Shown: positions 1 to 64,000 of the stretch, in pieces
How positions within the stretch are numbered: position 1 is the stretch's first letter
How the letters are laid out: each line of letters starts with the position of its first letter
Source of the DNA: Monocercomonoides exilis PA203
Lineage: Eukaryota; Protista; Preaxostyla
Reading direction: 5' to 3'
NCBI GenBank assembly: GCA_001643675.2
Contig: LSRY02000025.1
Span: 620,001 to 684,000, forward strand
DNA: 64,000 nucleotides
The notes under the pieces: model-generated
Told to the model about the DNA's origin: nothing
The model's database searches: none
What the model saw: the letters and a program-made list of their open reading frames with translations, nothing else
Position numbers and translations under genes: made by a program

Positions 1-709
1 ACCTGATCATTTTTTATCAATTGTCAAATGTTCAAAGAACCTTTTAAAATGAAAGAAACAATCTTAACCATTCAGCGAATCAGCAAAGGCATTTATTAGT
101 TATTTGTTGTTTGATATTTCGCTTGAAATCAAATATTTCAAAAAGATTTAACATTTTTTTATTCAAATTTGCAAAGAAAACAAAGAAGAAGGCTCATTAT
201 TACAAGTTGGTGGACATTTTTCCATTTTAGATTTTTCTTCGAATTACCAACTGTGAATTTGAATGCACGATCGTGCAGCAATCAAATTCTATTTTGGTGA
301 CTCTATCGAAATTGTTAATAATAATGATTTAAACAATCAGTTTAATATCTTTTTTTCTCTTCAAAGATTTCTTAAACATTCTGAGATGCTAAGCAAAAAT
401 ACAAAGTGATTTGAATCTGTTTTTTCTACATATAATGAGTAAAATCTGATTGGTTTTCTTTTCTATATCATCTCTAGCATCTCTCAGCTATGCAAAAGGA
501 AATAAAAAATATTCAAAAAAAGGTTTAAGTGTATTAATGTCTTTTTGGAATAACAAATGCTCATGATGTGATTTATGAATGTTTTGTTTCAAAAGGTTAT
601 TGGTAAGCTTTTCTGAAATGTTATATAAAAAATATAAAGCAAAAAAAGAACAAATTCATATGAAATATCTTTGTTCTTTGAAACAAAAAGATTACAAACT
701 GATTTTCAT

Positions 710-2362
710 TCAAACTTTGACTTTCTTTTCTTTTCCTGCATCACCTTTTATTCCAACTGTGTTCTCATGTGAATCACGCTCATCTGTTGTTCCGAACATG
801 TTGAAGTCTGTTAATGAAGGCTGAATCAGATTATTAATTGCGACTTTTTCCAGTAAATCTTCTACTTCGTTAATAACTTTATGACTATCTTTGGGTGGTG
901 ATTTATCTTCAATGAACTCTTTTAACATGTTCCACATTTTATTTGCCTCTCCAATTGTTTTGACTTTTCTTTTTCTTCCTTCTTCATCAACTTTCACCTT
1001 TTCGGTTATTTCATCTTCGGAAACATTCGACTTTGATATTATTGAATCAACAATCTCTTCTTCGGATAGAATTTCTCTTGTTATTTCGTGATCTTCAGCC
1101 TGGTAAAATTCCTCGGCAGTTATTTCGAAAAGATCGCTGTCTCTGGTTTTCAATTTTTCAAACAGCACATTATACTCGTTCATTTCATCTTCCTCGATAT
1201 TCACAATTACTTTTTCTTTTTCTTTAGCAGGATCCCATTCCGCATGCTTGAAACAATTTTCTATTGTTTCCTTTTTAACTTTTTTCCAAGCTTTTTCCAC
1301 CATGTTTAAAACTTCAAGTATTGTAATCTTCGTTGCAACCCCACATTCAACTTTTGCCAGTTTTTTTCTAAGAAATAGACATTTATAGAAGTGTTTAAAG
1401 ACTTTGATAATACCTGCGTCCATTGGTTGGATAATGGACGTTACATTAGGAGGTAAATAAAATAATGAAACATGAGACAAATTGACACTATCTGCACTAT
1501 GAGCTGCACAGTTGTCGACAATTAACGCAATTTTCCTATGTGAAATGGACATTTTTTCGTTAAGTCTTTTGACGTAATCATTAAAAATGACTGCATTCAT
1601 CCATGACTTTTTTGAATGATTATAAAGGGTTGGTAAGAATTTTCCTTTCAAACATCTTGGCGATTTTGATTTGCCGATCACAAGAGGGCATAGCTTTTCT
1701 CCTGTCATACTTGCGGCAAGAAGAACGGAAACCCTATCTTTCGATTGTTTGATTCCAGAAACCGAACAACTGCCTTCGGTAAAAGTTTGTTTCGCTGATT
1801 GATTGTAAAATAAACCTAATTCATCTGCGTTGAATATGTTGTTCTCCCCATATTGATTTATAATTGTAGGCAAAGTAAAATCAATCCATTTGGCGGCACT
1901 GTCCTTGTCTGCAGACAATGACTCTCCAACGATTTTCTTTGAAGTTATATTGTATCGCATTCTCCATCGTTCTATCCAACTATCCCAGTTGCGTTCTGAA
2001 GGATTTTTGTAGTGAAATTGATTGGCGAAATACTGTGTTTTCTCTAAAAGCATTCTTCCATCAATAGCTATTTCAGGGTTTGAAGACCTTATTTGTCGAA
2101 ACCAAATAATCATCGCTTCGTCTAACTCTGGATATATCGTTGGTCGAATTCGAAATGTGATATCAGGCTTAATAACAGATGAACTCTGTTTTAATATTGC
2201 TTCTTTGTTTTTTAATATTTTTGAAATTGTTGAGAAATCAATATTAAAATCTTTTGCAATGATATTTCTTGGTTGAGGAGGGTTCGAACTCAACTTGTTG
2301 ATGATATCTAATTTTTGAACAAAAGAAAGTTTTGTTCTTTTATTCACACCTGTTGTTTTCAT
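710..2362 (-). CDS. pogo/Tigger-family transposase (HTH + CENP-B-type HTH + DDE_1), intact intronless 550-aa ORF
   Basis: N-terminal HTH (KLSFVQKLDII...IAKDFNIDFSTISKILK), CENP-B-type HTH (YPELDEAMIIWF...WIERWRMRYNI), catalytic motifs IFNADELGLF, LIVDNCAAH and LPPNVTSIIQPMDAGII (DD31D spacing), C-terminal PIP-box-like QPSLTDFN. Confidence 0.95.
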   Translation of the reverse strand: MKTTGVNKRTKLSFVQKLDIINKLSSNPPQPRNIIAKDFNIDFSTISKILKNKEAILKQSSSVIKPDITFRIRPTIYPELDEAMIIWFRQIRSSNPEIAIDGRMLLEKTQYFANQFHYKNPSERNWDSWIERWRMRYNITSKKIVGESLSADKDSAAKWIDFTLPTIINQYGENNIFNADELGLFYNQSAKQTFTEGSCSVSGIKQSKDRVSVLLAASMTGEKLCPLVIGKSKSPRCLKGKFLPTLYNHSKKSWMNAVIFNDYVKRLNEKMSISHRKIALIVDNCAAHSADSVNLSHVSLFYLPPNVTSIIQPMDAGIIKVFKHFYKCLFLRKKLAKVECGVATKITILEVLNMVEKAWKKVKKETIENCFKHAEWDPAKEKEKVIVNIEEDEMNEYNVLFEKLKTRDSDLFEITAEEFYQAEDHEITREILSEEEIVDSIISKSNVSEDEITEKVKVDEEGRKRKVKTIGEANKMWNMLKEFIEDKSPPKDSHKVINEVEDLLEKVAINNLIQPSLTDFNMFGTTDERDSHENTVGIKGDAGKEKKVKV

Positions 2363-2685
2363 CTTAACTTTTAGAATTTCGAATTTAAATTTGGAGAATA
2401 TGGTTCAAAAACGTTTGAAATATTTCATGAAAATTAACCATATTGATCAATATTAATTTCTATCAAATAATTAATTATAAATTAGTTCATATTCGTTGGA
2501 TATTTTTAAAATTAAAAACAAAAAATTTCACCCATATTAAAATAAAATGTGATTATATATTTTCAGCTCTGTGATAATATGCGATGAAAAATGAATGAAA
2601 AAAAGGAAAAAATGTTCGTGCATGGAAAAATGTGATTATAAACGAATGTGATAATATGCGATGTGATTATATCCGGTTTAGACTG
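710..2685 (-). mobile_element. pogo/Tigger DNA transposon; only the 5' end is visible
   Basis: Minus strand reads TA|CAGTCTAAACCGGATATAATCACATCGC with TA at 2686-2687, a pogo-type CAGT terminus. Subterminal GTGAT[TA]AT repeats lie at about 2548-2670. No matching TIR found in 1-709, so the left boundary is set at the transposase stop. Confidence 0.8.
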
Positions 2686-2719
2686 TATTTCAAATTAAAT
2701 TTCATACGGATAGTGCCAT

Positions 2720-4770
2720 TCACTGTCAAATGTTCAACTCCTTCTTTCCTCTCTTTAACTTTCTCTATTAATCATGAAACACTTTTTCCGAAACTAATAT
2801 TTGCTCAATCACATTTGTAACGATTATCCAATTAAACTTCTCCCTCTTCTCCTTCTGCATAACAATCATATTGAACAAGAATAACTTTCTCTTTCTTCTT
2901 CTATTGCTCCTTCATTAACTTCATCTTCATTTATTTTATCTCCTTCATCTCCTTCCCCTTCCCCTTCTTCTTCCTCCTCCTCTTTTTATTCCTCCTCCTC
3001 CCCCTCTTCTTCTTCTTCTTCTCTCTCTTCTCTCTCTCCTTTCTTTCAACATATCAGAAAATAGTTCTTTATTCTCTTTCCTTTATCAATTTGCACTTTC
3101 TAAATACTTTCTCGTTTCACTCATATGCTGAATTTTCACTCTTCTGCGTCTTATTGACGCTTTGCGGAATTTTTTTCTTTTCTTTTGCTTCCTCCTACGC
3201 TAAATGAGTTTAAATATTCATTGAATTCGCTTCGTCCAGTTATCTTCGCTTCTCTCCACTCTTATTTTGCTTATATTCCGTTGTTCTCGCATCCGCTTCA
3301 TTTTTCTTTCCCTTTTTCTCATCTCTCATAAATATGTCTTCCACATTAAACTCATCTTTATCATCATTATTATTTCTTTAATAATATCTTCTCCTTCCCT
3401 TCCTCCACTTCCTCTTTTTTCTTTTCAATCTCCTCCTAACAGATTGTTTATGTAGCTGTGCTTTGTGTTGTGTGGGAGAAGTGTGACTTTTCACACCTGA
3501 ATATCACCATCAGCGAACATTTTTGCAATACAGGGGTCGTCTGCAGAAAGTTGTTGAACAGCTAATATGGAGAAGTTGATAATTGATCTGTTGATTTGTT
3601 GCAGGAGGAGAACATCGAAATGGAGAAGAATGGCCAGTCGCAACGGTGAAAGTACTGGATAACGAAGAGACAACGACCTGGGGCTTCAGCTGTGCTCGCT
3701 GGACTGGCTGGTGAGGAAAATGCGAATAGCTTCGCTGTTCAGGCCAAGAGAAAGAGAGTCATTTTATATGTAAATTCCATGTTGTGTGCTATTAGTGATG
3801 GTCATTTCGTTGTTGCATAATATGTTGCTGAAGAAGCCTTGTTGAAGTTCGAAGTGCCTCTGCTTATTGAACATGCCTCAAGTGTAGCTGAAGAGTTAAA
3901 GCGGAAAACTGATGAGCTTTCAAGAGACAATGGAACCCCGCTCTGGGCAATGGTTTCTTTGGCTGTTTCACTCGCTGTGCTGCTGTTTCACTCGGATAGG
4001 TTACCGCAGAGCTGATTGAGTGAGATGAAGGTGAAGAAAATGTGAATCATGCTTTAGAAGCTTTCTGACTGATTTGGACCAGAAGAAGCAGAAGAAGAAG
4101 GAAGTGTGTATAGCAGGGGATCCGCTGAGGAGGCAGTAGAAGGAAGAGTGGGACAATACAAAGGAAAAGCGACAGCTGGTGAGGATGCAGTTGTTGAAAA
4201 TAGCGACTACGGCAACGAGAAAGTTGTGGCGAAGTGAACAAAAACAAGATTTTCAGAGGTTCAATGGACTCGCACGTCAGCAAGGGAGATATGGGTGTTG
4301 AAGAAAAAGGAGGCGAAGATTCAGAAGGCGTTGCCGATGGTGCGGTAGAAATGGAGCATGGTTGTGCAGAGTGAAGCGCTGGAGGAAAGCGGAGAACAGC
4401 ACTGGTGGGCAGACGAACCCGTATCCTGGTCGAAGAATTTCTGGGGAAATCGGAAGATGAAGAATATCGAGATCGAGGAAGAAGCTGGAATGGGAGAAGT
4501 CAGAGCTGCACATGGAGAAGTTTCTGAAAAGAGAGGCGTGAGTGATGACGAGGAATAAGATGGACTCGTTGATTTGGGCGAGGTTTCTGGAGCACCGAAG
4601 AAGGTCATTATTTCCCGCATGGGTTTCGTTCAAGGAGAAGCAAAGACTGAGGATGAAGTGAAAGATGGCAGAGGTGTTTGCATGCTTGGTATCGTTGACA
4701 AACAGCCCACTAACTCTTTCTGTTGTTTGGGAGCAGTTGTCCAGGTGGAGGATGCATGCTCACATTAACA
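2720..4770. pseudogene. Decayed coding-like and low-complexity sequence with no coherent ORF
   Basis: GC content above intergenic level, pyrimidine-rich E/K/R-type runs on the minus strand at 2880-3440, only short interrupted ORFs. Confidence 0.35.
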
Positions 4771-4856
4771 GCAGCAATATCTTGCAAAATAGAATAAATG
4801 ATCGATATCCAGAGAGCAGTCCAGTACAAATATGCGCTGAAGTCCAAGCCTGTTTC

Positions 4857-6303
4857 TTAGTCAACAAACACCTCGCTGGTCATGTTGGTCCACAGTTGTC
4901 TTCTTCCCACAACACTCATCCCGCTCCCCACTTTCGCAACATCCCCCTTCCCGCTCGTTTCTGACCCAACCAACACAGTGCTGTCACATTCGAAGCTCGC
5001 TGCAATCTTCTCTTGACTCTTTTCACACAGCCCCAACTTCAGAATCAACAAAGCCAAAGACTGAACCTCCCCGCCTCCCGCAGACGACAACGAAGAAGGT
5101 GTGGCAAGCGATATCCCTGCCCCTGACACTGCCCCCTCGCTGTACTCACTCGCCACTCTGCCCTGCTGAGAATGCAGCTTCTTCTCCTTCTCAATACCCA
5201 CATCAATCAGCTCCACCTTCTCATTCATCGCTACCAGCTGCTGCAGCTCCTTCACATCTGTGTTATTCTTCTCGTTCAGCTCCAGTATCTTCCTCTCTCG
5301 CATCCTTTGATCTTGTCATTCTGCTGCAGCTGCTCCACCAGCCCGTTCGTCCGCTTCGAGATCCGCTCGTAATCCCGGATCTTCTGCAGTAGCATGACGA
5401 ACTCTGAATTCCGCTTCTCCATCTCCTGCTTCGCCTCCTCGTGCAGCTCCATTAGCTCCGGAATCTGCCGCACCATCCCCTCCTTCTCCACTCCCAGCTC
5501 CACAACATGCCCCTCGCACTTTCCGTCCGTCTTGCTTAGCGTCTGAGCAGCGTTCGCCTTTGTCTCCTCCAGGTCTTCCTTCTTGTTCTTCAGCTCTACC
5601 CCTCTTCACACGCCGCAACTCTTAGCCTCTTCACTTCTTCGTCCAATTTCACAACCACACTCTCGACAACTGCAATTGCCATATCTGCAGCGAAGAGTTT
5701 AAATTGATCGTTAATCGACAATAACTCATTCACATCTGCTGCTGCAAAGATCCGCTTGCTTCCCGACTTCGTGCCAACTTTCACTGCACGCGACGGAAGC
5801 TGCCCCATCAGCGAAACCGAAAGCATCGCCGAAAGCGCCACATCGTACGCACACACAACACCCCCATACAGCACCCCCCGCCGCGTCACAACATATCCAT
5901 GCAGTGTCTGCAGCGACAGCGGCATGTGCCGCCCAAACACCCCAGCCGCCTCAGGTTCCACAATCCTCAGCCGCCTCTCTGTGTCATCCATAGCTCCGGT
6001 CGATGTGTATGACGCTGCCACAGCAGATGCATCCGAAGGGTCAATCGCAGGTGCTGATAATGATGGCTGATCATCTCCTGCTGCCTTCTTCTCTTCGCTT
6101 TTCCGCCTCCGGAATGGCGAAGTTGATCGGCGTGACGCTCCTGTTGAAGAAGACGAAGAAGACAAAGGCGCTGAGTTCAGAGACAACTGAATCGCATCAA
6201 CTCCCGCAATAAGCTTTTTGATACAACTCATCGCACAAAATTGCAGCGCCTTTCGTGTCACAAAAACAAAGTCCATATTCAAATAAGAAACGTCAATCAT
6301 CAC
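4857..6303 (-). pseudogene. Frameshifted gene for a coiled-coil protein
   Basis: Protein-like text passes through three frames (...KLDEEVKRLRVA / VKRVELKNKKEDLEETK...QQNDKIK / RERKILELNEKNNTDVKELQQL) with shifts near 5610 and 5303 and no AT-rich intron-like gap. Confidence 0.6.
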
Positions 6304-7476
6304 AGAAATCTCATCTTTTTGATATAATGGAAAAGAAAGAACAGAATTTCTTTTGAAAAGACTTGAAATGAGAAAAAATAGATGAGAAAAAAAAGAAAAT
6401 GAAAAGTTGAAAGCTATTTAAGACATAATTCATGTTATGATTCAAAACATGAGATGCCATTTCTTTTTTGAATTTTTTTGCAAAAGTACATTAAATGCAA
6501 GAAATTGTAGTTGTCAATTATTTATTTATAATAAAACTAAAAATTGCTCTATGCAAACAACTTTTTGAATTTCTTTCAATTCAATGAGGACAGTATCGAT
6601 GAAATTTTCTTATTTAACAATTTCTGATAAAATACTCATATTAAAGCAAGTTAAAATCTATCTGTTTTTCAACATAGAAATATATTTAAAAAGAATTCTC
6701 CTGACAATATATTAAACATTTAAACCAACTGTTGAAATGAAAACAAAGAAATATAAACAAATTCTTCTGTGACTTCAAAAAACAAGAAAAATATTATTTA
6801 AATCATAAAAGTGATTCAATAGTAAATTGGGTATTTGAAATCTATTTTATAAAACCGCAATATTTGGGGATAGGGGGCAAAACTCAATAGAATAACATTC
6901 AGCAATATATAATGGTAACGGAATGATCAACATTTTTTGATCATTTGTGATCTGATTTTCAGATCAATTAATATTTTGTGACTTTTCAAAAAAAATTACC
7001 CTAATATGTTTTGATTTTGATTATAAAAATTCGTTCAGAGATAATTAATTTATATTCAACATCTTCTGCTTCGTTAGAATCTCATATTTTGATTGCAATT
7101 TTCTCCTTTAAATTCCTGTTGACAAAATAATATGCATCCGAAAATTTCTCAATATTCATTGGTTCTTTTTCCATCTGTGGAAACTGGCACATGTGATTTT
7201 CATGCAGAATGTTTACAGGTGTATTTTTTCCTGAAGAGGAAAATTTTTTATTTTTGAATTATTTTGATGTGCATTTTTCATTCAAAATTTGTAACTCAAA
7301 ATTATTTTCTGGATTCGGAGTTTTTTTTCTTTTTTTTTTTTAATAAATCAATTTTTCTAAAAACTTTTCTCCTCATTTTTTGTGTACACCAATAAAAAAG
7401 TCAAAATAAAACAAAGACCATATTCATCTTCTTTTGCTCCATTTGACTGAACAGAAACAATAAGAGAAAGAAAATT

Positions 7477-8470
7477 GTGAAAATGTTTCTTCAAAAAAGT
7501 TTCAATTTATCACACAAACCAAACAAAGAATTCAAAGCATTTGCAAACTCACATTTCCCCAAAAGAATGAATGCGAACAGATTGCTGGCGTCAAAAAAGA
7601 AGAAGTTGATGAAGAAAAGCTATGATTTTCATCACTCACAGAAGGAGTTGAAGACATTAAAGAGATTTTTTAACTGCTTTTCAGAGGCAAAATAATTGGT
7701 GCTTCCACCAAAAGAACCATATCAATCAAATTGAAATTTGATGAAAAACAATTGAAACCAGATTATTCAGAAAATTTTGCTCTTCCATCTTCAGTCAAAG
7801 CAGCTTTCGCTTTGCTCCATTTGATAAAAACAGAAACAAAAAAACATCTTCTCAATCCAAACAGCGTAATATTTCCTCTTTCTTCGTCCACAAACAGCAG
7901 AATTCCAAATTGAAGCATGTGAACAGGAGAAGTCCCATTCAGAAGATGTGTTGTTGAATGTGCCAATGAAAGAAGAAGGTGGATTTTTGGAAACAACTTC
8001 ATTTCAAAGCACGATGACAGAGAAACCACAAACAAGGCATCGGCTCTTTTGGTGGGAAGAGAACACAAAGGAAATTGCACTTTCAACCTTTGAAATGGAG
8101 AAAGAGGAATTGAAAATTTCAAGTGTAAAAATGATGAAGGATTTGAGGAGTTGCAACCGCAGCAACTGCAATGAAGAAGAAGAGGATTTCCGAATGGAAG
8201 TTGATGGAACATGTGTCGAAGATGAAGATGTGAATGAGGAAAAATGCACAACAACAAAACAAATATAAATGCAAATAAAAGAAATTTAATTAAAAAAATG
8301 AATAATACAAATATTAAACCGGAAGAGGACGATTGCCATGATGAAAACTGAAACGAAAGGTCAAAAAAAATTATTCGAAATTAGCTGCAAAACAACTTCA
8401 AGAAAAATTCAAGGAAAAAAAAAAAAGAAGAAGAAGAACAGGAAGAATAAAACTTTAATGAATACTGTTA
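7477..8470 (+). pseudogene. Degenerate fragment of an E/K-rich hypothetical gene
   Basis: Chain of short same-strand ORFs (7477-7695, 7731-7913, 7948-8268) separated by stops and frameshifts. Confidence 0.4.
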
Positions 8471-8516
8471 GTAAGATGGAGAAATTAACTTCTTGCTTGT
8501 TATTATTTCATGATTC

Positions 8517-10011
8517 TTAATGATGAATAATAAAATCGTTAAGATCAATTGGCAATCCAAAGAAATAAAATCCATCCAAATCTGTTTCATAGAAGCTGAC
8601 GATACAATCTTCATATCCTTCTTCTTCCATCTTCTCACGCAGCTCTCTATATAACGTTTCTTTCTGCTTCTCTTTTTCATTTTCTTCTTTCGCCTTTCCA
8701 TTCAGCCAGTTCCAGGCAAACAACAAAAATGTCATCAATCCGTTTTTCTTTCTGTATTTTACGCTCAATGCCCTCGAAAGGAGATAAAAAACACGAGCGT
8801 TGTATGGAAGAAAATCTTTTTCAATTGTCGGCTGATGCATTTCCTCCAGAAGGAAATAAACAATCTCTTCACCCAGCAAGCAAAAAGTTGATTTTTGCAT
8901 TTGAAAAATCACAAAGCGAAAAATTGAACAGCAAGTGTTATATATATATCTGTGGTTGAACTTAGCTTCTCTGCATACACCAACGATGGATTTCGCCAGT
9001 TTGGTGTATTCCTCATTCTGATTATGAAAGCGCGTAATATAAAAATGCATTGTATCAATCCATCTCTTCAAAGCAACCTCTTCTTTTGCTTCTTTTCCTT
9101 TTCTGTTCCAATTCACGCTTTTCGATAGCTCTTCCAATTCTCTTGTTGCTTCTCTCACAAAACGCAGCTCATTTTCTATCGCTTTTTTTAAAGATTGATC
9201 TTTGTAAAATCTTTCAATCAAAAATCGCCAAGCAGAATGATGAGCAAGTCTTGTCAGATTGTTGCGTTCCTGATGATTCAAGATAATCTCTTTCAATTCA
9301 TTCAAAAACAATTCTTTTTTCACTTTCTAATCAAAAAATATGAAAAAAAGCAATTAAAAAATAAATTGAAATAAAAAATTGAAATTAAATTTGCAATCAA
9401 ACTAACAGATCAATTAATCACACCGTCATTCGTCCAATATTTGACATAGCCAGCAAAGCCATTTCCACTTCTTTTTGATTCTCCTTTCTTTCCTCTTTGT
9501 TCAATGCAACTTTCAGAAGGCAAGGCACACAAATTGAAAGCAATGCTTCTGAAAAATAGTCATAATACCGATTCAGTAAGAAATAGCATTCGCAGAGATC
9601 AACAAGAAGCTTTTCATTCTTTTTCTTCTTTTCTTTAACAATCATCTTCTGAAGTCTTTTACCCAATGAAGATTCAGCAAATTTATCATTCAATGCACCT
9701 TTCAGCACTTTGCAATATCCCATGTGTTTCAACAACGGAATGGCATTTTCCAAAGATATTTTCCTTTCTTCCAGCATATCGTTCAATCTGTCGAGCTGTC
9801 CATTTGTGAAAACAGAACATAATTCTTCTCCGCTCATTTCATTCATTAGTTTGTTCATTTCTTCGATTTTCTGTTTTTGTTCAATTTCAGAACAATTCTC
9901 CAGTTCAGAAAACAATTCTTCAAAATTAACAAAGAAGAGAACGCAATCATCAGGAATTCAAACGAAAAATGTTTGCAAGCCAGTGAATTTTTCCACTGGA
10001 AGCTTCTGCAT
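8517..10011 (-). CDS. Lineage-expanded hypothetical helical protein family, copy 1. Exons about 10011-9981, 9917-9424, 9326-8517
   Basis: Motifs KFTELFSELE, EKLLVDLCECY, QKEVEMALLA, KKELFLNE...NLTRLA and EEEGYEDCI are shared with the copies at 29.0 and 36.5 kb. Introns 9980-9918 (GC..AG) and 9423-9327 (GT..AG) restore the frame. A further upstream exon is possible. Confidence 0.8.
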
Positions 10012-10519
10012 TTCCCCCCCGAGTTAATTCATCCAGAAAGCATTCGCAACACGCCATTTCGTTCGAAGGATCGCCCAGTTTGAAAGAACAAAATGACAAA
10101 AAAAAAAATAAAAACATTGCACAATCAATAAAATATAAGATCGCATACCGCATTCATTTGCATTGACATTTTTGGCAAGCAACTGTCGAGAAAAGCAATG
10201 AATAATTGAAATCTGTTTCTTGTAATGGATTCAACGATCAAACTGGTTTTTTAAAAAACAAAAATATATGTTCATAAAATGAGAGATTAGCGAACAAAAA
10301 TTAACTGTGGAATTCGTAATATTGTTTTCTTGACAATGTTTGATTACGATGGAAACAAATTAAATTTTGCTATTCGAAAAATTTAAAAAAAAAAAAAGAA
10401 AAGAAAAGAAATAAAGAAGAAAATCTGTGTTCATAAATTTAGAATGAGGACAACTGTTCATTTGTATTTATCATGTTTTTTATCGGATTGAAGATATCTG
10501 CATCTGTTGCCTTTGAAAA

Positions 10520-11790
10520 GCTGGAGAAAAGAACTGTTTTCGAAAATGGCAACTATTTCGCTTTTTGGAACATAATTGCAAGGAAGAAAGCTGATCGTTG
10601 TTATGCAACAAGTTGATGAAAGAGAAAGAGCAAAACAAGGACTTTTCTGGATTTCAGTTTGAATGAAGGAATGAAAATAAAACCAGATAAATAAATTCAA
10701 AGAAGGGATGAAAGAAATCGAGGGAAAAAGAGCATTTCACGCATTCGGATTGTTTTGGCATAACGAGAAAGATGAGCAGAACTTGGGTGTGTTGAATAAA
10801 TAATGTTGTTAGAAACATCAAAAGCTGGATATTTATTGAGAAAAAAATGAAAGAAAACAATGCGATTCAATGAAACAAGAAAACAGCGGAATTATTTGCT
10901 GGACGATTTTCTGCACTTTCAATTCTAGCAGACCAGTGCTTTGGAATATTTGAAGGGAAGAAAAGATTTTTCTGAATTCATTTTTGATCTGAAGAAAATG
11001 AGAAATATCAGTGACAATGCAACATTCAGTTGTCAAATGGTTGTTGTGAATCAGACAAATTTTATGGAAGCCGTACTCGGATTTTCATCTTCAAGGTGTG
11101 TGCTATTGGAGTGGGTCAATTGATTATTATGCCAAGATTGTTTGATAAAGCATCACAATCAACATCAGGTGAGCTGTTGATTGTTATCATCTTTGGCTTT
11201 CTCTTCACTCTTCATTCTCCTTCCAACAGAGTCTTTGTTTTCTCCTGCTTTTGTGTTTGAGCCTGTTTTATTGAAGATCTCCATGGTCTGGTTTCCTATC
11301 TCATGCAGAACAAACATCATGAAACAAACATCAACATTTCATATCTCTTTGCTTATGATGTGGCAGCATCACCAGATTCTTTCATTCACGTTGTTATTAT
11401 TCTTTTCATGCAACTTTTATCCAATTCAACACATAACCTTGTCTTCCAAATTCAATGCAGAAGCACAAAAGAAATGTTTATTTCTTCCAGCATTATCTCT
11501 TGAATTTATGACACTGTGAAGGAAATGCTATTTTGAGCAAAGAATAGACTATCAGAAGAAGTTATTCTTGCATGGAAAAAAACTGAGCATATGGTTTGGA
11601 AGTTGAAAGAATTCAAAGAAAAAAGAAAGAACTGGGAAGCAAGGATTGCTTGGCACGGATGGAATCCAAAAGAGCTTTTTGTCCAATCAAAAGATTCGCG
11701 TGTGCATTCAATGAAAAAGGGAAGAATCAAAGGAGATGGAGAGACAACAAATGGAACAAAGATTGGAAATGGAAAAAGATAAAAGAAGGC
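10520..11790 (+). pseudogene. Degenerate gene remnant; part of it is repeated at 52.7 kb
   Basis: Short interrupted ORFs; 10660-10795 aligns by eye with 52688-52825 (GAATGAAGGAATGAAAATAAAACCAG...TAACGAGAAAGATGAGCAGA). Confidence 0.45.
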
Positions 11791-11914
11791 ATTTCGTAAA
11801 CAAAAAAGGGGAAATAAATCATAATATATGATGGAATTATTCAATTTTCTTGGTATCATTATTTGATGAAACAAGAGAACATCGGACATTTCCACAGAGC
11901 CAAGTAAATAACAT

Positions 11915-11915
<1 letters not shown>

Positions 11916-11960
<45 letters not shown>

Positions 11961-13410
11961 AACTGGAATTATCAGTGAATTTGTTATTGCCAGTGAAATA
12001 CAACATAAAATGCAGCATTTTTGTATACTGAACGAAAAATGAACTGAGGAATGCGTCTGACTCAAAGTGCAGATGAGTTTGAGAGATTAAGAATGATGAA
12101 ATCCCAAATGAAGGCATGTTCTGCATTTTCAATTGAAAAAAGAGAAGATTATAATCATGGACAAAACCCGGGAAATGGACAAAACCCGGAATTTTTTTTA
12201 AAATTCATATTTTTCAACAAGTTTAAAAAATTAAATTATGATAATTCATGCATTCATATATCAGCATATAACACATCTTACCATATCCAAATTTTTATTT
12301 GTTGTGCTGTATTTAGGAAGAAATAAATTATTTTTATTTTTGAAAATTTGACTTTTAATGAATTTTTCTATTTCAACTAAACGATTCAGTTCATCTTTTA
12401 TACACACAACTTATTTTTTCTTTGTTGCAAACTGTTCTGGCTATTTTTCATTTTCGGCAATTTGCTATTTCTGACGGAATGAAAATCTGTCATTTTCAAA
12501 AAAACACAGTCAATTGGATAACTTAAAAAATATATTTAGCAAAACACAAAAACATCCAAGTGAATTTAACACATGCATCAATAAATTTGATCGTTATATG
12601 AAATTTCTTTATTGATGATATACAAAATAATTCAGTAGATATTTCATTTATAAAGATTGTTTTCATTATTGATGATTTATAATGATCATTTTCATAGGTT
12701 TTACTACAAAATTGTATTTTGTGAAATATCTACTGAATTATTTTGTATATCATCAATAAAGAAATTTCATATAACGATCAAATTTATTGATGCATGTGTT
12801 AAATTCACTTGGATGTTTTTGTGTTTTGCTAAATATATTTTTTAAGTTATCCAATTGACTGTGTTTTTTTGAAAATGACAGATTTTCATTCCGTCAGAAA
12901 TAGCAAATTGCCGAAAATGAAAAATAGCCAGAACAGTTTGCAACAAAGAAAAAATAAGTTGTGTGTATAAAAGATGAACTGAATCGTTTAGTTGAAATAG
13001 AAAAATTCATTAAAAGTCAAATTTTCAAAAATAAAAATAATTTATTTCTTCCTAAATACAGCACAACAAATAAAAATTTGGATATGGTAAGATGTGTTAT
13101 ATGCTGATATATGAATGCATGAATTATCATAATTTAATTTTTTAAACTTGTTGAAAAATATGAATTTTAAAAAAAATTCCGGGTTTTGTCCATTTCCCGG
13201 GTTTTGTCCATGATTATAATCTTCTCTTTTTTCAATTGAAAATGCAGAACATGCCTTCATTTGGGATTTCATCATTCTTAATCTCTCAAACTCATCTGCA
13301 CTTTGAGTCAGACGCATTCCTCAGTTCATTTTTCGTTCAGTATACAAAAATGCTGCATTTTATGTTGTATTTCACTGGCAATAACAAATTCACTGATAAT
13401 TCCAGTTCCC

Positions 13411-13434
<24 letters not shown>
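11916..13434. repeat. Large palindrome / foldback: A42 + 689-bp arm (11958-12646) + 75-bp spacer + 689-bp arm (12722-13410) + T24
   Basis: Mirror coordinates sum to 25368 at every point checked; identical 91-aa ORFs appear at 12051-12326 (+) and 13042-13317 (-); ends read GGGAACTGG and CCAGTTCCC. Confidence 0.97.
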
Positions 13435-13441
<7 letters not shown>

Positions 13442-13907
13442 GGACAATAGTTTTTTATTGTTTTTGTTTTGAATCATTTTTCATTTTCAAATCAATTTTC
13501 TAAAATTGTTATTTAAATATTCCATTTATAATTTTGATTGCGTGACATTCCAAAACAGGAAAAAATGAACCAGAAATATGGATATTCCTCTCAGAAAGTC
13601 CACAAATAAGTGAAAGAGTTTCATGTTAAATGTATGTTTTCTCGAACAGGTGACAATCTGGTTTTTTTCCAATTTAACCATTCTTTCATTTCTCTTTTTC
13701 ATGCATGCATATCCTATCTTGAAATAAATGAATTCGCATTAAACGTTGAATCTGTTCGTGATTTCTTGAAATGAAAGAAAAAGAAAAAAGAAAAATGAAT
13801 TAAAACATAAATAAATAAATAAATCAGCTTTCAGTTACTTTCGTTTCGCAAATTGCTTTTTCTCAAGTTTTGATATTTTGCATTTTTTCTCTTCTGTAAA
13901 ATTCTTT

Positions 13908-16900
13908 TCAATTCTTTGTAATTCTGCCAATTGAATGTACACCTTTCCATTTTGGATCCTCTCCAACTGAAACCATTTCCAGCAGTCCGCTCAGCATCTG
14001 ACTCGCATTCCTGCTGCTAGTCTCATCGCCACGAGATTTGTACCACTCCGCTGCTACTCGTATTCCTGCCACAGCTCCGCTTTCTTTCACAAGCGCAAGC
14101 CGGGAGCTCTTCACTTCCGTTGCAGCAGCTCGGAGCACTGCTGCTGCATCGCAGACAACCGTGCTGCTCCACATGTACTGCTCCAACAGCTTGCACACTG
14201 TTGGCACGCCTCCTGCTTGAACAAACGCTACTGTATTTGTATGAGTGCGAAGGAGCAGCAATATACAAGATAATGACCTGTGCACAAGCCCTGATGAACC
14301 TTCCACTCGTCCTGTAGCTCTGATTCTTTCATCTTCAATTTCTTTGGAATGACGATTCACTTCACGAAAGACTGATGCATTCTGCAGCTCATTTTCTTCC
14401 CTTTCTTTCTTTCTCATTCCTCTGATATTGGAATCGCCATGCTTCTGTGTGCAAACTCTGACAGTATTTAACAACAAAGGCAAAACAGAGCTCTTTTCAG
14501 CCTTTTCGCACACACTCACTGAAGATAAAAGCCCTTCAAGCGCTTTCACGCAACGCGAAATGCAAATCCAGTAGTTGCGTAATTTTTGTACACGAGCTGA
14601 AGAAGTTGATGCCAAGGCAACAGAACGAGACGGCATTGGCAGGCCAGAATAAGCAGAAGAATTCGTTGGAGACTGCTGGTGCATGCCGAATTGCAAAGAT
14701 TGGTCAGCTTGAGCAGATAATGTTGTTCTTTTGTCGCTAACAGACGGCCCACCAGCAACTGAAGCGCTTGCACCTGAAAAGGCGTTTAGATTCTTCGACA
14801 GAATTTCAGATAAGAATTCAATGCCGCCTTCTCTCGCCATCAGCAGGCGAGCTTTCTCTGTTATCTCGATATTCCAGAACAGGCAGCAAATGATAGTCTG
14901 CAGCTTTGAGTCTGAATCCTTCGGCATGTGCTGGCGAAGCGCCTGTTGAATGATAAGTGTGCCTCTGCGGATAATCGATGGAGCATACTCTTCTGTGAAT
15001 AAACAAAAATATTGCGAAAGAGAAGAAATGTTTCAAGAAAAATAAAAAAAAAAATTGAGATTCAAAGAAATTATTTCAGAAAAAAATATTTTGGTTGATG
15101 AATAAATTTTCACAATTCTTCATAAGCAAATGAACTCTGTTTAATTATTGTATTTCATTCAAAGCCTTTAAATTTTTAAGCTTCTTCTACATTTTTTTTT
15201 CTCTTTCTTTCTCTTTCTCCCATTTCAACGCATTTCAAAAATGAAAAAAACTCACCCGAAAAATTAAAATCCATTCAAAGCATACCTTGAGAAGCCATGC
15301 AGCACAAGCATGCAACAGCCGATTTGAGAATTTCGAACTGTCTGAAAAACAAGCTGGTGTCTCCTTCGCCTTCAACAATGTCGAGAAGCACTTCCATTCC
15401 TCCAGACGCAGCCAGAGCAGACACAATCTGCTTGTTAACATCATTCGTATCTGAGAAAGCACGCGAATTCGTCTTTGATTCTGCTGCTTTGGGAGTTGCT
15501 GTTGCTGTGAAGGTTGATGCGCTTTGGCGTTTTGACCTTGGAGTTGTCATACGTGGAGACACTAACGAATTCTGATTATATGTCGAGCTAAGTGAAGACG
15601 TCGATGCAATAAATTTGTTCCTTTCTTGATAAGACTGTCTTGGAGAATTAGCCATCTGAGTGGAAGCCGGAGAAGTTCTGCTTGCCGACAACTCATTTGA
15701 ATGACCTAACTTTGGAGATGCAACGCGGAGTGAGCGATTTGGTGAGGCAGGAATTATCCTGCTTTTTGTAGCTGTATGAGATTGCTTTGGCGTAACTGCA
15801 TAGCTTCTTGGAGTTCTGCAAGTTTCTTCTCCTTTTTGCTCCATCATGGTTTCTTCATTGTCTGGGCTGCTTTCATTTCCATCGCCCATCAGATTCCACA
15901 GCGCATACAGCAAAAAGCGAACTGTATCCACGTGAACTCTCAGCGCATTGCGAAGCATCCGCTTCTCTGTTCGAGACAATCGTTGCCTTTTGGTGCTCGA
16001 AACTGATGAGGAAGAGGAGGATGACGAAAGAGCAGCAGACAGAAGCTGATCTGACGAAAGAGAAGACACACGGATGTGTGTGTTGACAGCCTGCATCAGA
16101 CTCACAACAATAGGCGTTGAACGGAAGGAAGCAGAAGCGCAATTAGAAACGCCATTCTTCTCCATTTCCCCAGCTGCAGATAGCTGATGGAGGAAATGAG
16201 CGTGGCACTTCTGATGAACAGACAGCAATGCGAGAATGCCGCTGCAAAGACACGAAATGGCATCTCTCATCATCCAGTCGCAGAATCGATCTCTTTCCTT
16301 TGTCGTGTTGTGATCAGCTTCAGCAGGAGCCGAACCACTTTTCAATTGAGATGTGTAAGGGCTTTCATAAGATGATGTGTTTGAGTACATTGAATACATG
16401 CTCGAATCATTGCACAATGTTCTGCTTGCACAGTCAGTCTCATTGCTGAACTCTTCTTCTTCCAACTTCTTCAGAAACTCGAACTCCTCTTTCCTTCTCT
16501 GCATCCTGGCTTCTTTGGCCTCTTCTCGCTTCATCGTCGTTGTCATCGGAGTCGTCAAGGGTGTTATGAGTGTGGCGGGCAAGCAGAAGACAGTTGGTGT
16601 CTGTGGAACTTCCAGCGGAGCGAGGAGCCTTTTCGTGGAAGACACAGATGGAATACTGCTTGTCTGCTTTTCATCAGATGATGATGCATCAATTGAAATC
16701 GATTCCTTATGCATATCTTCATACATTCTATTATTTTCAACGCTTTGCTCTTTTTCTTCAACTTTCTCGTTCTGTCCTTCTCCAAATCTCCTTTCTTCAC
16801 CGAAATCTTTCCAATTGCTATTTTCAGTCGAAAAAGCATCAGCAGCAGAAGAAGAAGAAAAGCTCTCAGCAGAATGAGCCAAGCACGTTCTCTCAACAAC

Positions 16901-19900
16901 TGCCAATGCAAAGCCCACAGCATCAACAGCACCAATGTGATGCAGCCACCCACATACCGAATGAGATGAAGAGGAAGCATCGAAGACGATTGAAACAAGA
17001 GTGTACAGATGGTCCAGGAGAAACGACAAATGCGAGAATGAATGCAAATGTTGCGTGGTTTGTGAAGGCACAGCGGGATTTTCAGCTGTTTCTGTGTTGT
17101 TCTGTTTTGGTGACGAAGCCTCGAAATAATCAGAAGTGTCTAGTTCTTCTTCTCTTGTCTGCTTCTCCTTTTGGCTGTTCAATTCGATTCTCAAAACAAA
17201 ATAGCGCTGAGAAACATCTTTCAAGACGGACAAGAGCGTTTTGAGTATCTTCGGTGAATAACAAACAATTTCTTCTTCTTCCTCCTCCTCTTCCTCTTTC
17301 TTCTCTTCTTCCATTTCTCTGTATTTCATGTCCTTTCCACTTGTCATTCCCATTTTCCCTTCAATTCTTTCATCTTCTTCGTCTGCCATTCGGATTCGCG
17401 ATGGAATAGGAGAAGGAGGAAGGGGGTAATTTATGGGCGTCAGCAGAAAATCGCTTTTCCCTTCTTTCCCTTCCTCTGCTTCCAACTCAAAACCGCCAGA
17501 TTTTGTGAAGTCGGAATTAGAAGCGCTTGAATCAATAAGCATTTTAAGCTGTTTGCTTTGCTGCCTGAAATATAAGGCTGAACGAGAAAGTGCCAAAAAG
17601 ATGCGAAGAAGAAGAAGAGAAGATGAAGAAAAGGAGTAAATAGAAGCATTATTGCCTGGAGCAGCCAATCTGTTTGTTTGCGAAAGAGAAGAAGAGGAAT
17701 AAGCGTTATTAGGCGAAGACTGAAACGGTGAACCAGATTTCAAATGCTCGCCATGCAGATTGCTCTTCTTATCACCCACATTTTCAGCCTTTTTCCTGTT
17801 TTGCTTCGGAGCCTCTCTTTCTTTTCTATAAAGCGAAAGGAACAGCGACAGAACAAGCTCCACAATGTCCTTGTCAGCCAGAATCCTTCGCTCTGCTCCT
17901 TCGTCTGCCGGGATGAGAAAAGCAGATGCCTCCTCGTCAGCAGTGTGCGAGAACGTCGACACGTGAGACAGCAGCTGCGATGAAGATTGTCTCAACAGGA
18001 GAGACGTATATGAAGAATTGGACGAGGAAGAGGAAGAAGGAAACGAAGAAGAAGAAGAAGATACCATTTCGCCTGGTTTTGATTGCTCATCAGAAAAGCT
18101 TCCTCTTCTTGTTGAGGCAATCGAATTCAAGCCAGATGCGATTGGAGAAGGAAACAGGGACTGAAGTGCAGACGATGTTGCAGAGGAAGTTGGGGAAGGA
18201 GACATTGAGGATGATGAGGAGGAGGAAGAAGAATGGGAAGAAGAAGAAGATAAACTGAGAGAAGTAGCAAATAGAGGAGAGTAGTATGAAACAAACAATG
18301 TGAGTGAATTGAAGGAGCAGAGGAGGAACAGCGAGAAAAGGGCAGAGTGCACAATGGAGCAAGAAGACGCAGAAGACTCGATGTATTTTCTCTGCCACGC
18401 AACACATCGAAGCAGGATGTCATAAGGAAAGATGTGAGGAGTCTCAGAGAAGAAAGCCCTTTTGCTGTCGGAGAAGTGCTCGAATGAAACAGATGTGGTG
18501 AAGAGATAAGGAAAGAATACAGAAGAGAGAGAGGAGGAAGAGGAGGAAAGCTGAGGAGAAGAAGGCGGTGTTGTCAGTGGGGCGTCTCCATTTGCTGTGT
18601 CGTTCAGAAGATAATTGGATGTGCGAACTTCTTCGTCTAACAGCTTTGGACTGAACTTGCCGTTGGATGTGGGATGTCTTTGAGAAGGAGAATTGCAGTG
18701 TGATCTTGTGGAATGTGCGAAGGAGTGTGAGGATCCCTTTTTGGCTTCTTCTTCTGCTGCTTCTGTTTCTTCTGCTGCTGCTTTTGCGGCTTCTTCGATG
18801 CTTTGCATTTGCAGCAAATGGGCTTCGCTGCATTTCTGGATGTGTGCAGCGATCAAACGAGAATGGATTGAATATGCGAAAAGCGAGTGGAGGATTGAAA
18901 CAGCAACAGACAAGATGCGATATGGAATAACAGTGACTGAGAGAGAAGAGGAGGCGAAAGTGAAAGAAGAAGAGGAAGAAGAGGAAGTGGGTGACGTTGG
19001 TGATGGAAATTGTGATGGTGATTGAGTGATAGTTGGTCCGCCATTTGTGGAAGAAGAAGGAGAAGAAGACGAACAAACCATTGAAGAAAGCGAAGAGAAT
19101 GTAAACATCTCCACAATTGATAAATAAAGTCCAACAGAAGTCAAAGTTGATTGCTGCTCAGACTGCTCTGTGTAAGCTTCGTCATCATCAGCCACACTAT
19201 TTTGAACAGCACTCAATGCGTCCTCGCTACTTTCAAGGCAGCTTTCAGAACTTTCATCAGAAACTTTGTTGCTTCCTCCTTCTTCTCTGTCTTCTTCTTC
19301 TTCTTTCAAACTTCCTTGTCTCTTCTTCCTGTTTTTGTGGCTGGTTGCACTTTCGTTTGATGTCACAGCAAGTGCAAGCGAAGGAGCCAGCGATTCATCA
19401 GCTGCAATGTTTGAAGCAATTGACAGGAAAATGTACAAGTCATTCATCTTCCCTCTCTCTTTCTCTTCCAACTGCTCCCATTTCAGCGCTTCTGCCTCCG
19501 CCTTCGCCTTTTTGGCTTTGGCTTCTTTCCTTTTGAGCTTCCTTTCTTCCGCAGAGGAAGAAGTTGTTGCCGAAATTGAGGATGAAGCAGAAGAAGAAGA
19601 AGAAGAACTTGATTGAGAATCAGCTTTTCCACCTGAGTGTATTGATTCGAACGCCTTTTTTCTCCACTCCTTCTCCGCTTTTGCTGCATCTTTTCTCTTC
19701 TTCTCTTCTCTCTCTTTCTTTTTCCTTTCTATTTTGCAAATCGAAGTCAGTGTGTTTCTTGTCTCCTCCAACAGGAATGGAAGCAGATGGCGGTTCACAA
19801 AATGTGTTCTCAGAGAAACGTGCCGCGAACCATTCAGCAAAATGCTCCATCCAATCCGCTTCAGCGTCTGGCGAATGGAACGAAGAGATGAATATACACG

Positions 19901-22900
19901 ATCAGAAGAAGAAGAAGCTGATGAAGATGAAGACGATGAAGATGAAGTTGATGAAGCACTTGCATCTGCTGCTGATGATTTATGGTTTCGTTCAGAAGTG
20001 GTAATAGTTGATTTTGTTTCATTGCATTCATCGTCATTATCTTCTTCGTCATCTTCTTTTTCTTCTTTTTCTGCACTCAATTCTGTATTCTCTTCTTTTC
20101 CTTCACCTTCGATTCCCTGCCTGATGTCTATTCCTCTCAGAATCAGATAGCTCACTTCAGCAATCAGCTCTGCATTTCGCTGAGATACAAATTCAATCCA
20201 TTCTAATTTCCCTTCTGTTAATTTTGCAGTTGCTTTCTCCTCTTCTCTTCCGCTGGCTAACCTTCTCTCTTCTGCCTCTTCTTCTTCTTCTTGGCCTTCT
20301 TCTTCCTCTCCAATTTCTCCCATAAGGCCGTCATGTCTTGAAGCAATAGAATAAGATCTTTCTGGAAGAGCACAAATTAACTGCTGTGGCGAATGGAGAA
20401 GAATGTTGCAAAGAGCAGTCGAGGTGAACTTGATTAGCAAAAGTTTTGTTTGAAGAGGAAGGCTGCTCAAATGCTGATAAAATGCAGAACAAAAAGAAGG
20501 CAGCAAAAGTTGAGACAAGCTATTCTGATTGTCCTTATCCTCCACGTTTCTTTGAGAGAAGTCAGAATTAAAAGGATCATCCTGATTTTCTGTGAGACTA
20601 CTGCGAGATTGTGAAAGAGGTTTGTTTTCTGTGGATTGAATGGTCAGAGAAAGCAAAACAGTCAAATACGGAATCAATTGAGGAGCAAGCCTACGAAACA
20701 TGTTGCTCGCAGTCGGAGCAGACAAAGAGTCATAAAGAGAAAAAGAAAGAGGTTGTGAAGTGGATGAAGAGGAAGAGGAAGAAGAAGATGATGATTGTTG
20801 CTGAGATTGTGATTGAGGTGTTTTTGCTTCATCTGATGCAGACGATGTGAGACGAGCCAGTTCCGCAACAATAATGCCCAGTCGCTCAAATACAACCTCA
20901 CTGAAAAGAATGCATCTTCCTGAAATTTCTTCATCTCCACACAATCCACAATCTTGCTTTATCTCGTTGCAATCATTTTTTCCCCACTCCTTACTCAACT
21001 TCTTTTGCTTAGCTGGTGTCATCATTCGCTTTCTTTTCTCACGCTCTCCTCCACTTGTCGAGTCATCAGAAAGCACAACAGGAAGAAAAGAATGCCAAAT
21101 AGCCAGAAGCGGAAACGCCTCCAGCGGGGAAGTTAGCACAGCATTGCTCAAAGCAGAGAAGCTTTGAGCGTTTGAAGCTAATGGGCAAACAATAGCTGCG
21201 TTCAATTTGGGTGAAGCACCCAGAAGATGAATCAAAATGGCAAGCACATTCTCCACAATCAGTGAGATGGTGTTGGATTTGATCTGAGCTTCACTTTCAT
21301 TTGATTGGATTGCCTCACTTTCGTTTTTGTGATCTTTTTCTTCTTCCTCTTTTTCAGGTGATGATGTCTGAGAAAAGGAAGAAACAGGAGCAGAAGCAGA
21401 AGCAGAAGCAGACTGTGAGCTTTGCTGAGTTGTAATGCTTCGAATGCATCGGAGAGCTGCTCGATACAGACGAGGCACAAAATCGATTTTGAGGCATTCG
21501 TCAAACGACATTTCTGAAGCAATGCCATCGAAAAATAAATAGAAGTTGCCGGAATAATTGTGATAATTATGAAAAACATAATGAAAAGAAGAAAAAGAAT
21601 AGTAATTATAGCAATAAAGCCAAATCAATCATTCAATCATTCAATCAGTCGCAAACCGTCTTCTGTCAGAAACGCCAAAGCAGACGTTGCATTCAGCACC
21701 AGCTCCAGCCCGCCTTTCTTCATTTCTTCTGTGTTTCTTTCCCGTTCTTCACTTTCTCCTTCATTCAAATACCGAATTTCTTGCATCTCTTCTTCCTTTT
21801 CCCATTCTGCATCCTCTTGTTCTTCTCCTGGCAGCTCATCATTATAATTATCACCGTCTTCGTTGCCTTCGCACATTTCTGAATCTTCTTTTCTTTCTTT
21901 CTCGTTTTCTTTCTCTTCTTCGCATCCACGTTTCCCTTCTTCACAGCCTTCACTTCCGAATACATCAGGCCTCATTTCATCTTCAGACTGTTCTTTTGAT
22001 TTCATTTCACTTTTATTCAAAGTGCTATTCAATATTCTCTTTCTCTGTATGTTTCTCCCACACACGTGGCATTCAACAGTTGATATCACCAAGTCAATAA
22101 TGTTGGATTTTAGCACTTCTTTCCGTGCAGATGCTGATTGTGTCAGAACATTGAGGAATTGAAAGAAGTGTAAAACGAAAATTCACGAATAGAGAAATGT
22201 TATTCATGTGTGATTAATTCAACAAGAAGGTTTATTTATATCCATTTAAATGCAATTGGTTTGAAGAAAGGAGATTAATTATAAAAAAGAAAACAGAATA
22301 GAAAACTCTGGTATAAAATAAAGTGAAAATAAAAGATGCAAACGGTTTTTCGCAATGAAAGCGACAAGTCCAGTTGCGATTCTGGAAAGAGAAGGAGACG
22401 AAAGGGCATGCTGATTCAAAGCATTGACAACTGCTTTGATTGTGGAAGCATTCAAAACTTGGTTGAGCACTGTTTCTGTATGAAGGAGAACAAATGTTTA
22501 TTAAAAAAGAAAGAAAGAAAGAAAGAAAGAAAAGGAATATTTATTCAAATAAGAATAAAAGAAAAATAAATTTTTGGAAATAAAGAACATCGAAATATTT
22601 AAGTTGTTTGAAAGCAATAATAAAAAAAAGAAGATTTCAATTGGAAAATTAAAAAATTATAAAATTCAATATAAATTACCAATCAAAATTAAAACACGAA
22701 AATTGATAAAAATTTTTCAATTGTTTTTTAAAAAAAATTAAAATAACCAGAAAAATGATATACAAATCCACAAATGAAGTTTTAAAGGTTTAAAATAAAA
22801 ATGATTCACAAACCATCTTGCGAGAGTATTGTAAGCACAGACAGCGAAAGGTGTGTGATTGGAGCCGAATGCGGGTAGAGATCCAAGCAATCAACGCAAT

Positions 22901-24908
22901 TCAACACAATGTCGCTTTTCTTGACCTCAGTTGGAGAATAAACTGAATGATAAAAAGAAAATATGCATGCACGCAAAAACATAAATGATATGCAAAGAAA
23001 TAATAAAAGGACCGTTATAAAGAAAAGTTAACATGTTAACAATATACAAAGAAAACAATAAGAAGAAGGATTTAATTATAACAATAATTGAAGCATGCCT
23101 GCAAATGGTGCTATGAGAGACAGAATAGAATAAGTGAGAGGCTCTGACAAAAGAGCATTTGAAGCAGTAAGAGCAGCATTCAGCCCGTCAATGACGCCCG
23201 CACTAATCAACTTGTGGTGCAGTGACTCTGATAGAATGAAAATGGACAATGGCGAAATGAAATAGAAATTGATTTGGTTTCAAATGGCGAATAGGAAGGA
23301 AGAAAGAGAAGAAAACATAAAAACACAGAAAAATGGTGAGAGAAAATAAAAATCTTTTCATTTAAAAGAACCTTCCTATCTTTATCGCATTTGATATTAT
23401 GAAAATCTTGAATATTCTAATTGCACTTTCTTTCTCTTTCTCTTTCCCTTTCAACACAAAAACAGTTAGTTTAATTTTAAAAAGATCCTTTTCTATAATT
23501 TTTCCCTCTCTAAAGAAATGAATGAGCTTAAGCGTTTTTGCGCAATGCTCTGTTTAGAAACACACCATCCTCCATCCAGTTTCTTATGCACGAAAGAGCA
23601 GACTTCATAATTCTCAAATCAGCAGCAGCAAGTCGGTGATAGTTTTCTGAGCGTCGGATTCTGTCTATTTTTGACTGAACTGCCGTAGTTTCACTGCTCG
23701 TTCCATTTTCTTCGTTCTTTTCTGATGACGATGGAAATGAAGATTCAGAATCTGATGATTTCGAAGATTCGGGTATAATTTCATCAGCAACCAAAGGAGA
23801 TGAGTAATATATAAGCGTGTCAACTGCTGCTTTTATTCCACCATGCTCAATCATCGTGCTGACAGTTGTTTCTACATCAGTTATTTGAAATGTTTGCCAT
23901 TAAAGAATTGTTTAAGCCGTTAAAAAAACAATTTTATTAAAACAAAAGAAATATAAACCAATAAACATGGTTGAAAAGATAAATACAAATATTTGCAAAT
24001 TAATGATATTTTCACACTGTCTTTTGAAAAAATCTGAAGATCGGCTAAAAGAGATCTCATCACTGCTTGATTTTTACCAAAGCAAAAGTCAAAAGCAACA
24101 AGCATCGATTCAACAATTCCTTTGCTTACCATTTTTTTTAGTATTTGTTCTAATTGAATTATGAATTGTCAAAATTCATTTTCGATTTTGAAATCATCGA
24201 AAATTGCAAACCATGTTTCGATAAAAGTCTTATGCAATAAAATAACAACTGAACAATTGAAAGATTTTGGTCAATATATATCGTTAATGAATCCTTTAAT
24301 AGGTCAACTCCTCCCTTCGAAGAAAATATGTCCCTACTTGATGCTTTCGATCATAAATGAGTTTATAAAATTTCAGATTAAATTAAATTAATTTCTCAAA
24401 AGATTTAAAAAGTGCTTCAAACGATCTACCAGGAGGGATGCAATGGCTCTGAAAGCATGATAAACAATATCAAGATTTGTTTTTTGATATTTTCGGACAG
24501 TTTTGATCAATGTTTGAATGCCTCCAACACTTGCAATCTGTTCTCTATTTTGTTCTATAATTTTTACATATATAAATTATTAAATAATTCAATTTTTAAA
24601 AATCTAAATAAAACTTGTATAAGAGAATTTAAACAACAAGAGGCAAGATGTTTTTGTTATTGTTGGATTAAGAACTAGAAAACGCTTCAAATATGCAACA
24701 ATCACCTTTGGTGTATCTATAGTTATATTTTCTCCTGCGGCAATTGCATCCAAAGACGATTCATTCATCCCAATGTAAAAGGATGACGCAGTTGAAAGAA
24801 AAGACAATTCCCCAGTAGAAGGCGACACTTGACATTTACAAAATCAAAGAAAAAATACAAAATAGTGTTTAAAATATTTATTGATTAAATTGAGAACGAA
24901 CCATTCAT
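13908..24908 (-). CDS. Very large multi-exon armadillo-repeat protein (about 3000 aa) with Ser/Glu-rich insertions
   Basis: ARM-like units across successive exons: EQIASVGGIQTLIKTV (~24.5k), FSSKGGVDLLKDSL (~24.3k), MVSKGIVESMLVAF, MIEHGGIKAAVDTL, LISAGVIDGLNAAL, LAASGGMEVLLDIV, MAREGGIEFLSEIL, FVQAGGVPTVCKLL. About 11 GT-AG introns; one long exon at about 15286-21520. Start at 24908, or at 24953 via an ATG-only exon. Most internal boundaries are approximate. Confidence 0.8.
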
Positions 24909-25243
24909 CTAATGGAAAAAATATGCAGATTTTGAAAGAAGTGATCGTACCATGATAAAATATATAAAACTAAATTCTTTTGAATAAAGAATACAAAAAC
25001 TTAACTATTCGCATCATAAAACTTATAACATGCAAAAAATCAAAATATAAACGTTAATTTGAAATAAAAATCGCACCAAAAATAATCGGTGATGCTTTAT
25101 AATTGTTCTCTTTTTAGAAAAACATTTTTGTTAACGTTTTTTATTTTAACAAAAAATTTAGATAAAGATAACATCAAACATCCTAAATTACATCTTTAAA
25201 ATGAAGATAATTATCTTTGTAACCTGATAATTCAAGAGTGGAT

Positions 25244-26011
25244 CTATTCCATGTATTTGAATAACATCAACGAGCCGTACACAATCATTATAAAGACTCC
25301 GCCAACTGCATCTTCCAAATGACTCTTTAAATCATTGCTTTCATTTAACGGTTCATTCACCTTTCGGAAGTTTGCAGGTGTATATAACTTTTCTTTTTTG
25401 GATTTCTTTGAATCATCAATAAACTCGAGTGGTATAGTGTATTTTGTTGTGTAATTTGTAAAGCAGCAAACAAGAAATGCCATCAATATAGCAATAAATG
25501 CGTACAGTGCCATTTGTCTGTATACAAGAAGATGATAAACATCAATCGCAGTGGCAATCGTAAGGCCAATTTGAAGATAACGAAAATGCCTATATCTTCT
25601 GGCAGTTAAAACTGCAAGATAAAGTGACACGTACATAATAACAGCTAGCCCAACAGCTAAAACAATGTGTATGATATGCCATATGCGTTTAGGCGATATG
25701 ATGATTACCATTGGGAAAATCATAAGAAGAGAAGTGTACAGCATTTTGTGACCAACATCAGAAGTGTAGCCGAGTCGAACGAACAATCTTTGCACATTAA
25801 GATACAAAGAGACTCCTGTAAGTGTCCAATATATAACAAACAAGTAGTATTTCTTCCTTCCCAATGAGCTTAGAGAATTCTTTGCAGGATTTTGAAGATC
25901 AATGTAGTACATATCATACATCAACGCACCAACATAAAATGCCATGCACAGCACTTCATTTTGTGCTATTCTCCATGAAAATTCCTTAAATTTCTGGTAC
26001 AATTTTGTCAT
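25244..26011 (-). CDS. Intronless multi-pass membrane protein (about 255 aa, 6-7 TM segments), possibly DUF998/Frag1-DRAM-like
   Basis: Alternating hydrophobic segments from MTKLYQKF; NSLSSLG after TM1 and a P..IWHIIH motif. The family assignment is tentative. Confidence 0.65.
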   Translation of the reverse strand: MTKLYQKFKEFSWRIAQNEVLCMAFYVGALMYDMYYIDLQNPAKNSLSSLGRKKYYLFVIYWTLTGVSLYLNVQRLFVRLGYTSDVGHKMLYTSLLMIFPMVIIISPKRIWHIIHIVLAVGLAVIMYVSLYLAVLTARRYRHFRYLQIGLTIATAIDVYHLLVYRQMALYAFIAILMAFLVCCFTNYTTKYTIPLEFIDDSKKSKKEKLYTPANFRKVNEPLNESNDLKSHLEDAVGGVFIMIVYGSLMLFKYME

Positions 26012-26207
26012 TGAAAACAATTCAAATATCAAATAAGGAAATATCCCATATAATATAAATTTTTTGGAAACATTTCTGATAAAAATTGTTGCTTGATTAA
26101 TTCGAAGAAAAATTAGCAAAAATACTCTGTTATCATTAAAAGTTGATTGTTCCGGTCCCACTATAACAACAATACAGATCTTAAATAATAAATAGTTTTG
26201 TACAAAT

Positions 26208-27158
26208 ATGCTCACTTCATCTTTCACATCACTCATTTCATGCACACGATACTTATCGTCAATGCTACTCGTTCCACTTAAGTGGATAACGAAACAGTTT
26301 GTAGTTATTACTTTTCATTTATTGATATGTTACGTTTATTTATTCATTAAATATCTTTAAACTTTATGTTTTGCGATATCATTTACTTATAATGATGAAA
26401 ATAATTACAGAAAAACTGAAATAAAATCAGTGAAATCTCCTGTGAAACAACAAACTATTTCTGATAATGATCAAAATGCAATTCCGAAAGAAATAGCAAA
26501 AGTTGAAAAAGAATATCCAATGTTTAACGGACCATCAATTTTGTTGGCCGATGATTCATGTATTGAATCTGTTTCCGCAGCAATTACACTTTTAATATCA
26601 ATTCCGATTCCATCTGCTGTTATGAATAACAAAGGGCAAGACCCTGAATTTACTGAAGTTGGAAAGGAAATGAATAGGAAAGTTCAGCAATTTTATAAGT
26701 TTATTCGTCAATATTCATCGATTACGAATGGAGAAGTCATTTACTCATATGTTCTGCTATCTCGTTTGATAGATCAAGAAATTAGAGAGATGCAGGAAGA
26801 GAAAACTCCGTTAGTCTCTGAAGCAAACCTGGGAACTGTTTTCTTGTGCGCTCTTATGCTTGCAGTGAAAAATGCTCGTGATTCTCCTTATAGAAATGCA
26901 TGGTGGGCTCGGCTTTTCGGAGTTCCAATCGATATTCTTGATCAATCGGAGGTGATATTTTTAGAGAAAATTGGGTTTCATTGCTATATATCTGCGAAAG
27001 ATTACACAGATCTGGCAGATAAATTTCTTAAAGACAGCAGCGATGAAGAGAGCGTTTCCGAGGATGAAAAAAGTTCTTCTAGTGAAGATAGACAAATAAA
27101 TACCGAAGATTCAACTGAGAAAGCGACACCATCCAGCGGGAATGAAAAAGAAAATTAA
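26208..27158 (+). CDS. Cyclin-box protein of PHO80/P(U)-type or cyclin-Y-like class. Exons 26208-26296, 26411-27158
   Basis: NLGTVFLCALMLAVK..RDSPYRNAWWARLFGVPIDILDQSEVIFLEKIGF matches the cyclin N-domain pattern. Intron GTTTGT..TACAG (26297-26410) joins an upstream ATG in frame. Confidence 0.8.
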
Positions 27159-29035
27159 ATAAACGACAAAAGATGATGAATATTGCCATGTTATGGGGGA
27201 AATATGTGTGTGTGTGTGTTTATGTTAGTCCAGGAAGAGAAATTTGTTCTTATAGAACCAAACCTTACAGATACAAATTATGACTCCGATGTTGAATTTT
27301 CTGTTTTAATTGAAATTATTCTGATGTTGTTTTATTTATAGATGTAGAAAGTTCCTTAAATCATTTCATTATTATTCTTCTTATTCTTTTTATATAATTT
27401 GTTATAAGGAATGCTGATTTTATGTTTTTATTTGAGTTTTTATTAATTTATTTTTTTTTTCTTTTTATTTTTCTTGTCGTTGTGCTTTTCTAGCTGCTTT
27501 AGCTGTTATAGCATTAACACAAGTTTTTAACTTGCAGTGAAACTTACACTTTTCTTTTCGCAAACACAACTTTTTTCATTTTTTTTTCATTTTTTTCAAT
27601 TAATTTTTTGTGTTTTTATAAAAATTCATGTGCTTGCCATTATTCTTTGATTGTTATTCTTATTTGTTATTCTAATGTCACAAACTTTAGTTTATTAATT
27701 AATTTGTTTGTCTGTTTGTCTGTTTCTGTTAATGCTTGACCGCATTTGATCACCAAAGCGCATAATTTTTGTAACGTTTATTTAATCCTTATAAGAACTT
27801 CTGAAAACATTGTTATTGATTGCACTTGAGGTCAAACAGAGAAAAAAAAAGAAAGAAAAAGCAGTCCATATATTGTGAAAATCGAAGAAGGTTGTTTCTT
27901 TGATATAGTTTGATTTTATTTATTTCCTTTATAATTTTCTTTTTAATTTTCTTTTCTTTTCTTTTTTAACTTTAGAAAGTGTTTAATTAACTGAATTGAA
28001 CTGTCAGTTTATTTTGTTGTTATTCTAGTTGTTAATGTTAAAATTTTTTGCTGCCATTATTTTTTTTTAATTTTATTTTTAAGATTTTTATCAATCAGTC
28101 TTTTTTATAGAGGGATTTTTTAAAAAAAAACGAATGATTTCTTTTGTAGCAGCTTCGTTTCATAACAATATAACCTTCACATTTTCACAGTAGGTTTTTA
28201 TAAGTCTGATTCTTTTTTACTTAATTTTCCATTATTCCTTTTATGTTTGTTTGTTTGTTTGTTTTGGTTTCACTGCTCTTTCTGTTCGAATTATTCAATT
28301 GCATTTTTTTATTAATTTGAAATGATTTTCATAAATTGGGAAAAAAAAGCCAAACTTAATTTTTTTTTTCCCGCTGTCACTTAAGATTTTCATTTTGGTT
28401 CTAAGCTTTGGTATCATTTCATCATTTCATCTTCCTATCTCAGTTTTTCAATTCGCTGTCATTCGATCATTCTATGCATTTTGTATGGTTTATTTTCTAG
28501 CCTTTGCATTTGCATCATTTTTATTTTTGTTTCAAAACATTTGCTATCGTGTGTTTAAATATGTGTATTTCTGAAAAAGGATTTTTTTGAAAATCCTCGG
28601 AGAACGTACGGAAACAAAATCATCCACCTTTCCATTTAAGTATGCGAAACTTAGATTCTTCTTGTACAAAATGTTTGTCAAACAACAACGGAATTCATAT
28701 CAAATTATACCAAAAACAAACAAGCACAAGATCCACAGAAAAAAAATAGTTTTATTCATGAAGCGTTTTGAATACTTGAACGCCACTGGTTCTTCTAAAT
28801 TTTTTAGCAAACATCTTTTCATGTTTGAAAACATGAATGTTATGTTATTGATAAGATCTTAACCATTATTTTTTCGGCAACTTTCAATCTGTGAAATGAA
28901 ACAGATTTCCAAAAGGTCAAGAATGGTTAGCTTTGAAGATTGCAATTTTCTATTTATGATATAATAATGCGCACGAATTTGAAATGTTTTTCTTTTTATT
29001 TCCTTGATTCAAATGTGAAATATAATGTTCAAAAG

Positions 29036-30444
29036 ATTGCATTTACCACAAAATTTTCAAGTGTGTATATTTATTGTTTTTTTTTTCAAAAATAATTGTA
29101 TTTGCCACGTTGTTAAACGTAGGGTTGTGCTCTCAGCTGAAATATTCTCAACCCGCTGAGCAAAAACGAATAATTAATGAAATGTTTATTTTGATTGATG
29201 AAATGGACAATGAAACAATCTCTTCGTGCTTTAGCAATATGTACAACAAATTAGGAAAAATGATAGATGAAGGAAAATTATCTGTGAAAAATGCTGTTTT
29301 AATAATGAAACAGATTGGTCTTCGAAATGCATCCAACGAAGTTCGAAATGAATCTTTTGATTGCTCTTCTTTGTGTGAAATATTGGAGAAAGAAATTACA
29401 GACGAAGAGAAGAAAACGGTGAATAAAAATGAAATGCTATTGATTGATCTTTGTGAATGCTATTTTTTATTGCATAGTTTTTGCTACAAAAGACCTGGAA
29501 AGCTATTTATAATGATTTTTCATCACTTTCTGAAATTTGCGACAAAAAAAGACGAAAATGAAGAAGTGCAAAAAGAGGTGGAACTGGCTTTGCTAACTTT
29601 GGGAAAGATTGACTACCCTTCCGTATGCGTATTGTTCAATAGAATTGAAATTTACTTTTCTTTGTATTTTAAATCATAACAGAAAATTAATGATCATATG
29701 CAATTGAATGAAGTTGTTAAAATGATCGAATATCATCAACTGAATCGCAATCTCACTCCACTTGCTTATCTTTCAATATGGAAGTTTTTGGTTAATAGGT
29801 TGATTGCTGAAAAGAAATTTGATTTCATTGAAGCATATGACTTAGATTTCTTAAGAGAAGCAGCAGCAGAGTTGGAAGAGTTATCTAAGAGAGTGGATTG
29901 GACGAATGATGAAAACGAATTAAAAGATGCAAAAGAGCAACTGATCATTAGACGATGGTGTGATGTTGTTGAGAAGTTTTTCAAAAACTTCAGATTTGAT
30001 GGAGAAAGTTGCATTGATCTTGTTTCATGCTTTGTGCGCATGTGCAAAATATCTAAAGATTGCAACAGAACAGATAATAATTTGTTCGTGAGTGTATTAA
30101 TGGCAATTGTTGAAATTGAAAATGTGGATAGCATTGTTGGATTGTCAAAAGGAGGAGCTGTGGTATTTTTTCAAGATGAGCTCAATCAGCCGACATTGAT
30201 AGATACAAACTCTGCAATTTTTCTGTATTTTTTAAATCGGATTTGTTCAAATTTTTTAAGAGAAACAGAAATGAAAGACGAGAAAGCAAAACAAATGAAA
30301 ATAAAAATGGATATTGTTGAACAATTAGAAGAAAAAGGTTATGAAGACTTCATCGTTTCTTTTCTCATAGTGCTGAGTAACTTCTTTGATGTTTATGATT
30401 TTTATTTTTCAAAAAATATTTATGATTACTATATATATGTTTAG
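29036..30444 (+). CDS. Hypothetical helical protein family, copy 2. Introns 29061-29122 and 29623-29682; start exon not resolved
   Basis: KFS|RLCSQLK, LLIDLCECYFLL, QKEVELALL, HQLNRNLTPLAY, EEKGYEDFI; both introns at the same positions as in copies 1 and 3. Confidence 0.8.
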
Positions 30445-30686
30445 CCCAAAAAAGAAAAAATTTTATTTTTCTGTAATGTGATGTGTTTTTGTTAAAACCT
30501 TGTTATTGAATGTTATTTTTGTTTCATGGTTTCCAAACAATATTACATTTTTTATTTGTAATTTTTTATTTTTTAAAATTATTGTTGTAATTATATTTAT
30601 TATTTTGTAAAACGTTAAGACAGATCCTTATTTTTCTTTTCATTCAAGCGAAATTTGAAACTGTACAATTCATTATTATTTGCTTC

Positions 30687-30687
<1 letters not shown>

Positions 30688-30726
<39 letters not shown>
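30688..30726 (+). repeat. T39 homopolymer
   Basis: Read directly from the sequence. Confidence 0.9.
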
Positions 30727-31146
30727 CTAAGGTGATTATTTGTAAAGTTTTCATATGGTTCGAAGTTTTTTGATTTCTGAATTTTATTCCGTTCAATATT
30801 TTCTTAATTTTTCTCAATAATTTTTTTTTTTCGATATTTTTATTGATTAGAATGCAAGACTAATAATGATAAGATTGAAGGTTAAAAAAAGGAACAAATC
30901 TTTGGATTTTTTCATAAAACAAAAAATTTCGTCCCATATGTATTTCTTTGGTTTTTGAATTTTTTTTATAATTATTTTTCATATCGAATAAAAACAAATA
31001 ATTTACGTAATATAGTTTCTTTTGATTAAGGATAACAATGCACCACAATAAAAAACCTGAATTATCTTATTAATTACTGCTCATCATTCATTTCTAACAT
31101 TTATGTTTATGAGGAAATTTTTTTATTTAACTTTGTGAAAATATAT

Positions 31147-31386
31147 GGGTAATTCTTTTTGCAAAGACGCAAATGTTAAATTTTCATTGAAATCAAATGT
31201 TTCATATTTTGTTCAAGTATTAGTTTGTATACACAAATATTCACTTAAATGGAATCTGTTTTTGGATAATGCGATTTCAAACATTCTGAAGAAGATTTGT
31301 GAGTGGAAACAGAAATTCGATTAAAATATGAAACATTTGATTTCAAAGAAAATTTAACATTTGCAACTTTTCAAAAAGAATTACCC
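31147..31386. mobile_element. 240-bp MITE with about 65-bp TIRs, nested in the Merlin element
   Basis: GGGTAATTCTTTTTGCAAAG...CATATTTT (31147-31210) versus AAAATATG...AAAAAGAATTACCC (31323-31386); ATAT flanks both sides. Confidence 0.85.
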
Positions 31387-32129
31387 ATATTTTTAAATTT
31401 GGATGGATCTATTTTGATTTCGTTGATGTCTCACCTGTCAAATCGCAAATACAATATTAAGCAAAAAAAATAACTTAATAAATGGGGTAAAATACTATGT
31501 TTCAGGCATTTTCATTGAAAAATTATACACTTTTCATTCACTTTTTTGAATTAAATAAACACAATTTAAATGGGTTAATTTTATTTTATTCGTCAAACAT
31601 TGGAAAATCTTTTGTTTTGATTTCAACGATACCTGTTTGCAGGCAAGAAAATCTAATTTATTTTGAAACCTGATTGAGTTTTTTAATGATATTAGGGAAA
31701 CTATTTTTCAATGTCTTGTGCAAAAAAAGCTTGATAGCCCGTATTTTCTCTCAAATAAATAAAATAAAATTTAAGAAAAAGAAAAAATAAAAAATTCCAA
31801 GATTACAAAGCAACATGGAATTGGATAATGAGGTTAACACACTTTGCGGTGGACAGAAATTGCCCAAAGTGTAGATAAATTTTTTCAATTGAAAGCAAAG
31901 AAAGTTGCTGAAATTTCAGGTGTTTCAGATGAGGAAAATACTGCTCATTGTTGAAAATAATTCCTTTGAAAATTTTTTTGAAAATCTCTTTTTAGAAAAT
32001 TATTGTGCTATTTTTGTGATTTTTGATCAACATAGAAATATATCTGTGAAGCTTGCTGACTGATATTTCAACACAAACTGTTCTATGTTTTTATTCCATT
32101 GGAAGAGCATACATGGTTGATAACTGTTC

Positions 32130-32521
32130 AACATCTTTTGAAAAGCTTGGCCGATTAGGAAAAAGAATCGAAACAGATGTTGCAATTCCATGCAAAAGGA
32201 AGTTTTGAAAAGGAAGAAGAAAGAAACAGACTTGGTTATTTGGTATGTTAGAAAAAAAGCATAATGGAAAGAAAAAGAAATGTTTGATTGCTTGAGTGAA
32301 AAAATTGAAGAAAAGAAACATCAAAACCAATTATCGAAGGTCACACAATTCCAGGATCAACTATTTTCTCGGATGAATGGAAAGCATACAGCTCTTTATC
32401 ATCTTTAGGTTATGATCATCACACTGTTTTCCTCAAATACAGTTTTGTGGATCCAAAATGTGGCATTTTCACATATTTGATTGAAAGCACTTGGTCAAGT
32501 TTTCGTAAATCTCTTCCTTGA
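32130..32521 (+). pseudogene. Merlin/ISXO2-like DDE transposase core, interrupted
   Basis: Hand translation gives KLGRLGKRIETDV...KRKF*KGRRKKQTWLFGMLE...PGSTIFSDEWKAYSSLSSLGYDHHTV...FVDPKCGIFTYLIESTWSSFRK, matching the VEIDE / SDxWxAY / IESxW motifs of the family. In-frame stops present. Confidence 0.9.
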
Positions 32522-33249
32522 AATCAGATAAAAGAAAAATATGTTGATGACTTTCTGACACACAATGTTTGAAAAAGATCAAAAACACTTGATTTTGTTA
32601 ATTTCATTCAAAAATTGCCAGTGTATAAGTACTTATTTGTTGCAAAGGAAATGTATGAAACTGATAAAGATGAAAATTACCAATTTGAAAAAAGTGACGT
32701 ATCGGTTTTAAATGAAAATGATGAAGAAACAAAAGGAAAATCTGGTTTTTTTTGGAGCGAAAGATGGAGCAGATGCATTTGAGTCTGAAATGTGACAAAT
32801 TAATTTTATCATTATCATTTTGATCCTCAATAATAAACTTTCAAAGATAAATTCATTTTTGTTTTTCTTTAAAACCCGGAGTTGGTGAATACAGAAGTTG
32901 TTATAAAACAACACATTCAAGCATGAAGAATTCAAATAATATGGACTTCGGTTGTGGTGTATTGTGATCTTCTTCCAGTCATTGCTAACAATAGGCCTCT
33001 GCGACAGACCGACAAATTTTGAACGGTTCGACAAGTCGACCGACATGATTGCAGTTTTATTTTTTATAAATCTTATTATATTTTTTTCTATTTTTCTTTT
33101 TTTCTTTATCTTTTTTAAGAAAAGAACAAAATTAAAATTAAATGTGTTTTATAATGATTTATATATTAATATTTCTCACTTTGATTATTTTTTTTTTTAA
33201 CTTCCAAAAAAATTTTTTCCAAAATAAAATTTTAGAACACATTTTTTAT

Positions 33250-33320
33250 GGGCACTCGACAGATCTTTGTCGAGATCAGTCGTTGACAAAGATCAGTCGT
33301 TTGACAAAGATCAGTCGAGT
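33250..33320. repeat. Cluster of (TT)GACAAAGATCAGTCG motifs in both orientations; probable transposon end
   Basis: GGGCACTCGACAGATCTTTGTCGAGATCAGTCGTTGACAAAGATCAGTCGTTTGACAAAGATCAGTCGAG. Confidence 0.65.
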
Positions 33321-34699
33321 TTTTAAAAAGACTGTGACTGATGACTTTTTCTTGATTAATGACCAGTCTAACCAATTTTCAATCATGAGAGAACATAGAT
33401 ATTTTGTTTTCAAGGAATGAGTTTTTGATGTTTGTTTTTATTTCTCTATATTTTTTCAAAAGACAGAAATATTCTTGATTTCGTTCTTTTGCATTCACTA
33501 ACAAAGCTTTGAATAACGATTAATAACAAGAATGAGTTGTTTGAATGATTTTTAAATATTTCATCTGCCTTGATCCGTTTATATTTTTTTTTACAAATTC
33601 CAAAATTTTTAAAGGATAGTATCATTTGATAGAAAGAAAATATGTCGTGAGATGGTTCCGTGATTTAATGAAAGTTATCAAAATTTTTCATTCAAAAAAT
33701 GTCACATAGTTTTTATAGACTCAAAATCATGTGAAATAATTCTTTAGCAAAAAACTTTCTATTTTGTGAAAGAAAGAAAAAGAAAAACGGAAAAAGATAA
33801 AAATTCTTTTTTATTGAAGATGAAAATTCGTTGATGATGGTATTGAATTTTCCAAAATATGTGATGACTATTGCTGGGAGAGCATTTCAGGGTAGGTGAG
33901 ATTAACAGGAAACTATGACATTAACGCTGGCGCTGGTGGAGCTGTGTGCAGAGCGGGAGCGGTTTGTGGGGAAGCCGTTTGTGGATGAGATGATACAGAC
34001 TGACTGGACGATGATCATCACATTTATTGGGGTGAGGCTATTAGGGAGGAGAGGGAAGAAAAGGGAAGGAGGTAGGAATAAGTGTTTGGTATCGGATTGT
34101 GCGTTGTTTCATTTGAAGTCAGAAGGACAGAAAGAGACGATGGACGAGTTTGTTGCAATTGGGGCTGTTGTACGACAGGAAAGGGATAATTGAGGTGCTT
34201 TGCTTTCGCATTGTGTGCTTGCAGACGATTGGGAGTCTCTGGCGACGTTATTGGTATTCCTGTGATAATTATATTTTCCCTTTTAATGCATCGAGATGAC
34301 ATCTGGACGCTTCCTCTTTTCGTTCCGGCTGGCACTGCTGTCTTTCATGATTGCTCTCCCTCTTCTGCTTCTGTGCATTTTGCATCTGCTCAACCTCAGG
34401 CTTTTTCCAGTTGAGCACACATATCGGACTTTCATATCGAGGTGGAGGTTATTCATAGAAAGATCTCCTCATCCGGTTTCTGGTTCAGCTGGTGCCTATG
34501 CATATGTGTCTGCATTTTTACTACAAGAGTAAAGAATTGATTTGTTATGATTCTTTTTATTTGAAAAAACGTTTTTCAAAAGTATTCAAAAAACTTCATT
34601 AGTGAATGAAAGCAAAAACAACGAAACAATGTGAATTGTCCTTGCATTATTCACACTCTTTTTCTGCAATATTCCTCCTGAATAATTATCAGCTTTATT

Positions 34700-35900
34700 G
34701 TAAGTTCTGTTTCAACAAAATTTTTGCTTCCAGAAGATATGTTCAGTCTGTTTGTGGATATCTTTCTTGTTACAGAAATCACAAATATCCTTGAGCAACA
34801 AATATTCAGATGCAAAGAGTTATTCTCAATGGTTTTGTGACTTACTGAAAAGGCGCAAAATGAAACAAAAAAAAGAGACAAACCTGACACTTCAAATTCA
34901 ATTTGAACTGTTGTTTATTAATTTTAAAGCCTATGCGTTGTGTAAGTGTTCATATCACAATTCACATTTTTAGCTTCTTTGATAGTTTCTTTGAGTATTT
35001 CTATATTCTTCACAACATCTGCGATCGGTTGAGTGATGTAGTGGAGATATGCTTTATGGATGAAACTCATTAATTCCGCATGTATTTGTCCCCTTTTCAT
35101 TTTGTTGCGTTTGCACTGAGGAAGAAAACCTGACTCTTCCACTATCATTCCTTAGCCATTCGCTTTCATCAGGTGTAGTAGACCAACAAATTGCTGCTCT
35201 ATTCTTTGTCATTCTTGTTGCATAACATGTTTCATTTCATTGATTTTGGATTTCATTCAGAAGAATAACGTCATGGTCAGCTATCCAAGCAATATTATTA
35301 TGAAAAAACAATAAAAAGTTTGATTTCTATTCGATTTGTATTGCTATCCAAACTTATTCCTCCTGCCCCAAATTTTGAAAAGCTATTCATAAAACAGCAC
35401 AAAATGCTTCACTTCCTGAAATCGCATAATACAATATCGCTTTCCCCTCCAGCTGAACTTATTTCATTGATTCCACTGCAATTTTTGAACAAATAATCAA
35501 TGTGAAATACATCTGGTTTTGGACATGTGCAATTCTAAATACTTATTCCGCCTCCGTTTTTTCCTGACAAGCAATCTTTAAAAAGGCAGTTCAAAAAGAT
35601 AACTTGACAGAGAATTTTGAAATAACAAATGCCTCCTCCTCCGCTATTTCCTTCGAGCGCAGCACTGGAACAATTGCTGAATATGCTGTTGTTTGTAATA
35701 ATCTCTGATATACTCAAAGCAAATATTCCACAGCTTCTTGTGGAAGTTGCTTCAGATCTTGCGATTGATGAATTTTCAACAGAAATAATAACATCTGAAT
35801 TATCATGCACAAAAAGTGACCATCCTTGTGGAGATAAACAGTCTTCCCATTCACACAATGAAACGTTGGCTTTCTGTTGTGTCAGTTATTCTTTTCTTTA
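34700..35900 (-). pseudogene. Fragment of a Pmp/adhesin-like GGA[ILV]-repeat gene
   Basis: FSNCSSAALEGNSGGGGICY...FKDCLSGKNGGGISI in 35535-35858, with interrupted continuation downstream. Confidence 0.7.
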
Positions 35901-36507
35901 AAGACGACTCGTTATTCTTTTCTTCCAAAAAAGAAATAATTGAAATATAACAGCGTTGTCCAAAACACATTTAATTTGCATAAAAATATCAACTTGAATC
36001 AATATATTTGTTTTTCAATGTGGGTGTAAAAGAATAATGAAGATCTTTCACTGCTCTGCACATCAGAAAGAATGATAGTGAATGAATACGAAAATTCATC
36101 TGAGAAATCAATTTTTATATTGATCAAAACTGATAATTTAATATTTTATCAACAAATTCATTGATTTTTCGCATTTAATGTTTTATTATTTGATATGATG
36201 CGAAAAAACATTTAATCATGTCATTAACAAAAAATGTTTGTTTTTAATACGAAAAATGCAATTCCATTCAAAAATCAAGAAGTTTTTATTTTAAACTATT
36301 TTTCGACAAAAGATTTGCAGCTCGACCGACATATTACACAATCCGATTTTGTGTCGCAGAGGCTTAGCTAACAAGAAAGCAATATATTTGCTATTTTAAA
36401 TGAATCAACAATCTCAAAAGAAATAGGATGATGATCAATTATTACACATAATTAATTAATTGTTATTCACTTGATTATCATATTTTGTATTTTGATAAAT
36501 TATCGTA

Positions 36508-38073
36508 ATGGAATCCACTGATATACAAGTACGAAATAAATTATAATTTGTTTTTGCAAATAGAATAATTCAAATCAATATTTAATTCGAAATTTTTTGG
36601 ATCTGTTGAAAAAATGTTTATAATTTTTTATAAAAATAAATAAACTAAATTTGACAGCTCTCGAGATGCAACAAATTTTCAAGTTTGAATATCATTTAAA
36701 TTTTAAATTTCTAGTTATTGTTATTTTGTTGTAATTTGAAGAAATTATTCATGAACTCGAAAATAGTAATAATGAGCAGGAAAGGCACAAAATAGAGGAA
36801 TTAAATGAATTACTTGAAGAAATGAATAAGAAGGAAATGAGATCTGTTATTAAAAAAGAGTTGTACAATAGAATAGACGAAATGATCGAAGAGGAAAAAT
36901 TGTCACTTAAAAATGCCATTTTGCTGTTGAAATATTTTGCTTATTACTTGGGTTTTAGAATGATATGGTATACAAATTTTGATGATTCTTCTTTGTGCGA
37001 AAGGCTTGAAGAGATGATTATTGAAGAAGAAGAGAAAACTGGAAGAAAGGATGAGAAATTTCTTGCTGATCTTTGCTGCATTTGTTTGATATTGAAAGAT
37101 AATGTTTTTTCAAAAAAATTATTTGCAAATTGTGCACCTTGCATATTGAAAGTTGCTTTGAGTAAGGACAAAAGCAAAGAAGAGCAAAAAAATGTTGAGA
37201 TTGCGTTACTAGCTTTGATTATCACAGATCATAGAAACGTTTGAATTATGTAATATTTGTAAACATATATACATTTGTTTTTTTTTTTTTTCCTTTCTTT
37301 TTGAACAGGAAGTGAAAAAAGAACTGTTTCTATGTAATATGACAGAAATTATCAAAAATCATTGGGAAAACCACAACCTGACGCATCTTGCTTATCAACT
37401 GGCTTGGGAGTTATTAGAAAGAAGATTATTGTCCGAAGGAAAAAGGAATTTTGTTTACTTTAAAGAAACAGACTTTGCGATAGAAGCAACAAAAGAATTG
37501 AAAGAGCTGGAAAAATGTGTGGATTGGACAAAAAAGGAAAAAGAATTGGAAATCAATAAAGAAATGTGCGTTATTCGCAGATGGCTCGATTTTCTATTTC
37601 AAATATTTTTATTGAGCGTCAAGAGCACAAAGGAACGAGTGGAGTTACTCGAAAGCATTGTGACAGTGTGCAAAGGAGCTGCGGATAATTATCGGATGAT
37701 AAGCGATCGATGCGTATTGTTTTTGATTGCGGTATTATTGGAAAAAAGTGAAGGAGTGGATGACATGGCAAAGAGTGGAGCTTTTCATGTGGCTTTGAGG
37801 GAAATCTGCCGAGCAGATTATAGAAACAGCACAGTGGCGAGCTGCTTGATACTGTTCGGGATGCTTTTGAGAAGATTGAATGGATGTAAGTTGAAAGAAA
37901 ATGACACAGAAATTTCTGAGTCAAAAAGGAAGGAGATGAAAAGAGAGATATTCGAGATATTCGAAGAAGAGGGATACGAAGATTGCATTACAAGCTTTAG
38001 CAAAAAGTGGAATACTTTGGAGATGCATGTTAATTCTCCAAAAAATCTAACCGATTATTTTATTTGTATATAA
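36508..38073 (+). CDS. Hypothetical helical protein family, copy 3. Exons 36508-36528, 36658-36682, 36742-37238, 37309-38073
   Basis: MESTDIQ|LSRCNKFS|KIIHELE..., EKFLADLCC, QKNVEIALLAL, KKELFL...NLTHLAYQ, EEEGYEDCI; three GT-AG introns keep the frame. Confidence 0.85.
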
Positions 38074-38090
38074 CACAAAAAAGTTATTAT

Positions 38091-38361
<271 letters not shown>

Positions 38362-38600
38362 TCCCCACATTTTTCAATTTTCTTGTGCACAGTCATCTTT
38401 TCTATGCCTTTTGATAAACTAAATGAACATTAAAAATAAAAAAAAAATTAATTCTGAAAGAAACTTGTGAAGTGAGTCCAATCTTTTTCCCAACATTCTC
38501 TCAAATTCACAAAGAAAACTAACAACATCAACAACAATAACAAGAAGAAGAAGAAAAATACATTGAAGTGTATATCCCAGAAATGCGAAATGAAACCTGC

Positions 38601-40293
38601 TCACAACTTCCAGTGCTCGCATTCCTTTTCGCACATATCGTTTGCCAGCTTGCACTGCCCAACACATCCATCGTATCTTTGGAAGCAAAAACCAGTGCAA
38701 ATGACAATCGGAGGCGTATCAGTCGATTCGACTTGCGCTTGCGAAGAGAGTGTTGACTGCTGATGTGGAGATGAAGATGATGAATAAGAAGAAGGAGAAG
38801 AAGGAGAAGAGGAGGAGGAGGAGGAAGAAGGTGAAGTTGAAGAAGAATCTTGCTGGCTACCAGACTTTTTGAATGCTACAAATCCTCCAGCGTTTGTCAA
38901 CGACAAAGAAGAAAGTGAAGACGAGGCGTAAGACGATGAAAGAGGTTTGTATCCAGCTTCAGCGTTTTTGTAAATGATGTTATACAGCGACGGGTGCATG
39001 TTAGCTGTGACGTCGCTCATATTCACCAGCTCTGGCGGCTTTCCAGTCGCAAACAAAATCGTCTCAGGTGCCTTTTCTGCCTGCTCACCAGGCAATTTTG
39101 ACACCTTTCGGCCACGCTCCCCTTTTCGCTGTGTTGCTGAGGCTGAGGCTGAAGCAGCACCAGGGGCGCTTTTGGGTATTGTCGGCTGGGCAGCCAGCAG
39201 AATGCTCTGAACACACGACGAGATGCACTGCTCGCTCATCTGCGCTGTGCAGAAAAGAGAACATCCTGAGGAAATTGGCGGTGTTGGTCATTTTATATCA
39301 TTATTTTTTTTATTAAATTAAATGGATGAAAAATAAAATAAAATAAAAATATTAAACATTACAAATGAGGCAATTTTAAAGAAAATGAGAGAAAAATAAA
39401 GAAAGAAAGAAAGAAAAAACCTTCTAATTCTTTCTTGCAATCACCACGACAAGTCAGTTGTTCTCTCTTGGTATCCAACTCTTCTTCATTTGCAACTTGT
39501 TCTTTTGTACGTTTCGAGCCAGTTCCTTCACCGCCTCTTAGCGACTCTGCAAGCTCCTCCATTTTTTCCCATTCAGACGCTTCTTCGCTGCACTGTTGCA
39601 TTTGTAGCAAGCACATAAGTCTCCCTCTTCTTCCTCTAAGAACAGCACGAGTTCTGCAGTCGTCTTCTCCATCACCAACAGACGAATCTGAAACAGAAAA
39701 TCCACAAAGGCCAGTGATGTCAGCGTGAAGACTCTGCTCATTGTGCGAAAAACATCGTTTCAATTGTTCTTCGCATTCTTCTTTTGGAGAAAGTTTAGCG
39801 TTGGATGCCTTCAGTGGAAGAGAATTCTTTGTTACTGTGTGATTTGTTTGGACTTTTGATTCATGAGTTGCATATCTTGGAAGTTCTAGTGGAGGAGGCT
39901 CAGATGAAGTAAAAGAAGGTTTCACTTTTTGATTTATTAATTGTTTGTAATTGTGTCGTTTTTGATGTTCTGCATTGTTGATTGGACATGTCTCTGCACA
40001 ATGATCAAGGGATTTTTTAGCCTTTTTATTGCAGATATCTTCAGTGGTATCGCACATAGAAAAGCATTCACTAGATTTTTCTTTCTCACAAGCTTTTATG
40101 CACCGAACTTTCGCATCTGCGCATACAATCTTTTCTGCCTTTTCTTCCTCTGCGTCATATTCATAATGTTTATGAAAATCCAACAAATGTTTAAAAATTA
40201 AAAACCTTTACAAAGATGATTGCACAATTCTTCTTCAGAAGCAGCATAGAGCAATCTGACAATGCACATAACCAATAAAAACATAAAGTGCAT
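38601..40293 (-). CDS. Secreted cysteine-rich protein with repeated CxxxC motifs (about 486 aa). Exons 40293-40206, 40149-39421, 39244-38601
   Basis: Signal-peptide-like MHFMFLLVMCIVRLLYA; motifs CNHLC, CIKAC, CFSMC, CAETC, CRGDC, CISSC, CTGFC, CVGQC, CEKEC; two GT-AG introns give a 1461-nt frame. Confidence 0.8.
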
Positions 40294-40896
40294 ATGAAAT
40301 TAATGTGGCACGATATTTAGAGCTCCACCCATTTTGTAGAAATCACTGTAAATCAAAACATAACTCAAGTAAAAATATTTTATGGTTCACACAATCAAAA
40401 TAGGAGAAACATTTTTACTCCTTTATTATTGTTTTCAAATCACAATACTCACATTTGTTTCATTTTATCTCATTGAATATAGAATCAATAGAACACAATG
40501 ACATTCTGAAAAAATATCATTTTTGCTAATGAATCTTCTTTGACTTAAAGCTTTGACATTGATGAAAATGAAAGAAAATATGTTGTTTCTGCAACAACTT
40601 TTTGAGAATTACATATCTGAAATTTCAAATGTCTTTTGAGATTTCATGGAAAATGGAATAATTACACTTTTCGTAGCTTTGCAATCGATCAAATAAATTA
40701 ACAGCAAACAAAAACTTATTCCATGCACATAAACATTAATCTTTATTTCGGTAAAAAACAACAAATAAAACATAAAAACGATGAAAGTGTAGTTGCAAGA
40801 AGTGAAAAAAACCAACAATTTTAATATATTTAAAAAAATAACATTTTTTTAAAAATAGAAGAAATGAATGAAAGAGGAAACAGCAGTGAAGTGTGA

Positions 40897-43800
40897 TTAA
40901 GAGTCCAGAAAGTCGAGCATCGTCTTCCACGCATCTTTCTCCAAGTTGATCGTCGCCAGCTTCGTCGCAGCATCAGAGGGCATCCCAGGCACAGCCGGCC
41001 TCCCAATCGACGGCAGGAAAGGCGGCCACAAATCAACACTGCAGGGCAGTTTGATGTGCTTCCAGGTAAGCTCTTTCTCCTGCTGCATCTGCGACGGGTC
41101 GAACATCACCGACCCTCCCTCGCGTCCGTACGAGTACCCAAACACCGACGAGCCAAGCCCCGTCGGCGCCCCCATCAGCGACGGCGTCCGTCCTTGAGCA
41201 TTCGACTGCCCAAACAGCACAGACGATGTGTCTCCTCCAACAGCATTTCCTCCACTTCCACCAGCCACACTCGCACTTGCACTGCCACTTGCATCGTTTC
41301 CTCCGCCCATCGGCCCAGGCGTCCCAGAGACTGCCGTGTCTTCGTGGGTCAGATGTGCCGTGTGCACACTTTCTGAGTCATTCGAGCTTGTTCGTGATGC
41401 TCCCAGAGAAGAAGATGCCAATGGAGATGATCCAATCCCTGTTCCTCCCTGTTGCCCCAGACTCGCACTCGACGAGGCTGTTGAGAGAGGCGGCTGTGAA
41501 CCGCTGCCGGCACTGAGTGTGCTGTGGGACGAGCTCAGCGACGAGATCGGGTTCAGTGGAGAGGTGCCAAGATATCCTGTCTTCCCTCCTCCTCCTCCTG
41601 TCATCGTGCCAACTTTGCTCATGCTCATCCCCATTCCCATCGTCATTCCTATGCCTCCTGCACCACCACCTCCCATCATCCGCTTCCGCTTCTTCCTCCT
41701 GTCGTTCTTCTCTTTCTCCAGCGCCATTCGTGCCACGAGTGTCTCGCACATCGACGTCGACGGCCACACTGTGTCATTGTCGAACGACACAAGCAGAATA
41801 TCTCCGATGCATTTCTCCGGGCGGATAGCAGCCGCGTCCAGATCTGAGGGTGATGCACGCGCCAGTGCCCTTTCATAGAACCTGGAGGTGTTTGTCATCT
41901 CGAACGAGGAGTAGTAGCTTTCGTCGAGGGGAAGCTGGAGATACGGCAGTACAGCGCCTTCAAACGTGAACGGCGGGCGGGGCTTTGAATGGTCCGTCGG
42001 GCGAGGCGCCTCGAAGATGTGGGAAGGCGGCGAAATGGCGATGATCTTGTTGAACATCGTGGTGAACCGCGACGCGAGGGAGAGCAAATACATAGCACCT
42101 GTGCGGTATCCGATGCAGTGCACCTGCGAGAAGTCAAGTGCAGAGCAGTACGGCTGCGTCGTCCGCAGCTTGTCCAGCAGCATCAGCACGCCTTCAATCG
42201 GAACACAGCGCGACAGCCTCGGAAGAGTACCCTCTGGACGCGTGTCCTGATACGCTACTGCAAACGAGGCAAAGCCGTGTGACGCCAACAGCGCTGCCAC
42301 ATGGCCAGACCACACAAACCCGCCCTTTGCCAGCGTCGGTCCACCCCCAGCAGCCATAATGATGACCACCGGAAGCAGCTCCTGCTCGTTGTTTTCGCTG
42401 TCTCCGTCGCCAATGATGTTGCCGTTGGCATCCACATTCAAATTATTGTTGTTTTCTCCTTCTCCAGTTGCGCTGCGTGGTGGAACAGACGTGTGTGTCG
42501 AGTGCAGCTGAGATGGTGATTGAGAAGGCGTGGCAGAAGCAGATGTCGGTGCTGAAGGGGTTGCCGTTCCGTCTTTTGCTTCTTTTCCGTTGTTTGACAT
42601 ATCACCTGTCAAATTTTCGTTATCGTGCTCATGTTGTGCTTCTCCTCCGGCTGATTCGGAATTGCTCTGCCTTTCAAGTTGCTCTCCATTTTCTCTCTCT
42701 TCGTGTTCTGAATGAGGAGTCCCCATGCTTTCACCACCAGTTTCACCTGGGTTCATCCCCAAATCATCAGCACTTCCTTCTCCTTCTCCTTCTCCCTTTT
42801 GACTCCTCTGCTGCTCTGCTCCATTCTCCATCTCCTGCGACACATCCAATCCAGGCGCAAACCCTTCTTGCCTCTGTTGATCCTGATCCTGTTCTTGAGT
42901 CATATCATATTGCTCGTATTTCTGTGAGAAGTCCGGAAGCGGCGGCAGGAATGCCCTGACACCGATGCCTTCAATCTCCCAGCTCTCAATCTCTGTGTCT
43001 TCAGTCACATCAGACGAGATCCACGTCCTTCGCATCTCAACCGACGCTGCCAGGTTGTCCTTTCCCAGTGTGATGTCCAGACGATACGTCAGGTCTTCCA
43101 AAGAGCGTGTGTCTTCCAGGAACGTCTGGCACTGGTTGTTCAGACACATCTCGAACCGTGGCGGAATCCTGCCTCTGCGAATGCGACGCTTCTTCTTCTT
43201 CTTCTTCACGACCATCATCTTCTGAGTGCCCGCTGCATGTGGTGAGCCATCGTAGTTCATTCCTGTTCCACCCATACCTGATGAGCTTGGTGTTGTCGGT
43301 GACATCATCACAGACCCTCCGTCTCCTCCTTCGCTTGCACTCATTCCGCGTGCATGCTGGTTATCTCCCTCTTCTCCTTCTCCGTTCAGCTCCCCAGAAT
43401 CCACGCGTCCTTCGATGCTGAGCCGTCTTTCGTGCTTCTCCCTTCCTTTCCCGTTCGACTGCGGAGTCTGCTCGTCTCTTGTGGTTGATGCGAGCGTATC
43501 TTCAGGCACTTCATGAATGATTCCAGTTGTGTCAATTATCCCCATCGCATTCCCTGCCCCGCCCATTCCAATGCTCTCTCCATCCACTACTGCCCCACCC
43601 ACTCCGTATCCCTCACCAAACTCGCCTTCCTCTGCCTCTCCGACAAGCTCGGCTCCAATCTCCTCCAGCGTCTGGCCTGTCGCTTCCACAACATACTCAC
43701 CATCTTCCCTTTCAACCATCAGAATCCTTTCGAGATATTCTTCTTCCTCGTCTGCTTCCTCCATCTTCCCAACCATCTCATCATCGTCGTCATCAGCCTC

Positions 43801-46765
43801 TTCTGCCTCCATCCTTCGCTTCTCCTCTTCCTCCATCTCTTCAATCTGCATCTGCTCCTCAATGCTCAGCTTCTCTCTCTCCCTCAAAATCGCCTTCCTC
43901 GTCTGCTCATCCATCGCCGACGTGATCATCGTCATCCCAGAAATCGCTTGAGTTGCCCCTCCATTCGAACCCGATCCAGAAGCAGAGCCACTTGCAGACG
44001 CACTCCCTGGAGTTTCTGCATTGTCTACTGCATCTTTGTCTGCTGCGCCGCCTCGCTCGCTTCCAACACGCGACCCGCTGCGCGCACCACCGCCAGCACC
44101 GCCAATAGCCATGCTCTTCTCCTTCTCTGGTTCCATCGCCCAGAAGAAGCCCATTGCATCCGCCAGTGTGTACATCCCAGTTGTTGGTGATGTTGTAGGC
44201 AAAGAGATTGTTCCCTTCCCATCAGACAGGAAATCAGCACGTGAGCGCCACAGCCTTTCCCCGCTGTTTGTTGCAACGATCAGCTCCAGCGTGACAGGGG
44301 TGACAGGCTCCAAGTCAACCACTTTGATCACAAAGGCCGTGTCGTGCTCAGAACCTCCCTGCGCATCGGAGGGTGTGAACTCCACACGAACAGGGCGGAT
44401 CGAGTCAGTCTGCTTGCGCAGTGCTGCTTGTGTGGTCATCCATTCGAGTGCTGGGTTTTTCCCGGTTGTCAGCAGAGTGCGGTTCTTCTGTACGTCCTGA
44501 AGGAAGTAGATGAGGTTGAGACTGCCCTTAGCGATACCGAGATTCACACGGGCCTGAGATGTTTGTATCAAGTGATAGACAATAGCATTTAAGAAGAATA
44601 GAAATTGAGAGTGAAAGTCAAAAATAAAAACAATAATAATAATAATAAAATTGCTAAAAAATGGTTTTTATATATGCTCAATAGATTCAAAATAATAAAG
44701 AATTAATCTTTAAAGCTCAATTCCTTCCCCTGAAACATTTCACACTACAACTTCAACTCGTCTCTTCTCTCACACATACCTGCTCGATAAACCCGCTCTG
44801 GTTCTGTGGCACAATCTTCATTGTGGCTGTTGCACCGACTGTCAGTCTGTGTGCTGTGTGTTGCGCATTTCCTTTCTTCTCCTTCCCTTGGCCCATCAGC
44901 TCATCATCCTGATCATCCTCCCCAAACCCTCTCCCTCGCATCTTCTCTTTCCCTTTGTCTTTCCCTTTCCCTTTCGCCCCAACCCCAATCTTCGTCAAAA
45001 TCGCTGCTTGCTGCTCTGCCTGCCATTTCTCCTGCGAAGTCTGTGTTGCTTTCCTCGCAGATTTGAAGTTCTTCTCAAAAAATTGAATAGCTTCATTGAA
45101 TTTCCCTGTCTTAATCAGAATCTGCCCAAGTGTCGATGTCTGCTCTCTTGTGTTCTCTTCCGCATCACCTCCTTCTTTCTCGCTCCCAACGCTCGCCACT
45201 GACTTCTTGCTCCTCTTCATCGACGCCCCAAAGCTCCTCTCTTTCGTCTCGTCCAGATCTTTCCCTTCGCCTGCTCCTTCTCCTCCTTCTGCCCCCTCCG
45301 CTCCACTTCCTCCTTCCGCATTCCCTCTCTCTGCAATTGTCATTCTCAGCTCAAGATACTTCACAGCCTCGTCCATCCTCCCAACAGCTGTAAATGCGCC
45401 TGCAAGCGCATGACACGCCTCCTCTGCACCTGTCGTGTCTCCTCTCGACTCGCACAGCTCGAGCAGCTGCTGGCTGTGCTCAATAGCCTGCTGATAGTCT
45501 TTGATCTGCTCACAGTGAGTCGCCAGTCGCCGCAGCGCCCGCACCTCACACGCTACGTTGCCAGACGCACGTGCCATCTCCAAAAATTTGGTCAAGTAAA
45601 GTGTCAGCTCTGCCGATATCTCCTGCAGCTTTGTGTCGTACAACGCTGCCTGCTGCGCTGCTGACTGTTTTTCTTGCTGGCTGGCTGACGAAACAGAAAT
45701 AGAAGAGCGATGTGATGCCAATGACATTGTCGTGGGATCCTTGCCACGGTCTCCCAACACTGACGCATTCAGGTCGCTTCCAATGGTCGAGCCCAGGGTG
45801 TCTCGATCTCCAAAAAGCGATTCTCTTTCTGTGCCCAAATGAGATGCATCAGACATCCTCCGAGAACTCATCAAGTCTCCTCCACCACCAACGGCACTGC
45901 TTCCCTGTGAAATTGCGCCCATCCCTAACAGTGCAGTTGAAAGTGACTGAAGACTCGGGCCTCCAAACATCGATCGCGCAGTACGGTCGCCTCCTGAAGC
46001 TGTTCCACTGGATGCTCCTGCAGCTCTTCTTCGTCCTCCTCTCCCTTCGGCTCCTGCTCCCTGAGTGGGATGGGAAGCCATGTGTTGCTGTTTATCGCTT
46101 TCTAGCTTGTCTGCCATTTGCTCATAAATTTGCATCAAATAGTCCTTTCCGGACTGCTGTTCTTCCGAAGTACCACAATCATTTACAAGATTCAAATACC
46201 GCTCATAATATGAAATAGCCTCCTCTAATCGTTGAAGTGTTTGGTTTCCTTTTGCAAGATAAATACACGCATCTGCTTGAAGTGATGGGAGTTGCGCGTT
46301 CGTAGCACAATCAAGTGCTTTTTTGAAAAAATGCAAAGCATTTCGAATGTCTCCAATTGAATTAAAAAATGTTGCTGTTTTTTTATATGATTCGTACACA
46401 AGTTCAGGATTGCCTTCCCTTTCTGCTGTTTCTGCTTGGCATAAATGATCCTTTAAATACGGTAAGCTTACAAATAGATCACGTTTTCTTTTCTGTTCTT
46501 GTGAAACATCTTTGGTTTTCTTATTTTCCATTTGTTCAGCAGCTGTTTCAATCCAATCAACATCTTTAGTAACTCTAAAAAATTCAGAAAATGAACTTAC
46601 ACATCCGCTTGTAAGAATTTCAAGGCAGTAATTATGTCTTGGAGTGTTGCTTGTCATCGAAGAATCAGAAAGAGGTAATTCAGGTATTGCTGTGAAAACT
46701 GAAGGTGGTGCATGTCTAGGTATCTTTTTCGTAGGCCTTGCTAATGTTGCTTTAGCAGAGTTCAT
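40897..46765 (-). CDS. TTC29-like TPR protein fused to an acyl-CoA thioesterase/BAAT-like alpha/beta-hydrolase (about 1880 aa). Exons 46765-44780, 44553-40897
   Basis: RHNYCLEILTSGCVSSFSEFF and LKDHLCQAETAEREG resemble the TTC29 N-terminus, followed by TPRs and EQ|ARVNLGIAKG spanning a phase-0 intron (CAG|GTATGT...CTCAG). Then ACOT/BAAT N-domain (PVTLELIV...WRSRADFLSDGKGTISL...DAMGFFWAMEP) and C-domain (AALLASHGFASFAVAY, DNDTVWPS, DAWKTMLDFL). Confidence 0.85.
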
Positions 46766-47775
46766 CACGTTTTTGAAAATTAGTTCCTTTTAAAAAGGAA
46801 AAAGAAAAGTTTGAAATGAACGGTTGTGGTTGGATCAGAGTGTCCATTATTATGATGTTTGAGATATAAAATTGATTTCTTTTGTTTATATAATCAATAA
46901 AAGCAACATTATTTCACGCTATGAAAAGGACGTATATGTTTTAGATTTTTATTTTGAGAAAATGAGAAAATTTGGATTGTTTAACCAATCGACTATTGGA
47001 ATTTTATAAATTCAATTGATGCAGAAGCTAAATAATTTTTTATAATTTTGTTAAACGTGAAACATGTAATGAAAATTGTTTGATTATTATTATTCACTTA
47101 TTTTTATTATTGAATTCGAAATATTTAGGTTTGAAAACAATTTGAAAATTTTCTTTAAGGAAGTGGGAAAAGGGGCGAGAAAATTAAAAAGAAGCAAAAA
47201 TGCCTTTAAATATAACAAATTTTGAAAAGGAAAAAAGAAGAATATTGAAAAACTCCCCAAAAATCTTTTTTTCAAAATATTTGACAATTTTGTTACAATC
47301 ATTGGAATCATTGTTAGTCTACTTAAAATTTAACCAAGATTTTCTGGATTCGTTTGCCTTCTTGGGTGTTGTGTAATTTTGTTCATTGCTTTCTTCTTGA
47401 CTTTTCTTCTGGAAGATTTGTTATTGCATTTGATGCATTTTAAGCAAGAACACAACAGAAATACAATTTTTTTCAATTGAATTTGAAAAAAAAAATTGTT
47501 GCCTCTGTGTGTGCAGAACAATTTGTGGATGCATCTTAGAAATTGCAGAAATTATGTCTGCTTATTCTTTTTTTCTCAAAATGTCTCTTTTTCAAATTTC
47601 AACAATAAAATCGAAAGCCAAGCTTCTTGAAAGAAAGGAATTAATTATTCATTTATAAAATAACCTTCCAAGAGAAATAAGTTAATATATTTCCATATAT
47701 TTCAGGGTTATTAAATACCACTATTTTCTTTGATCATAAATACCACACTCGATCAATTTTTCATTTTTCCACTAA

Positions 47776-49374
47776 ATGGGGGGAGGGAACTCAAAGATAA
47801 TCGAAGAAAGGCTCACGATTTTAAAATCGAAGCCAGTTGTTGGTTTGCTTTTGATACTATTTGTTTTCTTTATGTATTTAAATGGTTGCATTGGATAAAT
47901 TTCAGGGCAAGTATTTTTGGACCAGTTTTTGGATTCTTTGACATCAGAAGTTGATTTTTCTGTCATTACTCATTATGAAATCAGAGAGATATTTCGTTCA
48001 TTTCCTCAGAATATTATTACTCTTATCAATTTTGTTGTTGAGATTCTGGAGAAATTTGAAAGAAATCCTCAATCAGAACAAGAGCAAAAAATATTATTTT
48101 GCATTAAACTTCTGACAAGAATCATTTCTGTTCTTAATGAGCCAGAATTTAATGAGTTTACACAGCAATACTTCTGGCAGAGCTGGCATGGATCATCTGG
48201 AAAGCTTAGAGGCAAATTTTTGCTTCATTTGATAATGAAATTACTTTTCCTCCCTGGATTCACATTAGAGTCACGTGCACCATACAAATTTGTAAGTGAA
48301 AAGCAACCAGAAGAATTGCTTTGGGATCATATCTGGACAAGTGGAATTGCTGTTATTCGTCCAAAGCCTTCAACTCCAAATCATCTTGAAGCACGACTCA
48401 CCCTCATCCGCCTTTTGCTTGTGTGCATCTCCAGCCAGTTGTATTACACAATGGGTTTGCTTTTAAGAGTATTTCCTGTATTCACTTTTGATTTATTATA
48501 ATTTTTTTAGAGGAATCAATTAACAGAGTTGATCCTTGGGTGGATGAGCTATCAAATGAATCGCTACCATTCAGAGTTTGACATTTATATTTCCCTCTCT
48601 TATTTTAGTTTTTAAATAAATAATTTTTAAATTTTATTTAATACACAAATAAATATTTATCTGAAAAAAAAAATCTTACAGAGCGAGCTTATGATATCCC
48701 TTCTGAACAGCGTCTTTGGGTACAACCCTAACTGGAAGACGCCGTATGGGGCGATGCTGTGGTCAAGTGATAAAGAAGGCGCCTTTGCTGTTGACTGCCT
48801 GCGCCTGCTGAACTGTCTTGTGGAACACCCGGGCAACATCCGGATTATGCGAGATGCGAAGGAGAGGCAGCTGAAAGAGGCGAAAGAGCGGGAGGAGAAG
48901 GAGAAGCTGCTGAAGATGCAGGAGCAGCAGGCGCGTATGATGATGTCGGGGATGCCCTTTGGGCAGATCATGGCGGCGATGATGAGAGGGAGCATGAGTG
49001 GTCCATATGGCGGGATGGGGCCGATGAACACGATGGGCGGGGTGCCGCCGCTGATGGCGCCGAAGAATGCAATTGGGGGTGGGATGATGAATGGGATGAT
49101 GGGTGGAATGAATGGGATGAATGGGATGAATGGGATGATGAGTGGGATGGGTGGAATGGGCAATGGAATGATGGGAGGAATGAATGGAATGGGAGCATTT
49201 CCTCCATCCGGTGCAAATGCCGGAAGAGGAGCTGTTCCGTTTGGGCAGATGAGTCCGCTAGCACAGATGGGCAGAGGAGGCGGAATGTTGGCTCCTCCGA
49301 ACAATCCATTGTCTTCATCAATGCCGTCTTCACAGTCAGCTTCTGCTCTTCCATCTCCTTCTGATATAGCTTCA

Positions 49375-49412
<38 letters not shown>

Positions 49413-52113
49413 TGAATCAGCTTCTGCTTCCTCCTCCTCCTCTTCTTCTTCTTCCCTCGCCCCCATCTCCATCCCTCACTTCTCCATCGAAGGCGTCTCG
49501 TCTGCCACAGCCTTCTTCCCCGACTTCATCCGCCGCTCGCCCTGGCTCTACTCCACCAACACTGCCTCCTCCTCTTCTCCTTTCTCCTCCCTCTCCTTCG
49601 CTGCAACTGGATTTCTTCGCCTGCTGAAGAACCCAGTTGACGTGGCGCGCAAGCTAATCCCGTCGTCGGCACACCGCTTTGACGATGTGCAGGACTTACT
49701 GGTGCTGGCGTGGAAGTTCCTGGTGGAAGGAGGAGCACCCACAGATCAACTGTCTGCTCCTTCTTCTTCTTCTTCTTCTTCTTCTTCCTCTCACTCACAC
49801 AACACAACAGCCAATGGCGCTGCTTCTAATGACGTGGCCATCTCGTTTGTGGACTTTGTGCTGAACGATGCAGCATGGCTGAACGAGTTCACCACCTGCC
49901 TCGTCTTCTTCCTCAACCAGGCGCTCTCTCAGATCAACGCCGGCGGAGCTGCTGCCTCAAAGGACCCCTTCACCACCCACTTCACACAGACCACGACGAT
50001 CCAGCTGTGCATTAACATCCTCCTCTACCTCAGCGCCTTCCGCTCCTTCTCGGTCTCTCTCAACCTGCCTCTCGTTGCCTCTCTCCGTGTGCCCATCCAA
50101 CCTGCCTTGAGCGACGGAACCGTCGGAGACCAGCTGATACTGTCGCTGCTGCACTGCTTCAGCCGCTACTCTTCCTCAACTGCGGTCTCCTCCATCGACA
50201 CCCCCATCGCTTCCTATCTGTTCACTGCCTCTTCTTCCTCTGGCGCGGCTCTGGCAGGGACGATTCTGACGATCCTGTGCAACATCTCCCCCTTCATCAA
50301 GTCAGTTGCGAAGATTCCAGCGTCTGCGCTGGTGGACTGCCTTGTGGGTGTGGCTCGGCCCATGTTCTTTTATACGCACTTGGGCCATGTTTTTGACTAT
50401 CTGAGGGATTTATTGGAGGTGTTTAAGAACATTGTGCAGTATCAGGCAGATGGGAACTCGTTTCTGATCTACAATCTTGTGTGCCATGCAGATGTGATTG
50501 AGAAGCTGGCGGAGACGAGGACGAAGAAGAAGAAAGTGATGCGGCCGGTGAAAAGGGCGATGGAGGTGAAGGGAGAAGGAAAAGAAGGAAAAGAGAAAGG
50601 TGAGAAAGGTGAAGGAGAAGAAGGAGAGGAGATGGAGGAAGTGGAAGAGGAAGAACTGGATGATTATCCAGCAGAACTCGATATTCGAACGAAGCAGATG
50701 GCTGAGGCAGTGATGAAGGTGTATCAGGACATTCAAGTAAAGATGAGTGAAAAACCCGAGGCGCTTAAGGAGGAAGGAGGAGGAGAAGGGAAAGAAAAGC
50801 AAAACGAGAAGGAAGCAAGCAAAAACAGTGTGAAGGACGCAGAGGAAAGCGAAGGAGCGAGAATGATGGCGATGCCTGGGACGGGGAAAGCAAACAGCAA
50901 CAGCAGCAGTGGAAGAGAAGTTGATTCATCAGCCCCTGCAATGGTGCTGCCTTCAGTGCCCACTTTTGACTTGTCGCAGCCATCGCTTCCCAAACAGCCA
51001 GCTTCACTGCCAAAGGATGCAGTGCAAAACGGGAAGTCTGCAGCAGAAGGGTCAATGAATGCTGCTACTTCATCATCTTCCTCTTCCTCTTCCTCCTCTT
51101 CATCATCATCTTCTTCTTCTTCCTCTTTACTTCCACCCCAGACTCTTCCACCTCTTTCCTCCATTCTCCCACCTAATGGCCAGTCCGTGCGCCCACCCGT
51201 TGCCTGGATCCGGCAGAGGAAAGCGACACTTCCGGTCGCGCCTCTGCTGCATCTGGTGCGCTATCTGTCTCCCTTGTTCATCTCCACACCCGCACGCCGT
51301 GCTGGGATCATCCCAACAGCCTCGTCTTATTCGACAGCCGGGTCAGGCGCCTCTCTTGTTGGCGTGCCGCTGGGCAGTCTGAATGCTTCGGGGTTGCCTG
51401 GAAGAGGAGGAGGAGGAGGAGGAATGGGAGCATCAGCAGGAGGAGCAAGTGGCTCAAACAACACAAGCAGCGGAGGAAGCAGCGGAAATAGCGGCAGTAA
51501 TAATAGCAACAGTGCTGGTAGTTCTGCTCAGGCGTCTGAGCAGATGCTGCTGGCGAGTGGAGAAGTTCCCTTGGCGACTGAAGAAGAGAACATCGCGTTT
51601 CTGAAGAAGCTGACGCTGGTGGGTGTATTGCCTGTGCCGCATCCAATCTACATCAGGCGGTTCCAGCCGAACGAGGCAACGTCTTCGTGGTTTGCAGCGA
51701 TTATGTGGGGGAATGTGGTGTTTAAGTACGGCAGCCGGAAAGGGCTGAGCGGAGGAGGAGGAGGGCTGGACGGAGGAGAGAAAGGAGGGAAAGGGAAAGC
51801 TGGGCCGGATCCGGACACGCCAGCAGCAGGTGCGACGTCGGCGGTGCTGTGGGACGAGACGAAGATTCGGTATTTTGATGCAGAGGAACCGGAGAAGACG
51901 AATGCGCAAGGCGGACAAGGAGAAGGAATGGGAGGAGAGGAAAGGAGTGGGAGTGGGAGTGGGATGATGATGCAATCGTCACCATCATCTGCTTCTTCCT
52001 CATCATCTTCGTCATCATCATCATCTTCTTCTTCTTCTTCATCTTCTTCTTCCATTCCATCAGCTTCTGGCGCTGATCCTCATAGATTTGATCAGCCTCC
52101 GATGCCTCTTTAA
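47776..52113 (+). CDS. HID1: HID1 (Hid1/Ecm30, dymeclin-related) Golgi protein. Exons 47776-47842, 47906-48454, 48511-48575, 48682-52113
   Basis: Myristoylation-type start MGGGNSK; PQNIITL, IKLLTRII, LLFLPGFT, IWTSGI, LLNSVFGYNP, NIVQYQADGN, TLVGVLPVPHPIYIRRFQPN, LWDETKIRYF; three GT-AG introns in frame. Confidence 0.9.
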
Positions 52114-52687
52114 GAGTGAGTTATTGCACTTTTGTTAGGTTTGTTAGGCTTGATTGGGCTTGCATTGAGTTTAAAGTTATGTACGTTTGTTGCTTTTTAA
52201 GAATTTGTGAAGCAATTTTCATGTCATGCGGAATTATCTTCACGCTCACTTCTCATTTGCACAGTTCACCTTTTGCTTTTTTTTTCTTATTAAAAAGGAA
52301 AACAAAAGGGTTTTTAGAGTAAAATAATCGAGAAATGAAATTAGGAATGGTTAATTGTTTCAGGAGAAAAACATAGAAAAATCTTGCTTGTGAAAATTGA
52401 TAAGTTCTGTTGTTAAAAAAAAGAGTTGCTAATCAATGAATGAAGAAATTAGTTGATTTTCAAGAATGATTTCCCTGCGATATTTCCTTGATGACGCTCT
52501 CTTTTTTTGAATGGACTTTCCATTTTTAATCAAAACAATATTTCCCAATGTTTTGATAAATGCCAGTTCAAAAATCTTCTCCATGTCTTCGTCAAAGTTC
52601 GACACAAAGAAATGTTCAAATTATCGCTTATAATCACAATATTTTCCGAATTGTTTCATTTTTATGTTCAAATTTTTGATTTTTGTT

Positions 52688-52825
52688 TGAATGAAGGAAT
52701 GAAAATAAAACCAGTTGAAAAATGCAAAGAAGAAGGGATGAAAGAAATCGAGGGGAAAAGAGAATTTCACTCTTTCGGATCGTTTTCATATAACGAGAAA
52801 GATGAGCAGAATTTTTGTGTATTGG
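52688..52825 (+). repeat. Dispersed repeat, paralogue of 10660-10795
   Basis: Long identical blocks such as AGAAGGGATGAAAGAAATCGAGGG and ATAACGAGAAAGATGAGCAGAA. Confidence 0.8.
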
Positions 52826-53482
52826 AAAGATGTCACATATTGGTTCCCGATTTAAAACTGTGAAATAATTTGAATATTTCGCCAAATTTGACACATTTGA
52901 ATATCATCATTCGTCGAATGATATTTTTTGTTTTTAATAAAAATTATGATTCTTATTGAAAAATCCGATAAGAACATAGTTTTTTAAATCATTATCACTC
53001 AATTGGTGGAACAGATTTTTTTTTTAATTTTTTTATGGATTATGAAAAGAAAACCATAAAGATGATGAAAAATCTTCAGATTCTGTTAATAGCAACTATT
53101 TTAATAAGGATTTTTAGATTAAAGTTAAATAAAGAAGCAAATTGTTTGAGGAATGAAGAAAATTTTATATTTCTATCATATTATGAAAATAATTGTCCAT
53201 TTTTTTTGTAATGAAATTGAATTTTATTGCTAATTTGAAAGTTATTGCATCTTTATTTTTCATTAATAAAACAAATTATTAAAGTTAGAATTTTTATTTT
53301 ATAATTAATTAAAAATGATTTCTATGATAAATTTCGGACCCAAAAAGTTCCTTTTTCCCAATCTCTTTATTGTTACACATTTTTCCAAATAAATTTATTT
53401 AAAGAAACTGTTCTTTCAATTAAGAGATAATTTTCGAATTACAAAATATTGGGTTAGATCTTTTAAGTTCTTTGATTTTGCT

Positions 53483-54966
53483 ATGTTTTCACTTCTTACA
53501 ATATTTTTGTGGATCATTTCAACATTCGCTGAAGTTTATTTTACAGAAGAATTTGATTGTTTGTGAATTGCTTTGATTTTCTTTTGCTTTTTATTTTACT
53601 TTAAAATCTTTTTCTAACTCTATTATTCCAAATCTAAAAACGCTTTGTTTATTTCATTTTAGATACATGGAGATCTAGATGGGTAGAAGGAAAATATTAT
53701 GAAAAAGATGGACTTCAAGGGAAATGGGGATGGCAAATACCTTTATATTACAATAAAAAGGAGCTTGATTTCTGTCTATCGACAATTGAAGATAAAAAAT
53801 ATTATCAAATCAGTTGCGATATGGGGAAAACTTTTTCTACAAAAGATAAAGATTTGATTGTTGCATTTACAGTGAAAAATCAAGAAGAAACAAGATTTGC
53901 AGGTGGTTACCTGAAGCTATTTCCGGAAGGCATCGATCAAGAACAACTAAATACGCAAACACCATTTTATTTAATGTTTGGGCCAGACTGGAACGGAAAA
54001 CTGAACAACATGCTTCGTGTTCTTATCCGATATAATAACCGAAACTTTGAGTTGCGCTCACATCACGCTTGTCCACCAGATAAGAACACATACTTATACA
54101 CTTTCATAATCCATCCTGATTGGACATATGAAATTCATCTTAACGATCAGTTGGAAAGAAAAGCTCCCATGGAAGAGGAATTTGACTTTGTTAGACCTCG
54201 TCTGATTCCAGATCCAAATGCGAAAAAGCCTGATGATTGGGAAGACGAAATGGAGATATACGATCCATCTGATAGAAAGCCAGCTGACTGGGACCAGCCG
54301 ATGGTTGTTGACGACCCAACTGATGTGAAGCCCGAGGATTGGAACGAGACAACGATGGGTGAATGGAAACCACGTAGAATAGCCAATCCCCTGTACAAAG
54401 GAACGTGGTATCCTCGCATCATCCCCAACCCGAAATACAAAGGCCCATGGGAGCCTCCGCTGGTTCCCAACCCGCTCTTTGAGAAAGAGAAAGAGACGTA
54501 CCACTTCTCGAAAGTCAGATATGTTGGGTTTGATGTGTACCAAGAAAAATGCGGCACACTCTTCGATAAAATATTCATTGGGGATGACTGGGCAGAGTAT
54601 CGTGCGTATTTGGCTGTTACGTGGGACCCATTCCACCGCGCAGAGGTGGAAGGCGAGAAGAAGAAGTCTGGATCGGCAGATGTGAGGGACGCAAAGCCGA
54701 TGGGAGTGGCGAATCTGAACTCTCGGCAGGAGAGAGAGAAGAGGAGGAAAGAGGAAGAAGACAGGATGATTGAAAGGAAGCGGAAGGAGCTGGAGGAAGA
54801 GGCAAGAAGGAAGAAGCTTCTGGAAGAAGAAGAGGAGGAAGAGGAAGAGGAATTCGAAGAAGACGAAGACGATGAAGAAGAAATTGATGTGGATGAAGAG
54901 ATATCCACAAAGAAAGATAAAGGCACCACAAAGAAGGGGAAAAGCGATGAGAAATATGAACTCTGA
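53483..54966 (+). CDS. CALR: Calreticulin (459 aa). Exons 53483-53558, 53663-54966
   Basis: Signal peptide, EVYFTEEF, GGYLKLF, YLMFGPD, P-domain repeats (IPDPNAKKPDDW, KPADWD, KPEDWN, GEWKPRRIANPLYKG), acidic tail, C-terminal KYEL. Confidence 0.95.
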
Positions 54967-55268
54967 GTCTTGTTTAAGAGCAAACATCCCGTAGAACCAA
55001 TGAGCGCTATGCATTGGTGGATCGCTGCCCTTTTATTCTTCTATGTTGATATTTCTATCTTTATCATTTCTAGATTTTGAAGGATCTTACAAACTTTTTT
55101 TTTCCTTTCATATTTAACACATTTTGTTCATTTTGTCTCATAATAGGTATTTTTTTTAAAAGAAATAAAAGAATTGCGTATACATTGATTTGTTAGAGTT
55201 TTTCTTAATATATTGAAAGGTTCAATTTTTTTTTATTTTAACTTACTTTTTCAAAGTTTTTGAAAATA

Positions 55269-55517
55269 GTGAGTCACAAATCCGGGACATATTACAAATC
55301 CGGGAAAGTGCATAAATTTCAGGTTTGATAAAACTTTTCGCTCATCCATTTGTTTCAAATTACATAAATGAAGCATTTGAAGTTAAAAAAGCAATTTTTT
55401 TAACTTCAAATGCTTCATTTATGTAATTTGAAACAAATGGATGAGCGAAAAGTTTTATCAAACCTGAAATTTATGCACTTTCCCGGATTTGTAATATGTC
55501 CCGGATTTGTGACTCCC
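55269..55517. mobile_element. 249-bp hairpin MITE: 122-bp arms, 5-bp loop, TA target duplication
   Basis: Arms 55269-55390 and 55396-55517 are reverse complements apart from one near-terminal mismatch (GTGAGTCAC vs GGGAGTCAC); TA at 55267-68 and 55518-19. Confidence 0.92.
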
Positions 55518-56743
55518 TAAATATCAAAGTCAGAGTCTTCGATTGGCCAAAAATAATAATTTTGAAAATTCATGATGAATTTTCTAACATACGAAAAGGA
55601 AAATTCGTTGAAATTAGATTTTAGAGGCTCCAAAACAATAATAAGTTAACTCATAGAAAGAGAAATTTCTTGGAAAAAAAACATCCTTTTTGATATAGAA
55701 GAATGGGTTTTTGAATTTTTGAAAAGCTTTCTATTTAAGTAATTTTGCATATTATTGATGATATAGCCAGTACATTATCGTATAATTTAATAAACTCACA
55801 GATACATCAATATTTTCTCTTTTGAACTGCGTCTTAGAAATAATAGTTCAAAACATTAAATATCAAAATATTTTGATTTATCAGAACAAAAAGTTTTCTG
55901 TTTTATATTTCTTTATCTTGCAATAGAATTTTAATTCAGATGAAATACTTCTGACATCATTCTCAATCTCTATATTGAGAAAATGGATTTATTAAAAGTA
56001 TTTAAAAATGGAGGCATAACCTTCCTGCTTTGCTTGTTGACGTTAAAACAATAAGAAGAAAAGCAAATATGAATATTAGAAAAATGACAAGAAAGAAAAT
56101 GAGCAAACAATTGGGGATGAAGACAATAGAAAAGAAATCATATCTATGGAAAAGAATGCTTAAAAGAATCAAAAAAATTTTTTCAATATGATTAACTACA
56201 ATTCATGGATCATAGACCGGTACGTGAATATCAAAGTTAGGGTATGATATTCAATGTATTTTACTTTTTTTTTTTTTATCTGTTTGTTTCAAATTTTGCA
56301 ATATGAATTGAGTGTTTTAACTAGGAGAAGTGCATATTTAATTCATTTTTTTCCATGCAAATATTTCAAATTTTATGCAAACATTTTAGTAACAGAAATT
56401 GTTGTTAGCCTTTTGCATTGACGATTGAAGAGAAACAAAAAGAAACAGAAAATTGAAAGAAAGAAAATAAGGAGATTCATGGGAAAGCGGGGAAGATTTG
56501 AATATTTTTATTGGTTCGGAGCATGTGTGATGATTGAAGCAAATGAAAAAATTCGAGCTAATGATTTCCAATAAGTTTTCTTTATGAATTATTGATTTTC
56601 ATTTCTTTTCCTTTATTAAACGTTGCATTGAACTGAAACATGCCTGCACATTTCCGGAGTGGAATCAGTCAAAGTCATAATTGATGAAAAAGAAAACAAA
56701 ACACTCTGTAATTTGAAAGTAATGGTTCAGATCGATTCTGGAA

Positions 56744-59700
56744 ATGAAATGGCTTCTTGCTTGGGAATTCTTCATGGAATGTCATGAGGAATATTTTGGA
56801 TGCACAATGCACAATAATTGTGCAATTGATACGGAAGAAAAGAAATACGAAAGCGAACTGGAAAATGATTTTGTGTTGTTTAACAGTTCGCTTTCTTTGA
56901 AAAAAATGAAGTTCTTTTCTGGTGAAAGGGTTGGAGGAATAACCATTGTCTCTGATTCGGTCGTATCTTTGAAAGGTTGCTCCTTGATGCTAATGGGAAC
57001 AAGGAAAAGAAGTTTCTTTATGTGCGGGAAAGGAAGAATATCCATTTTTAACGGATCTTTACTCAAAGATAGCTCTGAATGCCTGATACCGCCGCTTGTT
57101 TCTCCTTCAAAAGAAGAAATGAATTGGATCCATTCCGGGATTTTATCGGTTGCATTTTCAGTGTTTGGATCATTTCAAATTGCAGAGAAGCCATTTATGG
57201 ATTTCAGCGCTGCTGAAGGGATTTCAGTTGAAAGCACGAAATTCAGCAACATATCCTTTGCGAATACAAATGATTGCGCACTACCAAATTATTGTGGCAT
57301 GCCTCAAGCGAAAATCACTTTAAAAAGTTGTTCTTTCAATACGGTGGAAAATGTTTTTGAGGGAGGAATTACTCGTTCTATCAACTCGGGATTGATTGAG
57401 ATGTGTTCATTAAATAACACACTCTGTTCGTGCCTTCGAAGTTGGAATTACCACAATCCAAATATGACGCACCAATTCAATCCAACAGAACTCAATTTTG
57501 AAAGGGACGAATGGCACAATGCTCATGCAATTGAAAATTTCACGTATTTTTCTGACACTTCTTCAGGAGGTGCTATTTGCTTAATTCAGCAAGAATCAGC
57601 TTCTGTTTTTATTTCAAACTGTTTGTTTGATAATTGTAGTTCGAATTTTTACGGAGGAGCAGTATTTTGCAAAGAAATATTCTCAGTAGATGTTAAAGAA
57701 ACTTCTTATAAAAATTGTTCGACAAAACACGGAGATGGGGGAGGTATTTGTTTGATGACTGTTTCTAATTGTTTTTTGATAAAAGAAAATTCATTTTTTA
57801 ATTGCTCAAGTTCAACATATGGAGGTGCAGTTTATATAACATTCTCAAATTTCGATGCGGGTTGTGTTGGGATGGAAGATGATGTCGGAAGCAATGCATG
57901 CATTGATAACTGCTTTTTTAATTCCTGCACAATCAAAAATGATGGAGGAGGGACCTTTTGCATCGATGTTCAATCTGCTCCATTTGTCATGAGAAGTTGT
58001 TCGTTTTTTCATTCAAAGGCAAACAACATGGGAGGTGCACTTTACATGACATTCGACAGGCAAACCAACAAAAATCTTATTCCTTTGTTATTTTGTTTTT
58101 TTCATAACTGCTCTATTGTTGCTTCAGCAAACAAGTTAGGCGATATAATATATCTAAAGGATTATTCACGAATGAGAATTTCTCCTCCTCCATTTGTGAG
58201 TTGCTTCACCACAATCAATTCGTTGCAAGCAGTTTATGCATTTGCTCCTAATGAAACTGCCACATCTTTGTGGCTTCCAGCTCAGCAGTTTCATTATCTT
58301 GGTGTTCTCGGAGACGATACGAGGAATGAATGCGGGTTGAGTTCTCTATTTCCGTGCAAAACAATAAAACGAATTTTGAGCAGAGACCTAAATTCGTCGA
58401 TTTGGGTGATTTGTGTTGGAGTTAGTATACATTTGTCGGAAGAAGAAAGAATCAATGTCCAGTCGAGTGTTATTTTCCTGTTTGGAGAAGGAATAGAAAA
58501 AAGTTTATTATCAACAGTAAAAATTAACGATGCAAATTGCGACTTTTCAATAAAACATGGGGAGATATTGATAAGGATGCTGACCATCGAGCGATCAGGC
58601 TTCAAACCAGGCATTGTTTTATTTGAAGTGATGAATTCAGGAAAGCTGACTCTGGAAAATCTGAAAGTCAATTCAACAAGAGAAAACACTTTGTTAACTC
58701 CATTCACTTCACATTTGATAAAATGCGAGAGTTATGGTTCTGTTTCTCTTGAAGGAGTTTCAATAATTGGGATTATTATGGATGACATCCCCCTTCTTCC
58801 AAAAATAACCACTGATTTTATCGTATCAAATTGCACGTTTATTAAAATCATTCGGAAAAGAGGGAATGGAAGTGTGGTGCAACAGACAATAGGATGCTCC
58901 GAAACAATAAAAATTGATAACGTTTCAATTTCAGAAAGTCGTAGCGAGGCTGGAAATGGGGGAGGAATGAGCATCGTGATGGAGGATACAGGGAGCTTGA
59001 TCATGGGTGCTGCTGAGGAAATGGAGTTTAAGAGTTGTGGCGCAGGAAACAATCAGACAATAAAAGGGAGAGGAGGAGGATTATTTCTACAGGTGGAAGG
59101 AAATGTTGCTTGTTTGTTGTTGAAAATGCTTCAGTTTCAGAACTGTGATGCATGGAAAGGGAAGAATATATTTGTGGAAGCTGAACGAATAGGTAATGTT
59201 GTGAACAGGGAGCGTTTTGCATATTGTTTATCACTTGATCGAAGCAAAGAAGAGGAGGCTATGGGAATGAGCAGGGAGCATGAGGAGTTCTATGTTCCAT
59301 TACTGTTCTATTTGCAGAGCTCGTTTGACGGACCGGCATTTGTTGGTGGGGTGAACAACCTTGACTTTGACCAATGCGGTTTCAGTGGATATCCGTGCTC
59401 GTCGATTTGGCATACCGTTGAATTGCGTTTCAAATCATCGACTCGAGAAATCCAAGTGAATGAGGGGTTTGAATGGAGGGAGATCGTGGAGATGAAGGAT
59501 TATGAATGGAATATACGTGCAGGGCTGAAAGGAAGGAATGTGAAAGTATCTCCACAAGGAGATGTACCTGAAAGTGGAATGATTGTAGTGAGCAAAAAGT
59601 CAACTTTGGTAAATATCTCATTTGTACTATGTTCTTCTCTCTCTGGTAGTGCCACAACGTTCATCAGTTGCTTATCGGATGAGTTGGATGTTGTGGATTG

Positions 59701-62700
59701 CTCAGCATTGCCTCTTTCAGAAAGCTCGAGTTTTTGTGTAACGTACAATTTTGTTGAAGGCTTTGGAGGGATAGTGAAATTTGATTCGTTCGAGCAAATT
59801 GCTTGTGTGATTACAGAAGCATGTGGTCTGATAAGGATAAATGGAGAATGCTCGCTGGAATGCAATCTGTGTTCTTTTGGAATGATACAGAAGCAAAATG
59901 GAAATGGAGGATGTATAGAAGTTAGGAGAAGAAGTGACGGACAAGGAAGAAGAGATATAAAATTTGATGGGTGTTCTTTCAGCAACTGTTGCGTGAAGGA
60001 AAATAGAGGATGTGGCGGAGGAATGTATGTCGAGCTTGGATCTGATGATTATCTCATAGTGAATGGATCAAGCATTTTTGAAGGTTGTTGTGCGCAATAT
60101 TCTGCATCAGGAAAAGGCAAAGGAGGAGGGCTGATGATCGAAGTGAATGATGCATCAGGGACTTTTATAATTGGAGAGGACGTGGTGTTTTCCAATGAAA
60201 TTGTTAACGAAGCAAGTTGTGGGAAAGATTTGTTTGTTGGATGTGAAAGTGGAGTTCTGTTGAATGAGTTTATCTTCGCAGACAGGATGAGATTTTTTGA
60301 CAATTCATCTGAGCCTTCAGACATACTGAAAATGAGTGGAAGCGAAAATGGGATGGATGAGCCCATCCTTCCATTACACATCTTTTTATATACTCTTTCT
60401 TCAGCAGTTATTGTTGATGGGAATGCTGGAACTGATCACAGCTATTGTGGGTTTTCGTTTTTCCCGTGCTGTACTATTAATTTTTGTGGAAAAGAGAGAA
60501 TTTCAAGAAATTCTAATCAAATGAATCTTATTTCCTCCACTGCTATTAATAGCGAAATGATTTTTTCTGAATTTCCTATTGTAATAAACGCAACTTTGAG
60601 CAACATCCATGTAACTGTTAGTGACGAAGGACCGAGTAGAAAATGCAGCATGATTGATTATTCAGTTCCTATGAGAATAATGCAATTGATATTTGATCTT
60701 CCACATTCGTTTCAATCTCCGCATTCTTCGTTCGTCGCATCTTCCGTCTTTCTGAAGATGCGGTATTGTGAATTTTGTTTTCCTTATTCTCCATCAGGAC
60801 TTACGATTGGATTCGGCTTGATCGAAGCAAAAGGAGGAGACGTCGAATTAGATGGATTGATGATGACAGATGCAGTTAGTTTTAATTTTAATTCTGTTTT
60901 CTGCATGGAGAATGTTAATTGCGTTGCTATTGAAAATTGCACTTTTGCAGGATTGACGCGAGAAAATGGGGATGGAGGTTGTATTGCTTTGAATGGAATG
61001 TCTGGAGACGAGCCATCAGTTCTAATATCTAATAGTTCCATTTCTTCTTCATGTGAAGGTGGATTCATGCAAAAAGGAGGTGGAATAAAGACGCATTTGT
61101 CCTTTTGTGCAGAACTTTCGATTTCGAAGTGCAAGTTTTTAAGTTGCTCAGTCCCAGCGTCTGAAAGAGAGGAAATTGGAAATGGACTTGGTGGAGGATT
61201 GTTCATTGATACTGCAAGTGAATGTGAAACATTTCAATTGAAGGAACTGGTTTTTGAGTCGTGTATTGCATGGAGTGGAAATAATTTGTTTGTGGGAGCA
61301 AATTTTCTTCAACAAGTTATTTCAACAACTTCCCTTGCTTTTGACAGAGTGGGAATGAAAAGAAATGATTTAATTGGACAGGAACGAGGAACTGTAAATG
61401 ACAAATTTTATGTTCCGCTTGAACTCTATTTTCTATATTTTGGAGATAAGGGGCATGTAGGAAGCGAATTTAATAATGGATTTGATCACACTGGATGCGG
61501 ATACGAGGATTACCCATGCAGAACAATACCATTTCTCCTGAACTTAAGACATGACACATTTTCATCTTTTGCACATATAGTTTTGCTTTCTTCATTTATT
61601 TTTAGAGATGCTTTAATTTTTGAGACAATGGAAATGGTGATTGGTGTGAAAATGGAAATGACAGAAATTAAAACCAGTTCTGAAGGAATTTACGATGGAG
61701 AGGGATTGATTGAAACACACAACAAGATAACGTTCGAGGAAATAACGTTTTCTATTCCTCAGAACTTTTCTAGAGCTCAGCGGAAATCTCATTTTCTGTG
61801 TCTCGAAGGAATTTTAGTTTTGACGGACTGTTCATTGAAAGCACATCGGGGAGTTCCAACGTACAATTTTGTCACGGCAAAAGGAGGAAAAGTTTGCATT
61901 TATAATTTTTCACTGTCATTGCTGGAGTATGGAACAGCATGCATTATTGAGATAAGTGGAGAAGAAACACAAGGATTTCTTTCTGAGATGAAGTTTGAGA
62001 ATGTTAGGAAAGATGGTGTTGGAGGGTTAATTTCGGCAAGAGAGGGCTCAATACTAGTTATGGAAAACTCAGAAATAAGTGGCCCGCAACAATTTAGGAG
62101 GCACGGAGCTATTATTATTGATGAATCCTCGTCATTAGAAGTGAAAAAATCAAATTTCTCGCTTTTGACTAGAGAAGCGGGAAATGGAGCGGTGACAGAT
62201 GCAAAAATTGGAAGAAGAGGAAAGATGGAAATGTTTGAATGCATAATTTCATCTGTTGCGTGTATTGAACAAGAAGCAAGAGGAGGAAGTATTTTTGCCA
62301 CTGTAGAAGGAGGAGGGATGTTTGTGTTCGAGAATAACACAATTGAAGGAAGTGAAGTGAAGGTGGCAAATGGGCTAGGAGGGGGATTGCATTTAAGTTT
62401 CGGAACAGTTGATGTTGAATATTCAATGAGACAGAACAAGTTCATCGGAAATAAGGCGATGCTTGGATATGACGTTTATCTTGTTTGTTCAGCTCCTCGA
62501 TTAGTTGTCAATAGAAACAAGTGGGCAGGATCAGCGACAGAGGAGCAGGACGAGAAAACGTTGTGGGTTATTGATCCAGAGCATCCATCTGGAAATGATT
62601 CGATGATGAAGTATTTATTTGGACATCCAGAGAGCATTGTGTATGTCAGCACTGAGATGGGGCAAATGGAAGGATGTGGATCAGAAGATTTTCCATGCTA

Positions 62701-64000
62701 TGAAATGTCGTATGGATATTTGCAAATGGTTGAAGAGCAAGACACAATAATGGTTCTTTTGTCTTGTGAACTGAACGGTGAAATCAATCGAGAGAAAGAT
62801 CCTATGACAATTTGTGGGAAAGGCGAGAACGGAAGTGAGCTGAGAGTGGGCAAAGAAGGACATTTGTCCGTTCCAGTCGGAACGAGCCTGATGCAGTTAA
62901 CAATTGAACGAATCAAATTTGTTCTACCAACAGAGTCTGTTGAAGATGAGCTGGTGAAAGTTGGTGTTGGTACTGTTTATTTTGTGTTGTGCACATTTGA
63001 TGGAAGAGATGAAGCCCTTTCGCAAATAAGCCTGATGATTGTGCGAGGGTGTGGAGGGTCAGTACAGTTTGACAGGACATGCGTAAATGGGATGATGTTT
63101 TTACAGAGGAAAGGGATAGCTTATCTGAGTGGAGGATCCTTAGTTATTTTGGGTTCGAGAATGGAGAATATTACTACGAGCTGAAATGTTTTATTGTGCG
63201 AAAATCAAGGAAAAGTGGAGATTAAGGGTAATTGTAGCTTTGTTAATTGTACTTCAGGAGAAGATGGAGGAGGTCTGAAAAGTTGCATTGGTGCCAATGG
63301 AAGATTAATTGTTGACAACTGCACAATACAGAAGAGTCTTTCAAAGAAGGAGGATGGAAAAGGAGGTGGTATTTTTATCGATCTTTGTCATGGGGGAGAA
63401 TCTTTGTTTATTTTTGAGAAAATTGTATTTTTAGAGAATGCAGCTTGGGAAGGGAGGGATGTGTTTATAGTATGTTCTGATCTGAATGAATCTGCAACAA
63501 AAGAAAGATTTGATATGGAGCTCATTAATGATATGCAAAAAGGGATTGTTGACATGAAAGGAATAGATACAATCAGATTTTTAGTTCCAGTTGATCTTCT
63601 GTTATTCGTTGTCCAACGAAAAACAGATAAAATCGAAGTATCCCCAGATGGATTTGACTTGCTTGGTTGCGGAGTTCATGATCTTCCATGTAATACGTTT
63701 TGGAGAGGGTTTGAGAATTTGAAGGCAAATCTATCATCTAAGAAAATAAAGATTAAAGAATGGTGTGACATTAATAACACGTATGATTTATCCAGATTTT
63801 TTGTTGCATCTGCTGAGGATGAAAAGAAGGCATCAATGAGAATAGGAAACAAAAATTGTGGTGATATTGAAGAAGCAATATTTATGAACAAGGAAACACT
63901 GAAGATAAATTGGATATGGTTTGAAATGATGGGAACTTCTTCTTTCAGACAGAAAACAATAATTTTGTCAGAAGGAGAAGAATCAAATCTAGTATTGTGG
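56744..64000 (+). CDS. Giant Cys-rich Pmp/adhesin-like beta-helix surface protein; internal TGA at 63182-63184; runs off the window; possibly a recent pseudogene
   Basis: Repeated FxxC...GG[AG][ILV] motifs and a module of about 350 aa marked by CGxxx(x)PC (CGLSSLFPC, CGFSGYPC, CGFSFFPC, CGYEDYPC, CGSEDFPC). The same frame stays open from 63185 to 64000 with a sixth motif, CGVHDLPC. Confidence 0.85.

Follow-up and report, generated by a model that had tools for sequence, protein, structure and literature searches.

In mammals, loss of TTC29 results in sperm flagellar defects. The protein, p44 in Chlamydomonas, helps to dock inner dynein arm d in Chlamydomonas, mouse and human, where its partner is p38/ZMYND12 (PMC10629824). 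Proteins of this family, encoded by a single copy per genome, combine a TTC29-specific N-terminal region, a TPR array and a conserved ARVNLGIA(R/K)G motif; the canonical ones retrieved in this analysis have 131-675 amino acids. The second described system to be considered here is that of the acyl-CoA thioesterases ACOT2 and ACOT4 and of BAAT, in which a PF04775 N-terminal domain and a BAAT_C (PF08840) hydrolase domain build a two-domain layout. The alpha/beta-hydrolase fold is also found in pseudoenzymes, such as neuroligins and NDRG proteins, that conserve the fold, have lost the triad residues and are kept for binding or scaffolding. To our knowledge, no alpha/beta-hydrolase-fold pseudoenzyme is known on an axonemal dynein subunit. 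The locus analysed here lies in a window of 64,000 nucleotides of Monocercomonoides exilis PA203 (contig LSRY02000025.1, positions 620,001 to 684,000), to which all coordinates refer, and encodes MONOS_3371, a protein that differs from TTC29/p44 in the presence of low-complexity inserts inside the TPR array and of about 1180 extra residues running into a hydrolase-like module.

The gene and all its features lie on the minus strand. Two ORFs (44753..46768 and 40897..44571 on forward-strand coordinates) are joined by one canonical intron, as a preliminary description of the sequence had proposed. Exon 1 (44780..46765), with its ATG at 46765, encodes residues 1-662, comprising the TTC29-specific N-terminal region and the TPR blocks, and exon 2 (40897..44553), ending in the stop codon at 40897-40899, encodes residues 663-1880; the piecewise translation of both exons is identical to the NCBI protein MONOS_3371 (1880 amino acids, P0001). 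The intron (44554..44779; 226 nt, 27% GC) has its GTATGT donor beginning at 44779 and its AG acceptor finishing at 44554. The last codon of exon 1 ends at 44780 and exon 2 begins at 44553, therefore the intron is in phase 0; on translation, its retention leads to a stop after 8 codons. The spliced junction, with the 226 nt skipped, is present in contigs of all four RNA runs, which belong to a single study, and none of the contigs of these runs covers the intron. The contig depth in the two intron-spanning bins has the value expected from exon-only coverage. Spliced contigs (43814-44552 joined to 44779-45315 in X3 record 17, and 43453-44552 joined to 44779-44941 in X4 record 23) link 537 nt of exon 1 with 739-1100 nt of exon 2 and thereby traverse the PF04775 domain. 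RNA contigs extend beyond the exon-1 ATG, up to 46790, and are colinear with the genome in exon 2 from 41695 to 44552; in the four runs no contig covers the terminal 380 nt, including the codon of Val1835. Hence the TTC29 and hydrolase halves are carried by one spliced mRNA in one reading frame, and the proposal that the hydrolase half is not a separate gene stands.

The best solved-structure match of exon 1 is the Chlamydomonas inner-dynein subunit 8glv_Lf (E 3.3e-15), and the mammalian TTC29 chains 9fqr, 9d2f and 8j07 were matched in the same search. Residues 43-251 align with residues 57-263 of 8glv_Lf, that is, with the TTC29-specific N-terminal region that precedes the TPRs (46061-46765). 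A profile of this region retrieved 129 proteins at E<=1e-10, mostly of 350-630 amino acids. Low-complexity inserts divide the TPR blocks (about 44966-45640), which match TPR families of Pfam, including TPR_7 and TPR_12. Homology to TTC29 does not end at the intron. The preliminary description considered that the intron splits a last TPR-like helix; the sequence does continue into exon 2, but what continues is the conserved C-terminal motif of TTC29 (44440..44553, residues 663-700), located after the last TPR and not itself a TPR. The ARVNLGIA(R/K)G stretch occupies residues 663-672, and the motif is colinear with residues 377-410 of 8glv_Lf, the 423-residue p44 chain of Chlamydomonas. Canonical TTC29 proteins, as exemplified by P0005 and P0008, end about 45 residues after this motif. 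When residues 1-235 were used as query against the whole 82.3-Mb assembly, a single match was obtained. On these homologies exon 1 is assigned as a TTC29/p44 orthologue, the only copy in the genome.

From the TTC29 motif the frame of exon 2 continues, uninterrupted by stops, into an N-domain of the PF04775 family followed by an alpha/beta domain. The first part of the N-terminal beta-sandwich domain (44125..44397, residues 715-805) contains the only PF04775 match in the 82-Mb genome (63.5 bits, with the cut-off at 27; E 5e-17; profile positions 1-75 of 126). The N-domain is interrupted by a first low-complexity insert of 318 residues (43171..44124, residues 806-1123), which is present in colinear RNA contigs and is therefore not an intron. 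The second part (42940..43170, residues 1124-1200), ending in a VRAFLPP motif, gave no Pfam match when searched alone, and its colinearity suggests that it corresponds to profile positions 77-126. A second insert, also present in colinear RNA contigs (42379..42939, residues 1201-1387), links the N-domain to the alpha/beta-hydrolase core (41680..42378, residues 1388-1620), modelled by AlphaFold with pLDDT of 85-97. The third insert (41074..41679, residues 1621-1822), modelled as disordered with pLDDT below 50 and partially covered by RNA, separates strand beta-8 from the helix that follows the Asp strand. The module is completed by this beta-8 strand, the loop that formerly held the His and the C-terminal helix (40900..41073, residues 1823-1880; pLDDT 81-95). 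Foldseek searches with the predicted alpha/beta domain gave ACOT4 (8e-9) and ACOT2 as top matches, and VIA-align superposed it on both with a Z of 22.2 over 239-241 residues at 20-23% identity, the next-best entry having a Z of 17.3. The assignment of both hydrolase domains to ACOT/BAAT thus holds for the profile of the first and the predicted fold of the second; among the profiles, the TPR families and PF04775 were matched, but BAAT_C remained under its cut-off in M. exilis (15.5 versus 20.9 bits). The profile and the model together indicate that exon 2 encodes both domains of a type-I acyl-CoA thioesterase (ACOT/BAAT-like), the module being complete. It shares with ACOT2, ACOT4 and BAAT the layout, the PF04775 match, the Asp and the PP motif that follows the base position, ACOT2/ACOT4 being its best structural match. 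It differs from them in the substitution of Ser by Arg and of His by Val, in its score below the BAAT_C cut-off, in its three inserts of 190-320 residues and in being fused behind another protein.

The substitutions concern the catalytic triad, which was compared with that of 40 homologues possessing Ser-Asp-His. The nucleophile position is occupied by Arg1479 in G-Y-R-T-G (IGYRTGA; codon CGC, 42103-42105), a column that contains Ser in 40 of the 42 rows of alignment A10, the two exceptions being the oxymonads with their Arg. The acid, Asp1589 (DNDTVWPS, 41773-41775), is conserved in all 42 rows as part of a D-x-x-W-P-S motif. Both codons are covered by RNA contigs with zero differences. At the base position Val1835 is found (SVDLWPPFLP; codon GTT, 41035-41037): in the BLASTP alignment the G-H of Paratrimastix pyriformis lies opposite S-V, and homologue rows beginning right after the His align with D-L-W-P-P in A10. 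The reading of the three positions given in the preliminary description, with Ser replaced, Asp kept and His lost, was thereby borne out. The module looks like a catalytically dead pseudo-thioesterase in M. exilis and in the oxymonad Streblomastix strix; its homology to neuroligins and NDRG proteins is limited to the superfamily fold.

Orthologues with the order TTC29, PF04775 and BAAT_C were found in two other Preaxostyla. The S. strix protein (EZS28_006872, P0002) is encoded by one intron-less ORF of 5169 nt, in which TAA/TAG are read as Gln, and has the same Arg and Val as M. exilis. The P. pyriformis protein (KAJ4461357.1, P0004) is a gene model of about 15 exons whose fusion depends on a predicted 219-nt intron; in it the Ser of GISRG, the Asp and the G-H are intact. 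The BAAT_C profile gives 22.7 bits for the S. strix protein and 50.5 bits for that of P. pyriformis. Between M. exilis and S. strix the overall identity is 48%, with 61% in the alpha/beta core, 58% and 45% in the first and second parts of the N-domain, 54-73% in the TTC29 parts, and 27%, 17% and 21% in inserts 1, 2 and 3. Alignment of the two oxymonads shows the folded hydrolase parts to be conserved to the same degree as the TTC29 half. Among the best 150 TTC29-like matches only the Preaxostyla proteins were long, and no fused TTC29 was found outside this group, which suggests that the fusion is confined to Preaxostyla. Since P. pyriformis keeps Ser-Asp-His, catalytic death appears specific to oxymonads, which adds to the earlier reading of the module as a pseudo-thioesterase. 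In the tree the oxymonad stem has a length of 2.59 substitutions per site; the branch of P. pyriformis measures 0.74 and the two tips 0.32 and 0.40. Bacterial BAAT_C-like hydrolases (loci L004-L093, single-domain and PF04775-containing) show 21-31% identity with the core of M. exilis; with P. pyriformis the identity reaches up to 38-52% in the best segment. They have the D-x-x-W-P-S motif, and those with PF04775 also possess the G-H...P-P/Y..P tail; unlike the M. exilis module all have Ser-Asp-His, none is fused to TPRs, and in most of them the N-domain is missing and a hydrophobic segment is present at the N-terminus. The preliminary description knew of no TTC29-ACOT architecture: we found no paper on a TTC29-ACOT/BAAT protein, but the orthologues are already in NCBI and UniRef, the P. 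pyriformis one being named after its BAAT domain.

Taking these data together, we propose, with a probability of about 0.65, that an enzyme tethered to TTC29 in Preaxostyla lost catalysis in oxymonads and was kept as a non-catalytic module near inner dynein arm d. In the model, the fusion would have arisen in the ancestor of Preaxostyla, and catalysis would have been lost on the oxymonad stem, a very long branch, the module being retained afterwards in a non-catalytic form. By analogy with p44/TTC29 of Chlamydomonas and mammals, the TTC29 half would be located on the doublet microtubule, where inner dynein arm d has its base, with the pseudo-thioesterase hanging from it on flexible low-complexity linkers. 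Here the module may act as scaffold or ligand binder, providing a docking surface or binding acyl-CoA, CoA or fatty acids rather than hydrolysing a substrate.

That the locus consists in reality of two separate genes, fused by annotation or assembly, is hardly credible: nothing was found in its favour, the single gap being that none of the RNA contigs from the four runs contains the whole 5.9-kb gene, and it is contradicted by the spliced contigs bridging both exons, the continuation of TTC29 homology into exon 2 and the single-ORF counterpart in S. strix. Given one product, a polyprotein might still be cut in its low-complexity linkers, so that the pseudo-thioesterase acts away from the flagellum, uncoupled from TTC29. 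The short linker between the C-terminal motif and the module (residues 701-714, 21% identity) and the three long disordered inserts within the module would suit such a fate, and in P. pyriformis the two parts might be neighbours if the 219-nt intron stays unspliced. However, fused order and single frame are kept in two oxymonads at 48% identity, one of them without any intron, the linker that immediately follows the motif has conserved residues (NPA..WMT), and no separate start for the hydrolase part is evident; we regard the cleavage as unlikely.

An activity retained through a non-canonical site, formed by the Ser-His pair of the SPxSHIFE loop with Asp1589 or by the Arg stabilising the substrate, seems to us about as unlikely. 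The two oxymonads share Ser1506-His1507 in the loop that follows strand beta-6, where homologues have Ser/Gly followed by Ala/Val; Asp1589 and the glycine-rich loop behind strand beta-3 have been retained, and the hydrolase fold is strongly conserved. Yet the GxSxG Ser and the His are found in all 40 homologues, and the two were substituted jointly on a branch along which change was greatly accelerated, the usual signature of lost catalysis; moreover, in alpha/beta hydrolases an Arg at the nucleophile elbow would be expected to fill the entrance of the acyl pocket. A change of role of the TTC29 half in Preaxostyla, to the axostyle, the preaxostyle or a cytoplasmic TPR scaffold outside inner dynein arm d, could be invoked from the large inserts within the TPR array and the moderate similarity to p44, but we give it similarly little credit, as this is the sole TTC29 homologue in a flagellated cell and has conserved both the C-terminal motif and the N-terminal region specific to TTC29.

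The non-catalytic module on TTC29 that we favour would be restricted to one lineage, and its importance would hinge on its axonemal placement and on ligand binding. A lineage whose sole TTC29 orthologue bears an enzyme-derived module of about 1200 residues may offer a natural experiment on attachments at that axonemal site. The transition from enzyme to pseudoenzyme would be dated, with an intact triad in Paratrimastix and a dead one in oxymonads, in orthologues that can be compared directly, and the TTC29-thioesterase fusion could serve as a shared derived character for Preaxostyla. A bolder proposal, which we consider improbable, is that an active acyl-CoA thioesterase was held on inner dynein arm d by TTC29 in the ancestor of Preaxostyla and became in oxymonads a non-catalytic acyl-CoA/CoA sensor tuning the activity of arm d to the metabolic state. 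If true, acyl-CoA or protein-deacylation chemistry would have taken place on the ancestral axoneme itself, and lipid metabolism would be connected to flagellar beating in a new way, possibly tied to the lost mitochondrial fatty-acid metabolism of the lineage. As to the linkers themselves, their length and disorder would also permit cleavage of the module from the TTC29 half.

The minus-strand gene MONOS_3371 (protein P0001, 1880 residues) is built from two long ORFs, one for the TPR half (44753..46768) and one for the hydrolase half (40897..44571), joined by a 226-nt GT..AG intron in phase 0. Read on the minus strand, GAGCAG is followed at the donor boundary (44780/44779) by GTATGTGT, and CATCTCAG precedes GCCCGT at the acceptor boundary (44554/44553). 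The intron has a GC content of 27%, the exons on either side about 51-54%; its retention would lead to an in-frame stop after 8 codons. Separate translation of exon 1 (44780-46765) and exon 2 (40897-44553) gives residues 1-662 and 663-1880 of P0001, respectively; the joined protein is the database entry itself, returned by a protein search in which the exons were used individually. Contigs from four public RNA runs, all of a single study, were placed on 40880-46790. The join 44552 to 44779, skipping exactly 226 nt, is present in a contig of every run with a shorter flank of 154-255 nt, as in the spliced contigs X3 record 17 (43814-44552 plus 44779-45315) and X4 record 23 (43453-44552 plus 44779-44941), and contig depth in the two intron-spanning bins equals the prediction from exon-only coverage. 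The junction is real: individual contigs derived from RNA connect the TPR half with the thioesterase N-domain. The canonical phase-0 intron that the preliminary description had drawn between the two ORFs is thus borne out both by its splice sites and by the spliced RNA across 44780/44553 in all four runs.

From 41695 to 44552 the RNA contigs are colinear with the genome; hence the two big low-complexity stretches located there are coding sequence and not introns. Spikes of RNA depth were observed over Glu/Lys-rich low-complexity code at 42662-42859 and 43058-43255, together with about a dozen short-sided (19-21 nt) contig joints around 42795 and 43189-43208. Alternative splicing at these joints was rejected, as the code there is Glu-rich and of low complexity. 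Both the spikes and the joints seem to stem from cross-matching of sequences that belong to other transcripts or organisms of the metatranscriptome. RNA contigs cover the rest of the gene but are missing from its final ~380 nt, between 40880 and 41275, where the coding sequence ends (40897) and the Val1835 codon lies; the low-complexity GC-rich sequence upstream may break RNA assembly near the gene end. About 700 nt downstream of MONOS_3371, on the same strand, lies a 275-aa ORF rich in Cys, Glu and Lys (39359-40186).

Exon 1 is matched by TPR families of Pfam. Its top solved structure is 8glv_Lf from Chlamydomonas, named 'subunit of axonemal inner dynein', with residues 43-251 aligned to 57-263 at E 3.3e-15; the mammalian TTC29 chains 9fqr, 9d2f and 8j07 come next. 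Residues 657-690, straddling the exon junction at 662/663, align to residues 377-410 of the 423 of 8glv_Lf, and the motif S-A-R-[VI]-N-L-G-[IM]-A-R-G is found about 45 residues from the C-terminus of two canonical TTC29 relatives, P0005 (470 aa) and P0008 (425 aa). TTC29 homology therefore runs across 662/663 into a conserved C-terminal motif, so that exon 2 starts inside it, and the earlier claim that the hydrolase half is not a separate gene is correct for this reason. The helix described as the last of the TPR array is indeed split across the exons, but it is the TTC29 C-terminal motif and not a TPR. The TTC29 N-terminal region has one match only in the 82.3-Mb M. exilis assembly. In the word-indexed protein search exon 1 gave a single match, the oxymonad fragment P0003, while exon 2 and the junction region gave two oxymonad proteins only.

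In the hydrolase half, PF04775 is recognized at residues 715-805 with 63.5 bits (cut-off 27). Of the domains anticipated in the preliminary description, TPR and PF04775 were thus recovered, but BAAT_C stays under its cut-off of 20.9 bits in M. exilis, at 15.5 bits; it passes in the orthologues of Streblomastix strix (22.7 bits) and Paratrimastix pyriformis (50.5 bits). MONOS_3371 is the sole PF04775 match in the M. exilis assembly, where there is no second BAAT_C match, and consequently the module was not recently copied from an active enzyme resident in this genome. AlphaFold models of the α/β half reached a pLDDT of 38 with the two oxymonad sequences alone; a second model used 40 homologues, bacterial and metagenomic relatives from the checked 49-row alignment A10, and gave a core with pLDDT of 85-97, residues 252-437 of the construct being disordered. 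With this model Foldseek ranked human ACOT4 first (3k2i, E 8e-9) and ACOT2 after it (3hlk), and in VIA-align both gave Z 22.2, with rmsd of 3.5-3.6 over 239-241 aligned residues and 20-23% identity, versus Z 17.3 for the runner-up entry. The ACOT/BAAT identity of the fold is supported accordingly. Profile searches of the PDB with two-sequence profiles gave ACOT4 matches only, all sub-threshold.

Whole-row MAFFT alignments placed the His loop of the homologues inside the oxymonad insert. In A10 the N-terminal parts and the tails beyond the His were entered each in a row of its own, with the sequences unaltered, and the outcome was checked; owing to the split rows, its His column holds the two oxymonad rows only. 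The column of Arg1479 (G-Y-R-T-G), at the nucleophile position, contains Ser in 40 of 42 rows and Arg in the two oxymonads only, and that of Asp1589, the acid, contains Asp in all 42. At the base position, occupied by Val1835, BLASTP sets Paratrimastix C-G-H-D-I-C-P-P opposite M. exilis C-S-V-D-L-W-P-P, and in homologues with PF04775 or a matching G-H..P..P tail the His comes immediately before the stretch aligned to D-L-W-P-P. Taken together, the A10 columns and the BLASTP pairing give Ser to Arg and His to Val with Asp kept, which agrees with the triad loss originally described. RNA contigs run over the codons of Arg1479 (CGC, 42103-42105) and Asp1589 with zero differences; the Val1835 codon is uncovered.

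The fusion extends to other Preaxostyla, as had been proposed for examination. The S. strix protein P0002 (1722 aa) has the architecture of that of M. exilis, with Arg and Val too. Streblomastix reads TAA and TAG as Gln, and under this code its gene (L094:2001-7169, contig SNRW01001142.1) is one intron-less ORF of 5169 nt that translates exactly into P0002. It contains 126 in-frame TAA/TAG codons, one of which is the Gln codon matching the last codon of M. exilis exon 1. The intron was therefore either gained on the M. exilis side or lost in S. strix. When the TTC29 N-terminal region was used as a profile in an exhaustive search, 525 proteins were found, of which 129 reached E<=1e-10; P0003 and P0001 headed the list. 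Third came P0004 (P. pyriformis KAJ4461357.1, 1442 aa), with TPRs, PF04775 (E 2.8e-18), BAAT_C (E 3.7e-13) and an intact triad (G-I-S-R-G, Asp and G-H). Other matches to the TTC29-specific N-terminal region, among the best 150 of the 525, are all of 131-675 aa; long matches arise via generic TPRs only, and a BAAT domain was found in none of eight that were scanned. The P. pyriformis gene model has about 15 exons, its TTC29-hydrolase link being a predicted 219-nt GT..AG intron, and L003:3001-9473 contains ~14 short introns of 47-261 nt, in many of which the donor is GTCCG. With ~14 introns in P. pyriformis, one in M. exilis and none in S. strix, intron content differs greatly. The Trimastix marina transcript P0007 (EP00771_P001187, 631 aa) continues ~100 residues beyond the TTC29 motif and canonical end, finishing in a D-T-P-V stretch that resembles the start of PF04775 in Paratrimastix, which suggests a truncated transcript of the fusion.

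One mRNA in one frame encodes the TTC29 half together with an ACOT fold that is conserved and has two of its three triad residues replaced. That two genes had been merged by an artefact of annotation or assembly is contradicted by the spliced RNA contigs bridging the halves and by the single ORF of S. strix. Docking of inner dynein arm d involves p44, the TTC29 orthologue, and its interaction partner p38 (ZMYND12) (PMC10629824). We propose that the TTC29 half would anchor MONOS_3371 at the base of this arm, and that the pseudo-thioesterase, carried on flexible linkers, would serve as a scaffold or ligand-binding module. Competing with this proposal are a non-axonemal role of the TTC29 half, separation of the halves by proteolysis, and residual non-canonical catalysis in the hydrolase module; an alternative catalytic pair may exist in oxymonads, such as the oxymonad-specific Ser1506-His1507 in the loop after strand β6. 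No paper on the TTC29-thioesterase combination, or on Paratrimastix with thioesterase, came up in full-text searches. The three fusion proteins are public, one being named after its BAAT domain with a UniRef cluster named TTC29. The fusion varies two well-known families in a lineage-specific way, and its history from enzyme to pseudoenzyme is clear.

In an unrooted tree of the α/β core, computed with bacterial rows picked by motif and without eukaryotic ACOT rows, all three sequences from Preaxostyla cluster with support 100/98. The oxymonad stem measures 2.59 substitutions per site, whereas the Paratrimastix branch measures 0.74 and the two oxymonad tips 0.32 and 0.40. Between M. exilis and S. 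strix, identity is 61% in the α/β core, 58% and 45% in parts of the N-domain, 57% in the His-loop region plus C-terminal helix, 54-73% in the TTC29 parts and 17-27% in the inserts. Judged from these sequences, the pattern is that of an apparent burst of change at catalytic loss, after which purifying selection has acted on the dead fold. Among bacterial BAAT_C-like proteins, one shares 38% identity with the Paratrimastix core across 176 residues, and another reaches up to 52% in its best-matching segment; P. pyriformis residues 1080-1442 gave no ACOT2/4 match by sequence at E<=1. The module could have originated either by bacterial transfer or from an ancestral eukaryotic gene.

Bacterial genomes and metagenomes (L004-L093) contain a sizeable family of BAAT_C-like hydrolases of roughly 280-320 aa, with an N-terminal hydrophobic segment, GxSxG, D-x-x-W-P-S and G-G-H, and without PF04775. 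The family is rare in the genomes sampled (3 of 201 in Gammaproteobacteria, 1 of 301 in Planctomycetota), and a first metagenome scan gave no matches. In the Planctomycetota copy (L007:1006-2128) similarity fades and in-frame stops arise after the first half, which probably reflects either a pseudogene with a frameshift or a fault of the assembly.
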